Notes under the pieces: generated by a model | Told to the model about the DNA's origin: nothing | The model's database searches: none | What the model saw: only the letters and a program-made list of their open reading frames with translations | Assembly: GCA_047602425.1 (NCBI GenBank) | Contig: JASGHG010000001.1 | Span: forward strand, 3,360,001 to 3,424,000 | Length of the DNA stretch: 64,000 nt | Direction of reading: 5' to 3' | Origin: Nibricoccus sp. | Lineage (GTDB): Bacteria > Verrucomicrobiota > Verrucomicrobiia > Opitutales > Opitutaceae | Made by a program: the position numbers and the translations under genes | Shown: piece after piece, positions 1 through 64,000 of the stretch | Layout of the letters: each line of letters starts with the position of its first letter | Position numbering within the stretch: position 1 is the first letter of the stretch

Positions 1-2080
1 CCGGGAAGTCGCTATTCAGACACCAGATGAAAGGTTGCCGCGTGGGATTGTCGCGTTCGCCATCGGACGTCCATTTCGATCCGTAGAGGGTGCCGGCGGT
101 GATTTGGTCGATGAAGTTGAGCAGATCGGGACGATTTTCGGACGGTGCGTATAGTTTCCAGAGAAGGGCGTAGAGCGCGATGCTATGGCCGCATTGCGAC
201 CAACTGGTATACGGCGTGCGGTCGCGCCAGCAACGCACATGTCCCTCCGCGGCCGGCAGCGTGGTTGGCCCTATGAGATGGGTTTGGTAAATACTGGTCA
301 TGCCTTCGGTGAATTCGTAGGGCGCCCAAGGCGCATCGGGGTACGAGCCAATGACGTAGTTGTGCGTAAGGAAGGTGGTTTTCCAAGGCAGGTTGGTGAG
401 GCGAAACGGCGTCCACGGATAGGTTGCAACATTGCCGTCAAAGCCGCTGGTTCCGAAATAAGGCGTCGAATAACTGGGCATGACCACCGCGCTGGCAAGG
501 GCGCCGACATTGCGACACATGGTCCACATGCCGCCGAGTCCGCCACCGTACGGGATTTGACAATGGTGCACCCATTCGGCGAGACGATCGCGAATAAAGT
601 AATCCTCAATGGGCGTGATGCCTCCGGCCTGCTGATCGCTGCGAAACCCGCCCATGAGCACATCGTACGTCACCGCAGCGGAGATCACGAAGTCCACGTC
701 CCAATAACCGCGATACACCGTGTCGCAGGCAGGAATCGCTTGAGAGGCCCAGTACGGCATTTCGATTCCCACGGGCGCATTGCAAAGCGGCGATTCGAGT
801 AGCATCTCCTTCGCGTAGGTGGCGTAGGAGCGCGGCGCGCCGGTGGCAGTGGCAGTCCAGCCGAGCTGCTTTGCCGCAATGGCATTGGTTGCGGCAGGTC
901 CGCCACTGTAAGGCCACACGGTCGAACCCCCGAGCCGGAGGCCGAGGCGTCGCTGGAGGTCCCACGCGATCTGATCATTTTGATTGAGCGAATCGCCACG
1001 ATTTTGCGCGGAAACAAGAAGCCCGGCGTATGGCGCCCGCGTGATGCGTGATTGAAAGGCGGTCCAGCGTGCGTCGCCCCAGAGGCGATTGCCGTGATTC
1101 TCGCCCGCGCCCGGATGAGTTGGGTTCTTGACGATGGTTCTGGTGCGCCGCACGGAGGGCGTGGCCGTGTACCAATATTCGAGGGTATTCGAGCCGTTGT
1201 TGAATTGTGAGCTGAGCAACGTCACCGAGGGCGATCCGACGTCGCTGGCCGCGCCAGAGTTGATGCGATAGCTGATGTTGGCCCCGTAGAGATTGCGCAG
1301 TTCGAAGCTCACCGAACCCGTGCCGGTTTGTATATAGGTTGTTTGATCGTGGATTTTATGCGTCCAGTATGTCCAGGCGGGAGTCGTATAGAATTGTCCG
1401 TCGCCCGAGGCGCGAATCGTGAGGGCAGGGGTCTTAGGATTTACGCAAAGCAGGACATATTTGCCGTCGGAGGCCCAGGCGTCGTCGTAGTTGTTTCCGG
1501 TGGTTTGGTCATCGTCGCCATAACGCAGCACGTGCCATTCATCGCCAACGGAGTCGAGCATGCCACGCCAGTAGAAATTGGCCTTGTCGGTGACGAGGGC
1601 GGTGGGGTGCGCCCCTGTGGTGCCGACCACGGAATGGCCGGTGTCGAAAGTGAGTGAGGCCAGGGTGAACGGGGCGGTATAGGCAGGATAAACGACGTTC
1701 GTGCCAGCGAATCCCACGGTCCAGTTTTTGACGCGCCAGATCTCGTCGACGACGAAGCGGATTTTTCCCTCGTCGCCGGAACTCGGCACTCCATCGAGTC
1801 CATCTGCGCCCACCACCACGCGGCCACGGCCGGACGTCGGGGTGACTTTGCAGTTGGTGGCATTGTGACGCATCGTGATGGTCGTGTCGTCTCGGATCCA
1901 TACCTGCTTCTGATCGAAGATCAGTTTGTCGTGGAAGTAATATTCTTCCTGATACGCGCCGCCTTTGGCGCCGCCCCAAACGACGTCGATGCCGCACTTG
2001 TAATTGGTAAGTTCGTTGTCCTGAGCCGAAACAGCAGAAAGACCTAAGAAAACAAAAAGCAGGAGATAAACGTGGCGCAT
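1..2080 (-). CDS. Large secreted protein, 3' end truncated by the window edge; N-terminal beta-rich region plus a probable alpha/alpha-toroid (polysaccharide-lyase-like) domain
   Basis: Translated by hand from ATG at 2080 (MRHVYLLLFVFLGLSAVSA|QDNELT...). Open for at least 693 codons to position 1; Sec-type signal peptide. Missing from the ORF track because there is no stop in the window. Confidence 0.8.
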   Translation of the reverse strand, partial: MRHVYLLLFVFLGLSAVSAQDNELTNYKCGIDVVWGGAKGGAYQEEYYFHDKLIFDQKQVWIRDDTTITMRHNATNCKVTPTSGRGRVVVGADGLDGVPSSGDEGKIRFVVDEIWRVKNWTVGFAGTNVVYPAYTAPFTLASLTFDTGHSVVGTTGAHPTALVTDKANFYWRGMLDSVGDEWHVLRYGDDDQTTGNNYDDAWASDGKYVLLCVNPKTPALTIRASGDGQFYTTPAWTYWTHKIHDQTTYIQTGTGSVSFELRNLYGANISYRINSGAASDVGSPSVTLLSSQFNNGSNTLEYWYTATPSVRRTRTIVKNPTHPGAGENHGNRLWGDARWTAFQSRITRAPYAGLLVSAQNRGDSLNQNDQIAWDLQRRLGLRLGGSTVWPYSGGPAATNAIAAKQLGWTATATGAPRSYATYAKEMLLESPLCNAPVGIEMPYWASQAIPACDTVYRGYWDVDFVISAAVTYDVLMGGFRSDQQAGGITPIEDYFIRDRLAEWVHHCQIPYGGGLGGMWTMCRNVGALASAVVMPSYSTPYFGTSGFDGNVATYPWTPFRLTNLPWKTTFLTHNYVIGSYPDAPWAPYEFTEGMTSIYQTHLIGPTTLPAAEGHVRCWRDRTPYTSWSQCGHSIALYALLWKLYAPSENRPDLLNFIDQITAGTLYGSKWTSDGERDNPTRQPFIWCLNSDFP

Positions 2081-2331
2081 AGGGGTAATATATTCGCTCA
2101 ACGAAAGGGTGAGATGGGGCTTGCGCGGACGAGACGGGTCGGCGGCTGTTTTAAGGTGCCGCGCTGTTCGGTGCGGTTTCGATCATAATGATCGGTTGGG
2201 CCGGGCGATGACGAAACACTCCAGTCGCCGCTTTTATAGATAATTCAAAAAACACACATTCCGGCAGACGATTTGCAAGTGGGTTTCTCAAGGTGCCCGG
2301 CTACGCGTTGGCAGAGCAATCAATCGCAGAC

Positions 2332-2363
2332 AAAAAAAGACGCCGGCTCAAGGCCGGCGTCTT
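2332..2363 (-). terminator. Intrinsic terminator after sucD
   Basis: Stem GACGCCGGC/GCCGGCGTC followed on the minus strand by a T7 tract. Confidence 0.85.
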
Positions 2364-2388
2364 GGGTGGAAGGAGTTGTTCGTCTGAC

Positions 2389-3312
2389 TTAGCTCAGCTT
2401 GACGTTCTTGGCCTTGGCGGCGCGGATGAGCGCGTCGGCCATGTCGGAAGGCGTGGCGGCGACTTCGATGCCGCATTCCTTGAAGACGGCGATCTTGGCG
2501 GCGGCGGTGTCCTCGGCGCCACCGACAATCGCGCCGGCGTGGCCCATGCGGCGACCGGCAGGAGCGGTGGCGCCAGCGATGAAACCGGCGACGGGCTTCT
2601 TGCAGTTGGCCTTGATCCAGCGCGCGGCTTCGACTTCGGCGCTGCCGCCGATTTCGCCGATCATGATGATGCCATGCGTGTCAGGGTCATCGTTGAACAT
2701 CTTGATGACGTCGATGTGCGAGGTGCCGTTGACCGGATCGCCACCGATGCCGACTGTAGTGCTTTGGCCAATACCTTTGGTCGTGAGCTGGAAGACCGCC
2801 TCGTAGGTGAGGGTGCCGGAGCGCGAGACGACGCCGACGTGGCCCTTTTTGTTGATGTAGCCAGGGGCGATGCCAATGCGGCAGCCACCGTGGGAGTCCT
2901 TGCCTTCGCCGGGGCAAACCATGCCGGGACAGTTCGGGCCGACGAGGCGGGTTTTCTTGCCCTGCATGGAGCGCTTCACGCGGACCATGTCCTTGACCGG
3001 AATGCCTTCGGTGATCGCGACGGCGAGGTCGAGGTTGGCGTCGACGCATTCGAGAATGGCGTCGGCCGCGAATGGCGGTGGGACGAAGATCGCGGAGACC
3101 GTGGCGCCGGTGGCTTTGGCGGCTTCGGCGACGGTGTTGAAGATCGGAACCTTGTGGCTGCCGTGTTCGAAGAACTGGCCGCCTTTGCCGGGCGTGACGC
3201 CGGCGACGACTTTGGTGCCGTAGTCGAGCGAGAGCTTGGCGTGGCGTCCACCGAAGTCACCGGTGATGCCTTGGACGAGGATCTTGGTTTCGGGAGTGAT
3301 GAGAATGGCCAT
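2389..3312 (-). CDS. sucD: Succinyl-CoA synthetase alpha subunit
   Basis: VQGITG, GVTPGKGG, GPNCPG, SRSGTLTYE and RRMGHAGA (phospho-His) motifs. Confidence 0.98.
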   Translation of the reverse strand: MAILITPETKILVQGITGDFGGRHAKLSLDYGTKVVAGVTPGKGGQFFEHGSHKVPIFNTVAEAAKATGATVSAIFVPPPFAADAILECVDANLDLAVAITEGIPVKDMVRVKRSMQGKKTRLVGPNCPGMVCPGEGKDSHGGCRIGIAPGYINKKGHVGVVSRSGTLTYEAVFQLTTKGIGQSTTVGIGGDPVNGTSHIDVIKMFNDDPDTHGIIMIGEIGGSAEVEAARWIKANCKKPVAGFIAGATAPAGRRMGHAGAIVGGAEDTAAAKIAVFKECGIEVAATPSDMADALIRAAKAKNVKLS

Positions 3313-3340
3313 GGTGATAAGGAGTTGATCGGTTAATGGC

Positions 3341-4540
3341 TCAGAGGGGCGTGGCGTGGTTGTTGACCAAGTTCACGATTTTCTGGGCGGCATCAGCCAT
3401 GGAGTCGCCTGAAGTGATGGTGAGGCCGGAGTCGGCGAGAGTTTTCTTGCCGGCGACGACGTTGTTGCCTTCGAGCCGGACGACGAGCGGGAGCTTGAGA
3501 CCGACTTCCTTCACGGCTTCGACGATGCCGGTGGCGATCACGTTGCAGTCCATGATGCCGCCGAAGATGTTGACGAAAATGCCCTTCACGTTCGGGTCGC
3601 CGAGAATGATTTTAAACGCTGCGACAACTTGGTCCTTCGAAGCGCCGCCGCCGACGTCGAGGAAGTTGGCGGGGTTGCCGCCGAAGTGTTTGATGATGTC
3701 CATCGTGCTCATCGCGAGACCGGCGCCGTTGACGAGACAGGCGATATTACCATCGAGCGCAATGTAGGAGAGGTTGAACTTCGAGGCTTCGATTTCCTTC
3801 GAGTCTTCCTCGTTGAGATCGCGGAGGGCGACGATGTCCGAGTGACGGAAGAGGGCGTTGTCATCGAACGACACTTTGGCGTCGAGAGCTTCGACGAGGT
3901 CGCCTTCGGTGGTGATGAGCGGGTTGATCTCGACCATCGATGCGTCGGTTTCCCAGAACATCGTGTAGAGGTTGCGGATCAATTTGGCGGCATTCTTTTG
4001 TTCGGTCGGGTTGAACTTCAGGCCGAAGAGAAGCTGGCGCACTTGATAATCGGCGAGGCCGTAGGCCGGATCGATGAAGACCTTGGTGATCTTCTCAGGG
4101 GTCTCGTGGGCAACCTTTTCGATTTCCACGCCGCCTTCCGTCGAAGCGACGATGACCGGACGCGAAGTGGCGCGGTCGAGGAGGATGGCGAGGTAGTACT
4201 CCTTCTTGATGCTGACACCCGTGGTGAAGAAGATGGTTTGGACCTTGCGACCGGCAGGGCCGGTTTGCACAGTGACGAGGGTGTTACCGAGCATCTTGCC
4301 AGCGGTAATTTTGGCTTCGGCCTTGGACTTGCAGACCTTGACGCCGCCTTTAAAGCCGTCGGTGAAAGTGCCCTTGCCGCGGCCGCCCGCGTGTATTTGG
4401 GACTTCACTACGATGACTCCGTCGGGAAGTTTGGCCAGGGCCGAGTCGATCTCGTCCACTGATTTAACCGCGACGCCCTTCGATGTATAAACACCGAATT
4501 TCTCAAAGAGCGTCTTTGCCTGATACTCGTGAATGTTCAT
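3341..4540 (-). CDS. sucC: Succinyl-CoA synthetase beta subunit
   Basis: Starts [28 protein letters not shown] and NFLDVGGGA motifs. Confidence 0.98.
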
Positions 4541-4681
4541 GGAAAAAAACGAGTCTGCCATAGGCCGGGCGGGCAAGGCACGCTTAAAAACCGGATTCGT
4601 GTCCTCGCTAATACGAGGATTTAATAGTTATTCGGCGTGGAATAAAATCGCATAATGTCCGCTGATAATTAAGCAGAGAAC

Positions 4682-5170
4682 ATGCAATCCCATGAGTTGC
4701 TGAAGGAAGTGTTTAAAAAAACGAGCGCGAAGCAGATCGCCGCCGATATGGCGTTGTCGCTTTCGCTCATCTACAAGTGGACGGAGGTGCCGGAGGACGA
4801 AAGCGGGCACGGCGCGAATAATCCGCTGGATCGTATCGACCAGCTGCTGCGCATCACAGGCGACAAACGCATCGCGCAATGGGTCTGCGAACGTGCAGGT
4901 GGATTTTTTATCACCAATCCCGAAGCCGTGCCGCACACGCACGCGTTGATTCCCGCGACAAATTCCATCGTGCAGGAATTCGCCGACATGCTGCAGGTCA
5001 TCGCGAGCGCCGCCGCCGATCAGGAAGTTTCGGCGGTCGAGGCGAAGACGATTCGCGCGCGTTGGGAGGAGTTGAAATCGGTGACGGAAGGCTTCGTTCA
5101 TGCCGCCGAGCAAGGGAAGTTTGGCGATTTAAAGCGCGAACTTGAGCACCGCTCGCGGCCTGCGACATGA
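4682..5170 (+). CDS. Phage regulatory protein CII (CP76/YmfL)-like putative DNA-binding protein
   Basis: N-terminal HTH-like segment (SAKQIAADMALSLSLIYKW), NPLDRI..LL..TGD, and helical C-terminus (EFADML...AAAD..VS..E...IR..WEELK). Confidence 0.6.
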   Translation: MQSHELLKEVFKKTSAKQIAADMALSLSLIYKWTEVPEDESGHGANNPLDRIDQLLRITGDKRIAQWVCERAGGFFITNPEAVPHTHALIPATNSIVQEFADMLQVIASAAADQEVSAVEAKTIRARWEELKSVTEGFVHAAEQGKFGDLKRELEHRSRPAT

Positions 5171-5355
5171 AAAATTTTAATGCCAGCGGGTCCTCAATGC
5201 GCGCTGGTTGTATCCTTTAGACCGATACGCGTTTTCCTAGGAAAAATGCGCCGGATTTCACCGGGCCTCGACGCGGGCGGCGAACGCGGACTTTAAGCGC
5301 TTAAGGGCGTTTTGTGTGGTTTGGCATGGGAGAAATTCCGAGGCGGCGCGGGGGC

Positions 5356-5371
5356 TGGCAAGCAACCTGCT
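5356..5371 (+). promoter_or_regulatory. Putative sigma54 -24/-12 promoter of the porin-urt-ure operon
   Basis: TGGCAAGCAACCTGCT has exact GG-N10-GC spacing, 75 nt before the porin ATG, upstream of nitrogen-scavenging genes. Confidence 0.55.
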
Positions 5372-5446
5372 CTAGCAATGTCGTTCATGGCTGCGGCGCC
5401 CCGCCGCGTCATGGCCAGCAAAAATCAAACTACATCACACAAGACC

Positions 5447-6511
5447 ATGACCAAACGCATCACCCAAATGGCAAGCGTGGCCGCGCTTTCACTTGTCGCG
5501 ACCGCCACCTCCTTCGCCGACGTCAAGCTTAACGACAACATCTCCCTGAGCGGATACGTTGTCGGTCTCGCAGATTCGAAATCAATCGATAAAACCGAAA
5601 ATGTATCCGGCTTGGACATACAAGCCACCAAGCTCGCCACCAAGGTCAACTTTGCACCGGTCAGCGGCACGGTGAGCCTCTTTGCGGGTTCCGATAACAA
5701 AGTCGCCGTGCTCGACGCCTATGCAACCTACGACCTGGGCGGTGGCACTTCCGTAACCGGCGGCAAATTCCTGAGCTGGCTTGGTTATGAGGCGTTTGAT
5801 CCGGTCAATATGATCAATATTACCTATGCCTGGTCCACCGATGCGCTCGGCGCTTTTCCCGGCATCCCCGGCTATCACACGGGCGTGAAAGTTGAATACA
5901 GCACCGACACGATGGGCGCCGGTTTGGCCGTCGTGGATTCGAACGACTCCAACTTCTTCACCGACGTCAAGAAGGGCGACGGCGATCTCGACAACGGAGC
6001 CGGCCTCGAAGGTTACTACACCTACAAGGGCAAGGCCCTCACGGTCTTCCTCGGCGCCGCGTACAACAGCGCCGAAACCGAACCTGGCTCAACCTACTAC
6101 GTGAGCCCCGCCGACACCGGCTTCAAGAGCTACAGCGGCGATATTTGGGTGCAATACGTGGTTGGTCAGTTGACCATCGCTGGTGAATATTCGCTCTACA
6201 AGGCCAAGTTCGATCCGATCCCCGGCACTCCTCCGATTCAGGTCAAGGATCTGAAGACGTACTTCGCCGGTGTTTGGGTCAAGTATGCGGTTTCGGATAA
6301 ATTCGCCCTCGTGGGCCGCGTTTCCACCGGCAAGACCAATCTCTACGGCGCGGCTGACAAGCCCACCTACGTGAAGTACACCTTCTCTCCGGTTCTGACC
6401 GTCACGGGCAACTTGGAGATCTGCGGCGAAGCCAGCTACACGACCTACGACAAGATCGATCCGATCGATTCGAGCACGTACTTCGGCGTCCAGGCCCGCT
6501 TCAAGTTCTAA
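5447..6511 (+). CDS. Outer-membrane beta-barrel porin (putative urea/amide channel)
   Basis: Signal peptide [38 protein letters not shown] motif, alternating beta-strands, C-terminal ...GVQARFKF. Confidence 0.8.
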
Positions 6512-6660
6512 GCGCGCCGACCCCTTATCCGCGCCGTTGTAGTCAAAACTCCGATACAGCGGAGCCATGGTGCAACGGCGCGTCTTTAAAACTTTTGCAG
6601 GCCGAGGCCTGTTCGCCCGGCCTGCTTCTCACCCGCATCCCCCTGCAGCATCTGAACAAA

Positions 6661-7929
6661 ATGATCACAAAAGCATTCAAGCTCCTGTCCGCCGGCGCGC
6701 TCGCGCTCGGCTTGTTCGCCTCCTCACAAGCCGCCGAAAAAACCGTCAAAGTCGGCGTGCTCCACTCACTCTCCGGCACCATGGCGATCAGTGAAACATC
6801 GCTGCGCGATGTGTTGCTCTTCACCTTCGACGAGATCAACGCCGCCGGTGGTATCAAGGTCGGCGGCGACACGTACAAAATCGTCCCGGTTGTCGTGGAC
6901 GGTGCGTCCAACTGGCCGCTGTTCCGCGAAAAAGCCGAACAACTTCTCAACGTCGACAAGGTTTCGGTGACTTTCGGTTGCTGGACTTCCGTTTCGCGCA
7001 AATCCGTTTTGCCCGCCTACGAAAAAGCCAACGGCCTGCTCTTCTATCCCGTGCAATACGAGGGTGAGGAAGAGTCGCCGAACGTTTGCTACACTGCCGA
7101 GGCCGTCAATCAGCAGGCCACTCCCGCGGTCGACTACTATCTCGCCGAGGGCAAAAAGAAATTCTATCTGCTCGGCTCCGACTACGTTTATCCGCAAACC
7201 ACCAACCTTGTTCTTCTCGAGTATCTCCTTTCCAAAGGCGTTCCGCTCGAAAATATCGGCGGCGGTTTCCGCAAGGACGAATCCGGCAAGATCATCTCGG
7301 CTGGCAAATACACGCCCTTCGGCCACACGGACTATCAGCAGATCGTTGCCGATATTAAACAGTTCGCCGCTTCTGGTGACGCCTGTGTGATCTCCACGCT
7401 CAACGGCGACACCAACGTTCCTTTCTTCAAGGAATATGCTGCATCCGGCCTCACCGCCGAAACCTGCCCGGTCGTTTCGTTCTCGATTTCCGAGGATGAA
7501 TTCCGCGGTCTTCCCGCGGACAAACTCGTCGGACAGCTCGGTTGCTGGACTTACTTCCAGTCGCTCGCCACCCCGGCCAACAAAAAATTCGTCGCCAGTT
7601 TCCAAGCCTGGCTGAAAAAGAGCACGGTGCCGGGCATCGTGAAGGAAGGCCGTGTCACTTGCTCGCCGATGGTGTTGAGCTACGACGGCGTTTACCTCTG
7701 GAAGGCTTGCGTTGAGAAAGCGGGCACCTTCGATGTCGACGCCGTTCGCGCCGCGTGGAAAGCCGGCGTCTCATTCGCCGGTCCCGGCGGCACGGTCACC
7801 ACGCAGAAAAACATGCATCTGACCAAGAACGTCTACATCGGCGAAACCAAAGCCGACGGTCAGTTCAAAATCCTCAAGTCCTTCGACAACGTTTACGGCG
7901 AACCCTGGCTCAAGGGTAAATTCAAGTAA
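6661..7929 (+). CDS. urtA: Urea ABC transporter substrate-binding protein
   Basis: [39 protein letters not shown] and GSDYVYP motifs. Confidence 0.92.
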
Positions 7930-7972
7930 TTAGCCGAACAACTCCCTAGAGACTTTTTGTAGTGTGTTTCTC

Positions 7973-8011
7973 CAGGAGGGGTGGACCCCCGTTAAGGTTC
8001 CATCCCTCCTG
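7973..8011 (+). other. Intercistronic stem-loop between urtA and urtB
   Basis: CAGGAGGGGTGGA...TTCCATCCCTCCTG inverted repeat; typical position for an mRNA-stabilising or attenuating hairpin after a binding-protein gene. Confidence 0.55.
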
Positions 8012-8059
8012 TTTGGTTTAAAACTGTATTTAAAAAATTCATACCACGTGATTTACCCC

Positions 8060-9829
8060 GTGCGCCAGTTTCTCAAGGTCTTGGTTAGCTTCCTGGTTTT
8101 TTCGACCGCCATAGCGGCTGAAACACCACGCGAGACGATTCAGCGTGCCATTCTCGCGCCCGACGACGCTGCGCGCCGCGAATTGATTCTTTCCCTGGTA
8201 GGACAGGGCGACGAGGCCATCGAACCCTTGCTCAACGCCTGGCGCAAAGACGCGCTTCACTTTTACACTGCGCCTGATGGAACGCGAATTCCGATCCAAC
8301 TCACAGGTGAAAAAGACGACGCGGGCACGCAGGAGGCCTTGCGAGTGGCCGATGGCAAAATTCTGACCGGGACGGACGGCAAACCGCTTCGTCTCCCGGC
8401 GACAGAATTACCGGCGGTCGAACATGACTCCGCGCTTCGCCGCGCAATGAAGGCGGTTCTCGATCTGATCGATCTCGGCGCGGCTGATCCGGCGAAGCGC
8501 ATCAAGGCGATCCAAACCATCGGCCAGGCCCAGGACGTTTCAAAACTCCCGGCTTTGCATGCCCGTGCCAAGCTTGAGACGGACTCCAACGTTCAGCGCT
8601 TTCTCCGCGAAGCCATCAATTTGATCCAATTGAAAGATCCAAAGACCGAGGTGAAGGTCGCCGCCATTGCCGAACTTCGCCAGCTGCATACCTTGAGCAG
8701 CACGGATTTCCTCAATCGGACGCTCAAAGAAGCCGAGGCCTCCGGTAACAATGAAGTCGCCCGGGCGGCGCGGCTGGCCCTTATGGCGGTCGAGGAACAC
8801 CGAAGCGTGGTGAATTTTTGCGGCACGCTGTTCCGCGGCGTCAGCGCAGGGAGCATTCTGCTCGTGCTCGCCGTGGGCTTGGCGATTACCTTTGGTTTGA
8901 TGGGCGTGATCAACATGGCCCACGGAGAGATGGTCGCGGTGGGAGCGTACACGACCTATCTCGTGCAGAATTTCTTCGGCGACGGCATCACCATTCCCGC
9001 TTTCGGCCTGAGCCTGACCATCCCGGGACTTCATCTCACGGGCGCGGCCTACAACGCTTATTTTGTCGCCGCGCTTCCGCTCAGTTTCCTTGCCGCGGCG
9101 CTGGTCGGCATCGGCTTGGAGCGATCGATTGTTCAGTTCCTCTATCGTCGTCCGCTCGAAAGCCTGTTGGCGACGTGGGGCGTGTCGCAGGTGTTGCAGC
9201 AGGTGTTCCGCCTGATGTTTGGTCCCAACAACGTCAACGTTTCGAGCCCCTCGTTTTTGAGCGGCAGTTATACGGTCAACGACATCGATTTTGCATGGAA
9301 GCGGCTGTTCGTGATTGGATTTGGGATTTTGATCATTGTGGGCATTTCGCTCGTGATGAAAAAGACCTCGCTCGGCCTGCTCATGCGCGCGGTCACACAA
9401 AACCGAACCATGGCCTCCTGCATGGGCGTGCGCACCAGCCGAGTGAACATGATGACGTTCGCATTGGGCAGCGGCCTCGCGGGACTCGCCGGCGCCTTCA
9501 TCAGCCAGATTGACAATGTGGGCCCTGCGCTTGGCCAGACCTACATCGTGGAATCTTTCATGGTGGTGGTGCTCGGTGGTGTAGGCAGCTTGGGCGGCAC
9601 CGTCGTGAGCGCCGTGGGCATTGGCAGCGTCGACAATCTTTTTCAGCAGTACGTGCCGACTTGGGCGCCGGGCCTCGCAGGTGTGCCGTACATCGGCAAC
9701 TTTCTGCAGAACCTCGGTCAGGACTCGGCGGTATTCGGAAAAATCTTTGTCCTTGCCGGTATCATCTTGTTCCTGCAATGGCGGCCCGCCGGCCTGTTCG
9801 TCACCCGCAACCGCAGTCTGGAAGGCTGA
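8060..9829 (+). CDS. urtB: Urea ABC transporter permease with N-terminal periplasmic helical domain (GTG start uncertain, 8048 or 8060)
   Basis: GLAITFGLMGVINMAHGE, LYRRPLESLLATWG and FLQWRPAGLF motifs. Confidence 0.92.
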   Translation: MRQFLKVLVSFLVFSTAIAAETPRETIQRAILAPDDAARRELILSLVGQGDEAIEPLLNAWRKDALHFYTAPDGTRIPIQLTGEKDDAGTQEALRVADGKILTGTDGKPLRLPATELPAVEHDSALRRAMKAVLDLIDLGAADPAKRIKAIQTIGQAQDVSKLPALHARAKLETDSNVQRFLREAINLIQLKDPKTEVKVAAIAELRQLHTLSSTDFLNRTLKEAEASGNNEVARAARLALMAVEEHRSVVNFCGTLFRGVSAGSILLVLAVGLAITFGLMGVINMAHGEMVAVGAYTTYLVQNFFGDGITIPAFGLSLTIPGLHLTGAAYNAYFVAALPLSFLAAALVGIGLERSIVQFLYRRPLESLLATWGVSQVLQQVFRLMFGPNNVNVSSPSFLSGSYTVNDIDFAWKRLFVIGFGILIIVGISLVMKKTSLGLLMRAVTQNRTMASCMGVRTSRVNMMTFALGSGLAGLAGAFISQIDNVGPALGQTYIVESFMVVVLGGVGSLGGTVVSAVGIGSVDNLFQQYVPTWAPGLAGVPYIGNFLQNLGQDSAVFGKIFVLAGIILFLQWRPAGLFVTRNRSLEG

Positions 9830-9832
9830 CGC

Positions 9833-10990
9833 ATGACTCTCTCGAACACGGACAATTCCAAACGGTTTAAAATCGAACTGGCTGCAGTCGCCGCGATTAG
9901 TTTTTTCCTGCTCGTTGTCGTGCCGCTTCTCGCTCCCTATGGCGTGACGAGCGGGCTTTGGGGAAAATATCTGAGCTACGCGTTGCTCGCGATTTCGGTC
10001 GATCTCCTGTGGGGCAGTACGGGCCTGCTGAGCTTGGGGCAGGCATTGTTTTTCTCCATCGGCGGCTACATGCACGGCATGTACCTGATGCGCATGATCG
10101 GCGAACTCGGGCAATACAAGAAGCCGATTCCCGATTTCCTTGTTTTCCTTGGTTGGACAAAACTACCCGCATTTTGGGAACCCTTCAGCAGTTTCGGCTT
10201 TGCCATGTTCATGGTGGTGCTTGTGCCGGCTCTGGTCGCGTATGTTTTCGGATATCTGGCGTTTCGTTCGCGCATCAAAGGTGTGTATTTCTCGATCCTC
10301 ACGCAGGCACTGACCTACGCGGCTTCGATTATTTTCTTTCGCAACAACCTTCTGATGGGTGGCAACAACGGCTTCACCGATTTCAAGTTCATCCTCGGCC
10401 ATTCGCTGGTCGACAAGGTTCAGGGCCCGAAAACGATGACCGCGTTGTACGTCGTGACGGGCGTCACGCTGTTGCTCGTTTACCTTTTTCGTCGCTGGCT
10501 GCGCACGACGAAATTCGGCCTCGTACAGCAGGCGATCCGCGATGGCGAAAATCGCACCCTCTTCAGCGGTTACGCCACCGAGCACTACAAATTGTTCGTT
10601 TTCGTTCTTTGCGCAGTCATTGCATCGATCGGTGGCGCGCTTTACGTGCCGCAGGCGGCCATCATCAATCCCGAGGAAATGCGGACGGCCAACTCGCTTG
10701 AAGCTGTGGTTTGGGTCGCGGTGGGTGGACGCGGCACACTATTTGGGCCGATTCTTGGCGCGGTCTTTGTCAATGCCCTGAAAAGCTGGGCGACCCAGGG
10801 CGTTACGGCCAATTACTGGCCAATCATCATCGGTGGCTTGTGCATTGGCGTCGTTTTGTTTCTTCCAGGTGGTTTGGTTAGTTTGCCTGCGCGACTGGCT
10901 CCGCTCTGGAAGCGAATGAAACGACCCGGTTCACAGGAGATCGCCCCGCCGCCGACGCCGAAAGTGGAAACAGTCTCGCCCAAATCCTAA
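9833..10990 (+). CDS. urtC: Urea ABC transporter permease
   Basis: DLLWGSTGLLSLGQ, FRSRIKGVYFSILTQA, GGNNGFTDFK and VAVGGRGTL motifs. Confidence 0.93.
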   Translation: MTLSNTDNSKRFKIELAAVAAISFFLLVVVPLLAPYGVTSGLWGKYLSYALLAISVDLLWGSTGLLSLGQALFFSIGGYMHGMYLMRMIGELGQYKKPIPDFLVFLGWTKLPAFWEPFSSFGFAMFMVVLVPALVAYVFGYLAFRSRIKGVYFSILTQALTYAASIIFFRNNLLMGGNNGFTDFKFILGHSLVDKVQGPKTMTALYVVTGVTLLLVYLFRRWLRTTKFGLVQQAIRDGENRTLFSGYATEHYKLFVFVLCAVIASIGGALYVPQAAIINPEEMRTANSLEAVVWVAVGGRGTLFGPILGAVFVNALKSWATQGVTANYWPIIIGGLCIGVVLFLPGGLVSLPARLAPLWKRMKRPGSQEIAPPPTPKVETVSPKS

Positions 10991-10995
10991 GCACC

Positions 10996-11766
10996 ATGGC
11001 GCATCCCATTCTTACCGTCGAAGACGTTTCGAAAACCTATGATGGGTTCAAAGCCATCTCGAACCTGCATTTTTATTTGTTCGAGGGTGAACTGCGCACC
11101 GTCATCGGGCCAAACGGCGCGGGCAAATCCACGTTTTTCGATCTCATCACCGGCCGGGCCAAGCCCGACAAGGGGAAGATCGAATTCGGCAGCGATCCCG
11201 CGGCCAGCCACGACCTCACCGGGCTCAACGAATACGAGATCAACCGCCTTGGCGTGGGTCGGAAATTCCAAACGCCGAGCGTTTTTACCGAACATACCGT
11301 TTGGGATAATTTGGTGCTTTCCATCAAAGGCCCGCGCGGCGTTTTTAGTTCGCTTTTCCGCCGCCTGGATTCGGCGGATGTCGATCGTATCGACGAATTG
11401 TTGAAGCTCGTGCGCCTCGACGGAAAGCGTCATTGGAAAGCGGGTTTGCTCGCGCATGGCGAAAAGCAATGGCTCGAAATCGCGATGCTTCTCGCGCAGG
11501 AACCCAAGGTGCTGCTCGTGGATGAGCCTGCCGCCGGCATGACTGACGAGGAGACACATCGCACGGGCGAACTCCTTCTTTCGCTCGCAGGGAAACACAG
11601 TCTCGTCGTGATCGAGCACGACATGACCTTTGTCCGGCAAATCGCCCGCGACAACAAAGTCACCGTGCTGCATCAGGGTACGGTTCTGTGCGAAGGCCAG
11701 TTCGACGAAGTGCAATCCAACCAGAAAGTTCGCGAAGTCTATCTTGGCCGCGGCAAGAAAAACTGA
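10996..11766 (+). CDS. urtD: Urea ABC transporter ATP-binding protein
   Basis: GPNGAGKS, GRKFQTP, LAHGEKQWLEI and DEPAAGM motifs. Confidence 0.93.
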   Translation: MAHPILTVEDVSKTYDGFKAISNLHFYLFEGELRTVIGPNGAGKSTFFDLITGRAKPDKGKIEFGSDPAASHDLTGLNEYEINRLGVGRKFQTPSVFTEHTVWDNLVLSIKGPRGVFSSLFRRLDSADVDRIDELLKLVRLDGKRHWKAGLLAHGEKQWLEIAMLLAQEPKVLLVDEPAAGMTDEETHRTGELLLSLAGKHSLVVIEHDMTFVRQIARDNKVTVLHQGTVLCEGQFDEVQSNQKVREVYLGRGKKN

Positions 11767-11775
11767 TTTTATCCC

Positions 11776-12588
11776 ATGGTCGCCTCCAGTTCATCGCAGC
11801 CCGTTCTGAAACTCACATCGGTCGAAGCCGACATTGGTGGTTCGCGCATCCTGCGTGGCGTTGACTTCGATGTTCGTCCCGGCGAGGTGGTCGCTCTTAT
11901 GGGGCGTAACGGCGTTGGGAAAACGACCACGCTCAAGGCCATCACGGGCGTCCTGGCGGTTCGGTCAGGTTCGGTTATTTTCGACGGCAAACCTATCCAC
12001 AAACTTTCCATGGATGTCAGGGCGCGCGCAGGCATCGGCTACGTGCCGCAGGGTCGCGATATTTTCCCGCATCTCACCGTGGAGGAAAATTTGCACATTG
12101 GGCTCGTGGTGCACAAACGCCGCGGTGCCGAGGCCCGCGAGGCGCTTGCGCGTGTGTACGACCTGTTCCCCGTGTTGAAGGAAATGCTCTCCCGCAAAGG
12201 CGGCGTGCTTTCCGGCGGCCAGCAGCAGCAACTCGCGATCGGTCGTGCATTGTTGACCAACCCGAAAATTCTTATCCTCGACGAACCAACCGAGGGGATA
12301 CAACCCTCGATCATCGACCAGATCGGCGATACGTTGAAAAAACTCACGACACCGCCGCCGCCACCCGAGGCCATCGATCAAGCCGCGCAGGCGGTTGCGG
12401 AAATTCAGAATGCCGTAAAGCAGCTCAAGAAAAATTCGTCGCTGGCGATTCTTCTCGTCGAGCAATACGTGGATTTTTGCCGTGAAGTGGCCGACCGCTT
12501 TTACGCGATGGATCGCGGCACGGTTGTTGTCAGCGGTCTCATCAACCAGTTGACAGACGAAGTTGTGAAGGAACATTTGCAGGTCTAA
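11776..12588 (+). CDS. urtE: Urea ABC transporter ATP-binding protein (with an insertion of about 30 aa)
   Basis: [32 protein letters not shown] and [10 protein letters not shown] motifs. Confidence 0.93.
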
Positions 12589-12596
12589 AATCCGCC

Positions 12597-12899
12597 ATGC
12601 ATCTCACCCCGCGCGAACGCGAAAAACTCCTGATTGTAACCGCCGCCGATCTTGCCCGGCGTCGGCAAAGTCGCGGTCTCAAGCTCAATTATCCCGAGGC
12701 TGTGGCCATCATCACCTACGAGATCATTGAAGGTGCGCGCGACGGCAAGACTGTGGCCGAGCTCATGAGTTCCGGCACGACCATCCTCAAGCGTGCGGAC
12801 GTGATGGAAGGCGTGCCGGAAATGATCCACGACGTGCAAGTCGAGGCCACATTCCCCGACGGCACAAAACTCGTCACTGTGCATAATCCAATAAGATGA
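12597..12899 (+). CDS. ureA: Urease gamma subunit
   Basis: [11 protein letters not shown]...LNYPEA...[17 protein letters not shown]. Confidence 0.98.
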
Positions 12900-12906
12900 T
12901 TTTTCT

Positions 12907-13027
12907 CCACAGAGAACAAGGAGCTCGCACACAGAGCGCAGGAGTTCGATTCTTTTTCGTGATCGGCCCTTTTTGCTCGGCTGTTTCTCTCCGTGGCCTC
13001 TGTGTCCGAGCTCTGTCCACTCTGTGG
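12907..13027. repeat. Inverted-repeat (MITE/REPIN-like) element, CCACAGAG family, copy 1
   Basis: Left arm CCACAGAGAACAAGGAGCTCGCACACAGAG pairs with right arm CTCTGTGTCCGAGCTCTGTCCACTCTGTGG. Confidence 0.75.
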
Positions 13028-13046
13028 CTAAAATGAAAACCCTCCC

Positions 13047-13394
13047 ATGATCCCCGGCGAAATTATCACGGCCGACGAGGCAGCCCAGCTGCAGGCCAAC
13101 CTCGGCCTCACCACACTCACGCTTGAAGTGGCCAATGTGGGCGATCGCCCAATTCAAGTTGGCTCGCATTATCATTTTTATGAAACCAACGAGGCTCTGG
13201 TTTTCGATCGTGCCGCCGCTCGTGGTTTCCGCCTCAACATTCCCGCTGGCACGGCGGTTCGTTTTGAAGCGGGTGACAAAAAAATCGTCGAGCTCGTCGC
13301 GCTGACCGGTGCCCGCGAAGTTTATGGCCTGAACGCGAAAGTGAACGGCAAACTCGATAAAAAATCTTCTGCCAGGAAGAAGAAAAGACGCTGA
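13047..13394 (+). CDS. ureB: Urease beta subunit
   Basis: [18 protein letters not shown] and [13 protein letters not shown] motifs. Confidence 0.98.
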
Positions 13395-13407
13395 GCAAAT
13401 GATTTTC

Positions 13408-13574
13408 GCCACAGAGAACACCGAACTCGGACCCAGATCCACGGAGGTCAGGATCTGATTTTTAGATTAAAAAAACCAACTACAAACCGCCAACGATCGC
13501 TACGGAAACCCAAAGTTCTGCATGCCCAAGCGCTCTCTATGACCTCAATGGCTGAGCTTCGTGTCCTCTGTGGC
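13408..13574. repeat. Inverted-repeat element, CCACAGAG family, copy 2
   Basis: GCCACAGAGAACACCGAACTCGG ... CTGAGCTTCGTGTCCTCTGTGGC; same ATGATTTT and GGCTAAA flanks as copy 1. Confidence 0.75.
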
Positions 13575-13588
13575 TAAACTTCTTTTCC

Positions 13589-15355
13589 ATGCCCCTTAAT
13601 CTTACCCGTCGCCAGTATGCCGAGATGTTTGGTCCGACCGTGGGCGACCGCGTGCGGTTGGCCGATACCGAGTTGTTCGTGCAAGTCGAGCGCGACCTCG
13701 TCGCCGAAAGTGGAGGTTACGGAAATGAGATTAAATTTGGCGGTGGTAAAGTGATCCGCGATGGCATGGGGCAATCTCCGACCGCGTCCGACGCCGAATC
13801 GCTCGATCTCGTCATCACCAATGCGCTTATTCTCGATCCAATTCTGGGCGTGATCAAGGCCGACATCGGCATCAAGCACGGCCTCATTGTCGGCATCGGC
13901 CACGCGGGCAATCCCGGAATTCAGCGCGGGATCGGTTCGGTCTACGTCGATCCCCGCACGAAAAAGAAAAACCCGATGATAGTTGGCGCGGCGACCGAGG
14001 TTCTTGCAGGCGAAGGGAGTATCGTGACCGCGGGCGGCATCGACACGCACATTCATTTTATCTGCCCGCAGCAGATCGACGAAGCGATCAGCGCGGGCAT
14101 CACCACCATGCTCGGTGGCGGCACCGGTCCGGCGCATGGCACCTTCGCCACGACCTGCACGCCCGGCGCGTGGAATCTCCACCGCATGCTTGAAGCGGCT
14201 GAGTCGTACCCAATGAATCTCGGTTTTCTCGGCAAGGGCAATTGCGCCACGCCGAAACCGCTGCGGGAACAAATCTATGCTGGAGCCATCGGCCTGAAGT
14301 TACATGAGGATTGGGGCACCACACCGGCTGCCATCGACAATTGCCTAGGTGTGGCGGACGAACTCGACGTGCAGGTCGCGATTCACACTGACACGTTGAA
14401 CGAGTCCGGTTATGTCGACGATACGATCAGGGCCTTCAAAGGTCGCACGATTCATACCTTCCACTCCGAAGGCGCCGGTGGCGGGCATGCCCCGGACATC
14501 ATTCGCGTCTGCGGCGAAGCGAACGTGTTGCCATCGTCAACCAACCCGACGCGTCCTTACACGGTGAACACAATCGATGAGCATCTCGACATGCTCATGG
14601 TTTGCCATCACCTCGATTCGAAAATCCCCGAGGATGTGTCCTTCGCGGAGTCGCGAATTCGCCCGGAGACGATTGCGATCGAGGACCGACTGCACGATCT
14701 TGGCGCGATCTCGATCATGTCATCCGATTCGCAGGCGATGGGCCGCATCGGCGAAGTGATCATTCGCACGTGGCAGACCGCGCACAAGATGAAGACGCAG
14801 TTTGGTGTGCTCAGCGGCAAGTCGCACGCTGCGGCCGACAACTTCCGCGCTCTCCGCTATCTCGCGAAGTATACAATCAATCCAGCGATCGCGCACGGTA
14901 TATCCCATATTGTTGGTTCGGTCGAAGTCGGAAAATTTGCCGACCTTGTGGTTTTTAAACCTGCGCTTTTTGGCGTGAAGCCCGAAGTCGTGTTGAAGGG
15001 CGGTTTCATTGCCTGGGCCAATATGGGCGATCCAAACGCTTCGATCCCCACGCCCCAGCCGACGTTTTATCGTCCGCAGTTTGGCGCCGCCGGTCGCGCA
15101 CTCGGCTCCACGAACATCACGTTCGTCAGTCAGGCGTCGCTCGACAAGGGCTCGTTGAAAAATCTCGGTCTGAAGCGTCGCTTGGAAGCGGTGAAGAATA
15201 CTCGTGGGATCGGCAAAAGCGACCTAGTGCTCAACGACGCTCTGCCAAAAATCGAGGTCGACCCTGAAACCTACACGGTCAAAGCCGACGGCGAAATCCT
15301 CACCTGCGAACCCGCCAAAATCCTGCCCATGGCTCAGCGTTATTTTTTGTTTTAG
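13589..15355 (+). CDS. ureC: Urease alpha subunit
   Basis: [51 protein letters not shown]. Confidence 0.99.
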
Positions 15356-15411
15356 GAAACTGAACGTCGCTTACGCCGCGTGCTGTTGCTTTGAAGGGTT
15401 TCCTTCGTCGC

Positions 15412-16119
15412 TTATGGCGTGATCGGCGGCAAATTCCAGATTTTCGGAGCGGCGTGGTCAAAAAAGGTGATCTGCGAAAAGGTTGCCGAAAATCCATTTT
15501 TCCCAAAACAGTGCACCGCGAAACCGGCTTTTATCTTTCCTTCAGTTTTTAACTGAAAATGGCGAACCATGCGCCAGATTTTTCCATCCGCTGAAAAGTG
15601 AAAGCTGAAGGCCGAACCCTTTCGCATGACGGCCAGGAATGCATAGTCGGCTGAAATTGTTTGCGAGTTGCAGTCGTCCGAAACGTCGCGGGTGACAACG
15701 GAGACAATCGTGGGTTCTTTAGCGATCGAGTTTTCGTAGCACAGTTTGGCCCAAGTGCGTTCATTTTCATAGACCACGAGTGCTGCCACATCGAAGATGT
15801 CCTGTAGCTTTCCAGAAACACGGGCCATCAGGATGAATTCTTCACCCGGCTCGAAGAGAACCATGGGAGCGTTGAGCGCCGGCTTTCCGCCTCGGGGATT
15901 TACATAGAGATTGGTCTCTCCGGCGGCGGCCATGAAAAATCCACCGTCAGGGTTAATCGCTAATTCCCTAGGGCTGTTAAGCACAACCAATTCACCGGGG
16001 ATAGCGGGCAGTTTGAGACGATTCAGGTCATTTTCACCGGCGGCTGCGGCGGACAAAAGACCCAAAAACATCGTGAATACGTGGAGTAGGTGGCTCCTTC
16101 GTGCTAAGGCCGAATTCAT
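15412..16119 (-). CDS. DUF1349-like (concanavalin/LamG beta-sandwich) secreted protein
   Basis: Signal-like N-terminus; WAKLCYE, IVSVVTRDVSDDCNS and FHFSADGKIWRMVRHF motifs. Confidence 0.75.
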   Translation of the reverse strand: MNSALARRSHLLHVFTMFLGLLSAAAAGENDLNRLKLPAIPGELVVLNSPRELAINPDGGFFMAAAGETNLYVNPRGGKPALNAPMVLFEPGEEFILMARVSGKLQDIFDVAALVVYENERTWAKLCYENSIAKEPTIVSVVTRDVSDDCNSQTISADYAFLAVMRKGSAFSFHFSADGKIWRMVRHFQLKTEGKIKAGFAVHCFGKNGFSATFSQITFFDHAAPKIWNLPPITP

Positions 16120-16222
16120 GGCCATCACTCTCTGAACGAGGATCCCTCGCAATGCGAGACTTCGAAAGGGAACTAAGATCTAACCGTAAGAATTGGTTCC
16201 AGTCGTTAAACGACTGTGGCGG

Positions 16223-17083
16223 TTAAGGATGGATCGGCTTCAACCGCACCCGTTCCGCTTTGATCGGTTGGCCGAGGAGACGGGCGCCGTGGGAGGCGAA
16301 CCAGTCGGCATCGTCAGTCGTGGCGAAACGATGCTGGCCATTGCGGCTCAGGCGGGATTCTTCCTCAGGATGGCGGTTCAGCCAGTCGGCGAGGCTTTCG
16401 GCGATAATCTCGGTTTGCGGCAAGATCCTGATTTCGCGCGGCACGACTCGGCGGATGACCGGCAGGAGAAGCGGATAATGCGTGCAGCCGAGGAGAATGC
16501 GTTGTGGCGGTTTCGTCCGGTTGAGGACCGGTTCGAGCGAACGGCGAACGAAATGCTCGGTGCCCGGCCCATCCAGTTCTCCCGTTTCGACCATCGCGGC
16601 CCAGAGGGGACAAGCTTGTTGAATGAGCTCGAGGTGGGGGGCGAGTTTGCGGATCTCAAGCCCGTAGGAATCGGAGGCGATGGTGCTTTCCGTGGCGAGC
16701 ACCGCGACCACGCCGGTCATGGGCGACGGAGTCGTCTCACCGGGAATAGCTCCGGGACGCAGGCAGGCGAGAGCCTCGACAGACGGACGCACGACGCCGA
16801 GAACGCGGCGGTCGGGGCGGCGGCGCGGCAGGTGGAGTTGCTGGATGTTGCGGAGCGCGCGGGCCGAGGCGGTGTTACAGGCGAGGATGACGAGGGTGCA
16901 ACCCTGGTCAAAGAGCCACTCAATGGTTTCCGTGGTGTATTCGGTGACGACATCGGCGCTGCGAGCACCATAAGGAGCGCGGGCGCTGTCAGCGACGAAG
17001 AGGTAATCATACTGCGGCAACGCGTTGAAGAGGGAGCCGAGTACGGTAAGTCCACCGAAGCCTGAATCGAAAACGCCGATCAT
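16223..17083 (-). CDS. murI: Glutamate racemase
   Basis: IGVFDSGFGGLTV, PYG, LACNTAS and LGCTHY (both catalytic Cys). Confidence 0.96.
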   Translation of the reverse strand: MIGVFDSGFGGLTVLGSLFNALPQYDYLFVADSARAPYGARSADVVTEYTTETIEWLFDQGCTLVILACNTASARALRNIQQLHLPRRRPDRRVLGVVRPSVEALACLRPGAIPGETTPSPMTGVVAVLATESTIASDSYGLEIRKLAPHLELIQQACPLWAAMVETGELDGPGTEHFVRRSLEPVLNRTKPPQRILLGCTHYPLLLPVIRRVVPREIRILPQTEIIAESLADWLNRHPEEESRLSRNGQHRFATTDDADWFASHGARLLGQPIKAERVRLKPIHP

Positions 17084-17112
17084 GTTTGAACAGACGACAC
17101 GACCGGGGCGGT

Positions 17113-17763
17113 TTAGGCAAGGCTGGCGCGACTGCTCAAAATCAAGTCGGCCAAATCTTCCGGTCGTTCGGCGATGTGTGTGGCGCGTGCGGCCACCAAC
17201 GCTTCACGACTGGCCAGACCCCAGCAAACGCCGATGCTTTGAATGCCCACTTCGTTGGCCGCCGTGACGTCTCTCACCTCGTCGCCAATGTAGAAAATAT
17301 TTTTCGGCGGCAGCGCGAGCTGGCGGTTAATTTTCCGTAGGCGTGTGGCTTTGCCGAGAAAACTGGTGCCGCAGGAAAAGAGATCGAACATGCTCAAGCC
17401 ATGGACCCGCAGGAAGCATTGGACGTTTTCTAGCGAGTTGGAGGACAGGATCCCGCAGCGGCAGTCTTGGGCTTGGAGCGAGCGAAGGACGTCGGAGATG
17501 CCGTCAAAAGGGAGCAGTTTTTTTGTTCTTTCGCGCATGCCTGCTCGCATGGCGCTGACCAGACGAGGGATTTTCCGCAACGGCACGTTTGCGGCTCGCA
17601 TCACTTCGAGCGATCCCATGTTTCGAAACGATTCAAATTCGGCCCTGCTTAAACGCCGAAGACCGAGGTCGATCGCCACTTGGTCGTAGACTTCGGCAAG
17701 TTCGTCGAACGAGTCTGCAATCGTTCCATCGAAGTCGAAAATGGCGGCTTGGGTACTGGGCAT
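17113..17763 (-). CDS. HAD-family hydrolase (phosphoglycolate phosphatase-like)
   Basis: IFDFDGTIADS, ILSSNS and YIGDEVRD motifs. Confidence 0.88.
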   Translation of the reverse strand: MPSTQAAIFDFDGTIADSFDELAEVYDQVAIDLGLRRLSRAEFESFRNMGSLEVMRAANVPLRKIPRLVSAMRAGMRERTKKLLPFDGISDVLRSLQAQDCRCGILSSNSLENVQCFLRVHGLSMFDLFSCGTSFLGKATRLRKINRQLALPPKNIFYIGDEVRDVTAANEVGIQSIGVCWGLASREALVAARATHIAERPEDLADLILSSRASLA

Positions 17764-17881
17764 GGCGTGCGAAAGACGTGAAGTTTGAGGGGGCAAGATG
17801 GGACTGTCCACTGGATCGTTGGGTGGAAAAACACCCGTTCTGATGTTGCAGAGGCGGGGCTGGGCCGGAATAAACGTTGGC

Positions 17882-18373
17882 ATGAGTCTCTGTCCCTGTG
17901 GTTCCAATCTTGAGTTTGATGCTTGCTGCGGTCCGATCATTGCCGGTGCCGCGGCACCGACGGCTGAAGCGTTGATGCGCTCGCGCTATTCGGCGTATGT
18001 GAAGCATGAATACGCGCATCTCGAAAAATCGCTCAGCGCCGCACAGCGAAAAGATTTCGACGCAGCCGATTCGAAACGCTGGGCGGAAAGCTCGGAGTGG
18101 CTCGGCTTGACGATCCATCAGGTCGAAAAGGGCGGCGTGAATGACGACACGGGCATGGTGCATTTTACCGCCAAGTTCCGGACGGAGGGCAAAGACCACG
18201 ACCATGTTGAGGCAGCGCTTTTTACCCGCGAGGATGGCCGTTGGGTTTACTCGGGCTTCATCCAGCCAAAGGGCAACACGGTGCGTCGGGAAGAGCCGAA
18301 AATCGGCCGCAACGATCCATGTCCATGTGGCAGCGGCAAAAAATACAAAAAGTGTTGCGGCGCGAAGAGCTGA
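17882..18373 (+). CDS. ychJ: YchJ family protein with SEC-C motifs
   Basis: [20 protein letters not shown] and [18 protein letters not shown]. Confidence 0.92.
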
Positions 18374-18407
18374 GCAAAAGCGGGCAAGGTTGAACAGAAT
18401 TCATGGC

Positions 18408-18423
18408 AGGCATGCGGCTTGCT
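18408..18423 (+). promoter_or_regulatory. Putative sigma54 -24/-12 promoter of ureEFGD
   Basis: AGGCATGCGGCTTGCT: GG-N10-GC with a canonical TTGCT -12 element, 22 nt before the ureE ATG. Confidence 0.65.
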
Positions 18424-18445
18424 ATGAATAAGATTCACCTTCGCC

Positions 18446-18928
18446 ATGCTTCTTGTTCAACAACCCCTTGCCCAACCAGATCCTACGCTTCCGCAAATTG
18501 CGGTGCGGGTGGATCGGCTGAAGCTAGCCAAGCGCCTATGGCGTGCGACGGGCGAGGATGGTGTGGAATTCGGCTGCGAACTCGAGCGGCCGCTCCAACC
18601 GGGCGATACGCTCCACCAGACGGCCACCGCGCGTTACGTCGTCTTGCAGGAACCGGAGCGGGTACTCGAAATTTCGCTGGAAAATCTACCTCCGTCGGCC
18701 GCAGCAGGCGTGGGTTGGGCGATTGGGAATTTGCACCTGGAACTGATGTCCGAACCAGAACGATTGCTCGCATTGAATGAAAATGCGGTGCGACGCTTGC
18801 TGGATCGCATCGGCGTTTCCTATCGCGAAACGACGGAGGTTTTTCGACCGGGGCGTTTTGCCCGGAGCAACGACAAGGCATCTAACCACGCAACCGCCCA
18901 TGAATTCGGAGCAAGCCACAAACATTGA
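18446..18928 (+). CDS. ureE: Urease accessory nickel chaperone
   Basis: [14 protein letters not shown] motif (GWAIGNLHL), short His tail ([14 protein letters not shown]), first gene of the accessory block. Confidence 0.88.
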
Positions 18929-19616
18929 CAATGCAGGTTGGCTCTGCGGACTGCTGCAACTCGGCGACACCTTTTATCCGACGGGCGCATACGCTCATTC
19001 GTTTGGTCTCGAAGGATTGGTTGCGGAAGGCGTGGTGCGCGATCGCGAATCGCTCCGGCAATTTTTATCGATTTCAGTTTTGCCGTCGCTGCGGCAATCC
19101 GAGTTGCCGCTGGTCGTGCAGGCCTGGCGGGCCTTCGAAGCGCCGGATTGGGCAAAAATTGGCGAACTGTGCATTTTGGCTTCGGCCCTGAAGACTGCGC
19201 GGGAGGCTCGCTTTGCGGCGGAAAATATTGGACGTCAGCGCGTGGAGCTTGCGGCAAAACTACGCGGTCATCCCCTAGCGCAAGGGTTTTTGCAACGCGC
19301 GGAAGAAGACCGCTGGCCATTTTCTCCGGCGATGGCGTCGGCGCTTGAAGCACGCGTGCTCGGTGCGCCGATGGAAGCGGCGCTGGCCTCGGTTTATTAT
19401 GCGACGATTGCGGGGTTGTTGGCCGCGGCGATGAAGTTGCTGAGGCTCGGGCAAAACGGAAGCCAGACGTTGCTCACGGAAATGATGGGTTTGGCACCGG
19501 AGATTTTTGCCGCCGCGCAAAAAGTACAGTTCGACGAAATCGGCTGGTTCAATCCCTGGCTCGATATCGCTGCGGCGCGTCACGAGACGGCGGAGGCCCG
19601 GCTGTTCATTTCATAA
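18900..19616 (+). CDS. ureF: Urease accessory protein
   Basis: LLQLGDTFYPTGAYAHSFGLE and C-terminal RHETAEARLFIS. Confidence 0.93.
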   Translation: MNSEQATNIDNAGWLCGLLQLGDTFYPTGAYAHSFGLEGLVAEGVVRDRESLRQFLSISVLPSLRQSELPLVVQAWRAFEAPDWAKIGELCILASALKTAREARFAAENIGRQRVELAAKLRGHPLAQGFLQRAEEDRWPFSPAMASALEARVLGAPMEAALASVYYATIAGLLAAAMKLLRLGQNGSQTLLTEMMGLAPEIFAAAQKVQFDEIGWFNPWLDIAAARHETAEARLFIS

Positions 19617-19632
19617 TTAAAAAATTTTATCC

Positions 19633-20253
19633 ATGACACGTCCTCCTCGAATTGGTGTGGGTGGCCCGGTTGGCTCGGGCAAAACCATGCTTTGCCTCAA
19701 GCTCTGTCAAAAACTGCGCGACCGCTACAGCCTCGGTGTCGTAACGAACGATATTTATACGCAGGAGGACGCGCGTTTTTTAAAGGAAGCGCGGGCGCTG
19801 CCGCCGGAACGCATCGTGGGAGTCGAGACGGGTGGGTGCCCGCATACGGCGATCCGCGACGATACGACGATGAACGAACAGGCGGTGCAAAGTCTGGAAC
19901 GAAAATTTACCGATTTGCAGCTAGTTTTGGTCGAGAGTGGCGGCGACAACCTTACGGCGACATTTTCTCCGGAGCTGGTTGACGTGTTTATCTACGTGCT
20001 CGACGTGGCCGAGGGCGAAAAGATGCCGCGCAAGGGCGGGCCTGCGATCAAGTTTAGCGATTTGCTCCTGATCAATAAGATCGATCTGGCTCCTTATGTC
20101 GGCGCGGATTTGACGGTGATGGAGCGTGACGCAAAAACACAGCGCGGGGCGCGGCCATTTATTTTTTGCGACCTAAAACGTGAACACAACCTCGACGCAG
20201 TGATCGCGTGGATCGAGCGTGAGGTGTTGTTTGGAAAGGGAGTGAAGAAGTGA
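19633..20253 (+). CDS. ureG: Urease accessory GTPase
   Basis: [23 protein letters not shown] and NKIDL motifs. Confidence 0.97.
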
Positions 20254-20433
20254 TGGCCACAAAAGGCACAGAAGGCGCAGAGGCATTGCAGGCGCCGGAA
20301 ACGTTTTCTTTTGACGCAAAGATCGCCAAGGACGGAACGCGAAGGTCGCAAAGCAAGCCGTCCGTCCTTCGCGCTCTTCATGTACAATATTGGGGACTGA
20401 AATCCGATAGCCGATGGAGGATTGGTTGAGAGT

Positions 20434-21258
20434 ATGGCGGAATTTCACGGGCATCTTTCGCTAAGCGCTGAAGCGCGTGACAACGGTCGGACGGTGCTTG
20501 CGCGGCAGTCGTTTCGCGCGCCGTTTCATTTGAGCAAACCGTATTGGGACGGACACGCGTTGATCGTGCAGGTGGTCAACCCAACCGCTGGCATTCTTGA
20601 GGGCGATCGCTTGGATTCGGAGATAGCGATAGGTTCGGGTGCGTCGGTGCTGATGACGAGTCCGAGTGCGAGCCGGGTGTTTCAAATGCGCGGTGGCGAA
20701 GCGGAATGCCGGCAGCAATTCACCGTCGCGGATGGCGGATGGTTGGAATTCATGCCCGAGCCGTTGGTGCTGCACAAAGGTTCGCGTTACCGACAGCGCA
20801 CGGATATCGCTGTCGCCGCGGGCGGAGAAATTTTCTTTGCGGATTTGCTCATGCCTGGGCGTATCGCTCGGGGTGAAAAATGGGCTTGGGAAAAGTTGCG
20901 ACAGGAACTGACGTTGCGGGTGGCCGGCGCGTTGATCTTGCGGGAACGACTCGATCAGAGCGGGCCCGAATTGAAGGCGCTGGCGTCACTGGCCGGAGTG
21001 GGCGAAGGCGCGTGTTTTGCGAATGTTGTTTTCGTTTCGCCGCGATTGAAAGAGCGAGGCGATTGGCACGAACAAATTGGCATTTTGCACGGTGACGGCG
21101 TATGGGCCGGGCTGAGTCAATTGCGCGGCGAGTGTGGCGGGTGGAGCTTGAAACTGATCGCGCCGGACAATGTGGCGTTGCGTGCGGCGATGAAACGAGT
21201 GAGACAAATTTTGACGGCGGTATTGCCGCGGCTCGCGAGCGATCCCCGCAAGTTGTAA
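20434..21258 (+). CDS. ureD: Urease accessory protein
   Basis: PFHLSKPY, NPTAGILEGD, SPSASRVF, LEFMPEP and PGRIARGE motifs. Confidence 0.92.
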   Translation: MAEFHGHLSLSAEARDNGRTVLARQSFRAPFHLSKPYWDGHALIVQVVNPTAGILEGDRLDSEIAIGSGASVLMTSPSASRVFQMRGGEAECRQQFTVADGGWLEFMPEPLVLHKGSRYRQRTDIAVAAGGEIFFADLLMPGRIARGEKWAWEKLRQELTLRVAGALILRERLDQSGPELKALASLAGVGEGACFANVVFVSPRLKERGDWHEQIGILHGDGVWAGLSQLRGECGGWSLKLIAPDNVALRAAMKRVRQILTAVLPRLASDPRKL

Positions 21259-21274
21259 GGTACGCGAAGGCTCG

Positions 21275-21469
21275 TCACTTATGGCCGAAGCCAAAACGAA
21301 AAACGAGAGCGCTGGCGCCCATCGCCAGCAGGAAAAGGAAGATGGGCGAATCATAGCCGGAACGGAAATCCCAGATAAGATCGAGGCCGTCGCTGCCGGG
21401 CGGAGCGGCGGCCAACAGCGGACACGAAAAGGCCGTTGAAGTTGGGAGAAGGCGGGTGATTTTTTTCAT
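21275..21469 (-). CDS. Small putative membrane protein (64 aa)
   Basis: ATG start (MKK), fills the gap between rph and ureD, C-terminal hydrophobic helix. Confidence 0.35.
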   Translation of the reverse strand: MKKITRLLPTSTAFSCPLLAAAPPGSDGLDLIWDFRSGYDSPIFLFLLAMGASALVFRFGFGHK

Positions 21470-21522
21470 GCTGCAATTTTCAGCATATCGTGCGCCAACG
21501 CCCGCGGACCGAACGGTGCGGA

Positions 21523-22278
21523 CTAACCGAGTTTCAGGGAACCGAGCAGATTTTTTGTCAGAAACGCAGTCTGGATGGCGGAAAGTTCCTTCAGTCCTTT
21601 TTGGGCGACGCCGAGCAGTTGCTGGTGTTGTTCCTGGCTGAAGGTTGCTTCTTCGCCGGAAACCTGCACTTCAACGAACTGGCCCTTGCCGGTCATGACG
21701 ATATTGGCGTCGACTTCGGCGTCCTTGTCTTCGACATAAGCGAGGTCCAACAACTCTTTGCCATCGACAAGGCCGACGCTCACGGCGGCGACGGAATCGA
21801 CGAGGGGATTCTCGGCGAGCTTTTTTGCATCGAGAAGTTTTTGAATGGCGAGGCGGGCGGCGAGGTAGGCGCCGGTGATGGAGGCCGTGCGGGTGCCGCC
21901 GTCGGCCTGGAGAACGTCGCAATCGATCCAGAGCGTATTTTCGCCGAGCTTCTGAAGATCGAGCACGGCGCGGAGGGAGCGGCCGATGAGGCGTTGGATT
22001 TCCACCGTGCGCCCGTCGAGTTTGCCTTTGGCGATATCGCGCTGTTTCCGATCGAGCGTGCTGTAGGGAAGCATTGAATACTCGGCGGTGAGCCAGCCTC
22101 CCTTGACGCCCTGCTGGCGCATCCAGGTGGGAACCTTGGGTTCGATGGTTGCGGCGCAGATGACGCGGGTGTTGCCGAAGCCGATCAAAACGGAGCCGGT
22201 GGCATACGGCGCAAAGTTGGCTTCGAGCGTGATGGGTCGGAGTTGATCGGGACGGCGGCCGTCGGTGCGGGTGGACAT
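21523..22278 (-). CDS. rph: Ribonuclease PH
   Basis: [25 protein letters not shown] and [16 protein letters not shown] motifs. Confidence 0.97.
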
Positions 22279-22321
22279 TTAAAAGTTTAAGTCGGAAGTT
22301 TAAGTTGAAGCTAAGCGTGGC

Positions 22322-23329
22322 TCAGCGTTCGCGTTCGTCGGTGTTGGCTGGCGAACCGAGGCGGATGGTTTTTTCAGGGACGGCGGATTGCTGGGCCATG
22401 AACTCAATGAGGCGGTCGTTGAAATCCTTCGCGGGATCGTGGCCGGTTTTCTTCAACGCTTGGGTGAGTGCTGCGACTTCGACGAGACGGGCCATGTCGC
22501 GGCCGGGGCGAACGTAAAGGATGATATGGGGGATGCGCAGACCGAGGATTTCGTAATAATTTTCCTCGAGACCGGTGCGTTCCTCGACGGCATCGGGCGT
22601 CCATTCGAAGAGGGAAACGACGAGGTCGATGCGCTTTTCGACCCGGATGCTGCGCACGCCAAACATTTCGGAAATGTTGATGATGCCGATACCGCGGCAC
22701 TCCATGTAGCCGCGGTTGAGCGGCCTGGAGCTGGCGATGAGTTCGCGTTCGTCGAGTAGTTTGATGACAGTGAGGTCATCCGCGACGAGCGAGTGGCCGC
22801 GCTCGATCAGGGCGAGCGCGCATTCGCTTTTACCCACACCACTCGATCCCCGTAAAAGCGTGCCGATGCCGCGAATGTCGAGCATGGTGGCGTGTTCGGT
22901 CGAGGAAGGAGCGAATTCATTGTCGATGCACAGCGTGGCGAGGTTCACGTAGTTCATCGTGATCATCGGTGTGCGGAAGAGCGGGAGATTGCGGTCCTGC
23001 GCGACGGCGAGCATCGCGGGCGTGGGATTGAAATTGCGCGTGAGCACGAGGCAGGGCACCTGGCGGTCGGCCATCTCGTTCATGATTTCAACCTGCTTGG
23101 GTTGCGCGAGCATCTTGAAATAGGTCATCTCGGCCGCACCCAAAACTTGAATGCGTTTGTTCGCGAAATACTTGAAGAAACCAGTGAGCGCGAGCGAGGG
23201 CCGGTTGATGCTTCCCTCGCGGATCAAGCGGTGCATGCCGCTGTTGCCAGTGATGAGCTCCATTTTGAGCTTTTCGCGATAGGACTCAAAAAAGTGGGCA
23301 ACGGTGATGCCTTGGATGGCTTTCGGCAT
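22322..23329 (-). CDS. hprK: HPr(Ser) kinase/phosphatase
   Basis: GSSGVGKSECAL.LIERGHSLVADD and MECRGIGII motifs. Confidence 0.96.
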   Translation of the reverse strand: MPKAIQGITVAHFFESYREKLKMELITGNSGMHRLIREGSINRPSLALTGFFKYFANKRIQVLGAAEMTYFKMLAQPKQVEIMNEMADRQVPCLVLTRNFNPTPAMLAVAQDRNLPLFRTPMITMNYVNLATLCIDNEFAPSSTEHATMLDIRGIGTLLRGSSGVGKSECALALIERGHSLVADDLTVIKLLDERELIASSRPLNRGYMECRGIGIINISEMFGVRSIRVEKRIDLVVSLFEWTPDAVEERTGLEENYYEILGLRIPHIILYVRPGRDMARLVEVAALTQALKKTGHDPAKDFNDRLIEFMAQQSAVPEKTIRLGSPANTDERER

Positions 23330-23413
23330 GGAAGAAGAAGACTAGAAAGACGGAGGAGACTTGGGAGACGAGAAGAAAGGAAATCGAAAGAGGGGAAGAC
23401 AGAGAAAGAGGCC

Positions 23414-24190
23414 TTACATATTGAAGTCTTCGCCGAGGTAATATTTGCGAGCTTGCGGATCGTTGATGAGAAATTCGCTGGTGCCGTCGGTGAGCACCTT
23501 GCCTTTATGAATGATGTAAGCGCGGTCGACGATCTTCAGTGTTTCACGAACCTGGTGGTCGGTGATGAGAATGCCGATGCCGCGATCCTTGAGCGTGAGC
23601 ACCATCTTCTGCACGTCGGCGACGGAAATCGGATCCACGCCCGCGAAAGGTTCGTCGAGGAGGAGGAATTGCGGATTGGTGACCAGGGCGCGGGCGATTT
23701 CGAGACGGCGACGTTCGCCGCCGGACAAGGTGTAGGCTTTTTGTTTGGCGACGTGCGTGAGGTTAAGTTCTTCAAGGTGGCGTTGCACGCGGGCGGCGCG
23801 GTCGCGATGCGGAATGCCGATCGTCTCGACAATGGCCAGGATGTTTTCCGCGACTGTGAGTTTGCGGAAAGTGGACGCTTCCTGTGGAAGATAACCGACA
23901 CCGAGGCGGGCGCGCTCGTGCATGCGGAGACGCGTGGCGTCATTCTCCTTGATGAAGACCTTGCCCTTCGTGGCGGGGACGAGGCCGACGATCATGTAAA
24001 ACGTGGTGGTTTTCCCTGCGCCATTGGGCCCGAGGAGACCGACGATTTCACCGGCGCGCACGCGGACATCGACGCCGGCGACGACGGTGCGTTCACCATA
24101 AATTTTCACCAAGCCGCTGGTTCGGATTTCCGCGGTGAGCGGAGGCGGGTTGACGGCTGGGCCGGGGGCGGGGGCGCGACGGTCGCTCAT
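23414..24190 (-). CDS. lptB: LPS export ABC ATPase
   Basis: GPNGAGKTTTFYMIVG, YLPQEAS.FRKL, LSGGERRR and DEPFAGVDP motifs. Confidence 0.96.
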   Translation of the reverse strand: MSDRRAPAPGPAVNPPPLTAEIRTSGLVKIYGERTVVAGVDVRVRAGEIVGLLGPNGAGKTTTFYMIVGLVPATKGKVFIKENDATRLRMHERARLGVGYLPQEASTFRKLTVAENILAIVETIGIPHRDRAARVQRHLEELNLTHVAKQKAYTLSGGERRRLEIARALVTNPQFLLLDEPFAGVDPISVADVQKMVLTLKDRGIGILITDHQVRETLKIVDRAYIIHKGKVLTDGTSEFLINDPQARKYYLGEDFNM

Positions 24191-24828
24191 TTTTTCGCCG
24201 GGGTTGGAGGCGTGGTCGTTTGTTTGGGCGACGGTGTTGGGACAGTCGGAGTCGGAGCCGGAATGGTTGTCGACGGGGGCAGGGAAGGCGGCGGAGAATC
24301 CTTGTCGTAGCTGAGATTTTTGATGGCGGGTCCGGTGATTTTGACGTTCGAACCCGTCACGCGACGCTGCCCGCGCTGCAGTTCGAGATAGTCGCCCGTC
24401 GTGGTCCAGGGCCCTGAGTTGTCGATAACAACCGGTTTTTCGTAGAGAATGATTTTATCCTCGCGCGGGTAAACCTCGGCGCGGCCGCAATGGGCTTCGC
24501 GTTCGCCTTGCACAATGTGGACCTTGCCGACGGCGATGAGCGATTTGAATTTTTCAAAGGTGCCGATGGTGGCTTTCTTGTCGCCGAGGCGCTCGGCGAG
24601 GACGTCGAGACGGTCGCAGGTGAGCTTCATGTCCGTGCCGGTGACCGTGACATTGCCGGTGAAAATGGCGTGTTCTTCCGTGCCCGTTTCGTTGCTCCAC
24701 ATTTCGAGCTTTTGGGCGGTGATTTCGGTGGGTGTCAAAGGCGCCGCCGCTTCCTGCGCCAGAAGTGCGAGGGGTGTGACTGCGACGCCGAGAACTAGAC
24801 AGAAGAGTGAGAGGCGCGGGAATTTCAT
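24187..24828 (-). CDS. lptA: LptA/OstA-family LPS transport protein
   Basis: Signal peptide; beta-jellyroll repeats (FTGNVTV, AVGKVHIVQG); lies between lptC and lptB. Confidence 0.85.
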   Translation of the reverse strand: MKFPRLSLFCLVLGVAVTPLALLAQEAAAPLTPTEITAQKLEMWSNETGTEEHAIFTGNVTVTGTDMKLTCDRLDVLAERLGDKKATIGTFEKFKSLIAVGKVHIVQGEREAHCGRAEVYPREDKIILYEKPVVIDNSGPWTTTGDYLELQRGQRRVTGSNVKITGPAIKNLSYDKDSPPPSLPPSTTIPAPTPTVPTPSPKQTTTPPTPAKK

Positions 24829-25283
24829 TTGAGAATATTGCCGATGTTGAGGGTGCGGAAGACAACCTTCACATTGTTCTCGATGACAACGTGGCGGTTT
24901 TTCTTTTCGTCGGTTTCGAAAGTCCATTGGACGCCGGCGACGTCGAGATCGTCGCGGACGATGCGAACGCCTTCAGCACCTTGGACCTTGTAGCGTTTCT
25001 GGTTGAAAAACACGCTGGCAGTGGGCGCGAGCAAAGAAGTCTCGGCTTGGTTGGAGCCGTCCGGCTTGAAAATTATATACTGCATCGCCACGAGGTCGAT
25101 TTGGTTGTCGTTGATGCGGCGAGCTTCGTTGCCACGGAGGAGGCTGATGCGGTTACCGTCATCGTTCAGCTCGGGGAGCTTGAAATTGATAATGGGCGCG
25201 TTGGCCGTTACGGCTGTTGGTTGGGCTTCGCACAGCAGCGGACTGAGCGCAAAGAGGAGAAGCGTGAAGGCGCGCAAGGTCAT
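24825..25283 (-). CDS. lptC: LptC-like LPS export protein
   Basis: Position kdsC-X-lptA-lptB; hydrophobic N-terminus; beta-rich, ending in IENNVKVVF. Confidence 0.7.
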   Translation of the reverse strand: MTLRAFTLLLFALSPLLCEAQPTAVTANAPIINFKLPELNDDGNRISLLRGNEARRINDNQIDLVAMQYIIFKPDGSNQAETSLLAPTASVFFNQKRYKVQGAEGVRIVRDDLDVAGVQWTFETDEKKNRHVVIENNVKVVFRTLNIGNILK

Positions 25284-25798
25284 GGAGCGAAGGTTAGACC
25301 TTTGGCGGAGGCAATTTGTTCGCACACTTCGCGTGCAGCGCCGAAACCCCCGGCGCGTGTGGTGACGTGACGAGCCGCCTCAAGGACGTTGGGCATGGCG
25401 TTGGGGACGGCGATGCCGATGCCGGCCCACCGGATGGCGGAAATATCGATGGTGTCATCGCCAATGAAAGCACACTGTTCGGCGATCAGGCCGAGTTGCG
25501 CGGCGAGTTCCTGGAGGGCGGCGCCCTTGTCGACGCGGCCTTGAATCACGTGGGCGATTTTCAGTTCGTTGGCGCGGGCTGTGGTCGAGCCGGAGGCGCG
25601 GCCGGAAATCCAGGCGATTTGCACGCCTGCCCGGGCCAGGCGCACGAGACCAAAACCATCAAGTATGGAAAATTGTTTGGACTCGGTGCCATCGGACGAA
25701 ATGGAAACTCGCCCGTCGGTCAGCACGCCGTCGACGTCCATCGCCAGCAGTTGGATCTTTGCCCACTCGGATTTTGAAGGTGTGTTTCCTTTGAACAT
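25280..25798 (-). CDS. kdsC: KDO 8-phosphate phosphatase
   Basis: MDVDGVLTDG, ISGR, FIGDDTID and GGFGAAREVCE motifs. Confidence 0.92.
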   Translation of the reverse strand: MFKGNTPSKSEWAKIQLLAMDVDGVLTDGRVSISSDGTESKQFSILDGFGLVRLARAGVQIAWISGRASGSTTARANELKIAHVIQGRVDKGAALQELAAQLGLIAEQCAFIGDDTIDISAIRWAGIGIAVPNAMPNVLEAARHVTTRAGGFGAAREVCEQIASAKGLTFAP

Positions 25799-25804
25799 GA
25801 GCAA

Positions 25805-27838
25805 TCAGCCGATCCAGGCGGCGATTTTTTCGATAATACCGTCGCGCGTAGGGCGGAAGGCGTGTTCCAACTCGGGCGCAAACGGCACGGGCAGGTCGAG
25901 CGAAGCGATGCGCAGCGGCGGTGCTTCGAGCGAGAAGAAAAGTTCCTCGGTTAGGCGCGCAACGAGTTCGGCGCCGAAGCCGTGGGTGCGCCGGCCTTCG
26001 TGTACGACGACGAGGCGGTGGGTGCGCGCCACCGAAGCGCGGATTGAATCTAGTTGCAGCGGCGAGAGGCAGCGCAGGTCGAAAAGGTCGAAGGTTTTCT
26101 CGTATTCACCCGTCAAATACTCGCAAGCCTCCTCGACGAGGTGAACCATTTCGCCATAGGTAACAACCGTGGCAAAATCGCCGGCGCGCACCAAACGCGG
26201 TTGCCAGACGGCGCGGTAATTCGGGTCCCAAACGACGGGGCGTTTGCCGCGACGGTACAGGGCTTTGTGCTCGAAGAGCATAACCGGGTTGTTGTCTTCG
26301 TAGGCTGCAAGCGTGGCGTTGAAGGCATCTTGGGGTGTGCTCGGATAAAGCGCCTTAATGCCGGGCATCGAGAGGAAGAAGGACTCCAACTCCTGCGAGT
26401 GGAAGGAGCCAAAGGTCAGACCGCCACCGCACGGCATCCGGAGAACGAGCGGAACCGCCGCGCCGGACCGAAAATGATAGGTCGCGGCATTTTGGGTGAT
26501 CTGCGTCGCGGCCTCGGTGGAGAAATCGGCGAATTGGAATTCCTCGATCGGGCGATGGCCGTTGAGGGCAAGGCCGATGGCATAACCGGTGCAGGCGCTT
26601 TCGGCGAGCGGTGTATTGAAAACACGACTACGGCCGAATTCCTTGTAAAGGCCGTCGGTGACCTTGAAGGCGCCGCCATATGTGGCGATGTCCTGGCCGA
26701 GTAGGAGCGACTCCATGCGTTCGGCAAGGATCTTGCGCAACGCGGCGTTGATCGCTTGAGCGGTATTGAGTGGTTCGGCTGTGGCCGGTGTGGGTTTCCA
26801 AACAAACGACTCGGGAGTGGCGGGGGCAAAAAGGTCGAGCTCCATGCCCGCCGGATTGGGCCGCGGCGTGGCGAGCGAAACCTTGATGCAGGCTTCAAGA
26901 AATTCCGAGAGCTCGGCGTCGAGCGCGTCGATGGCCTTGGCATGGCCGGCGGCGACGAGTTGAGCGCGAAATTTTTGGAGGGGATCGAGGGCTTGGATGG
27001 CGTCGAGCTCGCCGGGTTTTAAGTAGTCGCAGGTGTCGTACGCGGCATGGCCGCGGAGTCGTTGAACATGTGCCTCGATCAAAATGGGGCGCGAAGTGGA
27101 ACGGACTTTTTCTATGGCGGTGGCGAGTGTTTTGGCAGTGCCAGGCACATCGCCGGTGTCGACTGAAAAACCCTCGATGCCGTAGGCGGCGGCGCGTTGA
27201 AAGAGTTCGACGTTGGAAAACTGTTCGCTGACGGGAGTGGAATAAGCGAAGCGATTGTTCTCGATGATGAAGATAACGGGCAGGCCGAGCAGCGAAGCGA
27301 GATTGAGCGACTCGTGAACGTCGCCGGTGCTGGAACCACCGTCGCCGAATGCGGCAAAACCGACAGCGGGTTTGCCGAGACGGCGTTGTGAGTCGGTCGA
27401 GCCGAGGACATTGGAAAGCATCGAGCCAAGGTGGCTGATCATCGGCAGGGACCGGGCCTTCGGATCGCCGCGATGAATGTTGCCCTCGCGCGCTTTGGTG
27501 GGGCTATCGGCGTTGGCGAAATATTGATTGAGGTGACTACAGAGATGACCGCTCCAAATAAGATGTCCGGCAAGTCCGCGGTGGGTGAAGGAAACGACGT
27601 CGTTGGACTTGTCAGCGAGCAGCGCGAGGGGAACCCAGAGTCCTTCGCTGCCTTGGCCGCCGGTAACGGTGCCTTTGATCAGGCCTTGGCGGAAAAGTTC
27701 GAGGATGCGATTGTCGGCGGTCCGCGCGAGTTGCATCCATGCGTAAATGCGCAGGAGAGCGGTGGCTGGATTTTGGGCGAGCTCGGCCCCACGAAGATCG
27801 TGTTGCGCGAGGATGGCGGGAGGTTTTGGAAGAGCCAT
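25805..27838 (-). CDS. 2-oxoacid dehydrogenase E1, fused alpha and beta subunits
   Basis: TPP motif GDGGSSTG...ENN, RLRGHA, GQDIATYGGAFKVT, NTPLAES, FHSQ; about 677 aa. Confidence 0.92.
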   Translation of the reverse strand: MALPKPPAILAQHDLRGAELAQNPATALLRIYAWMQLARTADNRILELFRQGLIKGTVTGGQGSEGLWVPLALLADKSNDVVSFTHRGLAGHLIWSGHLCSHLNQYFANADSPTKAREGNIHRGDPKARSLPMISHLGSMLSNVLGSTDSQRRLGKPAVGFAAFGDGGSSTGDVHESLNLASLLGLPVIFIIENNRFAYSTPVSEQFSNVELFQRAAAYGIEGFSVDTGDVPGTAKTLATAIEKVRSTSRPILIEAHVQRLRGHAAYDTCDYLKPGELDAIQALDPLQKFRAQLVAAGHAKAIDALDAELSEFLEACIKVSLATPRPNPAGMELDLFAPATPESFVWKPTPATAEPLNTAQAINAALRKILAERMESLLLGQDIATYGGAFKVTDGLYKEFGRSRVFNTPLAESACTGYAIGLALNGHRPIEEFQFADFSTEAATQITQNAATYHFRSGAAVPLVLRMPCGGGLTFGSFHSQELESFFLSMPGIKALYPSTPQDAFNATLAAYEDNNPVMLFEHKALYRRGKRPVVWDPNYRAVWQPRLVRAGDFATVVTYGEMVHLVEEACEYLTGEYEKTFDLFDLRCLSPLQLDSIRASVARTHRLVVVHEGRRTHGFGAELVARLTEELFFSLEAPPLRIASLDLPVPFAPELEHAFRPTRDGIIEKIAAWIG

Positions 27839-27954
27839 GTCCGCGAAAACGCTGAGCGGGTAGAGCGGGGTGCGCAAGCGCGAGATTTTGGGCCAGTCAG
27901 GGCTGGCTACGGCCTCTGGGGGGCACGCCTTCCTCAGCCGGAGGGCAAAATTGA

Positions 27955-28638
27955 TTAAAATTCCAACGCCTCGCCTGGTTTTAGCGCGTGCGCGACATGG
28001 CCCCGGGCAGTGGCAAGACTGACGAAGCGCAGCGGATCCACGCGGATGTTTTCGAAGGTATTGTAGTGCATGGGCAGCGCTTGTTTTGGCGTGAGGAGAT
28101 CGAGGGCGTCGACGGCGTCGTCGATGCCCATCGTATACCAATCGCCAATGGGCAGAAGCGCCAGATCGAGGTTGGCGCGACCGATGAGGCGCATGTCGGA
28201 AAACAACGCGGTATCGCCCGCGTGGTAGATTTTCTTGTCGGCTATGGTGACGAGAAAACCTCCGGGCGTGCCGAGCGGAAGATTGCGGCCGGCGGGTTGT
28301 TCGAGTGCGGAACTGTGAATGGCCGGGGTAAGTTTTACACGCCCAAAGGGGAGAGCAATGCTGCCTCCTTGCATCGGATCGAATGTTTCAGCGCCGAGCT
28401 CGGCGAAATATCGGGCAAGTTCGTAAGGAGCGACGATAGGCGCGCGGTTACGACGCGAGATCTCCAATGCATCGGCGCAGTGGTCTTCATGCGCGTGGGT
28501 GCAAAGAATAAAATCGCAGCGGACGTCAGCGGCGCGGATCGATGCACTGGGATTGCCTTCCAGCCAAGGGTCGAAAAGCAAGCGGTGCGACCCGGTTTCG
28601 AGCAGAAAGCAGGAATGGCCGAACCAAGTGATACGCAT
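27955..28638 (-). CDS. Metallo-beta-lactamase-fold hydrolase (UPF0173-like)
   Basis: WFGHSCF, THAHEDH, YHAGDT and PMHYNTF motifs. Confidence 0.92.
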   Translation of the reverse strand: MRITWFGHSCFLLETGSHRLLFDPWLEGNPSASIRAADVRCDFILCTHAHEDHCADALEISRRNRAPIVAPYELARYFAELGAETFDPMQGGSIALPFGRVKLTPAIHSSALEQPAGRNLPLGTPGGFLVTIADKKIYHAGDTALFSDMRLIGRANLDLALLPIGDWYTMGIDDAVDALDLLTPKQALPMHYNTFENIRVDPLRFVSLATARGHVAHALKPGEALEF

Positions 28639-28650
28639 AAAACGGACGGC

Positions 28651-29145
28651 TCAGTAGCGATCCATGATCTGATAAAACAGCCAGTAGGTGCCCACCGTGA
28701 CGAGGGCCGAGGCGGAGGCTGCGGCGATCTGCGTCTCCTGCATGGGAGGAAAATAAAAATATGCGCCCCAGATGAGACCGTTCAAGAGCACCACGGAAAA
28801 AAGAAAGTCACGTCGCCGCCGATTGGGCAGGCTTTTGAGCTTTTTGCGCGGCACCTGGGCCTCGGCCGCGGCGTTTTCCAGGAGAATTTGGTCCACTGAG
28901 ATGGTTTCGGTATTCGTTTCCTCGACCACCTCGATCTGTTTGGCTTTGAGCGAAAGGCTCTTCTTTTGCGGAAAAAACCTGGCAAGTAGTTCGGGTATTT
29001 CCCGCACGGCTTTCCAATCCTCCGTGCCCTCCGGTGCAAGCTGGGCGTCGGCGTCGAAAACGCGAACGGAGGCCATTTCTTCGAGAGCGGCATCGCTGAA
29101 GGGACCAGTTATTTTTTCACCAACTTTGAGGCGGAAGCGGGGCAT
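28651..29145 (-). CDS. GYF_2 (DUF4339)-like domain membrane protein
   Basis: N-terminal GPFS..ALEEM......DAQLAPEGTEDWKAVREIPEL pattern; two C-terminal TM helices. Confidence 0.7.
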   Translation of the reverse strand: MPRFRLKVGEKITGPFSDAALEEMASVRVFDADAQLAPEGTEDWKAVREIPELLARFFPQKKSLSLKAKQIEVVEETNTETISVDQILLENAAAEAQVPRKKLKSLPNRRRRDFLFSVVLLNGLIWGAYFYFPPMQETQIAAASASALVTVGTYWLFYQIMDRY

Positions 29146-29167
29146 GGTATTTGGAGACAGGCAAATA

Positions 29168-29632
29168 CTAACCTGTTGATCCTGATGGCTGCAAACCGAG
29201 TTTTTTGGCGAGACGGCAAAGCTCGGATTTTTCATCCGCCGTCAAAACTGCAAACTCAGCGGCGATGCGAGCGGCGACCTTCGGGAAAAGTTTTGCGATC
29301 AGGCCGCGGCCGCGCGGTGTGAGGCTGACCGTAATGAAACGCAGGTCGTCGGGTTGACGCACGCGTTTGATCAGCCCGGCCTTCTCAAGATTGCTGATCA
29401 CGAGTGTGAGATTTGCGGTGCTTTTCAGAAGTTTGGAGGCGAGCGACCCCTGACAAAGCGGCCCGAGATGGAAAAGCGTTTCCAAAACGGCGAACTGCGT
29501 AACGGTTAAATCGGCCGGAAGCGTTTCATGCACACGCGAAGTGACGGACTCAGTTGCGCGGCACAATTTAATGTACGCATCCAAGGAGGCGATTTCAGCC
29601 GGAGATCCTTGATAATGCGTAGGCATGTCCAT
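29168..29632 (-). CDS. MarR-family transcriptional regulator
   Basis: LTVTQFAVLE, NLTLVISNLEKAGLIKR...DDLR...VSLTPRG winged helix. Confidence 0.93.
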   Translation of the reverse strand: MDMPTHYQGSPAEIASLDAYIKLCRATESVTSRVHETLPADLTVTQFAVLETLFHLGPLCQGSLASKLLKSTANLTLVISNLEKAGLIKRVRQPDDLRFITVSLTPRGRGLIAKLFPKVAARIAAEFAVLTADEKSELCRLAKKLGLQPSGSTG

Positions 29633-29893
29633 ACGGAATCCCCGAATAGTTCGATGTCAAACCATCGGCGCGCTTGCCCGTTAAGAGACGGCCCCGCGCA
29701 AACTTTTTGAGGAACCTTGCGTTCGCCAAATCCCGAACGATCCAAAGTAAGTAAACGAAAACGAAGAACCGCTTTTACCCCCAAAAGAATAATGCTCATC
29801 GCTCAGCCACACCACCTGCAACAGAGGTGCCAGCTTTGTTAACCAACCGGGAAAAATCCCAAGCGGGGTTTACCGCCGGGAGGCCGAAATACC

Positions 29894-29918
29894 GTTTGTC
29901 ATCTAATGGATGACAAAC
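29894..29918. repeat. Perfect 10-bp inverted repeat
   Basis: GTTTGTCATC-TAATG-GATGACAAAC. Confidence 0.6.
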
Positions 29919-30028
29919 AGGCTGGTTTCCCCGAGCTAACGTTTCGAGCAAACATTTCGGTCGGCGTTTGATGCGACTGGGCGACTGGAATTAGGACGCG
30001 GGACGCCGCCGTCGACGAGCCCACCGAC

Positions 30029-30469
30029 TTAGGCTGGGTCGATTTTTTTGATGCGGGCGAGATGTCGGCCGCCTTCGAACTCGGTGGAGAGCCACGTCTT
30101 CACGATCTTGAGCGCTTCGGCTTCGGTCACCGTGCGTTCGCCGAGGGAAAGCACATTGCCGTCGTTATGAGAACGATTCCAGATGGCCACTTGCTCATTC
30201 CAGCAGAGGTCGCAACGCACGCCTTTGACGCGGTTGGCGACGATGGCTTCGCCGTTGCCGGAACCACCGAGGACGATACCGCGTTCAAATTCGCCACGGG
30301 CAACAGCTTCGGCTGTGGGCCGAATGAAATCGGGATAGTCGCATGCCGCGGCACTGTAGGTGCCGAAATCACGGACCGTATGGCCCTCGGCAAGAAGCAT
30401 GGTTTTGATGCTTTCTTTATATTTAAAACCGGCGTGATCGGACCCAATGGCGATGGTGAATGTCTTCAT
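30029..30469 (-). CDS. rpiB: Ribose 5-phosphate isomerase B
   Basis: IAIGSDHAG, DYPD, GGSGNGE..VANRVKGVR, SHND.NVL and FEGGRH motifs. Confidence 0.95.
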   Translation of the reverse strand: MKTFTIAIGSDHAGFKYKESIKTMLLAEGHTVRDFGTYSAAACDYPDFIRPTAEAVARGEFERGIVLGGSGNGEAIVANRVKGVRCDLCWNEQVAIWNRSHNDGNVLSLGERTVTEAEALKIVKTWLSTEFEGGRHLARIKKIDPA

Positions 30470-30554
30470 GAAGTGAACTCGTAAAATGTCGGGTTGTCGG
30501 TATGTTAGGGTCAACCCCCAGTCAGCAAACAAAATCAGCTTCCTCCCCACGCTT

Positions 30555-30983
30555 ATGAAATCCCAAGTCCTGTGCTTCGCCGCAGCTTTAGCTGCGTTAA
30601 CTTTTGTTTTTGTCGGATGTTCCACTACGGATTCGCGCGTCAAAGACAACCAGGCCGCCTTCAACGCAGCCCCGCCGGATGTGCAGGCCAAGATTCGCGA
30701 GGGCAAAGTCGCCGTGGGCTTTACTGAGGTGCAAGTGTTGATGGCGCTCGGCAAACCCGATCGGCGTTACACTCGCACGACGGCGGCGGGCACGACCGAC
30801 GTTTGGGCTTATGAGGATCACAAACCCTCTTTTAGTTTCGGCGTCGGCATGGCGAGCGGCGGTGGCGGCACGATGGTGGGCAGTGGCGTAGCCGTAGGCA
30901 CGGGCGATCGCAGCGGGGATAAACTCCGGGTGATTATGACCGGCGGGGTTGTTACGGCCTTGGAATCGCGCGGACGTCCCTGA
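30555..30983 (+). CDS. Lipoprotein, SmpA/OmlA(BamE)-like
   Basis: Lipobox FVGC; VGFT..QV.MALGKPD...WAY pattern. Confidence 0.8.
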   Translation: MKSQVLCFAAALAALTFVFVGCSTTDSRVKDNQAAFNAAPPDVQAKIREGKVAVGFTEVQVLMALGKPDRRYTRTTAAGTTDVWAYEDHKPSFSFGVGMASGGGGTMVGSGVAVGTGDRSGDKLRVIMTGGVVTALESRGRP

Positions 30984-30999
30984 TTTGGATAAAAACCGA

Positions 31000-31677
31000 T
31001 CAATTCAACAACGACAAAAACCCCGGCCCATCGGAAAGATCGTGCAACGCGGCCGTTGGCCCATGCGAACGAAGCTGTTCCAGCGAGTAACGTCCGGTCG
31101 CCACTGCGATGGTGCGCGCGCCAACGGCTTTTCCGCACGCGATGTCGTGCGGTGTGTCGCCGATGACGAACACTTGGTCAGGGGTAAATTGCCGGCCGTG
31201 ATAGCTGGAGGCGCGGCGCAGCGCGTGAGGCCCGAGGTCGTTGCGATCCTCGGCGTCGTCGGCGAAAGCGCCGAAGGGAAAAGACGACCAGAGTTGAAGA
31301 TGGCTGAGTTTGATTTGCGCGCCGGATTGCAGGTTGCCTGTGAGCAGGCCTTGCGCGATGTCCGGCTGACTCGCGACATGGCGGACAATTTCGGCGACAC
31401 CGGGCAGCACGCGGGCTCGCGGATTGTGCATTTCCTGAGAGAGTCCCTTCAAATATCCGTCGAGGAAGCGCCGAATTTCCCCCGCCGAAGCGCGGCCAAA
31501 ATGATGTTCCAGAATGGTGCGGGCAATCCAGAGGTCCGTGCGTCCAAAATATTCGAGCCACGCGAAATCGTCCTCGATGCCGAATTCATGTTTCAGCGAA
31601 AAACGGAGGCCGCGTTCTCCGGCGCCGCCGGAATCGATCAGCGTGCAGTCAATATCCCAGAGCAGAAGTGTCTTCAC
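31000..31677 (-). CDS. HAD-family hydrolase
   Basis: LLWDIDCTL, LLTGN and VIGDTPHDIACG motifs; GTG start inferred. Confidence 0.88.
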   Translation of the reverse strand: MKTLLLWDIDCTLIDSGGAGERGLRFSLKHEFGIEDDFAWLEYFGRTDLWIARTILEHHFGRASAGEIRRFLDGYLKGLSQEMHNPRARVLPGVAEIVRHVASQPDIAQGLLTGNLQSGAQIKLSHLQLWSSFPFGAFADDAEDRNDLGPHALRRASSYHGRQFTPDQVFVIGDTPHDIACGKAVGARTIAVATGRYSLEQLRSHGPTAALHDLSDGPGFLSLLN

Positions 31678-31747
31678 ATTAAAAACTTCATTCTCGCGGC
31701 CAGCCTCACCGGTTGCGAGCCCAAGCTTTCCTGAATAATTTATCGCC

Positions 31748-32170
31748 ATGAAAACGTTCATTAGTTTCGTCGCCTGTCTCACTCTCGCCTTTCTGGCCGG
31801 TTGCTCCACGCCGGAAGCGCGGATCAATCAAAACCCAGAGGCTTTTGCCAAGCTTAGTCCTGGCGACCAGCAACTCATTCGCGAGGGCAAGGTCGCGGTT
31901 GGTTTTACTCAGGAGATGGTCAAGCTCGCACTCGGCGATCCAGATAAAATCTACACGCGCACCGATGCCAACGGAGTGAACGAAGCGTGGAGTTATACGA
32001 CCTACGAGACGGATGCCGGCGTGATTTTATATCGCGGTTACTACCACCGTTATTGGTGCGATCCGTTTTATTATCCCTATTACGCTAGTTATGGTAACCG
32101 CCGGGATCGCGAATACCTGAAGGTGGTCTTCACCGAAGGCCGCGTTTCGTTGATCGAAAAACAAACCTGA
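31748..32170 (+). CDS. Lipoprotein, paralog of 30555..30983
   Basis: Lipobox LAGC; shares IREGKVAVGFT..V..ALG.PD..YTRT with its paralog. Confidence 0.82.
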   Translation: MKTFISFVACLTLAFLAGCSTPEARINQNPEAFAKLSPGDQQLIREGKVAVGFTQEMVKLALGDPDKIYTRTDANGVNEAWSYTTYETDAGVILYRGYYHRYWCDPFYYPYYASYGNRRDREYLKVVFTEGRVSLIEKQT

Positions 32171-32376
32171 TGCCGCCCGTCCGGTCTCCTTTCAGAGAGC
32201 TTGATTGCAAGGTTTGCAGTTGACGCCAACGCGAGTCGTCCCAAAGGGCCGTGCCCCGTCCGCAATTCAATGGCTTAGGCTTTGAAAATGGTTCGGTCGG
32301 AGGCACGGCATGCCGGAAAAAGTTAAAACATCGACCGGCCCATCTATCAGTTAGATGGTTTTAAGTTTAAAGGCAC

Positions 32377-32408
32377 AAAAAAGGCTGCGACGTGGATCGC
32401 AGCCTTTT
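32377..32408. terminator. Intrinsic terminator, probably bidirectional
   Basis: AAAAAAGGCTGCGA-cgtgga-TCGCAGCCTTTT between convergent genes. Confidence 0.85.
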
Positions 32409-32428
32409 GAATTTTAAATCGAAGCGTC

Positions 32429-35206
32429 TTATTCGGCGCTGATCTTGAACGGAATCGTCACGCGGGAACGTGCGGGCTTGCCGCGAACGGCGCCGGGTTT
32501 GAAGCGCCACTTGGTCGCAGCAGCCAGGCAGGCTTTGCCGAAGGCAGGGCTCGAAGCCTGTTCGACTTTGAGGTCGGTCGGGATGCCGTCCTTGCCAACC
32601 ACGAGCGAGATGAGCGCTGAGCCGCCTTCGGCGCGCTGACTCGTCGAGAGATCGGGATCAGCTTGTGCGATCGGAGTCGGACGCTCGTCGAGTTCGCTCA
32701 ACTTCATCACGCGATCCGAATCCTGCATGAGGCCGTTGAGCGTAAGGGTCTTTCCGCTCTCAACTTTACCAGTTAGCGTAACTGGGTCGCAGCCGCGGTA
32801 GGTGAGGGTAAAGCTCACGTTGCCGGGCGGGATGCCGTTGATCGTATGAGGCGTGGTGCCGATTTTGACTTGGTTGTCGCGGAGAATTTCAGCGCCTTGC
32901 GGGTTGCTGTTGATGACGACCGTGCCACCGGAGAACTCGCCATTCACGCGGCTCGAACCGTTGCGTTCGACCGTGACGGTTGTGGTGTAGGCTGGCCAAT
33001 TTGGACGGCTGATTGTCACCTGATAGGATCCGACGGGCAGACCGGTGAGGGACGCAGGTGTCTGACCTGTACGCACGTCACTCGGATTGAAGAACAGCGT
33101 GCCGGCAGGTTTAACCTCGTAAGCGAGGTTGCTCGGATCGCTGCTCAGTTCGATGGCACCCACCTGACGTTTCAGGACAACGGTGCCGAGATCGGTCGTT
33201 TCCTTGTCTTTGATCTCGAAGGTACGGGTTTCGCTATCGTAACCCGGCATCGAAATGGTCGCGGTGTAGGGCCCGAGGCGCATGTCCTTGATGGTAAGGG
33301 GCGCGGTCTTGGTGCCGTAAATATCCACATTAACGGAGGCGCCAGCGGGGTCGGTGGCAACCACGAGAATACCGCGGCCGTAAATGAACTTGTTGCGCTC
33401 CTCGTCCTGACGTTTGCGCAATTCCTCAAGTTCACGCGCACGTTTGATCTCGGCTTCTTTTTCAGCCAGTTCGCGTGCTTTGCGTTCTTCGTCAGCCTTG
33501 CGTTGTTGTTCGGCGAGCTCGCGTTCCTTGGCCTTGATTTTGGCCTCGGTTTCAACGCGGATGCGCTCACGCTCCTTGGCTTCGGCCTCGGCCTTGCTCT
33601 TGCCGCTGATCATGAAGAACGCAGCGACGCCGATGACGGCGGCCACGCCGATCACGATCGGAATCAGCATATTGCTCTTCTTGGGCGGGAAAGGGGCCGC
33701 GGTGGCGGGCTTGGAGCCGCCGCTGACGACCGGAGCCGGGGAGGGTTTGGCGGCAGGAGCTGGTTTGGCCGGCTCGGGCTTCGGAGAGGGCTTCGCTGCG
33801 GGGGCCGGCGCAGCGGGCTTGGCTGCGGCGGCGGGTTTGGCGGGCTCAGCTGGTTTGGCTTGGGCGGGCGGGGTGCCAGCCGGTTTGGCCGGCGGCGTGG
33901 CGGGCTTGGCCGGCTCCGCCGGTTTGGCGGGCGGAGTAATGACAACCGCGGGTTTCGCCGGCGCAGGGGGCGTGGCGGGCTTGGCGGGGGGCGTTGCGGC
34001 CTTGGGCGGGTCTTGAATGATGGCCGGGATCACCGCGGGCTTGGCGGGTTCGGCTGGTTTTGCGGGGGCGGCGGGCTTGGCCGGCTCCGGAAGGATGGCC
34101 GGGATCACCGCGGGAGGCGGCGTCGCGGGTTTGGCCGGGGTCGGCTCGATCAAGATCGCCGGGATGATCGGAGCTGCGGCGACCGGAGTATTGGTAAGAA
34201 TGGGATTCCACGGGCGGACACCGCCCGGTTGGGCGAATTCGTGGGTGGCAACAGCATTGAGCACACCGAGCCACGAGGGAGAAATGTCAGCCGCGCTGAG
34301 GCCCGCGCCGAACGCGAGGCCGCGACCGCTGGCCCATGCGGAGATATCAGGCGCGAATGGCGCGAGGCCGGTGCTTTTCGCGAGAGCTTGATTGATCCAG
34401 GCCTGGCGGGCGAGAAGGCCGGCGCAAACAAACTGGGCGGGATTGCCAAGGCCGGGGAGCGCGCCTTTGATGGCGGTGGCAAGTGGTTCGACGATGGCGG
34501 TGGAGGTTTCGCTGAAATCGTACGAATCGTTAAACATCAGACGGCCGGCGGAGCCCTTGAACTTCAGGCCGAGGGCGGTCTGGGTGGAACCAGCGAGTGT
34601 ATCCAAGCCGACCGGTACGGTGGCCAGTGCGGTCACGCCCTGGCTCGATATCGCGATCAGGGTCGAATTGTTTTCCGAAACCTCGACGAGGAGGACGGTG
34701 TTCGTTTTCGCCGCGGTGGAGATGGCGCCTGCCAGGGTGAGCGGTGCGGATTGGCAGCGAACGAGTTCAAAGGTCCAACCGCGGAGCTTGCCGAGGGATT
34801 CTTCCGTGTTGGTGGAAGGCGAGGCGTCGAGCGCCCAGCGTGCACCGCCTTGGGGAACGAGTCCAGTGCCGGCGCCGAACCAAGCCCAATTGGCGGGCAT
34901 GTTTTCCGCGCCCAGTGTGGTCCGGAGAAAGTTTTCGACCGCGTCGGGAGTGGCGACGCTCTTGCCTTGGGCGGCATCGGCCAGAAGGGTGCTGCGAGCT
35001 TTAAGGCGGAGCAGGGCGGTGGCTTTGGACCCGCCGCCGGCAGGGCGCAGCTCGTTGATCACGGCATCGGTTGCCGCCGAATCGCCAAGCCATACTTCCT
35101 TGATGGCCTCGATGGTGCGGGGCTTGGGGCCAAGAGTGGCTCGGGCAATTACCAAATTATATTCACCCAGTTCGACGAAGAATCCGATAGAGTCTGAAGC
35201 GCTCAT
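32429..35206 (-). CDS. Multidomain membrane protein: PilM/actin-like domain, Pro-Ala-Lys linker, TM, coiled coil, 3xPEGA, TonB C-terminal domain
   Basis: TonB_C (LVVGKDG...AATKWRFKPG...GKP..SRVTIPF); three PEGA-type repeats (G.L.V.TDPAGA, IELSSDP, VINSNPQGA...G.TP); single TM at aa 513-533; N-terminal ~320 aa follows the PilM motif order. Confidence 0.85.
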   Translation of the reverse strand: MSASDSIGFFVELGEYNLVIARATLGPKPRTIEAIKEVWLGDSAATDAVINELRPAGGGSKATALLRLKARSTLLADAAQGKSVATPDAVENFLRTTLGAENMPANWAWFGAGTGLVPQGGARWALDASPSTNTEESLGKLRGWTFELVRCQSAPLTLAGAISTAAKTNTVLLVEVSENNSTLIAISSQGVTALATVPVGLDTLAGSTQTALGLKFKGSAGRLMFNDSYDFSETSTAIVEPLATAIKGALPGLGNPAQFVCAGLLARQAWINQALAKSTGLAPFAPDISAWASGRGLAFGAGLSAADISPSWLGVLNAVATHEFAQPGGVRPWNPILTNTPVAAAPIIPAILIEPTPAKPATPPPAVIPAILPEPAKPAAPAKPAEPAKPAVIPAIIQDPPKAATPPAKPATPPAPAKPAVVITPPAKPAEPAKPATPPAKPAGTPPAQAKPAEPAKPAAAAKPAAPAPAAKPSPKPEPAKPAPAAKPSPAPVVSGGSKPATAAPFPPKKSNMLIPIVIGVAAVIGVAAFFMISGKSKAEAEAKERERIRVETEAKIKAKERELAEQQRKADEERKARELAEKEAEIKRARELEELRKRQDEERNKFIYGRGILVVATDPAGASVNVDIYGTKTAPLTIKDMRLGPYTATISMPGYDSETRTFEIKDKETTDLGTVVLKRQVGAIELSSDPSNLAYEVKPAGTLFFNPSDVRTGQTPASLTGLPVGSYQVTISRPNWPAYTTTVTVERNGSSRVNGEFSGGTVVINSNPQGAEILRDNQVKIGTTPHTINGIPPGNVSFTLTYRGCDPVTLTGKVESGKTLTLNGLMQDSDRVMKLSELDERPTPIAQADPDLSTSQRAEGGSALISLVVGKDGIPTDLKVEQASSPAFGKACLAAATKWRFKPGAVRGKPARSRVTIPFKISAE

Positions 35207-35415
35207 TATGTTGAAGATACGTAGAAAGCTTTTTAGAAAAGAGGCCCGCCTGAGGCGTAATCTCTAAATAACTGCTGTAAAGGTAAAAGTCTTTGTGTCG
35301 TTGTTATTTTTTGAGTATAGGCTTGAAAGTCTGGTGAGGTAAAATCACCAGATTTACGAGAGATTGACGTTGTCTAGATTTCCCCTTCCGACAGAATGTA
35401 TTAACTGAAAGACCA

Positions 35416-38400
35416 GTGAGCGCCAAAATCCTGCTAGTTCAACACAGCGACATGCTTCGCCAAGCCAGATCTTTGATCTTTGGCGGGGCCTTTTTCCATG
35501 CATTGTCATTGCGAGAGGCATCACAGGTGAACGATTACTTGGCGCGTGAGACGGTGGACGTGATTTTGGCGGATTGTCGGGGGGCGGATGCAAATGGTTT
35601 GGATTTTGTTGAGGCATTACGCAAGGCTCAACCGCGTGCAAAAGTGATTCTTGTGGCCGATGGTTTGGATTTGCCCACGGTGGTTCGTGGCATCCGTCTG
35701 GGAGTTAAGGATGTGTTCCAACCACCGCTCGACATCGAGGCGATGACCAAGCGCATCACGGACTTTATCGCCAAAGGCGACGGCGCGGGCGAAGCGTTGC
35801 GCAACGCCGACTGGAGTTCACTCGAAGATTTCTTCCAAGGTGGCAGCGGCACTCCTGCCGCCGAGGTTGCAGCCAAGACTCCGCCGCCCAAAAAAGATCG
35901 CGCGAAACCGTCGTCTATTGAGAGCGACGCGGTGCGGGAAGAACTGGCCAAGGAACGCGCCACTCTTTCGACGGAACGCGCCCGCATTGCCGAGGAAGCC
36001 AAAAAGGTCGAGCAACGTGTTGCCGCGCTTGAAGCCGAGCGCGCCACCGTGGCGGCCAACATGGCCAAGCTCGCCGACATTCAAAAAGCCGAGGCAAAAC
36101 TCAAGCAGCGTGAAGACGCACTGGTTTCTGCTCAAGAACGTCTCCTGATGGATCAGGAGAAACTTGATGCCGAACAAGCGATGGTGAAACAAAATGCGGC
36201 GAAGAAAAAAGCCGACGACAGCGCCGCCGAAGCCGCCGAACGCAAGCGTTTGGAAGAGGAAAAAGAACGCCTTGCCGAGGAAAGCGCCGCTCTTGAGGCC
36301 GCCCGCAAGGAAATCGCCGGAGCCGAGAAAAAACTCGAAGAACTTCGCATCCTCCAAAAACAGCAGGACGCCGCGGCCAAGGCGCTCAAACAGGAGCGCG
36401 ACGCGCTCGCTGCCGAACAAGAGCAACTGGCCCAAGAACAGGCGAATCTGGCCGCAGCCCTCAAGGAGCTCGACCAAAAGCGCAAGGCTGGAGAAACCCG
36501 CCAAAAGGAAATTGAGAAGGAGCAGCAGCGTCTCTCTGACATGGAGGCCTCGCTCATGGCCGATCAGGCCGCGCAGAAGAAATCCGAGCAACGCATCGCC
36601 GCCGAACGCGCCGAACTTCAAACCCAACTAGATGCTGTAGCTAAACGCGAAGCCGGAATCCGCGAAAAAGAAAGCCAGGCCAAAGCCTCGGTCGACAAGG
36701 CCAAGGCCGATGCCGATGCTCTCGTGGCCAAGGTTCGCGCCGAAGTTGCCGCCGAACGCGCGGCGCTCGCCGATTCTGAAACCGCTGTGGTGGCCGAGCG
36801 GGCCAAGCTCAAGAAAGCCGAGCAGAAGCTCGCCGTCGAAAGCACCGAGGTTGAACAACAAGCCGCCCTGCTCGCCGACCGCGAAGCGGCCTTGGCTGCT
36901 CAAGAACAGCAGATCAAGGCCAAGATGAGCAAGGCCGAGTCCGAGGCCGCCGCCCTCGTGGCCAAAGCCAAGGCCGATGCCAACAAAGAGCAGGCCCGCC
37001 TCGCCGATGCCGAAGCGGCGATCGAAACCGAAAAGGTCGCTCTCAAACAGGCGCAGCAAAAACTTTCGACCGACCAAGATTCCTTTAAGAAAAACGCCGC
37101 CACCTTTGCCGAGCGCGAAACAGCTCTCGCCACTCGTGAAAAGACGCTTCGCGACGAACAGGCCAAGGCGAAGGTCGAATTTGAAGCGGCACAGGCAGAA
37201 GCCGCCGCCATTCTTAAGAAAGCCAAGGCCGACGCCGAACAGGAGCAGCGCAAAATCGCCGAAGGCGAAGCCGCCCTCGTCGCCGCCAAGGCCGCGCTCA
37301 AGAAATCCGAACAGCAGGTTGTCACCCAGCGCACTGAACTCGAGGAAATGGAAGCCTCGCTTTCGGAACGTGAAGTCCTGATCAAACAGCAAGAGACAAA
37401 AGCCAAGACCGCCGTCGACAAGGCACAGGCCGAGGCCGACGCACTGCTCAAGAAAGCCAAGGCCGACGCCGAAAAGGAACAGCTCAAGCTGGCTGAACTC
37501 GAGGAATCCATTCTCACCGAGAAAAACGCGCTCAAGCAAAACGAGCAGCGCCTCGCTGCGGAACAAGCCGCGCTCAAGAAAAAGGCCGACGAATTTGCCG
37601 CCCGCGAAACCGCGCTCCGCGAACAAGAGGCCAAGGCTAAAAGTGCGCTCGAAAAAGCGAACACCGAGGCATCTTCGATCATCGCCAAGGCGAAAGCCGA
37701 GGCCGACAAGGAGCAGCAGGCGCTCGCCGAGATGGAAGCGTCGCTCTCCGCCGAGAAGGAAACGCTCAAGAAAGCCGAACAGCATTACGCCAAGGAGCGC
37801 ATCGAAATTCAGACGCAGATGGATCAGCTCGGCGAACGCGAAGCCCTATTGATTGCCCGCGAGTCGAAACTCAAGCAGCAGGAGACGCAACTCGCCACGG
37901 CGCTCGACAAAGCCAAGGCCGAGGCCGACACCATTATCAAGAAAGCGAAAGCCGAAGCTGAAAAAGAACAGGCCAAGCTTGCAGAACTGGAAACGTCGAT
38001 CGCGACCGAGCGCGCCACGCTTAAGAAGAACGAACAGAAACTTCTCACGGAGCGCGCCGAGCTTGAAGAACATTTGGCCACGCTCGAAGTTGAGAAGAAG
38101 AAGCTCGCGACCGATCAGGCTGCGATGAAGAGGCTGGCCGACGAAGCTCGCGCCAAAGTCGAAGCCGAACTCAAAGCCGGCAAGGACGCTATTGCCAAGG
38201 AAAAGTCCGAGTTCGCCAAACAGCGTGTCATCGTCGAGGAAGAACTCGAAACAGCCCGCTTGTCGGTTTCGCAGACCGAGAAAAAACTCAAAGCCGATCA
38301 GGAAAAAATCGCCGCCACCGAGGCAAAGATCAAAGCCATGGAGGCCAAGGTCAAAGCCGAGCAGGAGGAAGTCGAACGCATTGGCGCGGAAGTCGAAGCC

Positions 38401-38691
38401 TCACAAGCCAAACTCAAGGCCGATCTCGCCAAGGTCGAAGCTGCCAACAAGAACTTTGCCAAGAAGGAAGCCGAACTCGCCGACATCGAGTCGAAGCTCC
38501 AACTCGAAGAAGGCCGCTTGAAAAAGGAAGCCGCGAAATTCGCCCAGGAACGCAGCCTGTGGGAAGCCGAAGTGGGTTCCTTCCAAGACGAGAAAAAGAA
38601 GTTCGTCGATGCCACGGCGCAGTTCGAAAAACGCCGCAAGCAGGTTCTCGAACAGGCCAAGGCCCTCTTGGAACGCGACGCCGCGGGTTGA
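35416..38691 (+). CDS. Atypical receiver domain plus ~900-aa coiled coil (AglZ/FrzS-like architecture)
   Basis: KILLVQH...VDVILAD...NGLDFVEALR...KVILVA...G...GVKDVFQPP receiver fold, then a continuous E/K/A/Q/L coiled coil; GTG start. Confidence 0.88.
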   Translation: MSAKILLVQHSDMLRQARSLIFGGAFFHALSLREASQVNDYLARETVDVILADCRGADANGLDFVEALRKAQPRAKVILVADGLDLPTVVRGIRLGVKDVFQPPLDIEAMTKRITDFIAKGDGAGEALRNADWSSLEDFFQGGSGTPAAEVAAKTPPPKKDRAKPSSIESDAVREELAKERATLSTERARIAEEAKKVEQRVAALEAERATVAANMAKLADIQKAEAKLKQREDALVSAQERLLMDQEKLDAEQAMVKQNAAKKKADDSAAEAAERKRLEEEKERLAEESAALEAARKEIAGAEKKLEELRILQKQQDAAAKALKQERDALAAEQEQLAQEQANLAAALKELDQKRKAGETRQKEIEKEQQRLSDMEASLMADQAAQKKSEQRIAAERAELQTQLDAVAKREAGIREKESQAKASVDKAKADADALVAKVRAEVAAERAALADSETAVVAERAKLKKAEQKLAVESTEVEQQAALLADREAALAAQEQQIKAKMSKAESEAAALVAKAKADANKEQARLADAEAAIETEKVALKQAQQKLSTDQDSFKKNAATFAERETALATREKTLRDEQAKAKVEFEAAQAEAAAILKKAKADAEQEQRKIAEGEAALVAAKAALKKSEQQVVTQRTELEEMEASLSEREVLIKQQETKAKTAVDKAQAEADALLKKAKADAEKEQLKLAELEESILTEKNALKQNEQRLAAEQAALKKKADEFAARETALREQEAKAKSALEKANTEASSIIAKAKAEADKEQQALAEMEASLSAEKETLKKAEQHYAKERIEIQTQMDQLGEREALLIARESKLKQQETQLATALDKAKAEADTIIKKAKAEAEKEQAKLAELETSIATERATLKKNEQKLLTERAELEEHLATLEVEKKKLATDQAAMKRLADEARAKVEAELKAGKDAIAKEKSEFAKQRVIVEEELETARLSVSQTEKKLKADQEKIAATEAKIKAMEAKVKAEQEEVERIGAEVEASQAKLKADLAKVEAANKNFAKKEAELADIESKLQLEEGRLKKEAAKFAQERSLWEAEVGSFQDEKKKFVDATAQFEKRRKQVLEQAKALLERDAAG

Positions 38692-38861
38692 GTTCTTCTT
38701 GGCGCACACAAGTGGTTTAGGCTGGCGCCGCTGCGCCGGCTCTAAAAGCGCATGTGGTCCAATGCGGTTCGGTTCGGTCGGTTGGGCGCAGGAAAAACAC
38801 ACGTGTCTGATTTTGCTCTCGCGCAAAATCCTCCGTGGGTGTTGAACGGAGATCCCCACAC

Positions 38862-40718
38862 ATGAGCTCCATCAACCGATTCCTCCTCCAAAACAACCTC
38901 CGCATCTCCACCAATCCCTGTGTTAGTCCCGACTTCTGCCTCGATTGGCCTGCGCTCAGCGCGAAGTTGGTCAGCGGCGCGACGGTGAAGGTCTGGCCGA
39001 AGAGCCAGTTTACCACCGCGGCCGGCAAGTGGACGTTGCTCGAAGATCCTTTCAACGGCGATTGTGCCTGGAAACTGGTTCCTAAAACCGGCACCGGCCT
39101 CAAGGTTCTCGCGGAAGGCGTGAAAATCAAAGGAGGCGCGGTTTTCCCTGCGACTTTCTCGAACCTGCTTGTATTGAAAAACCTGGTACAAAAAGCCGAC
39201 CCGGAATCGACGATCTTCGCGACGGCCGGCCAGAAGCTCGGCCAGAGCACGCTCGGCATCGGCGCACGCATGACCACGCTGCACTGGCCCGCGGTCGAAT
39301 GGGCAATGAGCACGCTCGGCATTGGTGTTACCGCCAACCAGAATTCCATTCCGCGCGAACTCGTTTACGACGTGAACTCGATGCTCGACGGCAAACTCGA
39401 CACGGTGCCATTTCCGTTTATCGGCACCAATGTTCCGGAAGGCCATCAGGGGCAGAGCGTCGAGGGCATGAGCCACGGTTGCGTGTTGTCGAAACTGAAA
39501 ACAGGCTTCCACAAGCGCGGCATTGCTTGGAGCTTCAACGCCGACCACCAGCCGATCGGCGGCAAATTCGACGTGCGTGAAGACCAACTTGTCACCGGCT
39601 GTGTGCTCGCGAGCTATATCACTTTCGATCTTTCGCCTGAACTTGCGCAGACCAAAGTGCCGGACGATGCCGCCGGTTGGGTCAAGGCGAACGTGCCCAC
39701 CGACCTTGTCGAAAAGGTTAAGGCGCGCGTCGCTTCTGTCGGCCTTACGGTCAATGAAACCGATCTGGCGAAGCTGCTCGCGTACGTCTGGCCCGCGGTG
39801 AAAAAGATGAAGGTGCGCGACGAAAAATATGCCGCGGCTCGCGCGAAACTTTTCACCACGAAAGTTGGCCGCACGTACCTGCGTGAACTTTCAATCGACG
39901 AACTGCCCGGCCTCACCACGCCGGAAACGACTGCCACCATGCTTTCGCTCTGCGAAGCGCTGGACATGAAGATCAACTTTGTCGCTCCAGCATTTGGCTT
40001 CCAGAAAAACATGCCTTATCCGGACAATGTCGCGCTGAAGGCGCTCATCGAGAAGCAGTGGGACGTCTGCAAAAAGTTCGGTTCCAGCATCGGTTTTCAC
40101 TCGGGCTCCGGCAAATCGGCGGAGAACTATCAAGTCATGGGTCAGGTCACCGGCAGCAACCTGGAGATCAAGACCAGCGGCCGTTATACCTATGAACTGG
40201 GTCGGGCTCTGTTTGCCTCGACCAGCGCTGCGGACCAGATGCTCTGGAGCGATTGGTACAAATTTACCGTTGAACTCGCCCTCAAGGGCGTTTTCAGCGC
40301 CGATGCCACTGAGCAGAAGATGGCACGGATCTTCGTGGTCGACGCCCTCAGCAAATCCGGCAAGCCCACCGAGGTATTCGCCAGCGAAGCGACCGCTCGC
40401 GCGGCGATCGAGGCATTGAAGCCGAGTCCGGAGCATATGTTCTGGTTCGAGTACAACTTTCTCTTCATCCTCGCCGGCGGCGGCAAAGCAGAGAAGAGCG
40501 CGCTGGGCGATCATTCGCCAGCTGGTTACCAGCAGCGCGCGCGGTTCTACTCGATCAGCGATGAAGGCCGTCTGAATTTCCTGAAGAATATCGCGAGCTA
40601 CATCGTTTTCCTGGCGGAGAACACCGCGCTGGCTTCCAAGAAAGTCTGCGCCGACGCCAAGAAAAAACTCGCCAGCTACAAAACGCTCGAAGCGATGCTG
40701 GACGGCGTGGCCAAGTAA
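38862..40718 (+). CDS. Tagaturonate/fructuronate epimerase (UxaE)-family protein, divergent
   Basis: NQNSIPREL, NADH, ELSIDE, APAFGFQK, FHSGSGK and IKTSG in the motif order I recall for UxaE. Confidence 0.7.
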   Translation: MSSINRFLLQNNLRISTNPCVSPDFCLDWPALSAKLVSGATVKVWPKSQFTTAAGKWTLLEDPFNGDCAWKLVPKTGTGLKVLAEGVKIKGGAVFPATFSNLLVLKNLVQKADPESTIFATAGQKLGQSTLGIGARMTTLHWPAVEWAMSTLGIGVTANQNSIPRELVYDVNSMLDGKLDTVPFPFIGTNVPEGHQGQSVEGMSHGCVLSKLKTGFHKRGIAWSFNADHQPIGGKFDVREDQLVTGCVLASYITFDLSPELAQTKVPDDAAGWVKANVPTDLVEKVKARVASVGLTVNETDLAKLLAYVWPAVKKMKVRDEKYAAARAKLFTTKVGRTYLRELSIDELPGLTTPETTATMLSLCEALDMKINFVAPAFGFQKNMPYPDNVALKALIEKQWDVCKKFGSSIGFHSGSGKSAENYQVMGQVTGSNLEIKTSGRYTYELGRALFASTSAADQMLWSDWYKFTVELALKGVFSADATEQKMARIFVVDALSKSGKPTEVFASEATARAAIEALKPSPEHMFWFEYNFLFILAGGGKAEKSALGDHSPAGYQQRARFYSISDEGRLNFLKNIASYIVFLAENTALASKKVCADAKKKLASYKTLEAMLDGVAK

Positions 40719-40740
40719 GCGCAACCACCGTTTCCACCAC

Positions 40741-40772
40741 AAAGGCCGGACGATTTGTCCGGCCTTTTTTTT
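40741..40772 (+). terminator. Intrinsic terminator
   Basis: AAAGGCCGGAC-gattt-GTCCGGCC followed by T8. Confidence 0.9.
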
Positions 40773-41058
40773 ATGCGCGCACTATGGAGTGCCAGCTTGA
40801 GTTCAAGCGGAACGAATTGGGTGCTTGATATTGAGACGGACGACGGGTGCCAACCTGTTGAAGCCGGATTTTTTGAGGCTGACCTCACCGCCGTACTTAG
40901 GCGGTTGTGGCTTTTAAGTTTTTGAATTCACTGAGTATCGCTGGAAATGTCGGTTTTTATAACGTTTGCCTGCGCTTACTTAGGCCATGCTGACGGGATG
41001 CGATGTCGGGCGGGGTTATATTCATAGAGGCATAGATAAATTTAACCCAACTTCCCCA

Positions 41059-41796
41059 ATGAAAACGCTCCATGGCTTTGCCCTGTTGTTGGCGGGACTC
41101 TTGGTGAGCCCGGCCCTTTCGCCAGCGGTTTTTGCCGCCGAGGCTTCGGATAAGAGACTAGCAGTGATACAGACCACCGAACCATTCGTGCGCACCAGGA
41201 TTGCCCAAGTCCTGCCCGCCCACGCGCAAGTTCGTTTGTTGATCAACGTGGACGCGACCGGAAAGCTCGTCGACTGGTTGTTGCTCGATTATTCCGAATC
41301 GATTTTTGCCGACGCCGTTGTGGACGCGGTGAAGCAGTGGAGATTCGATCCGGCGACTTACAAGGGCACGCCCATCGGCACGCGGACAACGCTGGTCTTC
41401 AATTTTGAAACAAATGGGCAGGTCGTATCGATGACTTGCCTGGATATGATCGATGCCTACATGAAAAACTTTACAAAGGACCAGATGGTGAAATGCGTGG
41501 TTCCGGGCAAGGAACTGGACTCCGCACCAAAGCCATTGGTTATGGTTTCGCCGCTGGCGATTCCGGCCGAACTAGCGGCCGGCGCCTCGGGTGTCACGGT
41601 CGATTTTTATATCGACGAAACCGGACGTCCCCGGATGCCCGCGGTGGATGTGAAGGAAAACGATCCGATGGCCCTGGCGTCGCTCGCCGCGATCGAGCAC
41701 TGGCGGTTCACGCCGCCGACGAGCAAAGGCCGCCCGGTCACTGTTAGAGCAACTCAGTGGTTCGATTTCAGCAAGACGACGGTTGCGGCAAAATAG
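41059..41796 (+). CDS. Secreted TonB-family protein with two TonB C-terminal domains
   Basis: Signal peptide; VDATGKL...AVKQWRFDPA and IDETGRP...AIEHWRFTPP..KGRPV repeats. Confidence 0.8.
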   Translation: MKTLHGFALLLAGLLVSPALSPAVFAAEASDKRLAVIQTTEPFVRTRIAQVLPAHAQVRLLINVDATGKLVDWLLLDYSESIFADAVVDAVKQWRFDPATYKGTPIGTRTTLVFNFETNGQVVSMTCLDMIDAYMKNFTKDQMVKCVVPGKELDSAPKPLVMVSPLAIPAELAAGASGVTVDFYIDETGRPRMPAVDVKENDPMALASLAAIEHWRFTPPTSKGRPVTVRATQWFDFSKTTVAAK

Positions 41797-41799
41797 CGC

Positions 41800-43218
<1,419 letters not shown>

Positions 43219-43315
43219 GGACGATGTGATCGAGTTGAAGTTGGAAGGTTAAGTTGAAGTGGGAAAGGCGCGGGAGGTCGTGCGCTTCAACTTGTCACTT
43301 AAACTCTCCTGAGCA

Positions 43316-44569
43316 TCAGATGCTCAGGAGCAGGCGAGCGGGGTCTTCGATGGCTTGCTTCACTTTTACGAGGAAAGTGACGGCTTCGCGGCCGTCGACT
43401 AGGCGGTGATCATAACTAAGCGCCAGATACATCATCGGGCGGATCACGACCTGGCCGTTGATGGCGACAGGACGATCATTGATGGCGTGGAGGCCGAGGA
43501 TGGCGCTTTGCGGGGCGTTGATGATCGGCGTGGACAGCATGGAGCCGAAGATGCCGCCGTTGGTGATGGTGAAGACGCCGCCTTCGAGATCGGCGAGGGT
43601 GATTTTGCCATCGCGGGCGCGCTTGGCGGCGTCAGCGATGGATTTTTCAATATCGGCCATCCCGAGTGCATCACAGCCGCGAATGACGGGGACCATGAGA
43701 CCCTTCTCCGTGGAAACAGCGACACCGATGTCGTAATAATGGTTCTGGACGATGGTTTCGCCGTCGATTTGGGCGTTGATGGCCGGAACTTCCTTGAGGG
43801 CGTTGACAACGGCCTTGGTGAAAAACGACATGAAGCCGAGCTTGAGGCCGTTTTTCTTCACGAAGTCGTCCTGGTATTTTGCGCGCAGGGCCATGACGGC
43901 GGACATGTCGACCTCGTTGAAAGTCGTGAGCATGGCGGCTTCGTGCTGGGCTGAAACCAGGCGCTCTGCAATGCGCTGACGGAGCGGGGAGAGTTTTTTG
44001 CGGGTTTGCTTTTCGGAGGACGGGACGGAGGCGGCTGGCGAGACGGACGTGGGCACGGAAGGTTTTTCAGCAGGAGTGACTGGCGTGGCAGGGATTGGAG
44101 ATTTGGGATTCGAAATTTCAGAAGCGGCTGCCGTGGCCTCCGAAGCCTTGGCGGTGGAGGCCGAGAGCATGTCTTCCTTGGTGACGCGGCCGCCTTTGCC
44201 GGTGCCGGCTAGTTTGGCTGGATCAATTCCTGTTTCCTCGGCGAGCCGGCGCACGGCGGGGGAACGGGGCAATTTGAGTTCCGCGGACTGGGCCTGCGTG
44301 ACCATGGGCGGAGCCGAATGCGAATCGACGCCGGTCGTATCGATCATGGCGACGAGCTGACCGATTTTGACGTCGGCCCCTTCGGCGATTTTCACGGAAA
44401 TCCGACCACCGGCCTCGGCCGTGGCCTCTGAGGTGATTTTGTCGGTTTCGAGTTCGAAGAGAGGCTGGTCTTTTTTGACGTAGGCGCCGTCTTTCACGTG
44501 CCATTTTGCCAAAACGCCGGAGGTGATCGATTCGCCCATGGGCGGGATTTTAACTTCGAGCAAAGCCAT
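43316..44569 (-). CDS. sucB: Dihydrolipoamide succinyltransferase (E2)
   Basis: Lipoyl motif ETDKI, E3-binding [23 protein letters not shown] and [11 protein letters not shown]. Confidence 0.97.
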
Positions 44570-44582
44570 AGGAATTGGGGTT

Positions 44583-47345
44583 TTAGAGATTAAAGGCGTC
44601 TTGGAGGAGGGCCGCACGCTCAATCTTATGGACGGCGAGGGCGCCGACGGCGGGCGAGGCACCTGCGTCGCGGCCGGCGTATGTCGCTTTGCGGCCGAAA
44701 ATTTCTTCGATTTGCGGAGCGATGTACGACCAAGCGCCCATGTTTTGCGGCTCTTCCTGGCACCAGACGAGATGGTTGGCGCGTCCGTACTTGTCGATTA
44801 GCGCAGAGAGACGGTTGCGGTGAAGCGGGTAAAGTTGCTCGATGCGGATGATCGCGGTGTCGTTGACCTTGTTCTTTTCGCGATACTCGACGAGATCATA
44901 GTAAACCTTGCCGGAGCAAAGGATGATGCGGCTCGGTTTGGCGGGAGCGAGTGGATCGTCCAGGATTTCCTGGAAGGAGCCGGACGTGAATTCGCCCAAC
45001 TTCGAGACGGCGGCGGGATGGCGCAGCAGCGACTTGGGCGACATGATGATCAGCGGCTTCTTGAAATCGCGGTGCATCTGGCGGCGAAGCGCATGGAAGA
45101 TTTGGGCCGGCGTGGTGAGGTTGGCGACCTGGATGTTGTTCTCGGCGCAGGCTTGCAGGAAGCGTTCAAGGCGAGCCGAGGAGTGCTCGGGGCCCTGTCC
45201 TTCATAACCATGAGGAAGAAGTAAAACGATGCCGCTGTTGCGCTGCCATTTTGACTCTGAGGAAACGATGAACTGATCAATGACGACCTGGGCTCCATTG
45301 GCGAAGTCGCCGAACTGGGCCTCCCAGATGCAGAGCATGCGCGGGTAATCGAGCGAATAGCCATAGTCGAAGCCAAGCACGGCGGCCTCGGAGAGAAGCG
45401 AATTATAAACGCAGAAACGCTCCTGCTTCTCGGCGAGGTGCATGAGCGGCACGTATTTTTCGCGCGTTTCGTGATCGTAAAGCACCGCGTGGCGATGGCT
45501 GAAGGTTCCGCGTTCGCAGTCCTGTCCGGAAAGGCGGACGGGAATTCCCTCAAGAAGCAGCGTGCCGAACGCGAGGGACTCGCCAAGGCCCCAGTCGATC
45601 GAGCCCCCGTCCTTGATCGCTTGCGCACGGGTTTCGAGAAGGCGCTTGATCTTGGGGTTGGTTTTGAAATGGGCGGGGACGTTGGTCATGCCGCGCACGC
45701 ATTGTTCGATGAGGGCTTGCGGCACGCCGGTTTGGACGGCGGTGTGTTGGTAGACGGGTTGAAAAATCGCGGTGGACCCGCGGAATTTCTCGGTGGGATC
45801 GTGCTTGGCTTTTTCCGCCTCGGCGGCCTTCGCCTTGGTGAACGAGGCTTCCATCGCGGAGGTGTATTCGGCCTTGATCGCGTCGGAATCGGCCTGCGTG
45901 ATCGAACCTTCGGCGACGAGCTTCTCGGTGTAGAGGGTCGAAAGCAGCGGATGGGTCGCGATTTTCCGGTAGAGAGTGGGTTGGGTGAAGGCTGGTTCGT
46001 CGGTCTCGTTGTGGCCGTGGCGGCGGAAGCAGTACATGTCGATCACGACGTCGCGCTGAAACTTCATGCGGAAGTCGAGCGCGAGCTGGGTCACAAGACA
46101 GACGGCCTCGGCGTCGTCACCATTCACATGGAAAACGGGCGCCTCGATCATTTTCGCCACATCGGTGCAGTAGCGGGTCGATCGGGCGTCTCCGGGCAGT
46201 GTGGTAAAGCCGATCTGGTTGTTGATGACAAAATGGATCGTGCCGCCGGTGCGATAGCCCTGAAGCTGGGAAAAATTGAGCGTTTCTGCGACGACGCCCT
46301 GGCCGGCAAACGCGGCGTCGCCGTGTATCAGGAAAGGCAATACCTTGCGGCGTTCGGCGGTGTCGCCGCGGATGCGTTGGCGGGCGCGGGCTTTGCCCTC
46401 GACGACGGGATTGACGATCTCAAGGTGTGATGGGTTGGCAGCGAGACGGACTTCGACCTTCTTGCCTGCGGCGGTATCGAGAATGGCTTCGTAACCAAGA
46501 TGGTATTTCACGTCGCCATCGCCGCCGACGGCGTGGGGAATGTAGTTTTCCGAAAATTGTTCGAAGAGAACATCGAAAGGCTTGCGAAGAATGTTGGTCA
46601 GCACGCTGAGACGGCCGCGATGGGCCATGCCCATGACGATTTCCTCCACGCCGGCCTGCGGGCTGCTTTCGATCAAGGTATCGAGCGCGGCGATCATCGT
46701 TTCGCCGCCTTCGAGCGAGAAACGTTTTTGTCCAACGTATTTCGTGTGAAGAAATTTTTCGAAAAGCTCGGCCTTATGAAGACGGCGAAGAATGCGGAGC
46801 TTTTGAGTTTTATTGAATTGGGGACGCAGGCGGGTCGGTTCGATGCGTTCCTGAAGCCAGCGGCGCACTTCGGTGTCCTGGATGTAGACGTATTCCACGC
46901 CAATATGGCCGCAGTAGGTTTCGCGCAGGCTGTCGACCAAGTCGCGCAATTTCATCAGGCCGCCATTGAGATAGTGGCCGACGTCGAAACGATCGTCGAG
47001 ATCGGCTTCGCTCAGCTTGAACTCGCTGAGTTGCAGTCTCGGCGATGGCGGTGGCGGAGTGCTGAGCGGATCAAGGTGAGCTTGGTGATGGCCGATGGAT
47101 CGGTAATGGTAGATTAGGCTGTGAACTTGGGATTGCTTGAGGCTTTGCGGAAGCGAGGTGGCGGGAGTTTCCGAGGTAATGGGGCCGGAAACGCCATTGA
47201 TCAGGTTGCCGCTGGTGCCGAGGGTGAAGCCTTGAAAAAAAGCGCGCCACGTGGCGTCGACGGATTCGGGATTCTCAAGCCAGGCGCGATAAGAGGATTC
47301 GAGAATGTCGGCGTTGGCACGCGTGGGGAGCGTCATGGAATTCAT
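44583..47345 (-). CDS. sucA: 2-oxoglutarate dehydrogenase E1
   Basis: [31 protein letters not shown] and [20 protein letters not shown] motifs. Confidence 0.98.
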
Positions 47346-47539
47346 CGGAAGGAAAGATTTGGAAAGTGGTGGAACTAGGAGGCTCCCGCATTAACGAGCT
47401 TTATACGGGGAGTGAAAAAAAGTGAACTCCACCTGACAAATGGTTCAAGTCGATTACCCATTGTATAGCCGTCCTGCGCCTACTTTGCAGGAAAGTTAAG
47501 ACACTGATGGTAAACCGATAATTACAGGTAATAACCCGC

Positions 47540-47788
47540 ATGGAAACTGAGATCAAAGCATCGCTAATCAATCTAATGGGTGGCATTAAAGCCGCTGATG
47601 GAAAAGTCATCGTTGCGGCGACATCGCGGCTGGATGAGCTGGTAGCGCTGAGCCGAAGCAGACTGCATCCGCAACTCGTTCACTTTCTAGAACGGCGGAG
47701 CTACGACAAGGCCTTGCAGTTTCTCTCCGGCGTCAGCGATATCCCGGCTGGAATTTGTGGCGGAGGCAAAGTAAAGACGGGGCCATAA
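47540..47788 (+). CDS. Hypothetical protein (82 aa)
   Basis: ATG start, stop directly abuts the yciH start, amphipathic helices (LHPQLVHFLERRSYDKALQFL). Confidence 0.65.
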   Translation: METEIKASLINLMGGIKAADGKVIVAATSRLDELVALSRSRLHPQLVHFLERRSYDKALQFLSGVSDIPAGICGGGKVKTGP

Positions 47789-48193
47789 ATGAGCTCCTCG
47801 AACAAGATTCCGACCGATGGCGGACAAAGTCTCGGGCAAAATTCCTTCGCCGCGCTGGACGGATTGTCGCTGCCTTCTAATGGAGCTGCGCCCCAGCAGC
47901 CTGCGGTCAATTTAACTCAAAAGGCGGCGCCGGAGGCTCCGGCCAAGAATCGCGGACGGGTCGACATCTTGCGCGAAAAAGCCGGACGCGGCGGAAAAAC
48001 GGTCACCGTGGCCACGGGTTTTGTCGGTATCGGCTTGCCGGAAAAAGAAGCCCTCGCGAAAAAAATGCAGAAAGCGGCTGGTTCGGGTGGAACCGTGAAA
48101 GACGGCCGCATTGAAATCCAAGGCGACAAGCGCGAAGTGGTCGCGCGTATTTTGACCGAGGCCGGTTTCCGGCCGGTCATGGCCGGCGGATGA
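47789..48193 (+). CDS. yciH: Translation initiation factor SUI1/YciH
   Basis: REKAGRGGKTVT and GSGGTVKDGRIEIQGD motifs. Confidence 0.92.
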   Translation: MSSSNKIPTDGGQSLGQNSFAALDGLSLPSNGAAPQQPAVNLTQKAAPEAPAKNRGRVDILREKAGRGGKTVTVATGFVGIGLPEKEALAKKMQKAAGSGGTVKDGRIEIQGDKREVVARILTEAGFRPVMAGG

Positions 48194-48277
48194 AGAAACT
48201 TTAATTTCCTGAATCTCGCAGAAAAAACGGAGCGCGCGGAGGGTGCGCAGATCTGCGGACAATCCCCGCTATCCCGC

Positions 48278-49126
48278 CTACCGCGAACTACTTTCTGTGT
48301 ATCCGCCGCTCCACTTCAATTTGGCGCGCATGACGGAGAAATGGGAATAATCGAGACGCTGCACCAGCGGAAGTTCCTGCTTTGCCACGGCGATTTCGAT
48401 GGGCGAACCTTCGCAGGTCACAAGGTTGCGCTGACCGTCCATGGCCACCAGCAGGCGGGAGGGCTCGCTGCGATTGACGACCCGGAGCTTCACATCGCCT
48501 CGGAAAATGATGGAGCGATTGCTCAGCGTGTGCGGACAAATCGGCGTCATCGCGATCACGCCCGCGTTGGGATGAATGAGGGGGCCGCCGGCGGAGAGAT
48601 TGTAGGCGGTCGAACCCGTTGGCGTGGAAAAAATCAGACCGTCGCAAACGTACTCGGTGACGAGCTCGTCATCGGCGAAAACCTCCAAGCGCACGAGGCG
48701 CGAGGTGCGCTCGTCCTTGATGAGGACATCGTTAAGCGCAACGTCGTGCTGGTGGCCCTCGCAGGAGGAGCAGCTAAGCAGTGAACGTTTTGCGAGGCGA
48801 AATTCGCCGGCGAGCAGCGATGGAAACTGTGCGCGCACTTCATCGGCGGAAAATGTCGTGAGGAAGCCCAGGCTGCCGCGGTTCACGCCGATGATCGGCA
48901 CTTGTGCGCGGGCGGACTCGCACACGACACCGAGCAAGGTGCCGTCGCCACCGATCACGCAGCAGGCATCGCAGCCTTTAAGAAAACCCGTGGCTACAGG
49001 GAATTGTTCGGTATGGACTATGCGGATACCGCTGGCCTTGGCCATGTCCATCAAAGCCTGGGCAAGTTCGCTGGCGCCGCTTTTTTGGGCGTTTACAACA
49101 AACGCGAGGCTGCGGATGGGTGTCAT
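48278..49126 (-). CDS. nadK: NAD kinase
   Basis: GGDGTLL, GVNRGSLGFL, ALND and DGLIFSTPTGSTAYNLSAGGP motifs. Confidence 0.96.
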   Translation of the reverse strand: MTPIRSLAFVVNAQKSGASELAQALMDMAKASGIRIVHTEQFPVATGFLKGCDACCVIGGDGTLLGVVCESARAQVPIIGVNRGSLGFLTTFSADEVRAQFPSLLAGEFRLAKRSLLSCSSCEGHQHDVALNDVLIKDERTSRLVRLEVFADDELVTEYVCDGLIFSTPTGSTAYNLSAGGPLIHPNAGVIAMTPICPHTLSNRSIIFRGDVKLRVVNRSEPSRLLVAMDGQRNLVTCEGSPIEIAVAKQELPLVQRLDYSHFSVMRAKLKWSGGYTESSSR

Positions 49127-49163
49127 TGGGTGCGGGAGAGTTTGACGGTGTGGTCGCTGTATA

Positions 49164-49193
49164 CTCCGTGTCGGAGCTTTGTATCTCTGTGCC
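49164..49193. repeat. Solo degenerate arm of the CCACAGAG element family
   Basis: CTCCGTGTCGGAGCTTTGTATCTCTGTGCC aligns with the right arm of copy 1 (CTCTGTGTCCGAGCTCTGTCCACTCTGTGGC). Confidence 0.55.
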
Positions 49194-49229
49194 TTAACGG
49201 ATTGGAGGGTGCATGACCCGGCGCTGGAT

Positions 49230-49979
49230 TCAAGTTTTTCGCAGTCCGATCAGGAATTCGCGATTGCCGTCAGTTCCCGTGATGGGGGAGTCCATTGAAC
49301 CGATGAGTGCGGAGCCACCCAGCTCGCCGAGTGCAAAGGCAGTGATGTCGGCGAGCACGGCGTTTTGCACAGCGACATCGCGAATGACGCCGCGGCCTTT
49401 GTCGACCTCGGCTTTGCCGGCTTCGAATTGTGGCTTAACGAGTGCGATCAAGGTTCCGCCGTTCCGCACGAACGGCCATACGGCGGGTAGCACGGCCTTG
49501 AGCGAAATGAACGAAAGATCCATGACCACGACGTCGAACTCGTCGCGAGGCAGAAAACCGGGTTTGAGATGGCGGGCGTTGACCTGTTCGAAATTGGTGA
49601 CGCGAGGATCGGCTCGGAGCTTGGCGTGCAGTTGCGCACGGCCCACGTCGACACAGGTCGCGGTTGCGGCACCGGCTTGTAACGCACAGTCGGTAAAACC
49701 TCCGGTGGAGGCGCCGACGTCCAGCAAGTGCGCACCGCGCAGATCGAGCGGAAATTTTTCCAGGAAGCCCGCAAGTTTTTCGCCGCCGCGGCTCACGAAA
49801 CGGGGCGGTTGTTCGACAACGAGCTCAACATCGTGAGGATATTCTTTGCCCGGTTTGTCGAGACGTTCGGTGCCGCGCAAAACGCGTCCCGACATAATCA
49901 AACCCTTGGCCTGCGAACGCGTTTCCGCCAGGCCTCGGGCGACGAGCAATTCATCCAAGCGTTGTTTGGCGGCGGGCAT
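49230..49979 (-). CDS. tlyA: TlyA-family rRNA methyltransferase
   Basis: S4 domain, [27 protein letters not shown] and GNREFL motifs. Confidence 0.96.
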
Positions 49980-50115
49980 TTAAACAGGACAGGAAACGCA
50001 GTTTGGCCGGGGCGTCGATGCGATAAGCGGCGGCTTATGAATTGAAACCGCACAACAAGGGCGCGCGCTTTCCGGCTTCCCTGTGCTCCGTGGATTGCCC
50101 TACGGTAGCGTTTCC

Positions 50116-51828
50116 ATGTCTCAAGCTCCTGACGCGCCTTACGATCCTTACGACCAGCCGCCAACGTTTATCGACAAACATCGTGATTGGATTTGGGCGG
50201 CGGGCGTGTTTATCGCGACAATTTTGCTAACCGTTTTGGCGTATCCGCCCAATTTTCCGGAATTCGGCTACGCCTTTGCCGTGCCGGCGATTTTTTGGGC
50301 GTACATGAAGCCCGACTTCAAACTCTATGCGGGCACCATGGCTGCCGCGCAAATGATCGCATGGACGGTCATGTTGGGCTGGTTGCATCATGTGACCTGG
50401 TTCGGTCTTTTGCTTCTCGGGCCGTTTGTCGGCTTGTGGGTGGGAGTCTGGTATCTGGCGGCTTGGTGGACGATGTCGCGGATGGTTGGCCGGCCCACGA
50501 TAAACCGCCTCGTGATCATGCTTGGCCTGGCGGCGTTGTGGGTCGTACTGGAGTGGACGCGCAACTGGTTTCTCACCGGTTTTCCCTGGATGCCGCTTGC
50601 GGCGACGCAGTGGAAAATGGTGAGCATGTTGCAAATTGCCGCCTATACGGGTTCGGGAGGTATATCATTCGTGATCATGGTGGTGAACATCGCGTTTGCC
50701 GCTTATGCGCATCGGCTTTTTCGCGAAGGCGCACGCGGCTTCAACAAGCGCAGCCAGGAATTCTTTTTCGCGCTGTTCCTTGTACTGGCGTGTTTTTGCC
50801 TCTTTCTCGTGGTTGTAACGAATCGCAAGCATTTCACGCAGCCGCTCGCGCGCATTGCATTTGTGCAACCGTATATTCCGCAGGCCGTGAAATGGGATGA
50901 AGCGAAGGCTCCGCAGATCATGCAGACAATCGAGGAGTTGACGTTGCGGGCGGGGGCGACGAACCCCGATCTCATTCTGTGGCCCGAAGCCGTGACGCCA
51001 TACGCGGTGAAAGGCATGCCCGCGATGCAGAAGTGGACGGAAAATTTGGTCGTCCGCGCACGTGTGCCGGTGCTGATGGGTTCGGTTGAAGTCGCAAATC
51101 CCAACACTCCGCAGGAAATCTGGCGCAATGGCGCTTTTGTGATCGATCCTGAAAACGGACTTCTCCCAACCAGTTATGCGAAACGACATCTCGTGCCCTT
51201 TGGCGAATATGTGCCGTTACGCCCGCTTTTTGGCTGGTTGAAGAAATTCACTGAGGTGAGCGACGGAGATTTTACTCCAGGCAACAGCTCGGCGACAATG
51301 CTGGTTAAATCAGCCGGCGGAGCGTTCACGATCGGGTCGCTGGTTTGCTACGAGGATATTTTCCCAAACTTAGCCCGGCAAAGCGTGCTCGATGGCGCCG
51401 ATGTACTTGCAGTCGTGACTAACAACGCTTGGTACGGCGAAGGCGGCGCCGCTTATCAACACGCGGCGCATTCGGTCCTGCGCGCCGTGGAACTTCGTCG
51501 GCCGGTGCTTCGGTGTGGCAACGGTGGCTGGAGCGGCTGGATCGACGAGTATGGCAACATCTGCGCCGAACTGAAACGTCTTCCTGACGGCGTCATCACG
51601 ACGAAGGTGAAACATGACCCGGCCGACAAGGAGCTTGACGCTGGTTCGGTCTATTTCCGTGGCACGGCCACGGTCAACGTCAGCTACGACAATCGTTTTC
51701 GTGGCACGCAAAGCTTTTACGCAGAGCATGGCGACTGGTTCGTTTCCTTCTGCGCGGGATTGGCCTGTTTCGCCTATTACGTCGCCTTGGTCTCCAAAGT
51801 GGCGAAGAAACCGGCCGGAGAAGAATAA
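50116..51828 (+). CDS. lnt: Apolipoprotein N-acyltransferase
   Basis: TM region with TGFPW; nitrilase triad in WPE, KRHLVPFGEY and VCYED. Confidence 0.96.
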   Translation: MSQAPDAPYDPYDQPPTFIDKHRDWIWAAGVFIATILLTVLAYPPNFPEFGYAFAVPAIFWAYMKPDFKLYAGTMAAAQMIAWTVMLGWLHHVTWFGLLLLGPFVGLWVGVWYLAAWWTMSRMVGRPTINRLVIMLGLAALWVVLEWTRNWFLTGFPWMPLAATQWKMVSMLQIAAYTGSGGISFVIMVVNIAFAAYAHRLFREGARGFNKRSQEFFFALFLVLACFCLFLVVVTNRKHFTQPLARIAFVQPYIPQAVKWDEAKAPQIMQTIEELTLRAGATNPDLILWPEAVTPYAVKGMPAMQKWTENLVVRARVPVLMGSVEVANPNTPQEIWRNGAFVIDPENGLLPTSYAKRHLVPFGEYVPLRPLFGWLKKFTEVSDGDFTPGNSSATMLVKSAGGAFTIGSLVCYEDIFPNLARQSVLDGADVLAVVTNNAWYGEGGAAYQHAAHSVLRAVELRRPVLRCGNGGWSGWIDEYGNICAELKRLPDGVITTKVKHDPADKELDAGSVYFRGTATVNVSYDNRFRGTQSFYAEHGDWFVSFCAGLACFAYYVALVSKVAKKPAGEE

Positions 51829-51983
51829 TGCGAAGCGCTTTGCCCGTTTAAGGCGATTGCGCGAGTTGCTCTCCCAAAGACAGAGTAGCCTAAGAGGTTA
51901 CTTTGCATGTGGCCGTTCACTGTAGGATAAATCGTTTTTTCCGTGCGCGCAGAAAGAAGGTGGTTTGAATCGGGATACTTATT

Positions 51984-53315
51984 ATGTCGCGTGTTTTTCC
52001 CGAGGCCAGAGCAACGTTGACGCTCGCCGTGCCGATTATCCTCGGCCAGGTGAGCCAGATGCTCATGGGCACGGTCGACAGTCTCATGATCGGGCAGGTG
52101 GGCAAAGTTCCATTGGCGGCCTCGGCTTTTGCGGGAAGCGTGTTTGGCTTTTTCTACGTGAGCAGTCTCGGGCTGTGCTTTCCGGTCGCCGTCCTGGTTT
52201 CTCGCGCGCACGGCGCAGTCCAGCCGAAAGAATGCGGTGAGTGGCTGCGACATGGCCTAGCGGTGGCAACAGGTTGTGGTTTGGCCACCGCGCTGCTGAT
52301 GGAATTCTTGGGCACGCAACTGCACCGCTTCGGGCAGCCCGTGGAGGTGGTCGAGGCGGCACAGCCGTTTTTTTCATTAATTGCAGCCTCGTTGATACCG
52401 GCCTTGATGTTTCAAGCATTTCGTCAGTTTTCCGAATCACTCGGACGGCCGTGGCTCCCGATGGGCATTATGCTCGGTGGTGTGTTGCTGAATGTCGTGC
52501 TGAACTGGATACTGATCTACGGCAATCTGGGAGCGCCAGCGCTGGGTTTGACGGGAGCTGGAATATCAACACTCGTGGCGCGCTGGGGCGATTTGCTTCT
52601 GTTGTGGTTTTTCCTGCGTCGGGATCAAACGATGCGCCCGAATTGGCCCGTGCATTGGTGGCGGCGACTGGAAGGGCAACGGCTGCGCGAGCATCTCAGC
52701 ATCGGTGTACCGGCCTCGGGACAGCTGGTGTTCGAAGCAGGTGCCTTCACCATGGCGGCTTGGATGATGGGCCGGCTGGGAACCGTGGCTTTGGCTGCGC
52801 ACCAAATCGCGCTGAGCTGTGCCGCCACGACCTTCATGTTTCCGCTGGGGTTAGCCATGGCGTCGGGCATGCGCGTGAGCCAAGTGATCGGTGCGGGCAA
52901 GCGCGAGTTGGTTCGTCCGATTGGTTGTGGTTCCTATGCGATGGGTTGCCTGGCCATGGGGACGTTTGCGCTGGTATTCTGGCTGGGTGGAACGTGGATC
53001 GCGCAACGGTTTGTCGATGATCGCACAGTGGTGGCACTGGCAGCGCGATTGCTCGCGGTGGCTGCGCTATTCCAGCTTTTCGACGGTGGTCAGGTGGTGG
53101 GTGCGAGCCTATTGCGCGGACTGGCCGATATGAAAGTACCGACAGCGATTACCTTTGTTGCCTACTGGTGCGTAATGCTGCCAATGGGCTATTGGTGCGG
53201 CGTGCGAGCGGGTAACCCGCTGGGCGTCTGGTTGGCGCTGATCTTTGGTTTAGGCGTTGCAGCGGTACTGCTGGCCTGGCGGTTTTGGTCAAAGACGCGT
53301 GTATCCCGGGGCTAG
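51984..53315 (+). CDS. MATE-family efflux transporter
   Basis: About 12 TM helices; LNWILIYGNLGAPALG..GAGI and LAAHQIA motifs. Confidence 0.93.
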   Translation: MSRVFPEARATLTLAVPIILGQVSQMLMGTVDSLMIGQVGKVPLAASAFAGSVFGFFYVSSLGLCFPVAVLVSRAHGAVQPKECGEWLRHGLAVATGCGLATALLMEFLGTQLHRFGQPVEVVEAAQPFFSLIAASLIPALMFQAFRQFSESLGRPWLPMGIMLGGVLLNVVLNWILIYGNLGAPALGLTGAGISTLVARWGDLLLLWFFLRRDQTMRPNWPVHWWRRLEGQRLREHLSIGVPASGQLVFEAGAFTMAAWMMGRLGTVALAAHQIALSCAATTFMFPLGLAMASGMRVSQVIGAGKRELVRPIGCGSYAMGCLAMGTFALVFWLGGTWIAQRFVDDRTVVALAARLLAVAALFQLFDGGQVVGASLLRGLADMKVPTAITFVAYWCVMLPMGYWCGVRAGNPLGVWLALIFGLGVAAVLLAWRFWSKTRVSRG

Positions 53316-53402
53316 GGGCATACATTGAGCCGCTGATCGCGTGCCCAGTGTTTTTGTCAATTTTGTGCGGTTTTTCTACGGTCGGACGTCTATTGTCGTG
53401 TG

Positions 53403-54989
53403 ATGAGCCCAAACGACCGCGATTTACTTCTGCGATTTGCGCGAAACGGCGATCAAGACGCCTTTGGTGTGTTAGTGCGGCAGTATATTGGGCTCGTTTA
53501 TCATTCCGCGCTCCGCAGCGTTGGCGATGCGCATGCGGCGGAAGACATCGCTCAACAGGTTTTCACCCTGCTTGCGCGGAAGGCCGCCAAGGTTTGCAGC
53601 CACGAAACGCTTATTGGCTGGTTGCACACGACGACGCGATTGGAGGCTCATCAATTTCTACGTCGCGAGCGGCGGCGCGCTGCTCGCGAAAAGGAGGCGT
53701 TAATGCACGATGATCTTCCCAGTCCAAATCCAGTGCAAGATTGGGAAAGATTACGGCCGGTGATCGACGTAGCGTTGGATCAACTGCGCGCTACGGATCG
53801 CGACGCCGTGCTGATGCGCTTTTTCAACAACCAGTCGTTTGCTGCCATCGGCGAACAGCTCGGTATGACGGAAAATGCCGCGCGCATGCGGGTTGACCGC
53901 GCGCTGGACAAATTGAACGGGATATTGAGTTCCAGAAAAATTACCACGGTCTCGCTTGCAGCAGCTCTGGCGACAGAAGCAGTCGCAGCAAGCACACCAC
54001 CTGCCTTGGCGGCTCAGGTGAGCGCGCAGGCTCTGACTGGCGCTATGCTGGGTGCGGGCAGCGGTATCACAGCAACCATCTTTACCATGACAACCTCATC
54101 AAAAATCATTGTGGTCGCGAGCTGTATTCTGGTGGCGATTGGAGCCGGTTCGGCATTTTACGAAAGACGTCAACTGGCGGAGTCGCGTGCTCAGTTCACT
54201 GCCATCAAGCATCAGATCGAGTTGGCGCATGCAGACGAAAAGGTGGACAAAGTTCGTATTGCCTCACTCGAAAAAGAACTGGCGAATGCGAAGCTTGCGC
54301 AAAACGGCGTAATTAAACCGCCCTCGATGCCGGTGCCACGTGCGCAGTTGTGGTATAGCAATCCAGAGTACGCGCGGCTGTCGCTAGAACAATTTCGCGC
54401 CTCGTTGTCCGGCAAATATGGCCCGTTGTATCGGGCAATGCATCTTTCCAGTGACCAAATTGCAGCATTCGAAGCGATTCAGGTGGAATGTCAGCAGGGT
54501 GTGATCGATATCTGGGCGGCGGCAGAATCGCAGGGAATTGCTTCGGGGAGTGACAACTCGGCGAGCACTTCTGTGGCGCGGATGACCTCGGCTCCGGTGA
54601 CTCTTCGTGATGAAAAACTGAAGGCGTTACTAGGTGACGACAACATGAAGCAATATGTTGATTACGATGGCCTGAAAGGGCGTCCCGCGGTGACTTTTGT
54701 TCCGATGCTGGCGGGTGATTTATACACAGCTGGAACGCCCCTTGCGGTAAATCAAGGCGATCAACTTCGACAAACCATTGTGAACCACACCAAGGTTACG
54801 AAAGAGCCGATGGCGAGCGATGGAGGAACCCCTATTTATAGGATCGTATCACAGACTGACTGGAATGCTGTGGCTGAAGATGCCGGTGCATTCCTATCTG
54901 AAGAGCAACTAGCTGTTTTGAAAAAAAGAACGGCGGTTGAAGCCGCCGATGCGCAGTTGAAACAAATGAATCGTGCATCCGCCAAATGA
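53403..54989 (+). CDS. ECF sigma-70 factor with fused TM and C-terminal extension
   Basis: Region 2 (D..LL.RF...GDQDAF..LVRQY...AEDIAQQVF); region 4 (DRDAVLMRFF...IGEQLG.TENAARMRVDRALDKL); TM IIVVASCILVAIGAG. Confidence 0.92.
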   Translation: MSPNDRDLLLRFARNGDQDAFGVLVRQYIGLVYHSALRSVGDAHAAEDIAQQVFTLLARKAAKVCSHETLIGWLHTTTRLEAHQFLRRERRRAAREKEALMHDDLPSPNPVQDWERLRPVIDVALDQLRATDRDAVLMRFFNNQSFAAIGEQLGMTENAARMRVDRALDKLNGILSSRKITTVSLAAALATEAVAASTPPALAAQVSAQALTGAMLGAGSGITATIFTMTTSSKIIVVASCILVAIGAGSAFYERRQLAESRAQFTAIKHQIELAHADEKVDKVRIASLEKELANAKLAQNGVIKPPSMPVPRAQLWYSNPEYARLSLEQFRASLSGKYGPLYRAMHLSSDQIAAFEAIQVECQQGVIDIWAAAESQGIASGSDNSASTSVARMTSAPVTLRDEKLKALLGDDNMKQYVDYDGLKGRPAVTFVPMLAGDLYTAGTPLAVNQGDQLRQTIVNHTKVTKEPMASDGGTPIYRIVSQTDWNAVAEDAGAFLSEEQLAVLKKRTAVEAADAQLKQMNRASAK

Positions 54990-55047
54990 GTTTGTCGGTA
55001 GGCGCGGATTGGATTGTTTCCGGTTTCAGTGAAAGGTCTGTGAAGAG

Positions 55048-55077
55048 AAAACAAAATGCCCGCACCGAGGTGCGGGC
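55048..55077 (-). terminator. Intrinsic terminator after the GH94 genes
   Basis: GCCCGCAC-cgag-GTGCGGGC with a T-rich tail on the minus strand. Confidence 0.75.
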
Positions 55078-55106
55078 TTGGTTTTGAAGAGTAAACCAGA
55101 AAATGG

Positions 55107-57497
55107 TTAGCCGAGGGTGGCGACGATTTTGCTGCCGTCTTTTAGCTTTTCGAGCGGAATGAAGTTTCCGTCGATCGACTTGCCGTCGACGGTGAGGGAC
55201 TTCACGCCTTTGCAGATATTGGATGGGTTCTTGACTTCGATCTTCAGGGTTTTGCCACGGAAGACGCGGGTCATTTTGAAACCGGGCCAGGCCTTGGGAA
55301 TGCACGGGTCGATGCGCAGGCCGTCGACTTCCGGGCGGACGCCGAGGATCCATTGCAGCGCAGTATGGTGGCTCCACGAGGCGGTGCCGGAGAGCCACGG
55401 AACACGGGATTTGCCGGCGTTGCGGTTGCAGGTCGCGTAGGTCGTCTGGCAGTGGACGTACGGCTCGATCTCGCGGACTTCCGCGCGGGTGTTGTACGCC
55501 GACGGCATGAAGGCGCGGTAGTATTCGTAGGCCTGGTCGCCGTTGCCGAGCAGACATTCGGCGATGACGGCCCAGCTTTGCGTGTGGCAGAAGATGCCGG
55601 CGTTTTCCTTGATGCCGTGGTTGTAGATTACACCGCCCATGATGGTCGGGGGCGTGTTGGTGAACGGCGGCGCACTGAGCATGATGCCGTAGGGCGTGGC
55701 GAGGTCGCGCTTGAGGGCGTCCATCGCGCTGCGGCCCTGCGTGGGCGCGGCGGCGCCGGACATGACGGCGAAGACCTGCGTATTGATGTAGACCTTTCCT
55801 TCGGTTTCGGTTTTCGAACCGTAGCGATGGCCGTCGGGCCCGATCGCCCAGAGGAACCATTCGCCGTCCCAGGCGGCCTTCTGGATATTGGCTTCGAGCT
55901 TGGTCTGCTCGGCGCGGGCCGAAGTGGCCTCGGCAGGGAGGCCGAGTTTTTCGGCGATCTCGGCGTATTTGAAAAGACCATACCGGAGCTGGAAGGCGAC
56001 CATGACGGACTCGCCGTTGTAGCCCATCTTCACGCAGTCGTTCCAGTCGGCGTGGAGGCCGCAGGGCAAACCGTTGGCACCGGAACGTTCGAGATTGAAC
56101 TCGAGGGCGCGGCGCATGTGTCCGAAGACCGTGGCTTCGCCTTGGTCGGCGTAGGGGAGAACCTTTTTGTAGAAATCGAAGTCCCCGGTTTCCGCCACGT
56201 AGTCAGGGATCGAATTGAAGAACCACTGGCAATCGTCCGAACGATACTCTTCGCGCTTGGGCGGCTGCATCTTGCCTGGCGTGTGGTTAAACGGCTGCAC
56301 GACGGGCATGGCGCCGCCGTTGGAAACCTGACCGGTGAGCATGAGCTCGAGGCGGCCGCGAATGCCGTCCTTGAGATGCGGCATGGCGCCGAGGAAATCC
56401 TGCACGGTGTCGCGGTAGCCGAGGCCGTCGCGTTCGCCGTTGTAGATCATCGAGGCGTGGCGCGACCAGGCGTAGGTGATGAGAGCGTTGTAGCCGCCCC
56501 AGACATTGGCCATGGAGTCGAACTCGGCGTCGGGTGTCTCCACCTTCACGCCGGCGAGCAGGCCGTGCCAGTGGGCCTTGAGCTTGGTGAATTCCTCTTC
56601 GCAGCGGGCGGAGTTGCCGAACTCGGCGATCGTGGCAAAGCCGTGTGTATCCGGCTGGCCCATACCGAGCATGACGATGAGCTCGCGGGTTTCGCCGGGA
56701 GCGAGTTCGAGGTCAGCCTTGAACGTGCCGCAACCGTTTTCGCCCTCGGCGAGGAAGTTGGAGCACTTGCCGTCAATCACGCCCTGCGGATTGGCGTAGG
56801 TGTTGTAGACGGAGCCGAAGAAGTTCTCGCGGACCGTCTCATAGCCAGCGATCGGCGCGCCGGTGAGTGTCATCCACGTGCGGCCCGCGGAGCCGAGGAA
56901 ATTGTTTGGATCAAACTTGTAGTACGGGTGCATCGCCATGCCGAGCACGCCGTTGTTCATCTCGGCCTTGATGATGAACTGAGAATACTGGAGATTCGTC
57001 AGGTCGTTGGGCATGTTCCAACAGCTGGCGAACTCGCAGTAGGTGAAGACGGAGATCTTGCGCGGCTTCTTGGACTTGTTGGTGACCTTCAGGCGCCAGT
57101 ATTCGAACGTCTGGCCGAGTGGGACGAAGTAGGTGCTCTCGGTCTCGATCGCGGCGTAGCGCGATTCGATGACGGTGTAGGCGGTGCCGTGACGGCAGGT
57201 GCTCTTGTACTTGGAGAGTGGTTTGCCAACGGGCTGCCAGGAGGAGGACCAGTAGTCGCCATCCTCGTTGTCACGGAGGTAGAAATAGCGTCCGGGCTGG
57301 TCCATTGGCACGGAGTTGGAGCGCGAGCGGAGGAAGCGGCCGTTGAGGGCGCTCTTGTAGAAGCTGTAGCCGCCGGCGCTGTTGGTGATGATGGCGCCGT
57401 ACTCGGTTGAGCCGAGGTAATTACTCCAAGGACGCGGAGTGTCGGGACGCGTGATGACGTATTCCTTGGCTTTGTCGTCGAAATGGCCGAATTGCAT
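55107..57497 (-). CDS. GH94 phosphorylase (cellodextrin- or chitobiose-phosphorylase-like)
   Basis: FGHFDD..EYVITRPDTP, GLGYRDTVQD, catalytic ADWNDC, KENAGIFCH and WLSGTASW motifs. Confidence 0.9.
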   Translation of the reverse strand: MQFGHFDDKAKEYVITRPDTPRPWSNYLGSTEYGAIITNSAGGYSFYKSALNGRFLRSRSNSVPMDQPGRYFYLRDNEDGDYWSSSWQPVGKPLSKYKSTCRHGTAYTVIESRYAAIETESTYFVPLGQTFEYWRLKVTNKSKKPRKISVFTYCEFASCWNMPNDLTNLQYSQFIIKAEMNNGVLGMAMHPYYKFDPNNFLGSAGRTWMTLTGAPIAGYETVRENFFGSVYNTYANPQGVIDGKCSNFLAEGENGCGTFKADLELAPGETRELIVMLGMGQPDTHGFATIAEFGNSARCEEEFTKLKAHWHGLLAGVKVETPDAEFDSMANVWGGYNALITYAWSRHASMIYNGERDGLGYRDTVQDFLGAMPHLKDGIRGRLELMLTGQVSNGGAMPVVQPFNHTPGKMQPPKREEYRSDDCQWFFNSIPDYVAETGDFDFYKKVLPYADQGEATVFGHMRRALEFNLERSGANGLPCGLHADWNDCVKMGYNGESVMVAFQLRYGLFKYAEIAEKLGLPAEATSARAEQTKLEANIQKAAWDGEWFLWAIGPDGHRYGSKTETEGKVYINTQVFAVMSGAAAPTQGRSAMDALKRDLATPYGIMLSAPPFTNTPPTIMGGVIYNHGIKENAGIFCHTQSWAVIAECLLGNGDQAYEYYRAFMPSAYNTRAEVREIEPYVHCQTTYATCNRNAGKSRVPWLSGTASWSHHTALQWILGVRPEVDGLRIDPCIPKAWPGFKMTRVFRGKTLKIEVKNPSNICKGVKSLTVDGKSIDGNFIPLEKLKDGSKIVATLG

Positions 57498-57561
57498 GGT
57501 CGGTAGGGAAAAGTTAGGGTTTTAAAAAGGACGAGACCGCAAGGTGAGCCGCGGTAAACGC

Positions 57562-57587
57562 GGCGCGCCCGGCGGTCGCGCCCTACC
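57562..57587 (-). repeat. GTAG-type REP palindrome
   Basis: Minus strand reads GGTAG-GGCGCGACC-GCC-GGGCGCGCC. Confidence 0.7.
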
Positions 57588-57598
57588 TGTGAATGTGT

Positions 57599-60046
57599 TT
57601 AGCCGAGGGCGACTTCGACTTTGACGTTGGTCGTGCCGGCGGCGGGCGTGGGGATGAGGTTGCCCTCTACCTTCACACCGTCGACGACGAGCGACTTCAC
57701 GCCTTTGCTCTTACCCTTCGGGTTTTTGATCTCGATCTGGTAAGTGACGCCACGGAACTTTCGAGTCACGCTGTAGCTCTTCCATTTCTTCGAGATGCAC
57801 GGATCGATGCGCAGGCCATCGAAGTCGGGACGCACGCCGAGGATGTATTGGCTGGCGACGACGAACGACCAGGCGCCGGTGCCGGTGAGCCAGGAGTTTT
57901 TGCCTTCGCCCTGCTTAGGTGCGAACTGCGAGGACGTCATCTGGGCGTAGACGTAGGGCTCGGAGCGATACACGTCGTGGTCGGGTTTGGCGGCGGGGCA
58001 GATGCTAAGGTAGTACTCAAGGGCCTTGTCGCCTTCGCCGAACATCGTCCAACCGATGTGAATCCAGGTGTTGTTGTGCGAGAACACGCCGGCGTTTTCC
58101 TTATAACCAGGAGGATAGGAGGAAACTTCGCCGAGTTCGAGGTGGTACTCGGAGTACGGCGGATATTGGAGCGCGCAGCCCTTGTCGGACGTGTAGAGAT
58201 ATTTATCGACTGCCTTGAGCGCTTTCAGGGCGCGGCCGTTGTCCTGACCGGCGCCGCCGAGCACGCACCACGCCTGGCTCTCGATGAAGATCTTGCCTTC
58301 CTTGCAGGACTTGGAGCCGACGGGGTTGCTGAAGTTGTCGAACGCGCGGGTGTACCAGTCGCCGTCCCAAGCTTGGCTCTCGACGATGGCTAGCATTTCG
58401 GCGTGGTAGCCGTCGATGCGGGCGGCTTCGTTTTCCTGTTTCAGGAAGCGGTAGCAGGCGGCGAGGTCCTTGCAGGCGTAGAGGAAGAGGCCGGCGATCA
58501 TAACCGACTCGGCGACGTCGCCCTTGGCCTTGTTGGCGGTGTTCTGGAAGGACTCGTTGGGCTGGTCGGAGAAGCAGTTGAGGTTAAGACAGTCGTTCCA
58601 GTCGGCGCGGCCGATGAGCGGCAGATTGTGCGGGCCCTTGTTGCGGCGCGTGTAGGCGATGGAAATTTCCAGGTGGTCGCGCAGCGTGTGCTTCGAGCCG
58701 GGGATGTCGGCGCAGCCGATCTGCTCGTCGAGGATCGTGGCGTCGCCGGTCTCGCGGATGTACGAGCAGGTCGAGAGGATCAGCCAGAGCGGGTCATCGT
58801 TGAAGCCGGAGCCGGCGTCGGCGTTGCCCTTCTTGGTGAGCGGCTGGTATTGGTGATAGCAAGTGCCGTCGGAAAGCTGTGTGGCGGCGATGTCGAGGAT
58901 GCGCTGGCGAGCGCGGTCGGGAAGGAGGTGGACGAAACCGAGCACGTCCTGGTTGGAGTCGCGGAAGCCCATGCCGCGGCCGATGCCGGTTTCGTAGCCG
59001 GAGGCGGAGCGGGAGAGGTTGAACGTGGCCATGACCTGCGCCTGATTCCAGGTGTTGACCATGCGGGCGAGGGGCTCGCTGGGGACGTTGGAACTTTGGT
59101 AGATGGAGAGCAGTTCGTTCCAGCGCTGCTTGACGGACGCGAACGCGGCGTCGACGGCGGCGAGGTCGGAGAACTTGGCGAGGATTTCGCGGCCCTTCGT
59201 CTTGTTCATCACGAACGGGGCGTCGAACTTGGGTAGATCGCCCTGGTCAATGTAGGCGAGGACGAAGGCGAACGTCTCCTCCTGACCGGGCTTGAGCGAG
59301 AGATTGATCTGGTGGGCGCCGCAGGGATTCCAGCCGTAGGCGCGAGAGTTGGTGCACTTGCCGGCGAGGACGGCCTTCGGGTCGCCGAGGCTGTTGTGCA
59401 CGCCGACGAAGGCGTCGCGTGAGGTGTCGTAGCCGTCGATTTTGCGCGTGCAGCCGAAGAGGGCGTAGTGGTTGCGACGCTCGCGGTACTCGGTCTTGTG
59501 GTAGATTGCGCTGCCCTCGATCTCGACTTCGCCGATCGAGTAGGTGCGCTGGTAGTTCGTCATGTCGTTAAGCGCCTCGAAGGAGCAGAATTCGACGAAC
59601 GAAAAGAGACTGAGCTTCTGGGGTTTCTTGGTCTTGTTACGAACCGAAACTTTCCAAACCTCCACATTTTGCTGCGGCGGGACGAACATCAGTTGTTCGA
59701 CCTCGATGCCGTCCTTGCGGCCGGTGATGCGGGAGTAGCCGAGGCCGTGGCGGCACTCGAACTTGTCGAGCTTGGTGCGGGTGGGCTTCCAGCCGGGGTT
59801 CCAGATCGACTTACCCTGCTTCACATAGAGGAAGCGGCCGTCGCTATCCATCGGGTTGTTGTTGTAGCGATAACGCGTGAGACGACGGAGCTTGGCGTCC
59901 TTCCAGAAAGTGTAACCGCCTGCGGTCTGCGTGACCATGCCGAAGAACTCGTCCTGGCCGAGGTAATTGAGCCACGGCAAGGGAGTGTCGGGGCGAGTAA
60001 TGACAAATTCGCGGTTGGCGTCGTCGAAGTGACCGTAGTTGGACAT
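57599..60046 (-). CDS. GH94 cellobiose phosphorylase
   Basis: RRLTRYRYNN, GRGMGFRDSNQD, HQYQPLTK, GRADWNDCLNLNCFS..NESFQ and YPPGYKENA motifs. Confidence 0.9.
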   Translation of the reverse strand: MSNYGHFDDANREFVITRPDTPLPWLNYLGQDEFFGMVTQTAGGYTFWKDAKLRRLTRYRYNNNPMDSDGRFLYVKQGKSIWNPGWKPTRTKLDKFECRHGLGYSRITGRKDGIEVEQLMFVPPQQNVEVWKVSVRNKTKKPQKLSLFSFVEFCSFEALNDMTNYQRTYSIGEVEIEGSAIYHKTEYRERRNHYALFGCTRKIDGYDTSRDAFVGVHNSLGDPKAVLAGKCTNSRAYGWNPCGAHQINLSLKPGQEETFAFVLAYIDQGDLPKFDAPFVMNKTKGREILAKFSDLAAVDAAFASVKQRWNELLSIYQSSNVPSEPLARMVNTWNQAQVMATFNLSRSASGYETGIGRGMGFRDSNQDVLGFVHLLPDRARQRILDIAATQLSDGTCYHQYQPLTKKGNADAGSGFNDDPLWLILSTCSYIRETGDATILDEQIGCADIPGSKHTLRDHLEISIAYTRRNKGPHNLPLIGRADWNDCLNLNCFSDQPNESFQNTANKAKGDVAESVMIAGLFLYACKDLAACYRFLKQENEAARIDGYHAEMLAIVESQAWDGDWYTRAFDNFSNPVGSKSCKEGKIFIESQAWCVLGGAGQDNGRALKALKAVDKYLYTSDKGCALQYPPYSEYHLELGEVSSYPPGYKENAGVFSHNNTWIHIGWTMFGEGDKALEYYLSICPAAKPDHDVYRSEPYVYAQMTSSQFAPKQGEGKNSWLTGTGAWSFVVASQYILGVRPDFDGLRIDPCISKKWKSYSVTRKFRGVTYQIEIKNPKGKSKGVKSLVVDGVKVEGNLIPTPAAGTTNVKVEVALG

Positions 60047-60104
60047 AGGAGGTGGTTGTGAAGAGGGAAAAATTCTGGAAAGAGGAAGAAAAGAAATCGG
60101 CGAA

Positions 60105-61016
60105 TTAGCGGGCGGGCGGGGTGGCCTCGATGTAAATCGTGCTGGAGCAGTGACCGGTCGCATCGCCCGTGAGCGTGGGAGTCAGTTGTTCGAGTTCGGC
60201 GAGATCGTGAGATTTATTTCCAACCCAGACCTGGCTGAGATAGCCGTGGTCGGGAGCGTCATTTGTGGCGACGGTCGAGGGTCCGGGAATGACGGAAAGT
60301 TTCCAGCCCCGGGGTCGATCGATGGATAGCGTCTGCGGATCAAACCCGAGTTTTACCTGCTGGATTTCGCTGCGAATCGTGGCGGTGTCGCCATTGATCG
60401 CGATGGACGGATGTGGCAACTGGATTGGTTTTTCGGGATCGACCATCCGGGCGACGACGAGTCCGGCGGGAACTTCGGCTGTTTTCTTCAGGTGCGTCGT
60501 GATCACGAAAGGCGTATTGACGGCGACAACGTGCAAACCGAAATACGCTTTGCCATTGTCCTTCCAGCGCACCGTGCAACGAAGACGCTTGCCATCCCAG
60601 GCATATTCGCGGGTCAGCGCGGGATAGTCTTTATTGACGTGGGCATGGTGAAGGGTGAGCACGCCCTCTTTGGCGGTGGCGACTTGGATGGAGGCATATT
60701 CCCACTCGGTCGGGGGCGGCCAGACCCAGCGATGTTGCGGTCCGAGCCAGAAACGGTGGCCGCCCTGATTGGGCCACGGATTGTTTGGCGACGGGCGGAG
60801 AAGCGGGAGCGGGGCGTTTATGAGGTTAAGCGAACCATCCTCCGCACCCAAATAGATCAGCCGGGAGCGGGCCTCGGTAACGATGGCGCGGACGCCCTGC
60901 TGGGTGGAGGTCCAGGCGGCTTCGCCGTGCCAGTCGGATTTTTCCCAAGTCGCAGTGGTCGCTAGGGACGCGAGAGACGTCATGATAAAAAGGAAAAATG
61001 GAGCGACACCTTTCAA
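60105..61016 (-). CDS. Secreted beta-sandwich protein (DUF4380/galactose-mutarotase-like)
   Basis: Signal-like N-terminus; NQGGHRFWLGPQ..W.WPPP and AELEQLTP motifs; start uncertain (TTG 61016 or ATG 60983). Confidence 0.65.
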   Translation of the reverse strand: MKGVAPFFLFIMTSLASLATTATWEKSDWHGEAAWTSTQQGVRAIVTEARSRLIYLGAEDGSLNLINAPLPLLRPSPNNPWPNQGGHRFWLGPQHRWVWPPPTEWEYASIQVATAKEGVLTLHHAHVNKDYPALTREYAWDGKRLRCTVRWKDNGKAYFGLHVVAVNTPFVITTHLKKTAEVPAGLVVARMVDPEKPIQLPHPSIAINGDTATIRSEIQQVKLGFDPQTLSIDRPRGWKLSVIPGPSTVATNDAPDHGYLSQVWVGNKSHDLAELEQLTPTLTGDATGHCSSTIYIEATPPAR

Positions 61017-61492
61017 AGCGGGGCGTTGGGGTTGAAGTTGGGCGAAGCTGCGGGCAGGTGATCGGAAATGGAGGAAGGCTGGAACAGGTAAGCTTGGTGA
61101 AGGCGCGGACGGCTGGAGGGGGCTTTTTCAGGCGAACGATTTAAGGCTAAATCTAAAGTCTCACGGGAGGGCAAGAAAGTTTCGCTGTTATTTCTTCTTC
61201 TCGCGGTCGTGGTACGGCTGGCGTGGTTATGATGGCCGAAGTCGATTCGTGGGGATTTGCGGGCGAAGGAGATGTTCATAAAGCGGGTGGGTCAGCGATG
61301 TTGGCGCGGGTCTGGCCGCAGAAGATTGCGGATGAAAACGCCGGTTTGTCGCACACCGCGAGGGGACGCGACCCCGCCGCTAGTATGACGTTAGAGGAAA
61401 AGAGACCGCGATTTGGGCGCGGGGTGGAGCGCCCGGCAGCTCCTCAGTCGAGAACGGCGATGCGGGTTCTCTCGGTTATGTTAGCAACCGCA

Positions 61493-61720
61493 TTATCTGG
61501 CGGACCCGAGACCGCTCCAAAAATATACGATCCAGTTGTGCCAGAATCGATGTTCCGACGCATTGCGCGCCTGCTCTGCGCCGTCGGTTCTTTGACTTTC
61601 GACGCGCTCGATTGCGGTCGCAGAAACTGCAGCGTTGGCCGTGGATTTCTTTGGCGTGGTCGAACAGCCGACTCCGCAGAGCACGCAGAGCAAAATAGAT
61701 ATCTGCACGGTTTGGCGCAT
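61493..61720 (-). CDS. Possible small lipoprotein (75 aa)
   Basis: MRQTVQISILLCVLCGVG|CSTT lipobox-like sequence; part of it overlaps a 9-nt repeat. Confidence 0.35.
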   Translation of the reverse strand: MRQTVQISILLCVLCGVGCSTTPKKSTANAAVSATAIERVESQRTDGAEQARNASEHRFWHNWIVYFWSGLGSAR

Positions 61721-61805
61721 TCTTTTACGTCATCTGGAGCATACCGGATGTTCCCCGTCAACTCACGGTAACGTCGGTGGTGAGCACCGAACAGGGTGAA
61801 AGGTG

Positions 61806-62525
61806 TTATTTTTCCGCCGCTGGCGGCACGGGCATGCGAGAGAAGACGAGCGTCGCGGCCAGTTCGGTGGCTTCACTGAGATGAACGCGGCTGGTGTCGA
61901 TCACCAAGTCGTACGCGTTGGGATCGGCAATGTTGGCGTTAAAATGAGTCCGTACGTAGCGTTCGCGGGCGAGATCGCGCTTGGCGTTATAGCCAGTGGC
62001 CTCGGTTTCATCCATTTGTTGCAAGCGCGCGATATGCTTTGCGCGGTGTGGGACGGGGCCAACGAGGCGCACATGCACGCCGTGAGAGATTCCGGCGGTG
62101 GCGAAATTTGCTCCACGACCGACGAAGATCGCGAAGCCGCCGCGGGCGAGGCGACGCATGAGCTCGTTGGCTTTTTGCACGAGGTCCCAGAGATTCGGAT
62201 GCAGGCCGACGAGCTCGCCGACGGCCGCGGAAATTTCGGGAATTTTGTCCTCGGGGAGAAAACGCGCGAGGCGGGGTGAAAGTTGGTGCGATTGCAACAT
62301 CTCCTCGATGAGATTGCCGGTGTAGACGGTCCATTGAGGCGCGTCGGGAAGATGAGCATTGAGGCGGAGCGCGAGAGCACGGGCGAGAGTGGATCCGCCG
62401 GCGCCGGATTCGCGCGAGATGGTGACGAAGGGACCTTCGGCTCTGCTGGCCCAAGGGACGCCGGTGTTGCCTATATGTGCATGCAAATAGGCGCCGGCCG
62501 TTTCCAAACCGGGGTGCGTTTTCAT
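61806..62525 (-). CDS. Cytidylate kinase-like family protein
   Basis: VTISRESGAGG, IFVGRGANF, D..R..YVR..F...I.DP..YDLVIDT motifs. Confidence 0.88.
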   Translation of the reverse strand: MKTHPGLETAGAYLHAHIGNTGVPWASRAEGPFVTISRESGAGGSTLARALALRLNAHLPDAPQWTVYTGNLIEEMLQSHQLSPRLARFLPEDKIPEISAAVGELVGLHPNLWDLVQKANELMRRLARGGFAIFVGRGANFATAGISHGVHVRLVGPVPHRAKHIARLQQMDETEATGYNAKRDLARERYVRTHFNANIADPNAYDLVIDTSRVHLSEATELAATLVFSRMPVPPAAEK

Positions 62526-62771
62526 GGGGATGGCGGGTTGAGCCCGAGCATAGGAACCGCTGCGCCGGGAGCAATGCTGCGTTTGCGGACGACAGCGTCA
62601 GTAGGGCCGCTGTTGGGTATAAATCACATCACGGACACGAGATCTATCCGGCGGGCGAAAAACCGGCAGATCGTTGAAAATTTCGTGTATCTGTCCGATG
62701 GACATTCTGTAACGAATCCGCAATTCTCCGGTCCTTATCACCGGTAGTTTCCCGATAAGGATCCACCTATC

Positions 62772-64000
62772 TTGTCCGATCACCCGCCCATACTCGCCAA
62801 AGACACCAACGCCTCCGTTGCGAAGGCGGAGCCCTGCGGCGTGTTGCTCGAACTGGTCAGCGAAAAATTTTACCGGGATAATCCGTTTCGGCAACTCGGC
62901 CTGGCGGTCCTGGCGAGCGCGCGTGAAGTGACGAAGCGGGTCGACGAATTGAAGCTGGCAGCGGAGTTTGGCATTGCGCAGCCCGACTGGTCCTTTGGTC
63001 CCGAGCAGGCGTTGACCGCCGAACAAATTCGCCTGGCCGCAACCGCACTCAAGGAGCCCACCGAGCGACTGGTTTGGGAATTATTTTGGTTTTGGCCGGA
63101 AAATTTCCCCGAGGACGAAGGTGAAGACCCGGCGTTGGCCCACCTCGCACGGGGAGAGACGGATCATGCGATCGAAATCTGGCAGGGTGCTGCGATGCAT
63201 GGGCAACTCGCCGCGTTGCACAACCTCGCGGTTTATTACCACGTGCAGGCGCTGGAGATGGAGCAACAAGAGTCGCCGCCGGAGGATCAACTGGTTAATC
63301 TTTGGTTCAAGTCGCTGCGTTTCTGGGAAAAAATTGGCGATGATGAAGGGTTGTGGGCGCGGATGCGCTCGCGCGTGAAACGCATGGCCGACGCCCGTGT
63401 GACCGACACCTTCGTCGCTCAGATGCGCACGACATTGGCCGGCGCACTAGCCAAGATATGCGCCTCGCTCGCGCTCACTCACGCGCAAAAAGGCTTGGTC
63501 AACCGTGCGTCTTTGCACGCTGCGCTGGTGACACATATCCATGGTGACAACGCCGGTGCCCGGCACGCGTTGGAAGAATATTGTTCGCCCATTGCGCGTC
63601 GGATCGACGCGCGGACCAATGAGGCGAAAAACCGGCTGGCGACGGCCGCCAGCAGTGCCGCGCTGGACGAGGCTTGGGCGCTGTTGCGTCAGTGCAACGA
63701 AGATCTGCGGCATATCGAACTGCTTTGCGGGCGCACGGCGGATTACTTTGTGGAGGTATCGAATGGTTTGGTGGGCACGGCGCTCGACGCTGTGGTGACC
63801 TATCAGCGCGAGACGCAGGATGATTTTCGCTGCCTGCCGGTGCTTGTGCACCTGCTCGACATGGAAGCGCTGCCCGAATTGAAAAATCGCGTGCAGGAGA
63901 CCTTTCAAACCGTCTACGGCAATGCCCTGATGCGCGAATCGCGTCCGCCGATGGAAACCTCGGATGAAATGGTTGAAGCGTTGGCCACCTCGGATGACCT
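62772..64000 (+). CDS. J-like domain plus helical-repeat protein, 3' end truncated by the window edge
   Basis: Translated by hand from TTG 62772 (TAAGGA upstream, in-frame TAG at 62745): ...FYRDNPFRQLGLAVLASAREVTKR...IRLAATALKEPTERLVWELFWFWP...LHNLAVYYH...; open to the end of the window; absent from the ORF track. Confidence 0.8.
   Translation, partial: MSDHPPILAKDTNASVAKAEPCGVLLELVSEKFYRDNPFRQLGLAVLASAREVTKRVDELKLAAEFGIAQPDWSFGPEQALTAEQIRLAATALKEPTERLVWELFWFWPENFPEDEGEDPALAHLARGETDHAIEIWQGAAMHGQLAALHNLAVYYHVQALEMEQQESPPEDQLVNLWFKSLRFWEKIGDDEGLWARMRSRVKRMADARVTDTFVAQMRTTLAGALAKICASLALTHAQKGLVNRASLHAALVTHIHGDNAGARHALEEYCSPIARRIDARTNEAKNRLATAASSAALDEAWALLRQCNEDLRHIELLCGRTADYFVEVSNGLVGTALDAVVTYQRETQDDFRCLPVLVHLLDMEALPELKNRVQETFQTVYGNALMRESRPPMETSDEMVEALATSDD

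Follow-up and report, generated by a model that had tools for sequence, protein, structure and literature searches.

PilM is known as a fixed component of the ring that aligns the pilus, and the PilM-PilN alignment subcomplex of the type IVa pilus is represented by 2ych, 5eou and 3jc8 and by natural PilMN fusions. GspL, of type II secretion, joins an actin-like domain in the cytoplasm to a membrane helix and a periplasmic domain. A Ser-x3-His face in the membrane helix is the TonB motor motif. In the excerpts available of the papers cited here, PilM is bound by PilB (PMC11580455), and placement of the pilus machine of P. aeruginosa needs AMIN, FimV and PocAB-TonB3 (PMC5285504). FimV/HubP and PocAB-TonB3 are single-pass, envelope-anchored and position the machine, and TonB3 has a TonB-type C-terminus (PMC5285504). 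The likewise single-pass, TonB-like ExeB/GspB of type II secretion binds the secretin N0N1 domains (PMC4098917). In Myxococcus xanthus, FrzS and its paralogue AglZ combine a receiver without phosphorylation residues with a very long coil (PMC9811614, PMC11135422); in FrzS, the receiver is the docking domain and the coil gives polar localisation (PMC9811614). GltG and GltJ of the Agl-Glt system follow the order cytoplasmic domain, disordered linker, one helix and TonB-CTD-like end (PMC11761067). In the literature searched, we found no description of the gene pair presented here and no molecular work on these parts in Verrucomicrobiota.

Both open reading frames reported by the earlier note were found again in the window, that is, the whole 64,000-nucleotide stretch of DNA that was analysed. 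Gene 1 (P0001; 32429..35206, minus strand) encodes a putative PilM-PilN-derived membrane protein of 925 aa, and gene 2 (P0002; 35416..38691, plus strand) encodes a 1091 aa protein with a pseudo-receiver and a long coiled coil. The 209 bp divergent spacer between them (35207..35415) was AT-rich, as had been reported (38% GC versus 58% for the whole window), and contained conserved blocks; across 10 aligned close relatives, neither the GTG start codon of gene 2 nor 42 positions of the spacer varied. The spacer likely holds shared promoters of the two genes. A promoter scan was at chance level, with one found versus 1.0 expected.

The architecture proposed for gene 1, a PilM/actin-like domain followed by a membrane helix and PEGA and TonB_C domains, was borne out by domain searches and an AlphaFold model. 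The cytoplasmic domain (approximately residues 1-324; 34235..35206, minus strand) was assigned a PilM/FtsA-type actin fold by profile, model and structural alignment. No Pfam family matched this domain in the window's protein, and a single-sequence PDB search returned nothing useful. Searching the PDB with a gene 1 profile gave M. xanthus PilM as the top match (E 0.007), and PilM accounted for four of the six matches. When the fold was checked with Foldseek, the AlphaFold model of the domain (pLDDT 89) had PilM on top (E 8e-15), and VIA-align against PilM 2ych gave a Z of 19.8 and an rmsd of 4.2 with 302 aligned. The VIA-align ranking was PilM (19.8/19.0), FtsA as second-best fold (17.3), MreB (11.4) and GspL (4pht, 9.9); BeeR, at 10.6, was also below PilM. 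The modelled fold is of the PilM/FtsA subtype and is not MreB-like. Gene 1 is similar to GspL in architecture but much closer to PilM, and it has a long tether, a different head and a position outside any secretion operon. Its sequence was homologous to pilM genes of pilMNOPQ operons. It scored below the cut-offs of Pfam PilM_2 and TIGR01175, a non-discriminating test, as canonical Opitutales PilM fails it too. Measured against the canonical actin-fold nucleotide motifs, the 52 fusions retained only remnants (E12 in 50/52, G177 in 34 and G263 in 43), and Opitutales PilM was similarly degenerate. A conserved patch specific to the fusions, L[GN]LKF[RK]G[SA]A[AV][RK]LFFN, differs from canonical PilM.

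The PilM domain of gene 1 is followed directly by a PilN-like N-terminal motif, W-N-P-I-L (residues 333-337; 34196..34210, minus strand), and then by a membrane helix, as in PilM-PilN fusions. Behind 24 pilM genes, 23 pilN genes were found, and all 23 had the PilN start WH-x-x-[FLC]-R; at the equivalent place, the Trp was present in 51 of the 52 fusions, W[HNQ] in 39 and W-x3-[WLF] in 45. In a quick tree, a branch with an SH-aLRT of 91 separated the 52 fusion domains from 24 Opitutales PilM domains and two full PilMN fusions, and at the sequence level the gene 1 fusions are a clade of their own beside Opitutales PilM. Complete natural PilM-PilN fusions exist in the same family, and the PilN periplasmic domain is present in two of them (L047 and L048). 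In gene 1, the PilO-pairing PilN periplasmic domain was absent, with PEGA-TonB_C or other heads instead, and gene 1 lay outside any pilMNOPQ operon in the window and the loci inspected. Judged from these features, gene 1 is a duplicated pilM-pilN fusion in which an exchangeable head has apparently taken the place of the periplasmic PilN part. It shares with PilM-PilN the fold, the PilN-type motif, the helix and the periplasmic stalk; in contrast, it has an inserted Pro-rich tether and a PEGA-TonB_C or lectin-like head, always accompanies a canonical PilM as an additional copy, and is linked to a receiver-coil gene.

A Pro/Ala-rich cytoplasmic tether of about 171 residues (33671..34186, minus strand; 33% Pro, 29% Ala) precedes the single transmembrane helix predicted from hydrophobicity at about residues 514-534 (33605..33667, minus strand). 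This helix has no Ser-x3-His, none of the 13 gene 1 orthologues has a His in it, and across 74 helix windows Ser-x3-His occurred once, outside the hydrophobic stretch. A short Glu/Lys/Arg-rich periplasmic helix predicted from sequence (33386..33601, minus strand) is placed like the PilN stalk. The exchangeable head consists of three PEGA domains (32723..33373, minus strand; Pfam PEGA in three stretches, E 1e-24) and a TonB_C domain (32438..32659, minus strand; Pfam TonB_C, E 5e-9). TonB_C was missing in approximately 21 of 74 long representatives that keep the membrane helix, and part of the family carried lectin-like domains in its place with the partner gene retained; head-swapped loci that kept the partner were L095, L096, L099 and L100. 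Across the family, the periplasmic head takes at least four forms. The head of a clade including Rariglobus-labelled records had no Pfam match, and the Atlas gave a weak lead only (Bgal_small_N on 12% of one cluster, score 0.88). Neither LysM nor TPR matched gene 1 or the swapped heads, and domain searches of the two proteins gave neither a kinase nor an output domain. Unlike FimV/HubP and PocAB-TonB3, gene 1 has a PilM-derived cytoplasmic domain and no adjoining ExbBD pair; unlike ExeB/GspB, it has a large actin-fold cytoplasmic domain and an exchangeable head, and no ExeA partner was seen. It also differs from GltG and GltJ in having a PilM fold rather than FHA or ZnR-GYF, no AgmX/PglI-tail match and no linked Glt/Agl genes that we could see.

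For gene 2, the claim of a pseudo-receiver and a coil of about 900 aa was confirmed, as a Response_reg match (E 6e-10) was followed by 921 proline-free residues. The atypical receiver and a conserved W-x-x-L-x-x-F helix occupy 35416..35835 (plus strand); the acidic pair and Lys are missing, and a predicted beta-hairpin replaces helix 1. Among 49 receivers, Asp53 was present in 49, K/R/Q at position 9 in 48 and the Lys in none; given that Asp53 is kept throughout, phosphorylation may be possible. The proline-free coiled coil (35923..38679, plus strand) comprises about 920 residues with 78/85-residue repeats in its sequence and ends in a conserved FE-x-R...LL helix (approximately 38617-38679, plus strand). 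Homologues were between about 450 and 1840 aa long, and their ends were conserved; of 41 complete partners, 28 matched a regular expression for the C-terminal tail, and 12 of the other 13 show the motif by eye. One genus has a 230-aa coil in tandem with the fusion. Such coils scored 10-14 bits with the tail profile, no better than a generic coil, and their position and an eye match suggest that they are partner remnants. Among the matches listed from database searches with gene 2, all were generic receivers and FrzS was absent, although the two proteins may still be kin. The description "AglZ-like" was upheld for the architecture of receiver plus coil and for nothing beyond it. Gene 2 shares with FrzS and AglZ an N-terminal receiver short of phosphorylation residues and a very long coiled coil. 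It differs from them in the beta-hairpin predicted in place of helix 1, no MglB was found, and its genetic partner is a PilM paralogue and not a TPR or GYF protein.

The two genes lay next to each other in 45 of 51 genome loci and 68 of 80 metagenome loci. Among 131 Opitutaceae genomes, each at least 95% complete, the fusion was present in 47, the partner in 36 and both in 33, with the pair adjacent in all 33; 114 genomes had both or neither. The earlier note had allowed that the genes might be unlinked and independently distributed in relatives; instead, they formed a conserved, co-inherited module. The full partner was missing in 14 of the 47 fusion genomes and the fusion in three of the 36 partner genomes, indicating that neither gene is obligatory for the other. 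The gene 1 and gene 2 trees agreed. Inter-protein mutual information over 69 non-redundant pairs was underpowered (effective number 24), with a top z of 4.4 versus 3.9-4.7 in five shuffles. The fusion was patchy within genera. A second PilM-family gene was present in 47/47 fusion genomes, and the fusion occurred in 0/22 genomes without a PilM-family match, including three (G269, G214 and G286) whose congeners carry it. It was also absent from 62 of 109 PilM-bearing genomes, indicating that the pilus machine does not need it. The nesting of the fusion within PilM-bearing genomes may reflect kinship and ancestry rather than function. PilB/PilT-type ATPases were still present in all five PilM-less genomes checked.

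Pilus genes were not seen next to the pair, either in the window or in those flanking ORFs that were read, and neither was a motor gene or a cognate ExbBD pair. The proposed search of the own genome for ExbB/D-TolQR and MglA/B was productive in part: it yielded five MotA/ExbB-family genes, but MglB (PF03259) gave 0 matches and no Roc/MglA-type GTPase was over the cut-off of PF08477, which is only a proxy for MglA. The AgmX/PglI-type (GltG/J) C-terminal tail (NF033768) also had no match over cut-off. This genome encodes MreB and FtsA separately, has 20 TonB-dependent receptor matches, and has a secretin with N0 and no AMIN match. Three further candidate partners were rejected: BeeR, which showed no co-occurrence (9/14 pair genomes versus 25/61 overall); the window's GYF gene, within 8 kb in only 5/51 loci; and a double-TonB_C gene, within 8 kb in 2/51 loci. 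Flagellin was found in 13/14 pair genomes and also in 30/37 family genomes, a distribution uninformative on a flagellar link.

These results suggest that the role of the pair is likely not to drive gliding but to anchor pilus machinery in the cell envelope and position it there. As the best explanation, held tentatively and with a confidence just short of even, gene 1 would be an envelope-anchored PilM docking post for a type IV filament machine and gene 2 an FrzS-like positioning beacon. The fused peptide would fill the PilN pocket in cis and hold the PilM domain in the PilN-bound state; having no PilO-pairing domain, the protein could not join the PilMNOP ring and would act beside it. The head would hold on to the envelope: TonB_C would pair by strand addition with a protein of the outer membrane (such as a secretin N0 domain or a TonB box), and lectin-like heads would bind glycan of the wall or periplasm. 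On its tether of about 170 residues, the PilM domain would be free to bind pilus motor ATPases or the partner, which would be about 135 nm long if the coiled coil is continuous. Docking would fall to the partner's receiver, and localisation, probably to a pole, to the partner's coil or conserved tail. Such a module would not act as a motor but as a static anchor and landmark. This docking-post reading rests on the PilM-first fold ranking, the PilN-like Trp, the separate clade beside Opitutales PilM, the restriction of the fusion to genomes with a second PilM-family gene and an adjacency that survives three orientations. It also draws on the complete PilM-PilN fusions of this family, on a receiver that is without the acidic pair and Lys, as in FrzS, on the binding of PilM by PilB and of secretin N0N1 by ExeB, and on the own secretin, which has N0 but no AMIN match, whereas P. 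aeruginosa depends on AMIN, FimV and PocAB-TonB3 for pilus placement. Nesting within the Opitutales-type PilM distribution points to the pilus-associated FrzS rather than AglZ. Against the reading stand the lack of any pilus gene seen by the pair, the 14 fusion genomes without a full partner, the three partner genomes without the fusion, the 62 PilM-bearing genomes that do without it, the Asp53 kept in all receivers and the PilM-less genomes with PilB/PilT-type ATPases. PilM is here duplicated, fused to its own PilN-like peptide and tethered, and it is kept with an FrzS/AglZ-shaped protein in about a quarter of the sampled genomes. If the docking-post reading is true, envelope landmarks can evolve from machine parts, and the pseudo-receiver/coiled-coil design works without an MglA/B switch; the two genes offer concrete entry points to polarity and pili in Verrucomicrobiota.

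The focal-adhesion analogy of the earlier note did not survive as the closest model, as the actin-like domain is a PilM paralogue with a PilN-like peptide, TonB_C is replaceable and Ser-x3-His is absent. In a gliding machine of this kind, the cell would be moved by a motor of the ExbBD/TolQR type that pushes the TonB_C protein along a cytoplasmic platform resembling AglZ. This reading draws on AglZ being a receiver, Pro-rich sequence and long coil and on GltG and GltJ being single-pass with TonB-CTD-like ends, in the excerpts of PMC11135422 and PMC11761067, and on the MotA/ExbB-family genes, MreB and TonB-dependent receptors of the own genome. However, loci with swapped heads retain the partner, the single Ser-x3-His lies beyond the hydrophobic stretch, neither MglB nor MglA-type or AgmX/PglI-tail matches were obtained in the own genome, the GYF gene is rarely near the pair and motor genes were not seen beside it, which makes gliding highly improbable. 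What remains of the earlier proposal is a plausible trans-envelope scaffold role on a real linkage. Equally improbable is trans-envelope signalling, in which the state of a glycan or receptor, sensed by the head, would be passed on by the PilM domain to a receiver that can be phosphorylated: exchangeable lectin-like heads and the invariant Asp53 would suit it, but the Pro-rich linker separates helix and PilM domain, the receiver lacks the acidic pair and Lys, and neither protein has a kinase or output domain.

A pilus-independent envelope tether, in which a co-opted PilM fold would serve cell shape, pole identity or division by tying a long coiled-coil filament in the cytoplasm to the wall or outer membrane, is somewhat unlikely. 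It would account for the lack of pilus genes seen beside the pair, the partner's variable length between conserved ends (as in a spacer or filament), the fusion-specific patch, FtsA as second-best fold and the coil-only remnant still in tandem with the fusion; the constant company of a second PilM-family gene, a patchiness unlike that of a core shape or division gene, the failure of BeeR to co-occur and the separate MreB and FtsA count against it. We consider it unlikely that the pair is a new trans-envelope cytoskeletal anchor, whose PilM domain would capture a self-assembling coil filament of 70-270 nm tied through a swappable clamp to the wall or outer membrane, as a lineage-specific Opitutales scaffold for adhesion, polarity or surface motility independent of pilus assembly. 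That the genes are merely co-regulated neighbours, sharing a promoter region and a physiological condition without their products acting together, is distinctly unlikely. Some lineages do retain one gene without the other at the same locus (14 and three genomes), and congruent trees are expected from linkage and vertical descent alone. However, most genomes have both genes or neither, the flanks change while the pair stays (the window's other neighbours were within 8 kb in at most 19/51 loci), and linkage outlasts inversion into tandem operons: 33 of the 45 adjacent loci were divergent, and 11 and one were tandem in the two orders. At one locus (L202), the pair overlaps by 4 bp.

The two open reading frames, their domain order and the AT-rich divergent spacer described in the earlier note were all borne out by the sequence. 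Gene 1 (32429-35206, minus strand) encodes a 925-aa fusion of a PilM-fold domain, a Pro/Ala tether, a membrane helix and a periplasmic head of PEGA and TonB_C domains, and gene 2 (35416-38691, plus strand) encodes a 1091-aa partner with an atypical receiver and a long coiled coil; they are separated by 209 bp (GC content 38% versus 58%). Named relatives belonged to Nibricoccus and other Opitutaceae. When searched from gene 1, the partner was adjacent in 45 of 51 genome loci (33 divergent, 11 tandem with the partner first, one tandem with the fusion first); four of the remaining six had too little upstream sequence, and two lacked the partner. With gene 2 as the starting point, 68 of the 80 best metagenome loci (out of 108, on partly redundant contigs) had the fusion adjacent, 10 were uninformative and two lacked it. 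Among 131 family genomes, classed from bit scores and frame lengths with 16-31 candidates scored per genome, 47 carried the fusion and 36 the partner (33 both, 14 fusion only, three partner only, 81 neither); Fisher P values for these genomes overstate the significance because kin are not independent. The pair lay on one contig, at most 6 kb apart, in 33/33 two-gene genomes, so the linkage that the earlier note had proposed to check held across relatives. The partner was present in 3/8 family genomes and 0/142 other genomes of the phylum, and one genome of another Opitutales family (G042) carried the pair with one gene in between. Three fusion-only genomes of one genus had a 230-aa coil-only gene in tandem with the fusion. 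Genome G156 had a second fusion copy (L222:9674-11734) that lay about 22 kb away from the other and had no receiver-coil gene next to it.

These results indicate that the module is real, conserved and built from known parts. It is apparently undescribed: no description of the pair was found in open-licence main texts on Opitutaceae pili and PilM, motility and polarity, or Verrucomicrobia PilM-PilN fusions (supplements to comparative surveys of type IV filaments could list the proteins), and none in open-licence papers on PilM/actin-like domains with TonB and PEGA or on an Opitut pseudo-receiver with a coiled coil. Also in the window, a small GYF_2 protein (28651-29235, minus strand) was close to the pair in just 5/51 loci, and a protein with two TonB_C domains (40987-41796, plus strand) in 2/51. 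In Myxococcus, AglZ is bound by GYF.

Gene 1 derives from PilM-PilN. Residues 1-340 of its product matched the PilM-like ORF of the genome's own pilMNOPQ operon, and M. xanthus PilM was the first PDB match of a 14-sequence profile (E 0.007). The actin-like fold proposed earlier was confirmed as PilM type, since PilM was the best Foldseek match (E 8e-15) of the AlphaFold model (pLDDT 89, pTM 0.91) and gave VIA-align Z scores of 19.8 and 19.0, followed by FtsA (17.3); the likeness to MreB reached only 11.4, with BeeR at 10.6 and GspL at 9.9. A branch with support 91 in a 79-row quick tree separated 52 fusion domains from 24 canonical PilM and two full PilMN fusions. The pilN genes of Opitutales operons overlap pilM, and 23/23 of those located for 24 pilM genes begin with WH-x-x-[FLC]-R; the matching place in the fusions held Trp in 51/52, W[HNQ] in 39/52 and W-x3-[WLF] in 45/52. 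The PilM pocket is described as holding the conserved N-terminal motif of PilN (PMC5805733). In structural alignment, the match to PilM alone (2ych) stopped at model residue 324 and that to the PilM:PilN1-12 chimera extended to residue 340 (chain residue 366), which is not proof of cis binding because several unrelated rows also extend to 340. The longer match fits a PilN-like motif that may be bound in cis by gene 1's own PilM domain. The motif is followed by a Pro/Ala tether of 171 residues, then by a single helix and a short stalk. A frameshift divides the canonical pilM of this genome (L126, G000:C1:1634845-1635883) into one ORF of 176 aa and another of 228 aa, whereas congeners are intact; either the long-read assembly is in error here or the gene has recently become a pseudogene. 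Complete natural PilM-PilN fusions followed by pilO-/pilP-like genes occurred in second pilus-type operons (L047:7651-9867, L048:7729-9375). Two proteins (P0049, P0052) with this clade's PilM-like domain and a helical region, but no clear membrane helix or Pfam match, are a possible soluble third variant.

The head was surveyed in the best 150 representatives of a profile search, 74 of them with at least 600 aa. These carried PEGA plus TonB_C (45), PEGA only by the query used (5), an unnamed domain (11), LamG (3) or no match (10); the last comprised three with sub-threshold ConA-like matches (DUF1349, GH43_C2), four without a family, one truncated and two without a membrane helix. At swapped-head loci L095, L096, L099 and L100 the tandem partner was retained, indicating that the conserved core is cytoplasmic. 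Ser-x3-His is a motif with a role in TonB; His was absent from the membrane helix in 13 orthologues, and the motif occurred in 1/74 fusion windows, there beyond the hydrophobic stretch. P0023 and P0036 had an additional domain of about 170-250 residues among the PEGA repeats. In a swapped-head clade (L095, L099, L100, L222, L224) the same gene, starting M-x-x-EPI-x-[FY], lay downstream, even where one of the pair was lost.

The product of gene 2, likened to AglZ in the earlier note, shares its receiver-plus-long-coil architecture with FrzS and AglZ (PMC9811614, PMC11135422); the likeness is one of architecture. Among the matches listed for its receiver, structural and by sequence, were generic receivers. 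Asp53 was invariant in 49 partner receivers; 48 had Arg55 and 48 had K/R/Q at position 9, but the conserved Lys occurred in none. The model (pLDDT 91) has a beta-hairpin in place of helix 1. The coil comprises 921 proline-free residues with 78/85-residue repeats, and orthologues ranged from about 450 to 1840 aa with both ends kept. A shorter 471-aa receiver-coil paralogue (L125, G000:C1:2939080-2940495) is common family-wide and shows no linkage with the fusion. Further paralogues, with about 1550 aa (L050:5966-10615, L051:822-5474; G029, G035), and matches of similar length in G207, G238 and G239 were likewise unlinked to any fusion.

A second PilM-family match was present in 47/47 fusion genomes, and the fusion was in 0/22 genomes without one; five of these were rechecked, with neither fusion nor partner found and PilB/PilT-type ATPases in all five. 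We tentatively read the pair, at a little under an even chance, as an accessory of the Opitutales type IV filament machine that serves as its anchor and landmark. The head would grip the envelope, and the tethered PilM domain would dock either the partner or motor ATPases; positioning the fusion post would fall to the partner. We infer each binding and localisation step, and precedents exist for each: PilB binds PilM (PMC11580455), FrzS is a polar beacon (PMC9811614), AMIN, FimV and PocAB-TonB3 place pili (PMC5285504), and TonB-like ExeB binds secretin N0N1 (PMC4098917). Against this reading stand the lack of pilus genes seen adjoining the pair, the separability of fusion and partner, the absence of the fusion from 62/109 PilM-bearing genomes and the invariant Asp53.

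The lack of adjoining pilus genes would suit a tether acting independently of pili, which the constant second PilM-family match speaks against and which we consider rather unlikely. Co-regulation alone is improbable; the recurrence of 20/20 well-supported receiver-tree splits in the PilM-domain tree is what linkage alone predicts. In the spacer, 42 positions are invariant across 10 close relatives, though a sigma-70 scan was no better than chance level. Signalling, for which Asp53 could be cited and the missing Lys counts against, has very little probability. The same holds for the gliding adhesion first proposed, to which the architecture of gene 2 would correspond; in this genome MglB was not found, and no MglA-type or AgmX/PglI-tail match scored above cut-off.

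The genome encodes eight T2SSE-family ATPases, three secretins, MreB, FtsA, BeeR and flagellins, and the ExbB/D search yielded five MotA/ExbB genes. The secretin of its pilMNOPQ operon has N0 and gave no AMIN match. The BeeR-family actin (L124, G000:C1:81902-83056) scored above the curated cut-off; a link with the pair was rejected, as BeeR was found in 25/61 relatives and was not tied to it. A cluster at G000:C1:1112366-1122384 (partly L127) encodes ExbB, two ExbD-like proteins, TonB, a TPR protein and two small membrane-coil proteins; it adjoins a TonB-dependent receptor and is unlinked to the pair.

Follow-up and report, generated by a model that had tools for sequence, protein, structure and literature searches.

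A PilM-Type Actin-Fold Domain Joined to PEGA Repeats and a TonB C-Terminal Domain in Opitutales

PilM-fold domains sit at the base of pilus and secretion machines. In the window (the whole 64,000-nucleotide stretch of Nibricoccus sp. DNA analysed here), one gene encodes a protein of 925 amino acids whose N-terminal domain is confirmed by structure modeling as a PilM-type actin fold, and which continues in the same chain through a proline-rich tether and a membrane helix to three PEGA domains and a TonB C-terminal domain. This fusion is a member of an Opitutales family that coexists with an ordinary operon pilM; it carries a PilM fold, seemingly already occupied by a PilN peptide of its own, on a stalk that crosses the envelope in the manner of TonB, and is paired with a probable polarity protein. 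The features of the locus are as follows.

32429..35206, minus strand: whole fusion gene, 925 aa (PilM-like domain, PilN-like peptide, proline-rich tether, membrane helix, charged helix, three PEGA, TonB_C)
34241..35206, minus strand: PilM-fold domain, aa 1-322, predicted cytoplasmic, with degenerate nucleotide motifs (profile, model, structure matches)
34193..34216, minus strand: PilN-like peptide around Trp333, aa 331-338 (Trp conservation, flank scoring)
33674..34189, minus strand: Pro/Ala-rich tether, aa 340-511, about 31% Pro, predicted cytoplasmic
33608..33664, minus strand: the only membrane helix, aa 515-533; Lys-Lys precedes it and it has no His
33380..33604, minus strand: charged helical stalk, aa 535-609, predicted periplasmic (coiled coil inferred from composition)
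32711..33379, minus strand: three PEGA beta-sandwich domains, aa ~610-832
32432..32695, minus strand: TonB C-terminal domain, aa ~838-925 (Pfam TonB_C and structure match)
35207..35415, no strand: divergent intergenic region of 209 bp between fusion gene and partner gene
35416..38691, plus strand: divergent partner gene, 1091 aa (atypical receiver and coiled-coil-like sequence)

Gene and Domain Layout

The reading frame has no internal stops. Pfam recognizes PEGA in three stretches (E = 1.2e-24) and TonB_C at residues 857-920 (E = 5.1e-9) and finds no match in residues 1-335; NCBIfam has none when residues 1-340 are scanned alone. A PilM-like domain, PEGA and TonB_C share one reading frame in 44 of 62 loci of other genomes, and the chain is therefore no assembly chimera. 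The layout proposed in the first-pass annotation, an actin-fold domain in one chain with PEGA repeats and TonB_C, is thereby upheld, and the PilM motif order on which it relied is present, all 10 quoted strings that were looked up being found in sequence order within residues 7-316. Its expectation that automatic annotation would reduce the protein to TonB is matched by the public names "TonB family protein," "PEGA domain-containing protein" and "hypothetical protein." The intergenic region contains one sigma-70-like match (minus strand, 35343-35314; shuffle mean 0.6), and promoter and terminator matches there are at chance level; no sequencing run contained half of the words of the pilM stretch.

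Fold and Affinities of the PilM-Like Domain

A single-sequence search of the N-terminal domain against the PDB returned one irrelevant match (E = 0.45); a 148-row profile matched the Thermus thermophilus PilM (2YCH) at E = 1.6e-6 and the PilM proteins of M. xanthus and P. aeruginosa at E ~0.0015. When the AlphaFold model of residues 1-335 (pLDDT 96.0, pTM 0.94) was searched with Foldseek, P. aeruginosa PilM filled the top seven rows (E = 6e-14 to 1e-12), followed by FtsA. The best solved match in VIA-align was again PilM 2YCH (Z 19.6, rmsd 4.3, 303 aligned residues), with the PilM of 3JC8 at Z 18.8, FtsA at 17-18 and MreB at about 12; EpsL (1YF5) reached a TM score of 0.38, and PilM is structurally nearer than EpsL. 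The model and both structural comparisons, with PilM first, FtsA next and MreB lower, bear out the actin/ASKHA fold that had been suggested for this domain. The fusion does not reach the Pfam PilM_2 cut-off, and a genome-wide PilM_2 search gave 0 matches; the standalone PilMs of Opitutales likewise fall below this cut-off. A mis-annotation is corrected here, as Pfam misses the PilM domain both in the fusions and in the ordinary PilMs of the order. Classic PilM is soluble, comes from a pilMNOPQ operon and binds PilN in trans; the fusion is not soluble and lies outside that operon.

The only other significant match in the genome stands at the head of a pilMNOPQ-like operon that ends in a secretin. 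In the phylogenetic tree, the fusions and the Opitutales standalone PilMs group together against the presumed PilMs of other orders (SH-aLRT 100); the standalone and PilMN forms make up one branch (99) apart from the fusions, which do not resolve as a single clade and are not nested within present-day PilMN fusions. The alignment and tree indicate that the fusion domain and the operon PilM of Opitutales are paralogues; of the earlier label "PilM/FtsA-type," the actin and PilM component stands and the likeness to FtsA does not. Descent from the present-day PilMN fusions of about 545 aa is unsupported, since these sit in the standalone branch, and replacement of the broken operon pilM, whose break may be a true frameshift or an error of assembly, is ruled out by a standalone pilM in 14 of 14 other listed fusion genomes.

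PilM binds ATP without hydrolyzing it, and its nucleotide motifs comprise a phosphate-1 Asp, a phosphate-2 Gly and an adenosine Gly-Gly. Checked on 16 presumed PilMs of other orders, this pattern showed the Asp in 16/16 and the Gly-Gly in 14/16. Among the fusions, the Asp position is Glu in 78/97 and the second Gly is replaced by Leu, Ile, Val or Phe in 89/97; the query protein itself has Glu12, Ser177 and Leu264. The motifs are thus degenerate, as had been noted, and the loss is common to the standalone PilMs of the order (n = 32; Glu in 15 and Asp in 10 at the Asp position, Leu at the second Gly in 24/32), which rules it out as a trait specific to the fusion.

A PilN-Like Peptide in cis

Directly C-terminal to the PilM domain of the fusion lies a PilN-type W-x-P-x-aromatic peptide. 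A Trp occurs 5-25 residues past the last PilM helix in 91/91 fusions vs. 0/31 standalone PilMs, and Trp333 is invariant in 25 alignment rows. When Trp flanks were scored against 35 PilN peptides, the post-PilM Trp was the best of its own protein in 37/91 cases (expected 11.0), with a mean flank score of -1.41 vs. -7.85 for 745 other Trp residues. Natural PilM-PilN fusions of the same order (~545 aa) carry their own PilN peptide in a similar place. Conservation and flank scores suggest that the PilM domain of the fusion probably fills its own PilN site with the Trp333 peptide.

Tether, Membrane Helix and Periplasmic Modules

An energised TonB anchor has an S-x3-H-x6-L pattern in its membrane helix and a proline-rich linker in the periplasm. 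The membrane helix of the fusion (~515-533) has no His, in agreement with the earlier reading; a His in the helix core occurs in 3/101 homologues, and the S-x3-H-x6-L pattern in 0/101. The proline-rich tether (~175 aa, its length differing widely among homologues) would be cytoplasmic, because it is N-terminal to this helix. The earlier view that the actin-fold domain is wired directly to an outer-membrane-contacting domain is overstated in its first part, as the tether, the membrane helix, a helix of ~75 aa and three PEGA domains separate the two ends. Its second part is also weakened: TonB_C matches number 29 in this genome, many of them within small proteins, and in the fusion family a nested subfamily replaces PEGA and TonB_C by LamG, DUF1349 or an unnamed domain, often keeping the partner gene described below. 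The TonB_C of the fusion itself resembles a TonB-CTD (6i97_E: Z 11.9, rmsd 1.8, 86 aligned; TolA-III chains: Z 6.5-6.6). When the swapped periplasmic domain was searched in the Atlas, the results were clusters without a name and a single lactonase N-domain row (0.90). Proteins of ~410 aa with only the membrane helix, PEGA and TonB_C start at a Met just before the helix and may be mis-called starts.

Partner Gene and Gene Neighborhood

The divergent neighbor encodes an atypical receiver (aa 5-114) followed by ~900 aa of Pro/Gly-poor sequence that is coiled-coil-like as judged from its composition. Across 39 rows the receiver retains the phospho-acceptor Asp in 34, has the conserved Lys in none and lacks the acidic pocket. 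Of 62 loci, 39 have this partner next to the fusion: it is divergent in 24, lies upstream in the same orientation in 14 and downstream in 1; 18 of 57 informative loci have no adjacent partner, no partner was found in 5 such genomes, and one clade of fusions is without it. A long-frame partner match occurs in 18 of 301 genomes, and each of these also belongs to the 25 genomes for which a fusion is listed. Both this gene and the PilN-like peptide had been missed in the earlier reading. Predicting the PilM-like domain in complex with the partner receiver scored 0.00 in both runs, without folded controls, and speaks neither for nor against such a complex.

At the 62 loci only the partner was counted, other neighbors being read for a few loci; recurring neighbors were taken from 21 loci. 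In 19 of these 21 the fusion gene lies outside pilus operons, and in 2 pilC is directly upstream. The recurring neighbors at the 21 loci included no motor gene, no exbBD and no TonB receptor gene, and no pilO or gspM stood beside the fusion in the loci examined.

Possible Roles

We tentatively propose that the fusion is a GspL-like accessory to type IV pilus machinery which, without being energised, works as a passive anchor across the envelope or as a polarity scaffold, a serious possibility that we would stop just short of calling probable. In its favor are the fold, the kinship with the operon PilM, the PilN-like peptide and the recurrent pairing with the partner gene, as well as eight PilB/PilT-type ATPase matches and three secretins in the genome. 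The Trp333 peptide would occupy the PilN groove in cis, and the domain would therefore be fixed in a PilN-bound state outside the normal PilMNOP ring; probably binding no nucleotide, it could offer, on its flexible tether, a docking surface for PilB/PilT-type ATPases, the coiled-coil partner, or both. The periplasmic stalk, an estimated ~25 nm if extended, would hold TonB_C, which may grip one strand of a protein in the periplasm or outer membrane, for example a secretin N-domain, while a FrzS-like partner might place or switch the complex at a cell site. Several findings count against this proposal: most of the genes examined lie outside pilus operons, a number of loci have no adjacent partner, and the fusions do not form one resolved clade. 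The fusion is dispensable for pili, because, with all but 23 matches listed, only 25 of the 133 genomes with a PilM-like match show one; TonB_C is not the core of its function, because PEGA and TonB_C are swapped in a subfamily that often retains the partner. The Myxococcus polarity circuit does not appear to be copied, because the genome has no match to an MglB-type roadblock protein (0) and no MglA over the cut-off.

A rather unlikely reading would make fusion and partner an envelope-sensing signaling pair no longer tied to pili, in which the periplasmic module senses a ligand or the state of the outer membrane and the PilM domain relays this to the partner. The exchange of the periplasmic part while the cytoplasmic part and partner stay would suit such a pair, as would the retained phospho-acceptor Asp and the PEGA or TonB_C modules that a kinase (P0209), a sigma factor (P0207) and an M56 peptidase (P0208) carry as well. 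However, both proteins are without an output domain, be it enzymatic or DNA-binding, the receiver has lost its Lys and acidic pocket, the flexible tether would be a poor conduit for conformational signals, and the PilN-type peptide has been retained.

It is quite unlikely that the fusion belongs to an undescribed machine for surface motility or focal adhesion, comparable to Agl-Glt of Myxococcus, with an actin-fold domain in place of MreB, an AglZ-like partner and force from a TolQR/ExbBD-type motor. The parts list agrees with GltG/GltJ and AglZ as described in PMC11761067, and the genome has five MotA/ExbB matches, but recurring neighbors lack a motor gene, the membrane helix lacks the His motif, MglB and over-threshold MglA are missing, the fold is nearer to PilM than to MreB, and our literature search on gliding or twitching in Opitutales found no relevant paper. 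Less plausible still, and improbable, is a cell-shape or division scaffold in which the domain polymerises as FtsA does and links the inner membrane with the outer envelope, the coiled-coil partner forming a filament: FtsA scores just 1-2 Z units under PilM and the partner is very long and coiled-coil-like, but sequence and tree place the domain with PilM, the genome already has its own FtsA and MreB, the distribution of the fusion is patchy, and the nucleotide motifs are lost. That the fusion is simply an energised TonB to which a cytoplasmic domain has been added, as automatic annotation implies, is highly improbable, since the near-absence of the helix His, the reversed placement of the proline-rich part, neighborhoods without exbBD or receptor, and a conventional exbD-exbD-tonB cluster away from the fusion locus outweigh a C-terminal domain closest to TonB-CTD and 20 TonB-dependent receptor matches in the genome.

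If the anchor or scaffold reading is true, the fusion represents a new way of positioning or anchoring type IV pili. A bolder version, which we consider unlikely, sees fusion and partner as the core of an undescribed Opitutales machine for adhesion or polarity that spans the envelope; its parts would come from type IV pili and its layout would be that of the focal adhesion of Myxococcus (a membrane protein ending in TonB_C, an actin-fold module and an AglZ/FrzS-like coiled coil), while interchangeable tips in the periplasm would select different targets in the outer envelope. Opitutales are common in soil and fresh water, and to our knowledge their surface appendages have received very little study; a homologue labelled Nibricoccus aquaticus CMV30_01530 (P0175) makes the idea testable in a named species.

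Comparison With Known Systems

The architecture had been called unfamiliar from characterised proteins, and our literature search likewise found no description of a PilM-PEGA-TonB_C fusion; tables in genome papers could list the gene. Like TonB and TolA, the fusion crosses the membrane with one helix and ends in a TonB-CTD on an extended stalk in the periplasm; it differs in the missing helix His, the cytoplasmic proline-rich segment, the large cytoplasmic domain and the absence of linked exbBD or tolQR.

Myxococcus GltG and GltJ are bitopic proteins with a TonB-CTD-like end, while AglZ, which is linked to MreB, combines a receiver with a coiled coil (PMC11761067), and FrzS is a pseudo-receiver/coiled-coil pilus regulator (PMC11580455). 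GltG/GltJ with AglZ and FrzS resemble the fusion and its partner in combining a bitopic protein, a cytoplasmic docking domain, a TonB-CTD-like end and a receiver/coiled-coil protein (PMC11761067; PMC11580455); the likeness of the partner to FrzS and AglZ, an atypical receiver ahead of a lengthy coiled coil, is in layout only. The cytoplasmic domain of the fusion is PilM-like instead of FHA, ZnR or GYF, no linked motor or Glt genes were seen, and MglAB was not found.

The fold of the PilM of type IVa pili (T. thermophilus 2YCH, P. aeruginosa 5EOX/5EOU, M. xanthus 3JC8) matches the fusion across the whole domain, whereas the PilN-type peptide in cis, the tether, the membrane helix, the periplasmic part and the degenerate motifs set the fusion apart. 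It also departs from GspL and PilMN in its long cytoplasmic proline-rich tether, in loci without a pilO or gspM neighbor, and in having a helix, three PEGA domains and TonB_C in place of the ferredoxin-like PilN/GspL domain. GspL/EpsL, BfpC and natural PilM-PilN fusions share with it a PilM-fold domain, one membrane helix and a periplasmic part in one chain (PMC4471445); PilM plus PilN is the equivalent of GspL, which anchors the traffic ATPase (PMC4471445).

Domain organization and fold of the fusion protein

window 32429-35206, minus strand: fusion ORF, 925 aa

The fusion represents a real, conserved and apparently undescribed protein type; searches of the open full-text literature, as distinct from subscription journals and supplements, found no description of it. 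The ORF is of ordinary composition relative to the window (GC ~0.60). Pfam recognized three PEGA stretches and a TonB_C domain (residues 857-920) within this one frame, bearing out the first-pass annotation, which had placed both in the same chain as the N-terminal domain; residues 1-335 had no Pfam match, and residues 1-340 scanned alone had none in NCBIfam. Because the single hydrophobic segment (residues ~510-537) directly follows a Lys-Lys pair, we infer a topology with the N-terminal domain and a proline-rich stretch of ~175 aa in the cytoplasm, and the last ~390 aa in the periplasm.

The predicted model of residues 1-335 (pLDDT 96.0, pTM 0.94) agrees with the PilM/FtsA-type actin fold that the first-pass annotation had proposed: PilM was the top Foldseek match and ranked first in VIA-align (2YCH, Z 19.6, rmsd 4.3, 303 aligned), against 18.8 for 3JC8, 17-18 for FtsA and ~12 for MreB. 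Since the PilM and FtsA scores are close, the PilM assignment also rests on sequence and context. A profile of 148 rows matched three solved PilMs (best E 1.6e-6), and the ESM Atlas matched the domain to clusters of the PilM family both in features (0.92) and in structure (TM ~0.7); a 53-member "hypothetical" cluster there (1005 aa) carries PEGA and TonB_C. The predicted model of residues 593-925 (pLDDT 95.5) comprises three beta-sandwiches and a C-terminal domain nearest to TonB-CTD (6i97_E, Z 11.9, rmsd 1.8, 86 aligned; TolA-III, 6.5-6.6).

Distribution of the family

With sequences grouped at 50% identity, the N-domain search matched 187 representatives; among the best 150 of them, 32 of 57 long ones scanned carried PEGA and TonB_C, and the remainder PEGA only, LamG, DUF1349 or nothing named. 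A search pattern favoring close relatives yielded 62 species-collection loci: 44 with the PilM-like domain, PEGA and TonB_C, 10 with neither PEGA nor TonB_C, and 8 truncated at their 3' end. Forms that carry a different periplasmic domain are mostly nested within those with TonB_C. Record titles point mostly to Opitutaceae or unclassified Verrucomicrobia. A PilM-like match occurred in 133 of 301 Opitutales genomes, at least 25 of them with an open frame of at least 600 aa (among the matches listed, without 23); in the phylum sample, frames of at least 690 aa were confined to the order (among the matches listed, without 87 weaker ones). Automatic annotation as TonB, as had been anticipated, accounts for part of the database labels ("TonB family protein"); others read "PEGA domain-containing protein" or "hypothetical protein".

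Several variants were observed. In a subfamily of ~700 aa (L087, L092, L096, L097, L099, L101, L106, L108, L109; L-numbers denote stretches from related genomes), an unnamed periplasmic domain of ~210 aa replaces PEGA and TonB_C, and 8 of the 9 members lie directly downstream of a receiver/coiled-coil gene. L048:9223-13845 holds a tandem pair of long PilM-like ORFs (714 and 777 aa), L038 and L039 hold two family members ~22 kb apart, and L156:359-1591 and L157:427-1605 encode highly diverged, short members (~400 aa) that belong to the fused lineage but lack its long C-terminal portion.

Relation to ordinary PilM

The only other significant N-domain match in the window's genome was the gene that opens a pilMNOPQ-like operon, the last gene of which encodes a secretin; the operon is located on L001, another stretch of this genome:

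L001:14846-15884 (G000:C1:1634845-1635883), minus strand: operon pilM, interrupted by a single-base frameshift near L001:15391

The frameshift may be an assembly error, since the contig of a relative (~90% alike) is one base shorter at this position. Within L001:11453-15884, the pilM, pilN, pilO and pilP-like genes escape Pfam and the secretin alone is recognized, with no AMIN domain listed by Pfam. A standalone PilM was also listed in each of the 14 other genomes for which a long fused frame was listed; the fusion is therefore present in addition to the operon PilM and does not replace it. In a tree of 63 of 90 rows, fusions and Opitutales PilMs together were split from the presumed PilMs that represent other orders (SH-aLRT 100), and standalone and PilMN forms shared a single branch (99); the fusions did not resolve as one clade, with long branches meeting among them, and may still have a single origin. 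Natural PilM-PilN fusions of Opitutaceae (L120-L123, two within L122; 542-555 aa) fall beside a standalone pilM of a second type.

Canonical PilM binds ATP and is not known to turn it over. Sixteen presumed PilMs of other orders, identified without Pfam confirmation, served as reference for the nucleotide motifs and had the phosphate-1 Asp in 16/16 and the adenosine Gly-Gly in 14/16. The degenerate ATP-binding residues noted in the first reading recur in the fusions, with Glu at the Asp position in 78/97 and a large hydrophobic residue at the second Gly in 89/97; the phosphate-2 Gly, Ser in the query, is retained in 64/97. Judged by these motifs, nucleotide binding has likely been lost. The same drift in standalone Opitutales PilMs (Glu 15/32, Asp 10/32; Leu 24/32) marks the degeneracy as a trait of the lineage.

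The PilN cytoplasmic tail of Opitutales carries the motif W-[HR]-P-[ND]-F-R (35/36 PilN-like proteins), and in the fusions W-x-P-x-[WL] directly follows the last PilM helix. Trp333 was invariant across 25 rows; a Trp in the short span after this helix occurred in 91/91 fusions vs. 0/31 standalone PilMs. Scored by its flanks only, it ranked first among the Trp residues of its protein for likeness to PilN in 37/91 cases (11.0 expected), a figure that is no probability since the rows are related. The peptide lies 25-27 residues past the helix in five natural PilM-PilN fusions and mostly 13-20 in the fusion family. Against 5EOU, the PilM:PilN(1-12) chimera, the model aligns as far as residue 361, compared to 353-354 for PilM alone, which is only suggestive. 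We infer that the fusion arose at a PilM-PilN junction and fills its own groove.

The partner gene

window 35416-38691, plus strand, divergent from the fusion: partner gene, 1091 aa, receiver domain plus a coiled-coil-like region of ~900 aa

A partner-like gene lies beside the fusion in 14 of 21 loci; in one of these no receiver was detected. With a profile built from that set, which has a few loci in common with the 62, the partner was found next to the fusion in 39 of the 62 loci, 57 of which were informative; it was divergent in 24, upstream and co-oriented in 14, and downstream in 1. Sixteen of 18 partner-less loci have a different conserved neighborhood by gene sizes, with sucAB-lpd identified in one, and searches of five partner-less genomes did not find the partner; a conserved ~237-aa gene without NCBIfam match lies directly upstream of and co-oriented with the fusion in the partner-less clade (L094:6254-6961 and equivalents). 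Across the order, with 12 candidates scored per genome, a long-frame partner match occurred in 18 of 301 genomes, spanning four families; all 18 belong to the 25 genomes for which a fusion was listed, and the other 7 of these had no such match; the coiled coil was checked in all but 5 of the 18, and kin are not independent. The receiver has the phospho-Asp in 34/39 and the Lys in 0/39, and lacks the acidic pocket. Opitutaceae members share a conserved C-terminal helix in the last 25 residues, which could serve in binding or in targeting to the membrane.

Elsewhere nearby, a pair of small ORFs (30486-30983 and 31748-32170, both plus) is conserved beside the fusion in close relatives; the two are related, lipoprotein-like and weakly matched to OsmE/BamE-type proteins. 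A GYF_2-domain membrane protein gene (28651-29235, minus) lies 3 kb away and recurs in just 3 of 21 loci, all from close relatives; GltJ binds AglZ through a GYF domain.

Possible function and comparison with known systems

Judged by its parts, the fusion most resembles a GspL-like anchor and may serve type IV pilus machinery, a reading that we favor tentatively, at somewhat less than even confidence. A flexible tether would carry the PilM module, locked as if bound to PilN, the membrane helix would be passive, the stalk would have the length to span the periplasm and end in a strand-gripping tip, and the coiled-coil partner would place or regulate the whole. The pilus link is drawn from PilM ancestry, coexistence with pilM, the FrzS-like partner and, in 2 of 21 loci, a pilC gene adjoining the fusion. 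It is weakened by the fact that the fusion usually lies apart from pilus operons, is patchily distributed and has a swappable periplasmic tip, and by the absence of MglAB from search results for the window's genome. A signalling role is unlikely, though the best placed of the alternatives; a gliding-like machine is distinctly less probable, and a shape scaffold slightly less so again.

A plain TonB is the least credible. The TonB membrane helix carries a Ser/His pattern; one strong helix was present in 101 of 103 long homologues, and this pattern occurred in 0/101 and a His in the helix core in just 3/101, in line with the earlier remark that the helix lacks the His of energized TonB. By these residues the fusion is very probably not an energized TonB. 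The periplasmic part measures 377-413 residues in 70/101 homologues (median 393, counted inside a 370-420 bracket), and the cytoplasmic tether ~45 to 400. With 29 TonB_C matches in the window's genome, many in small or tandem proteins, and 20 receptor matches, the TonB_C domain alone names no target here; one protein of 269 aa, encoded at 40987-41796 (plus), has two such domains.

The partner resembles FrzS (PMC11580455) and AglZ (PMC11761067) in receiver/coiled-coil layout alone. The fusion itself falls outside PilM proper, GspL and TonB; it probably works like GspL or the PilMN forms, GspL being the anchor of the traffic ATPase and the equivalent of PilM plus PilN (PMC4471445).
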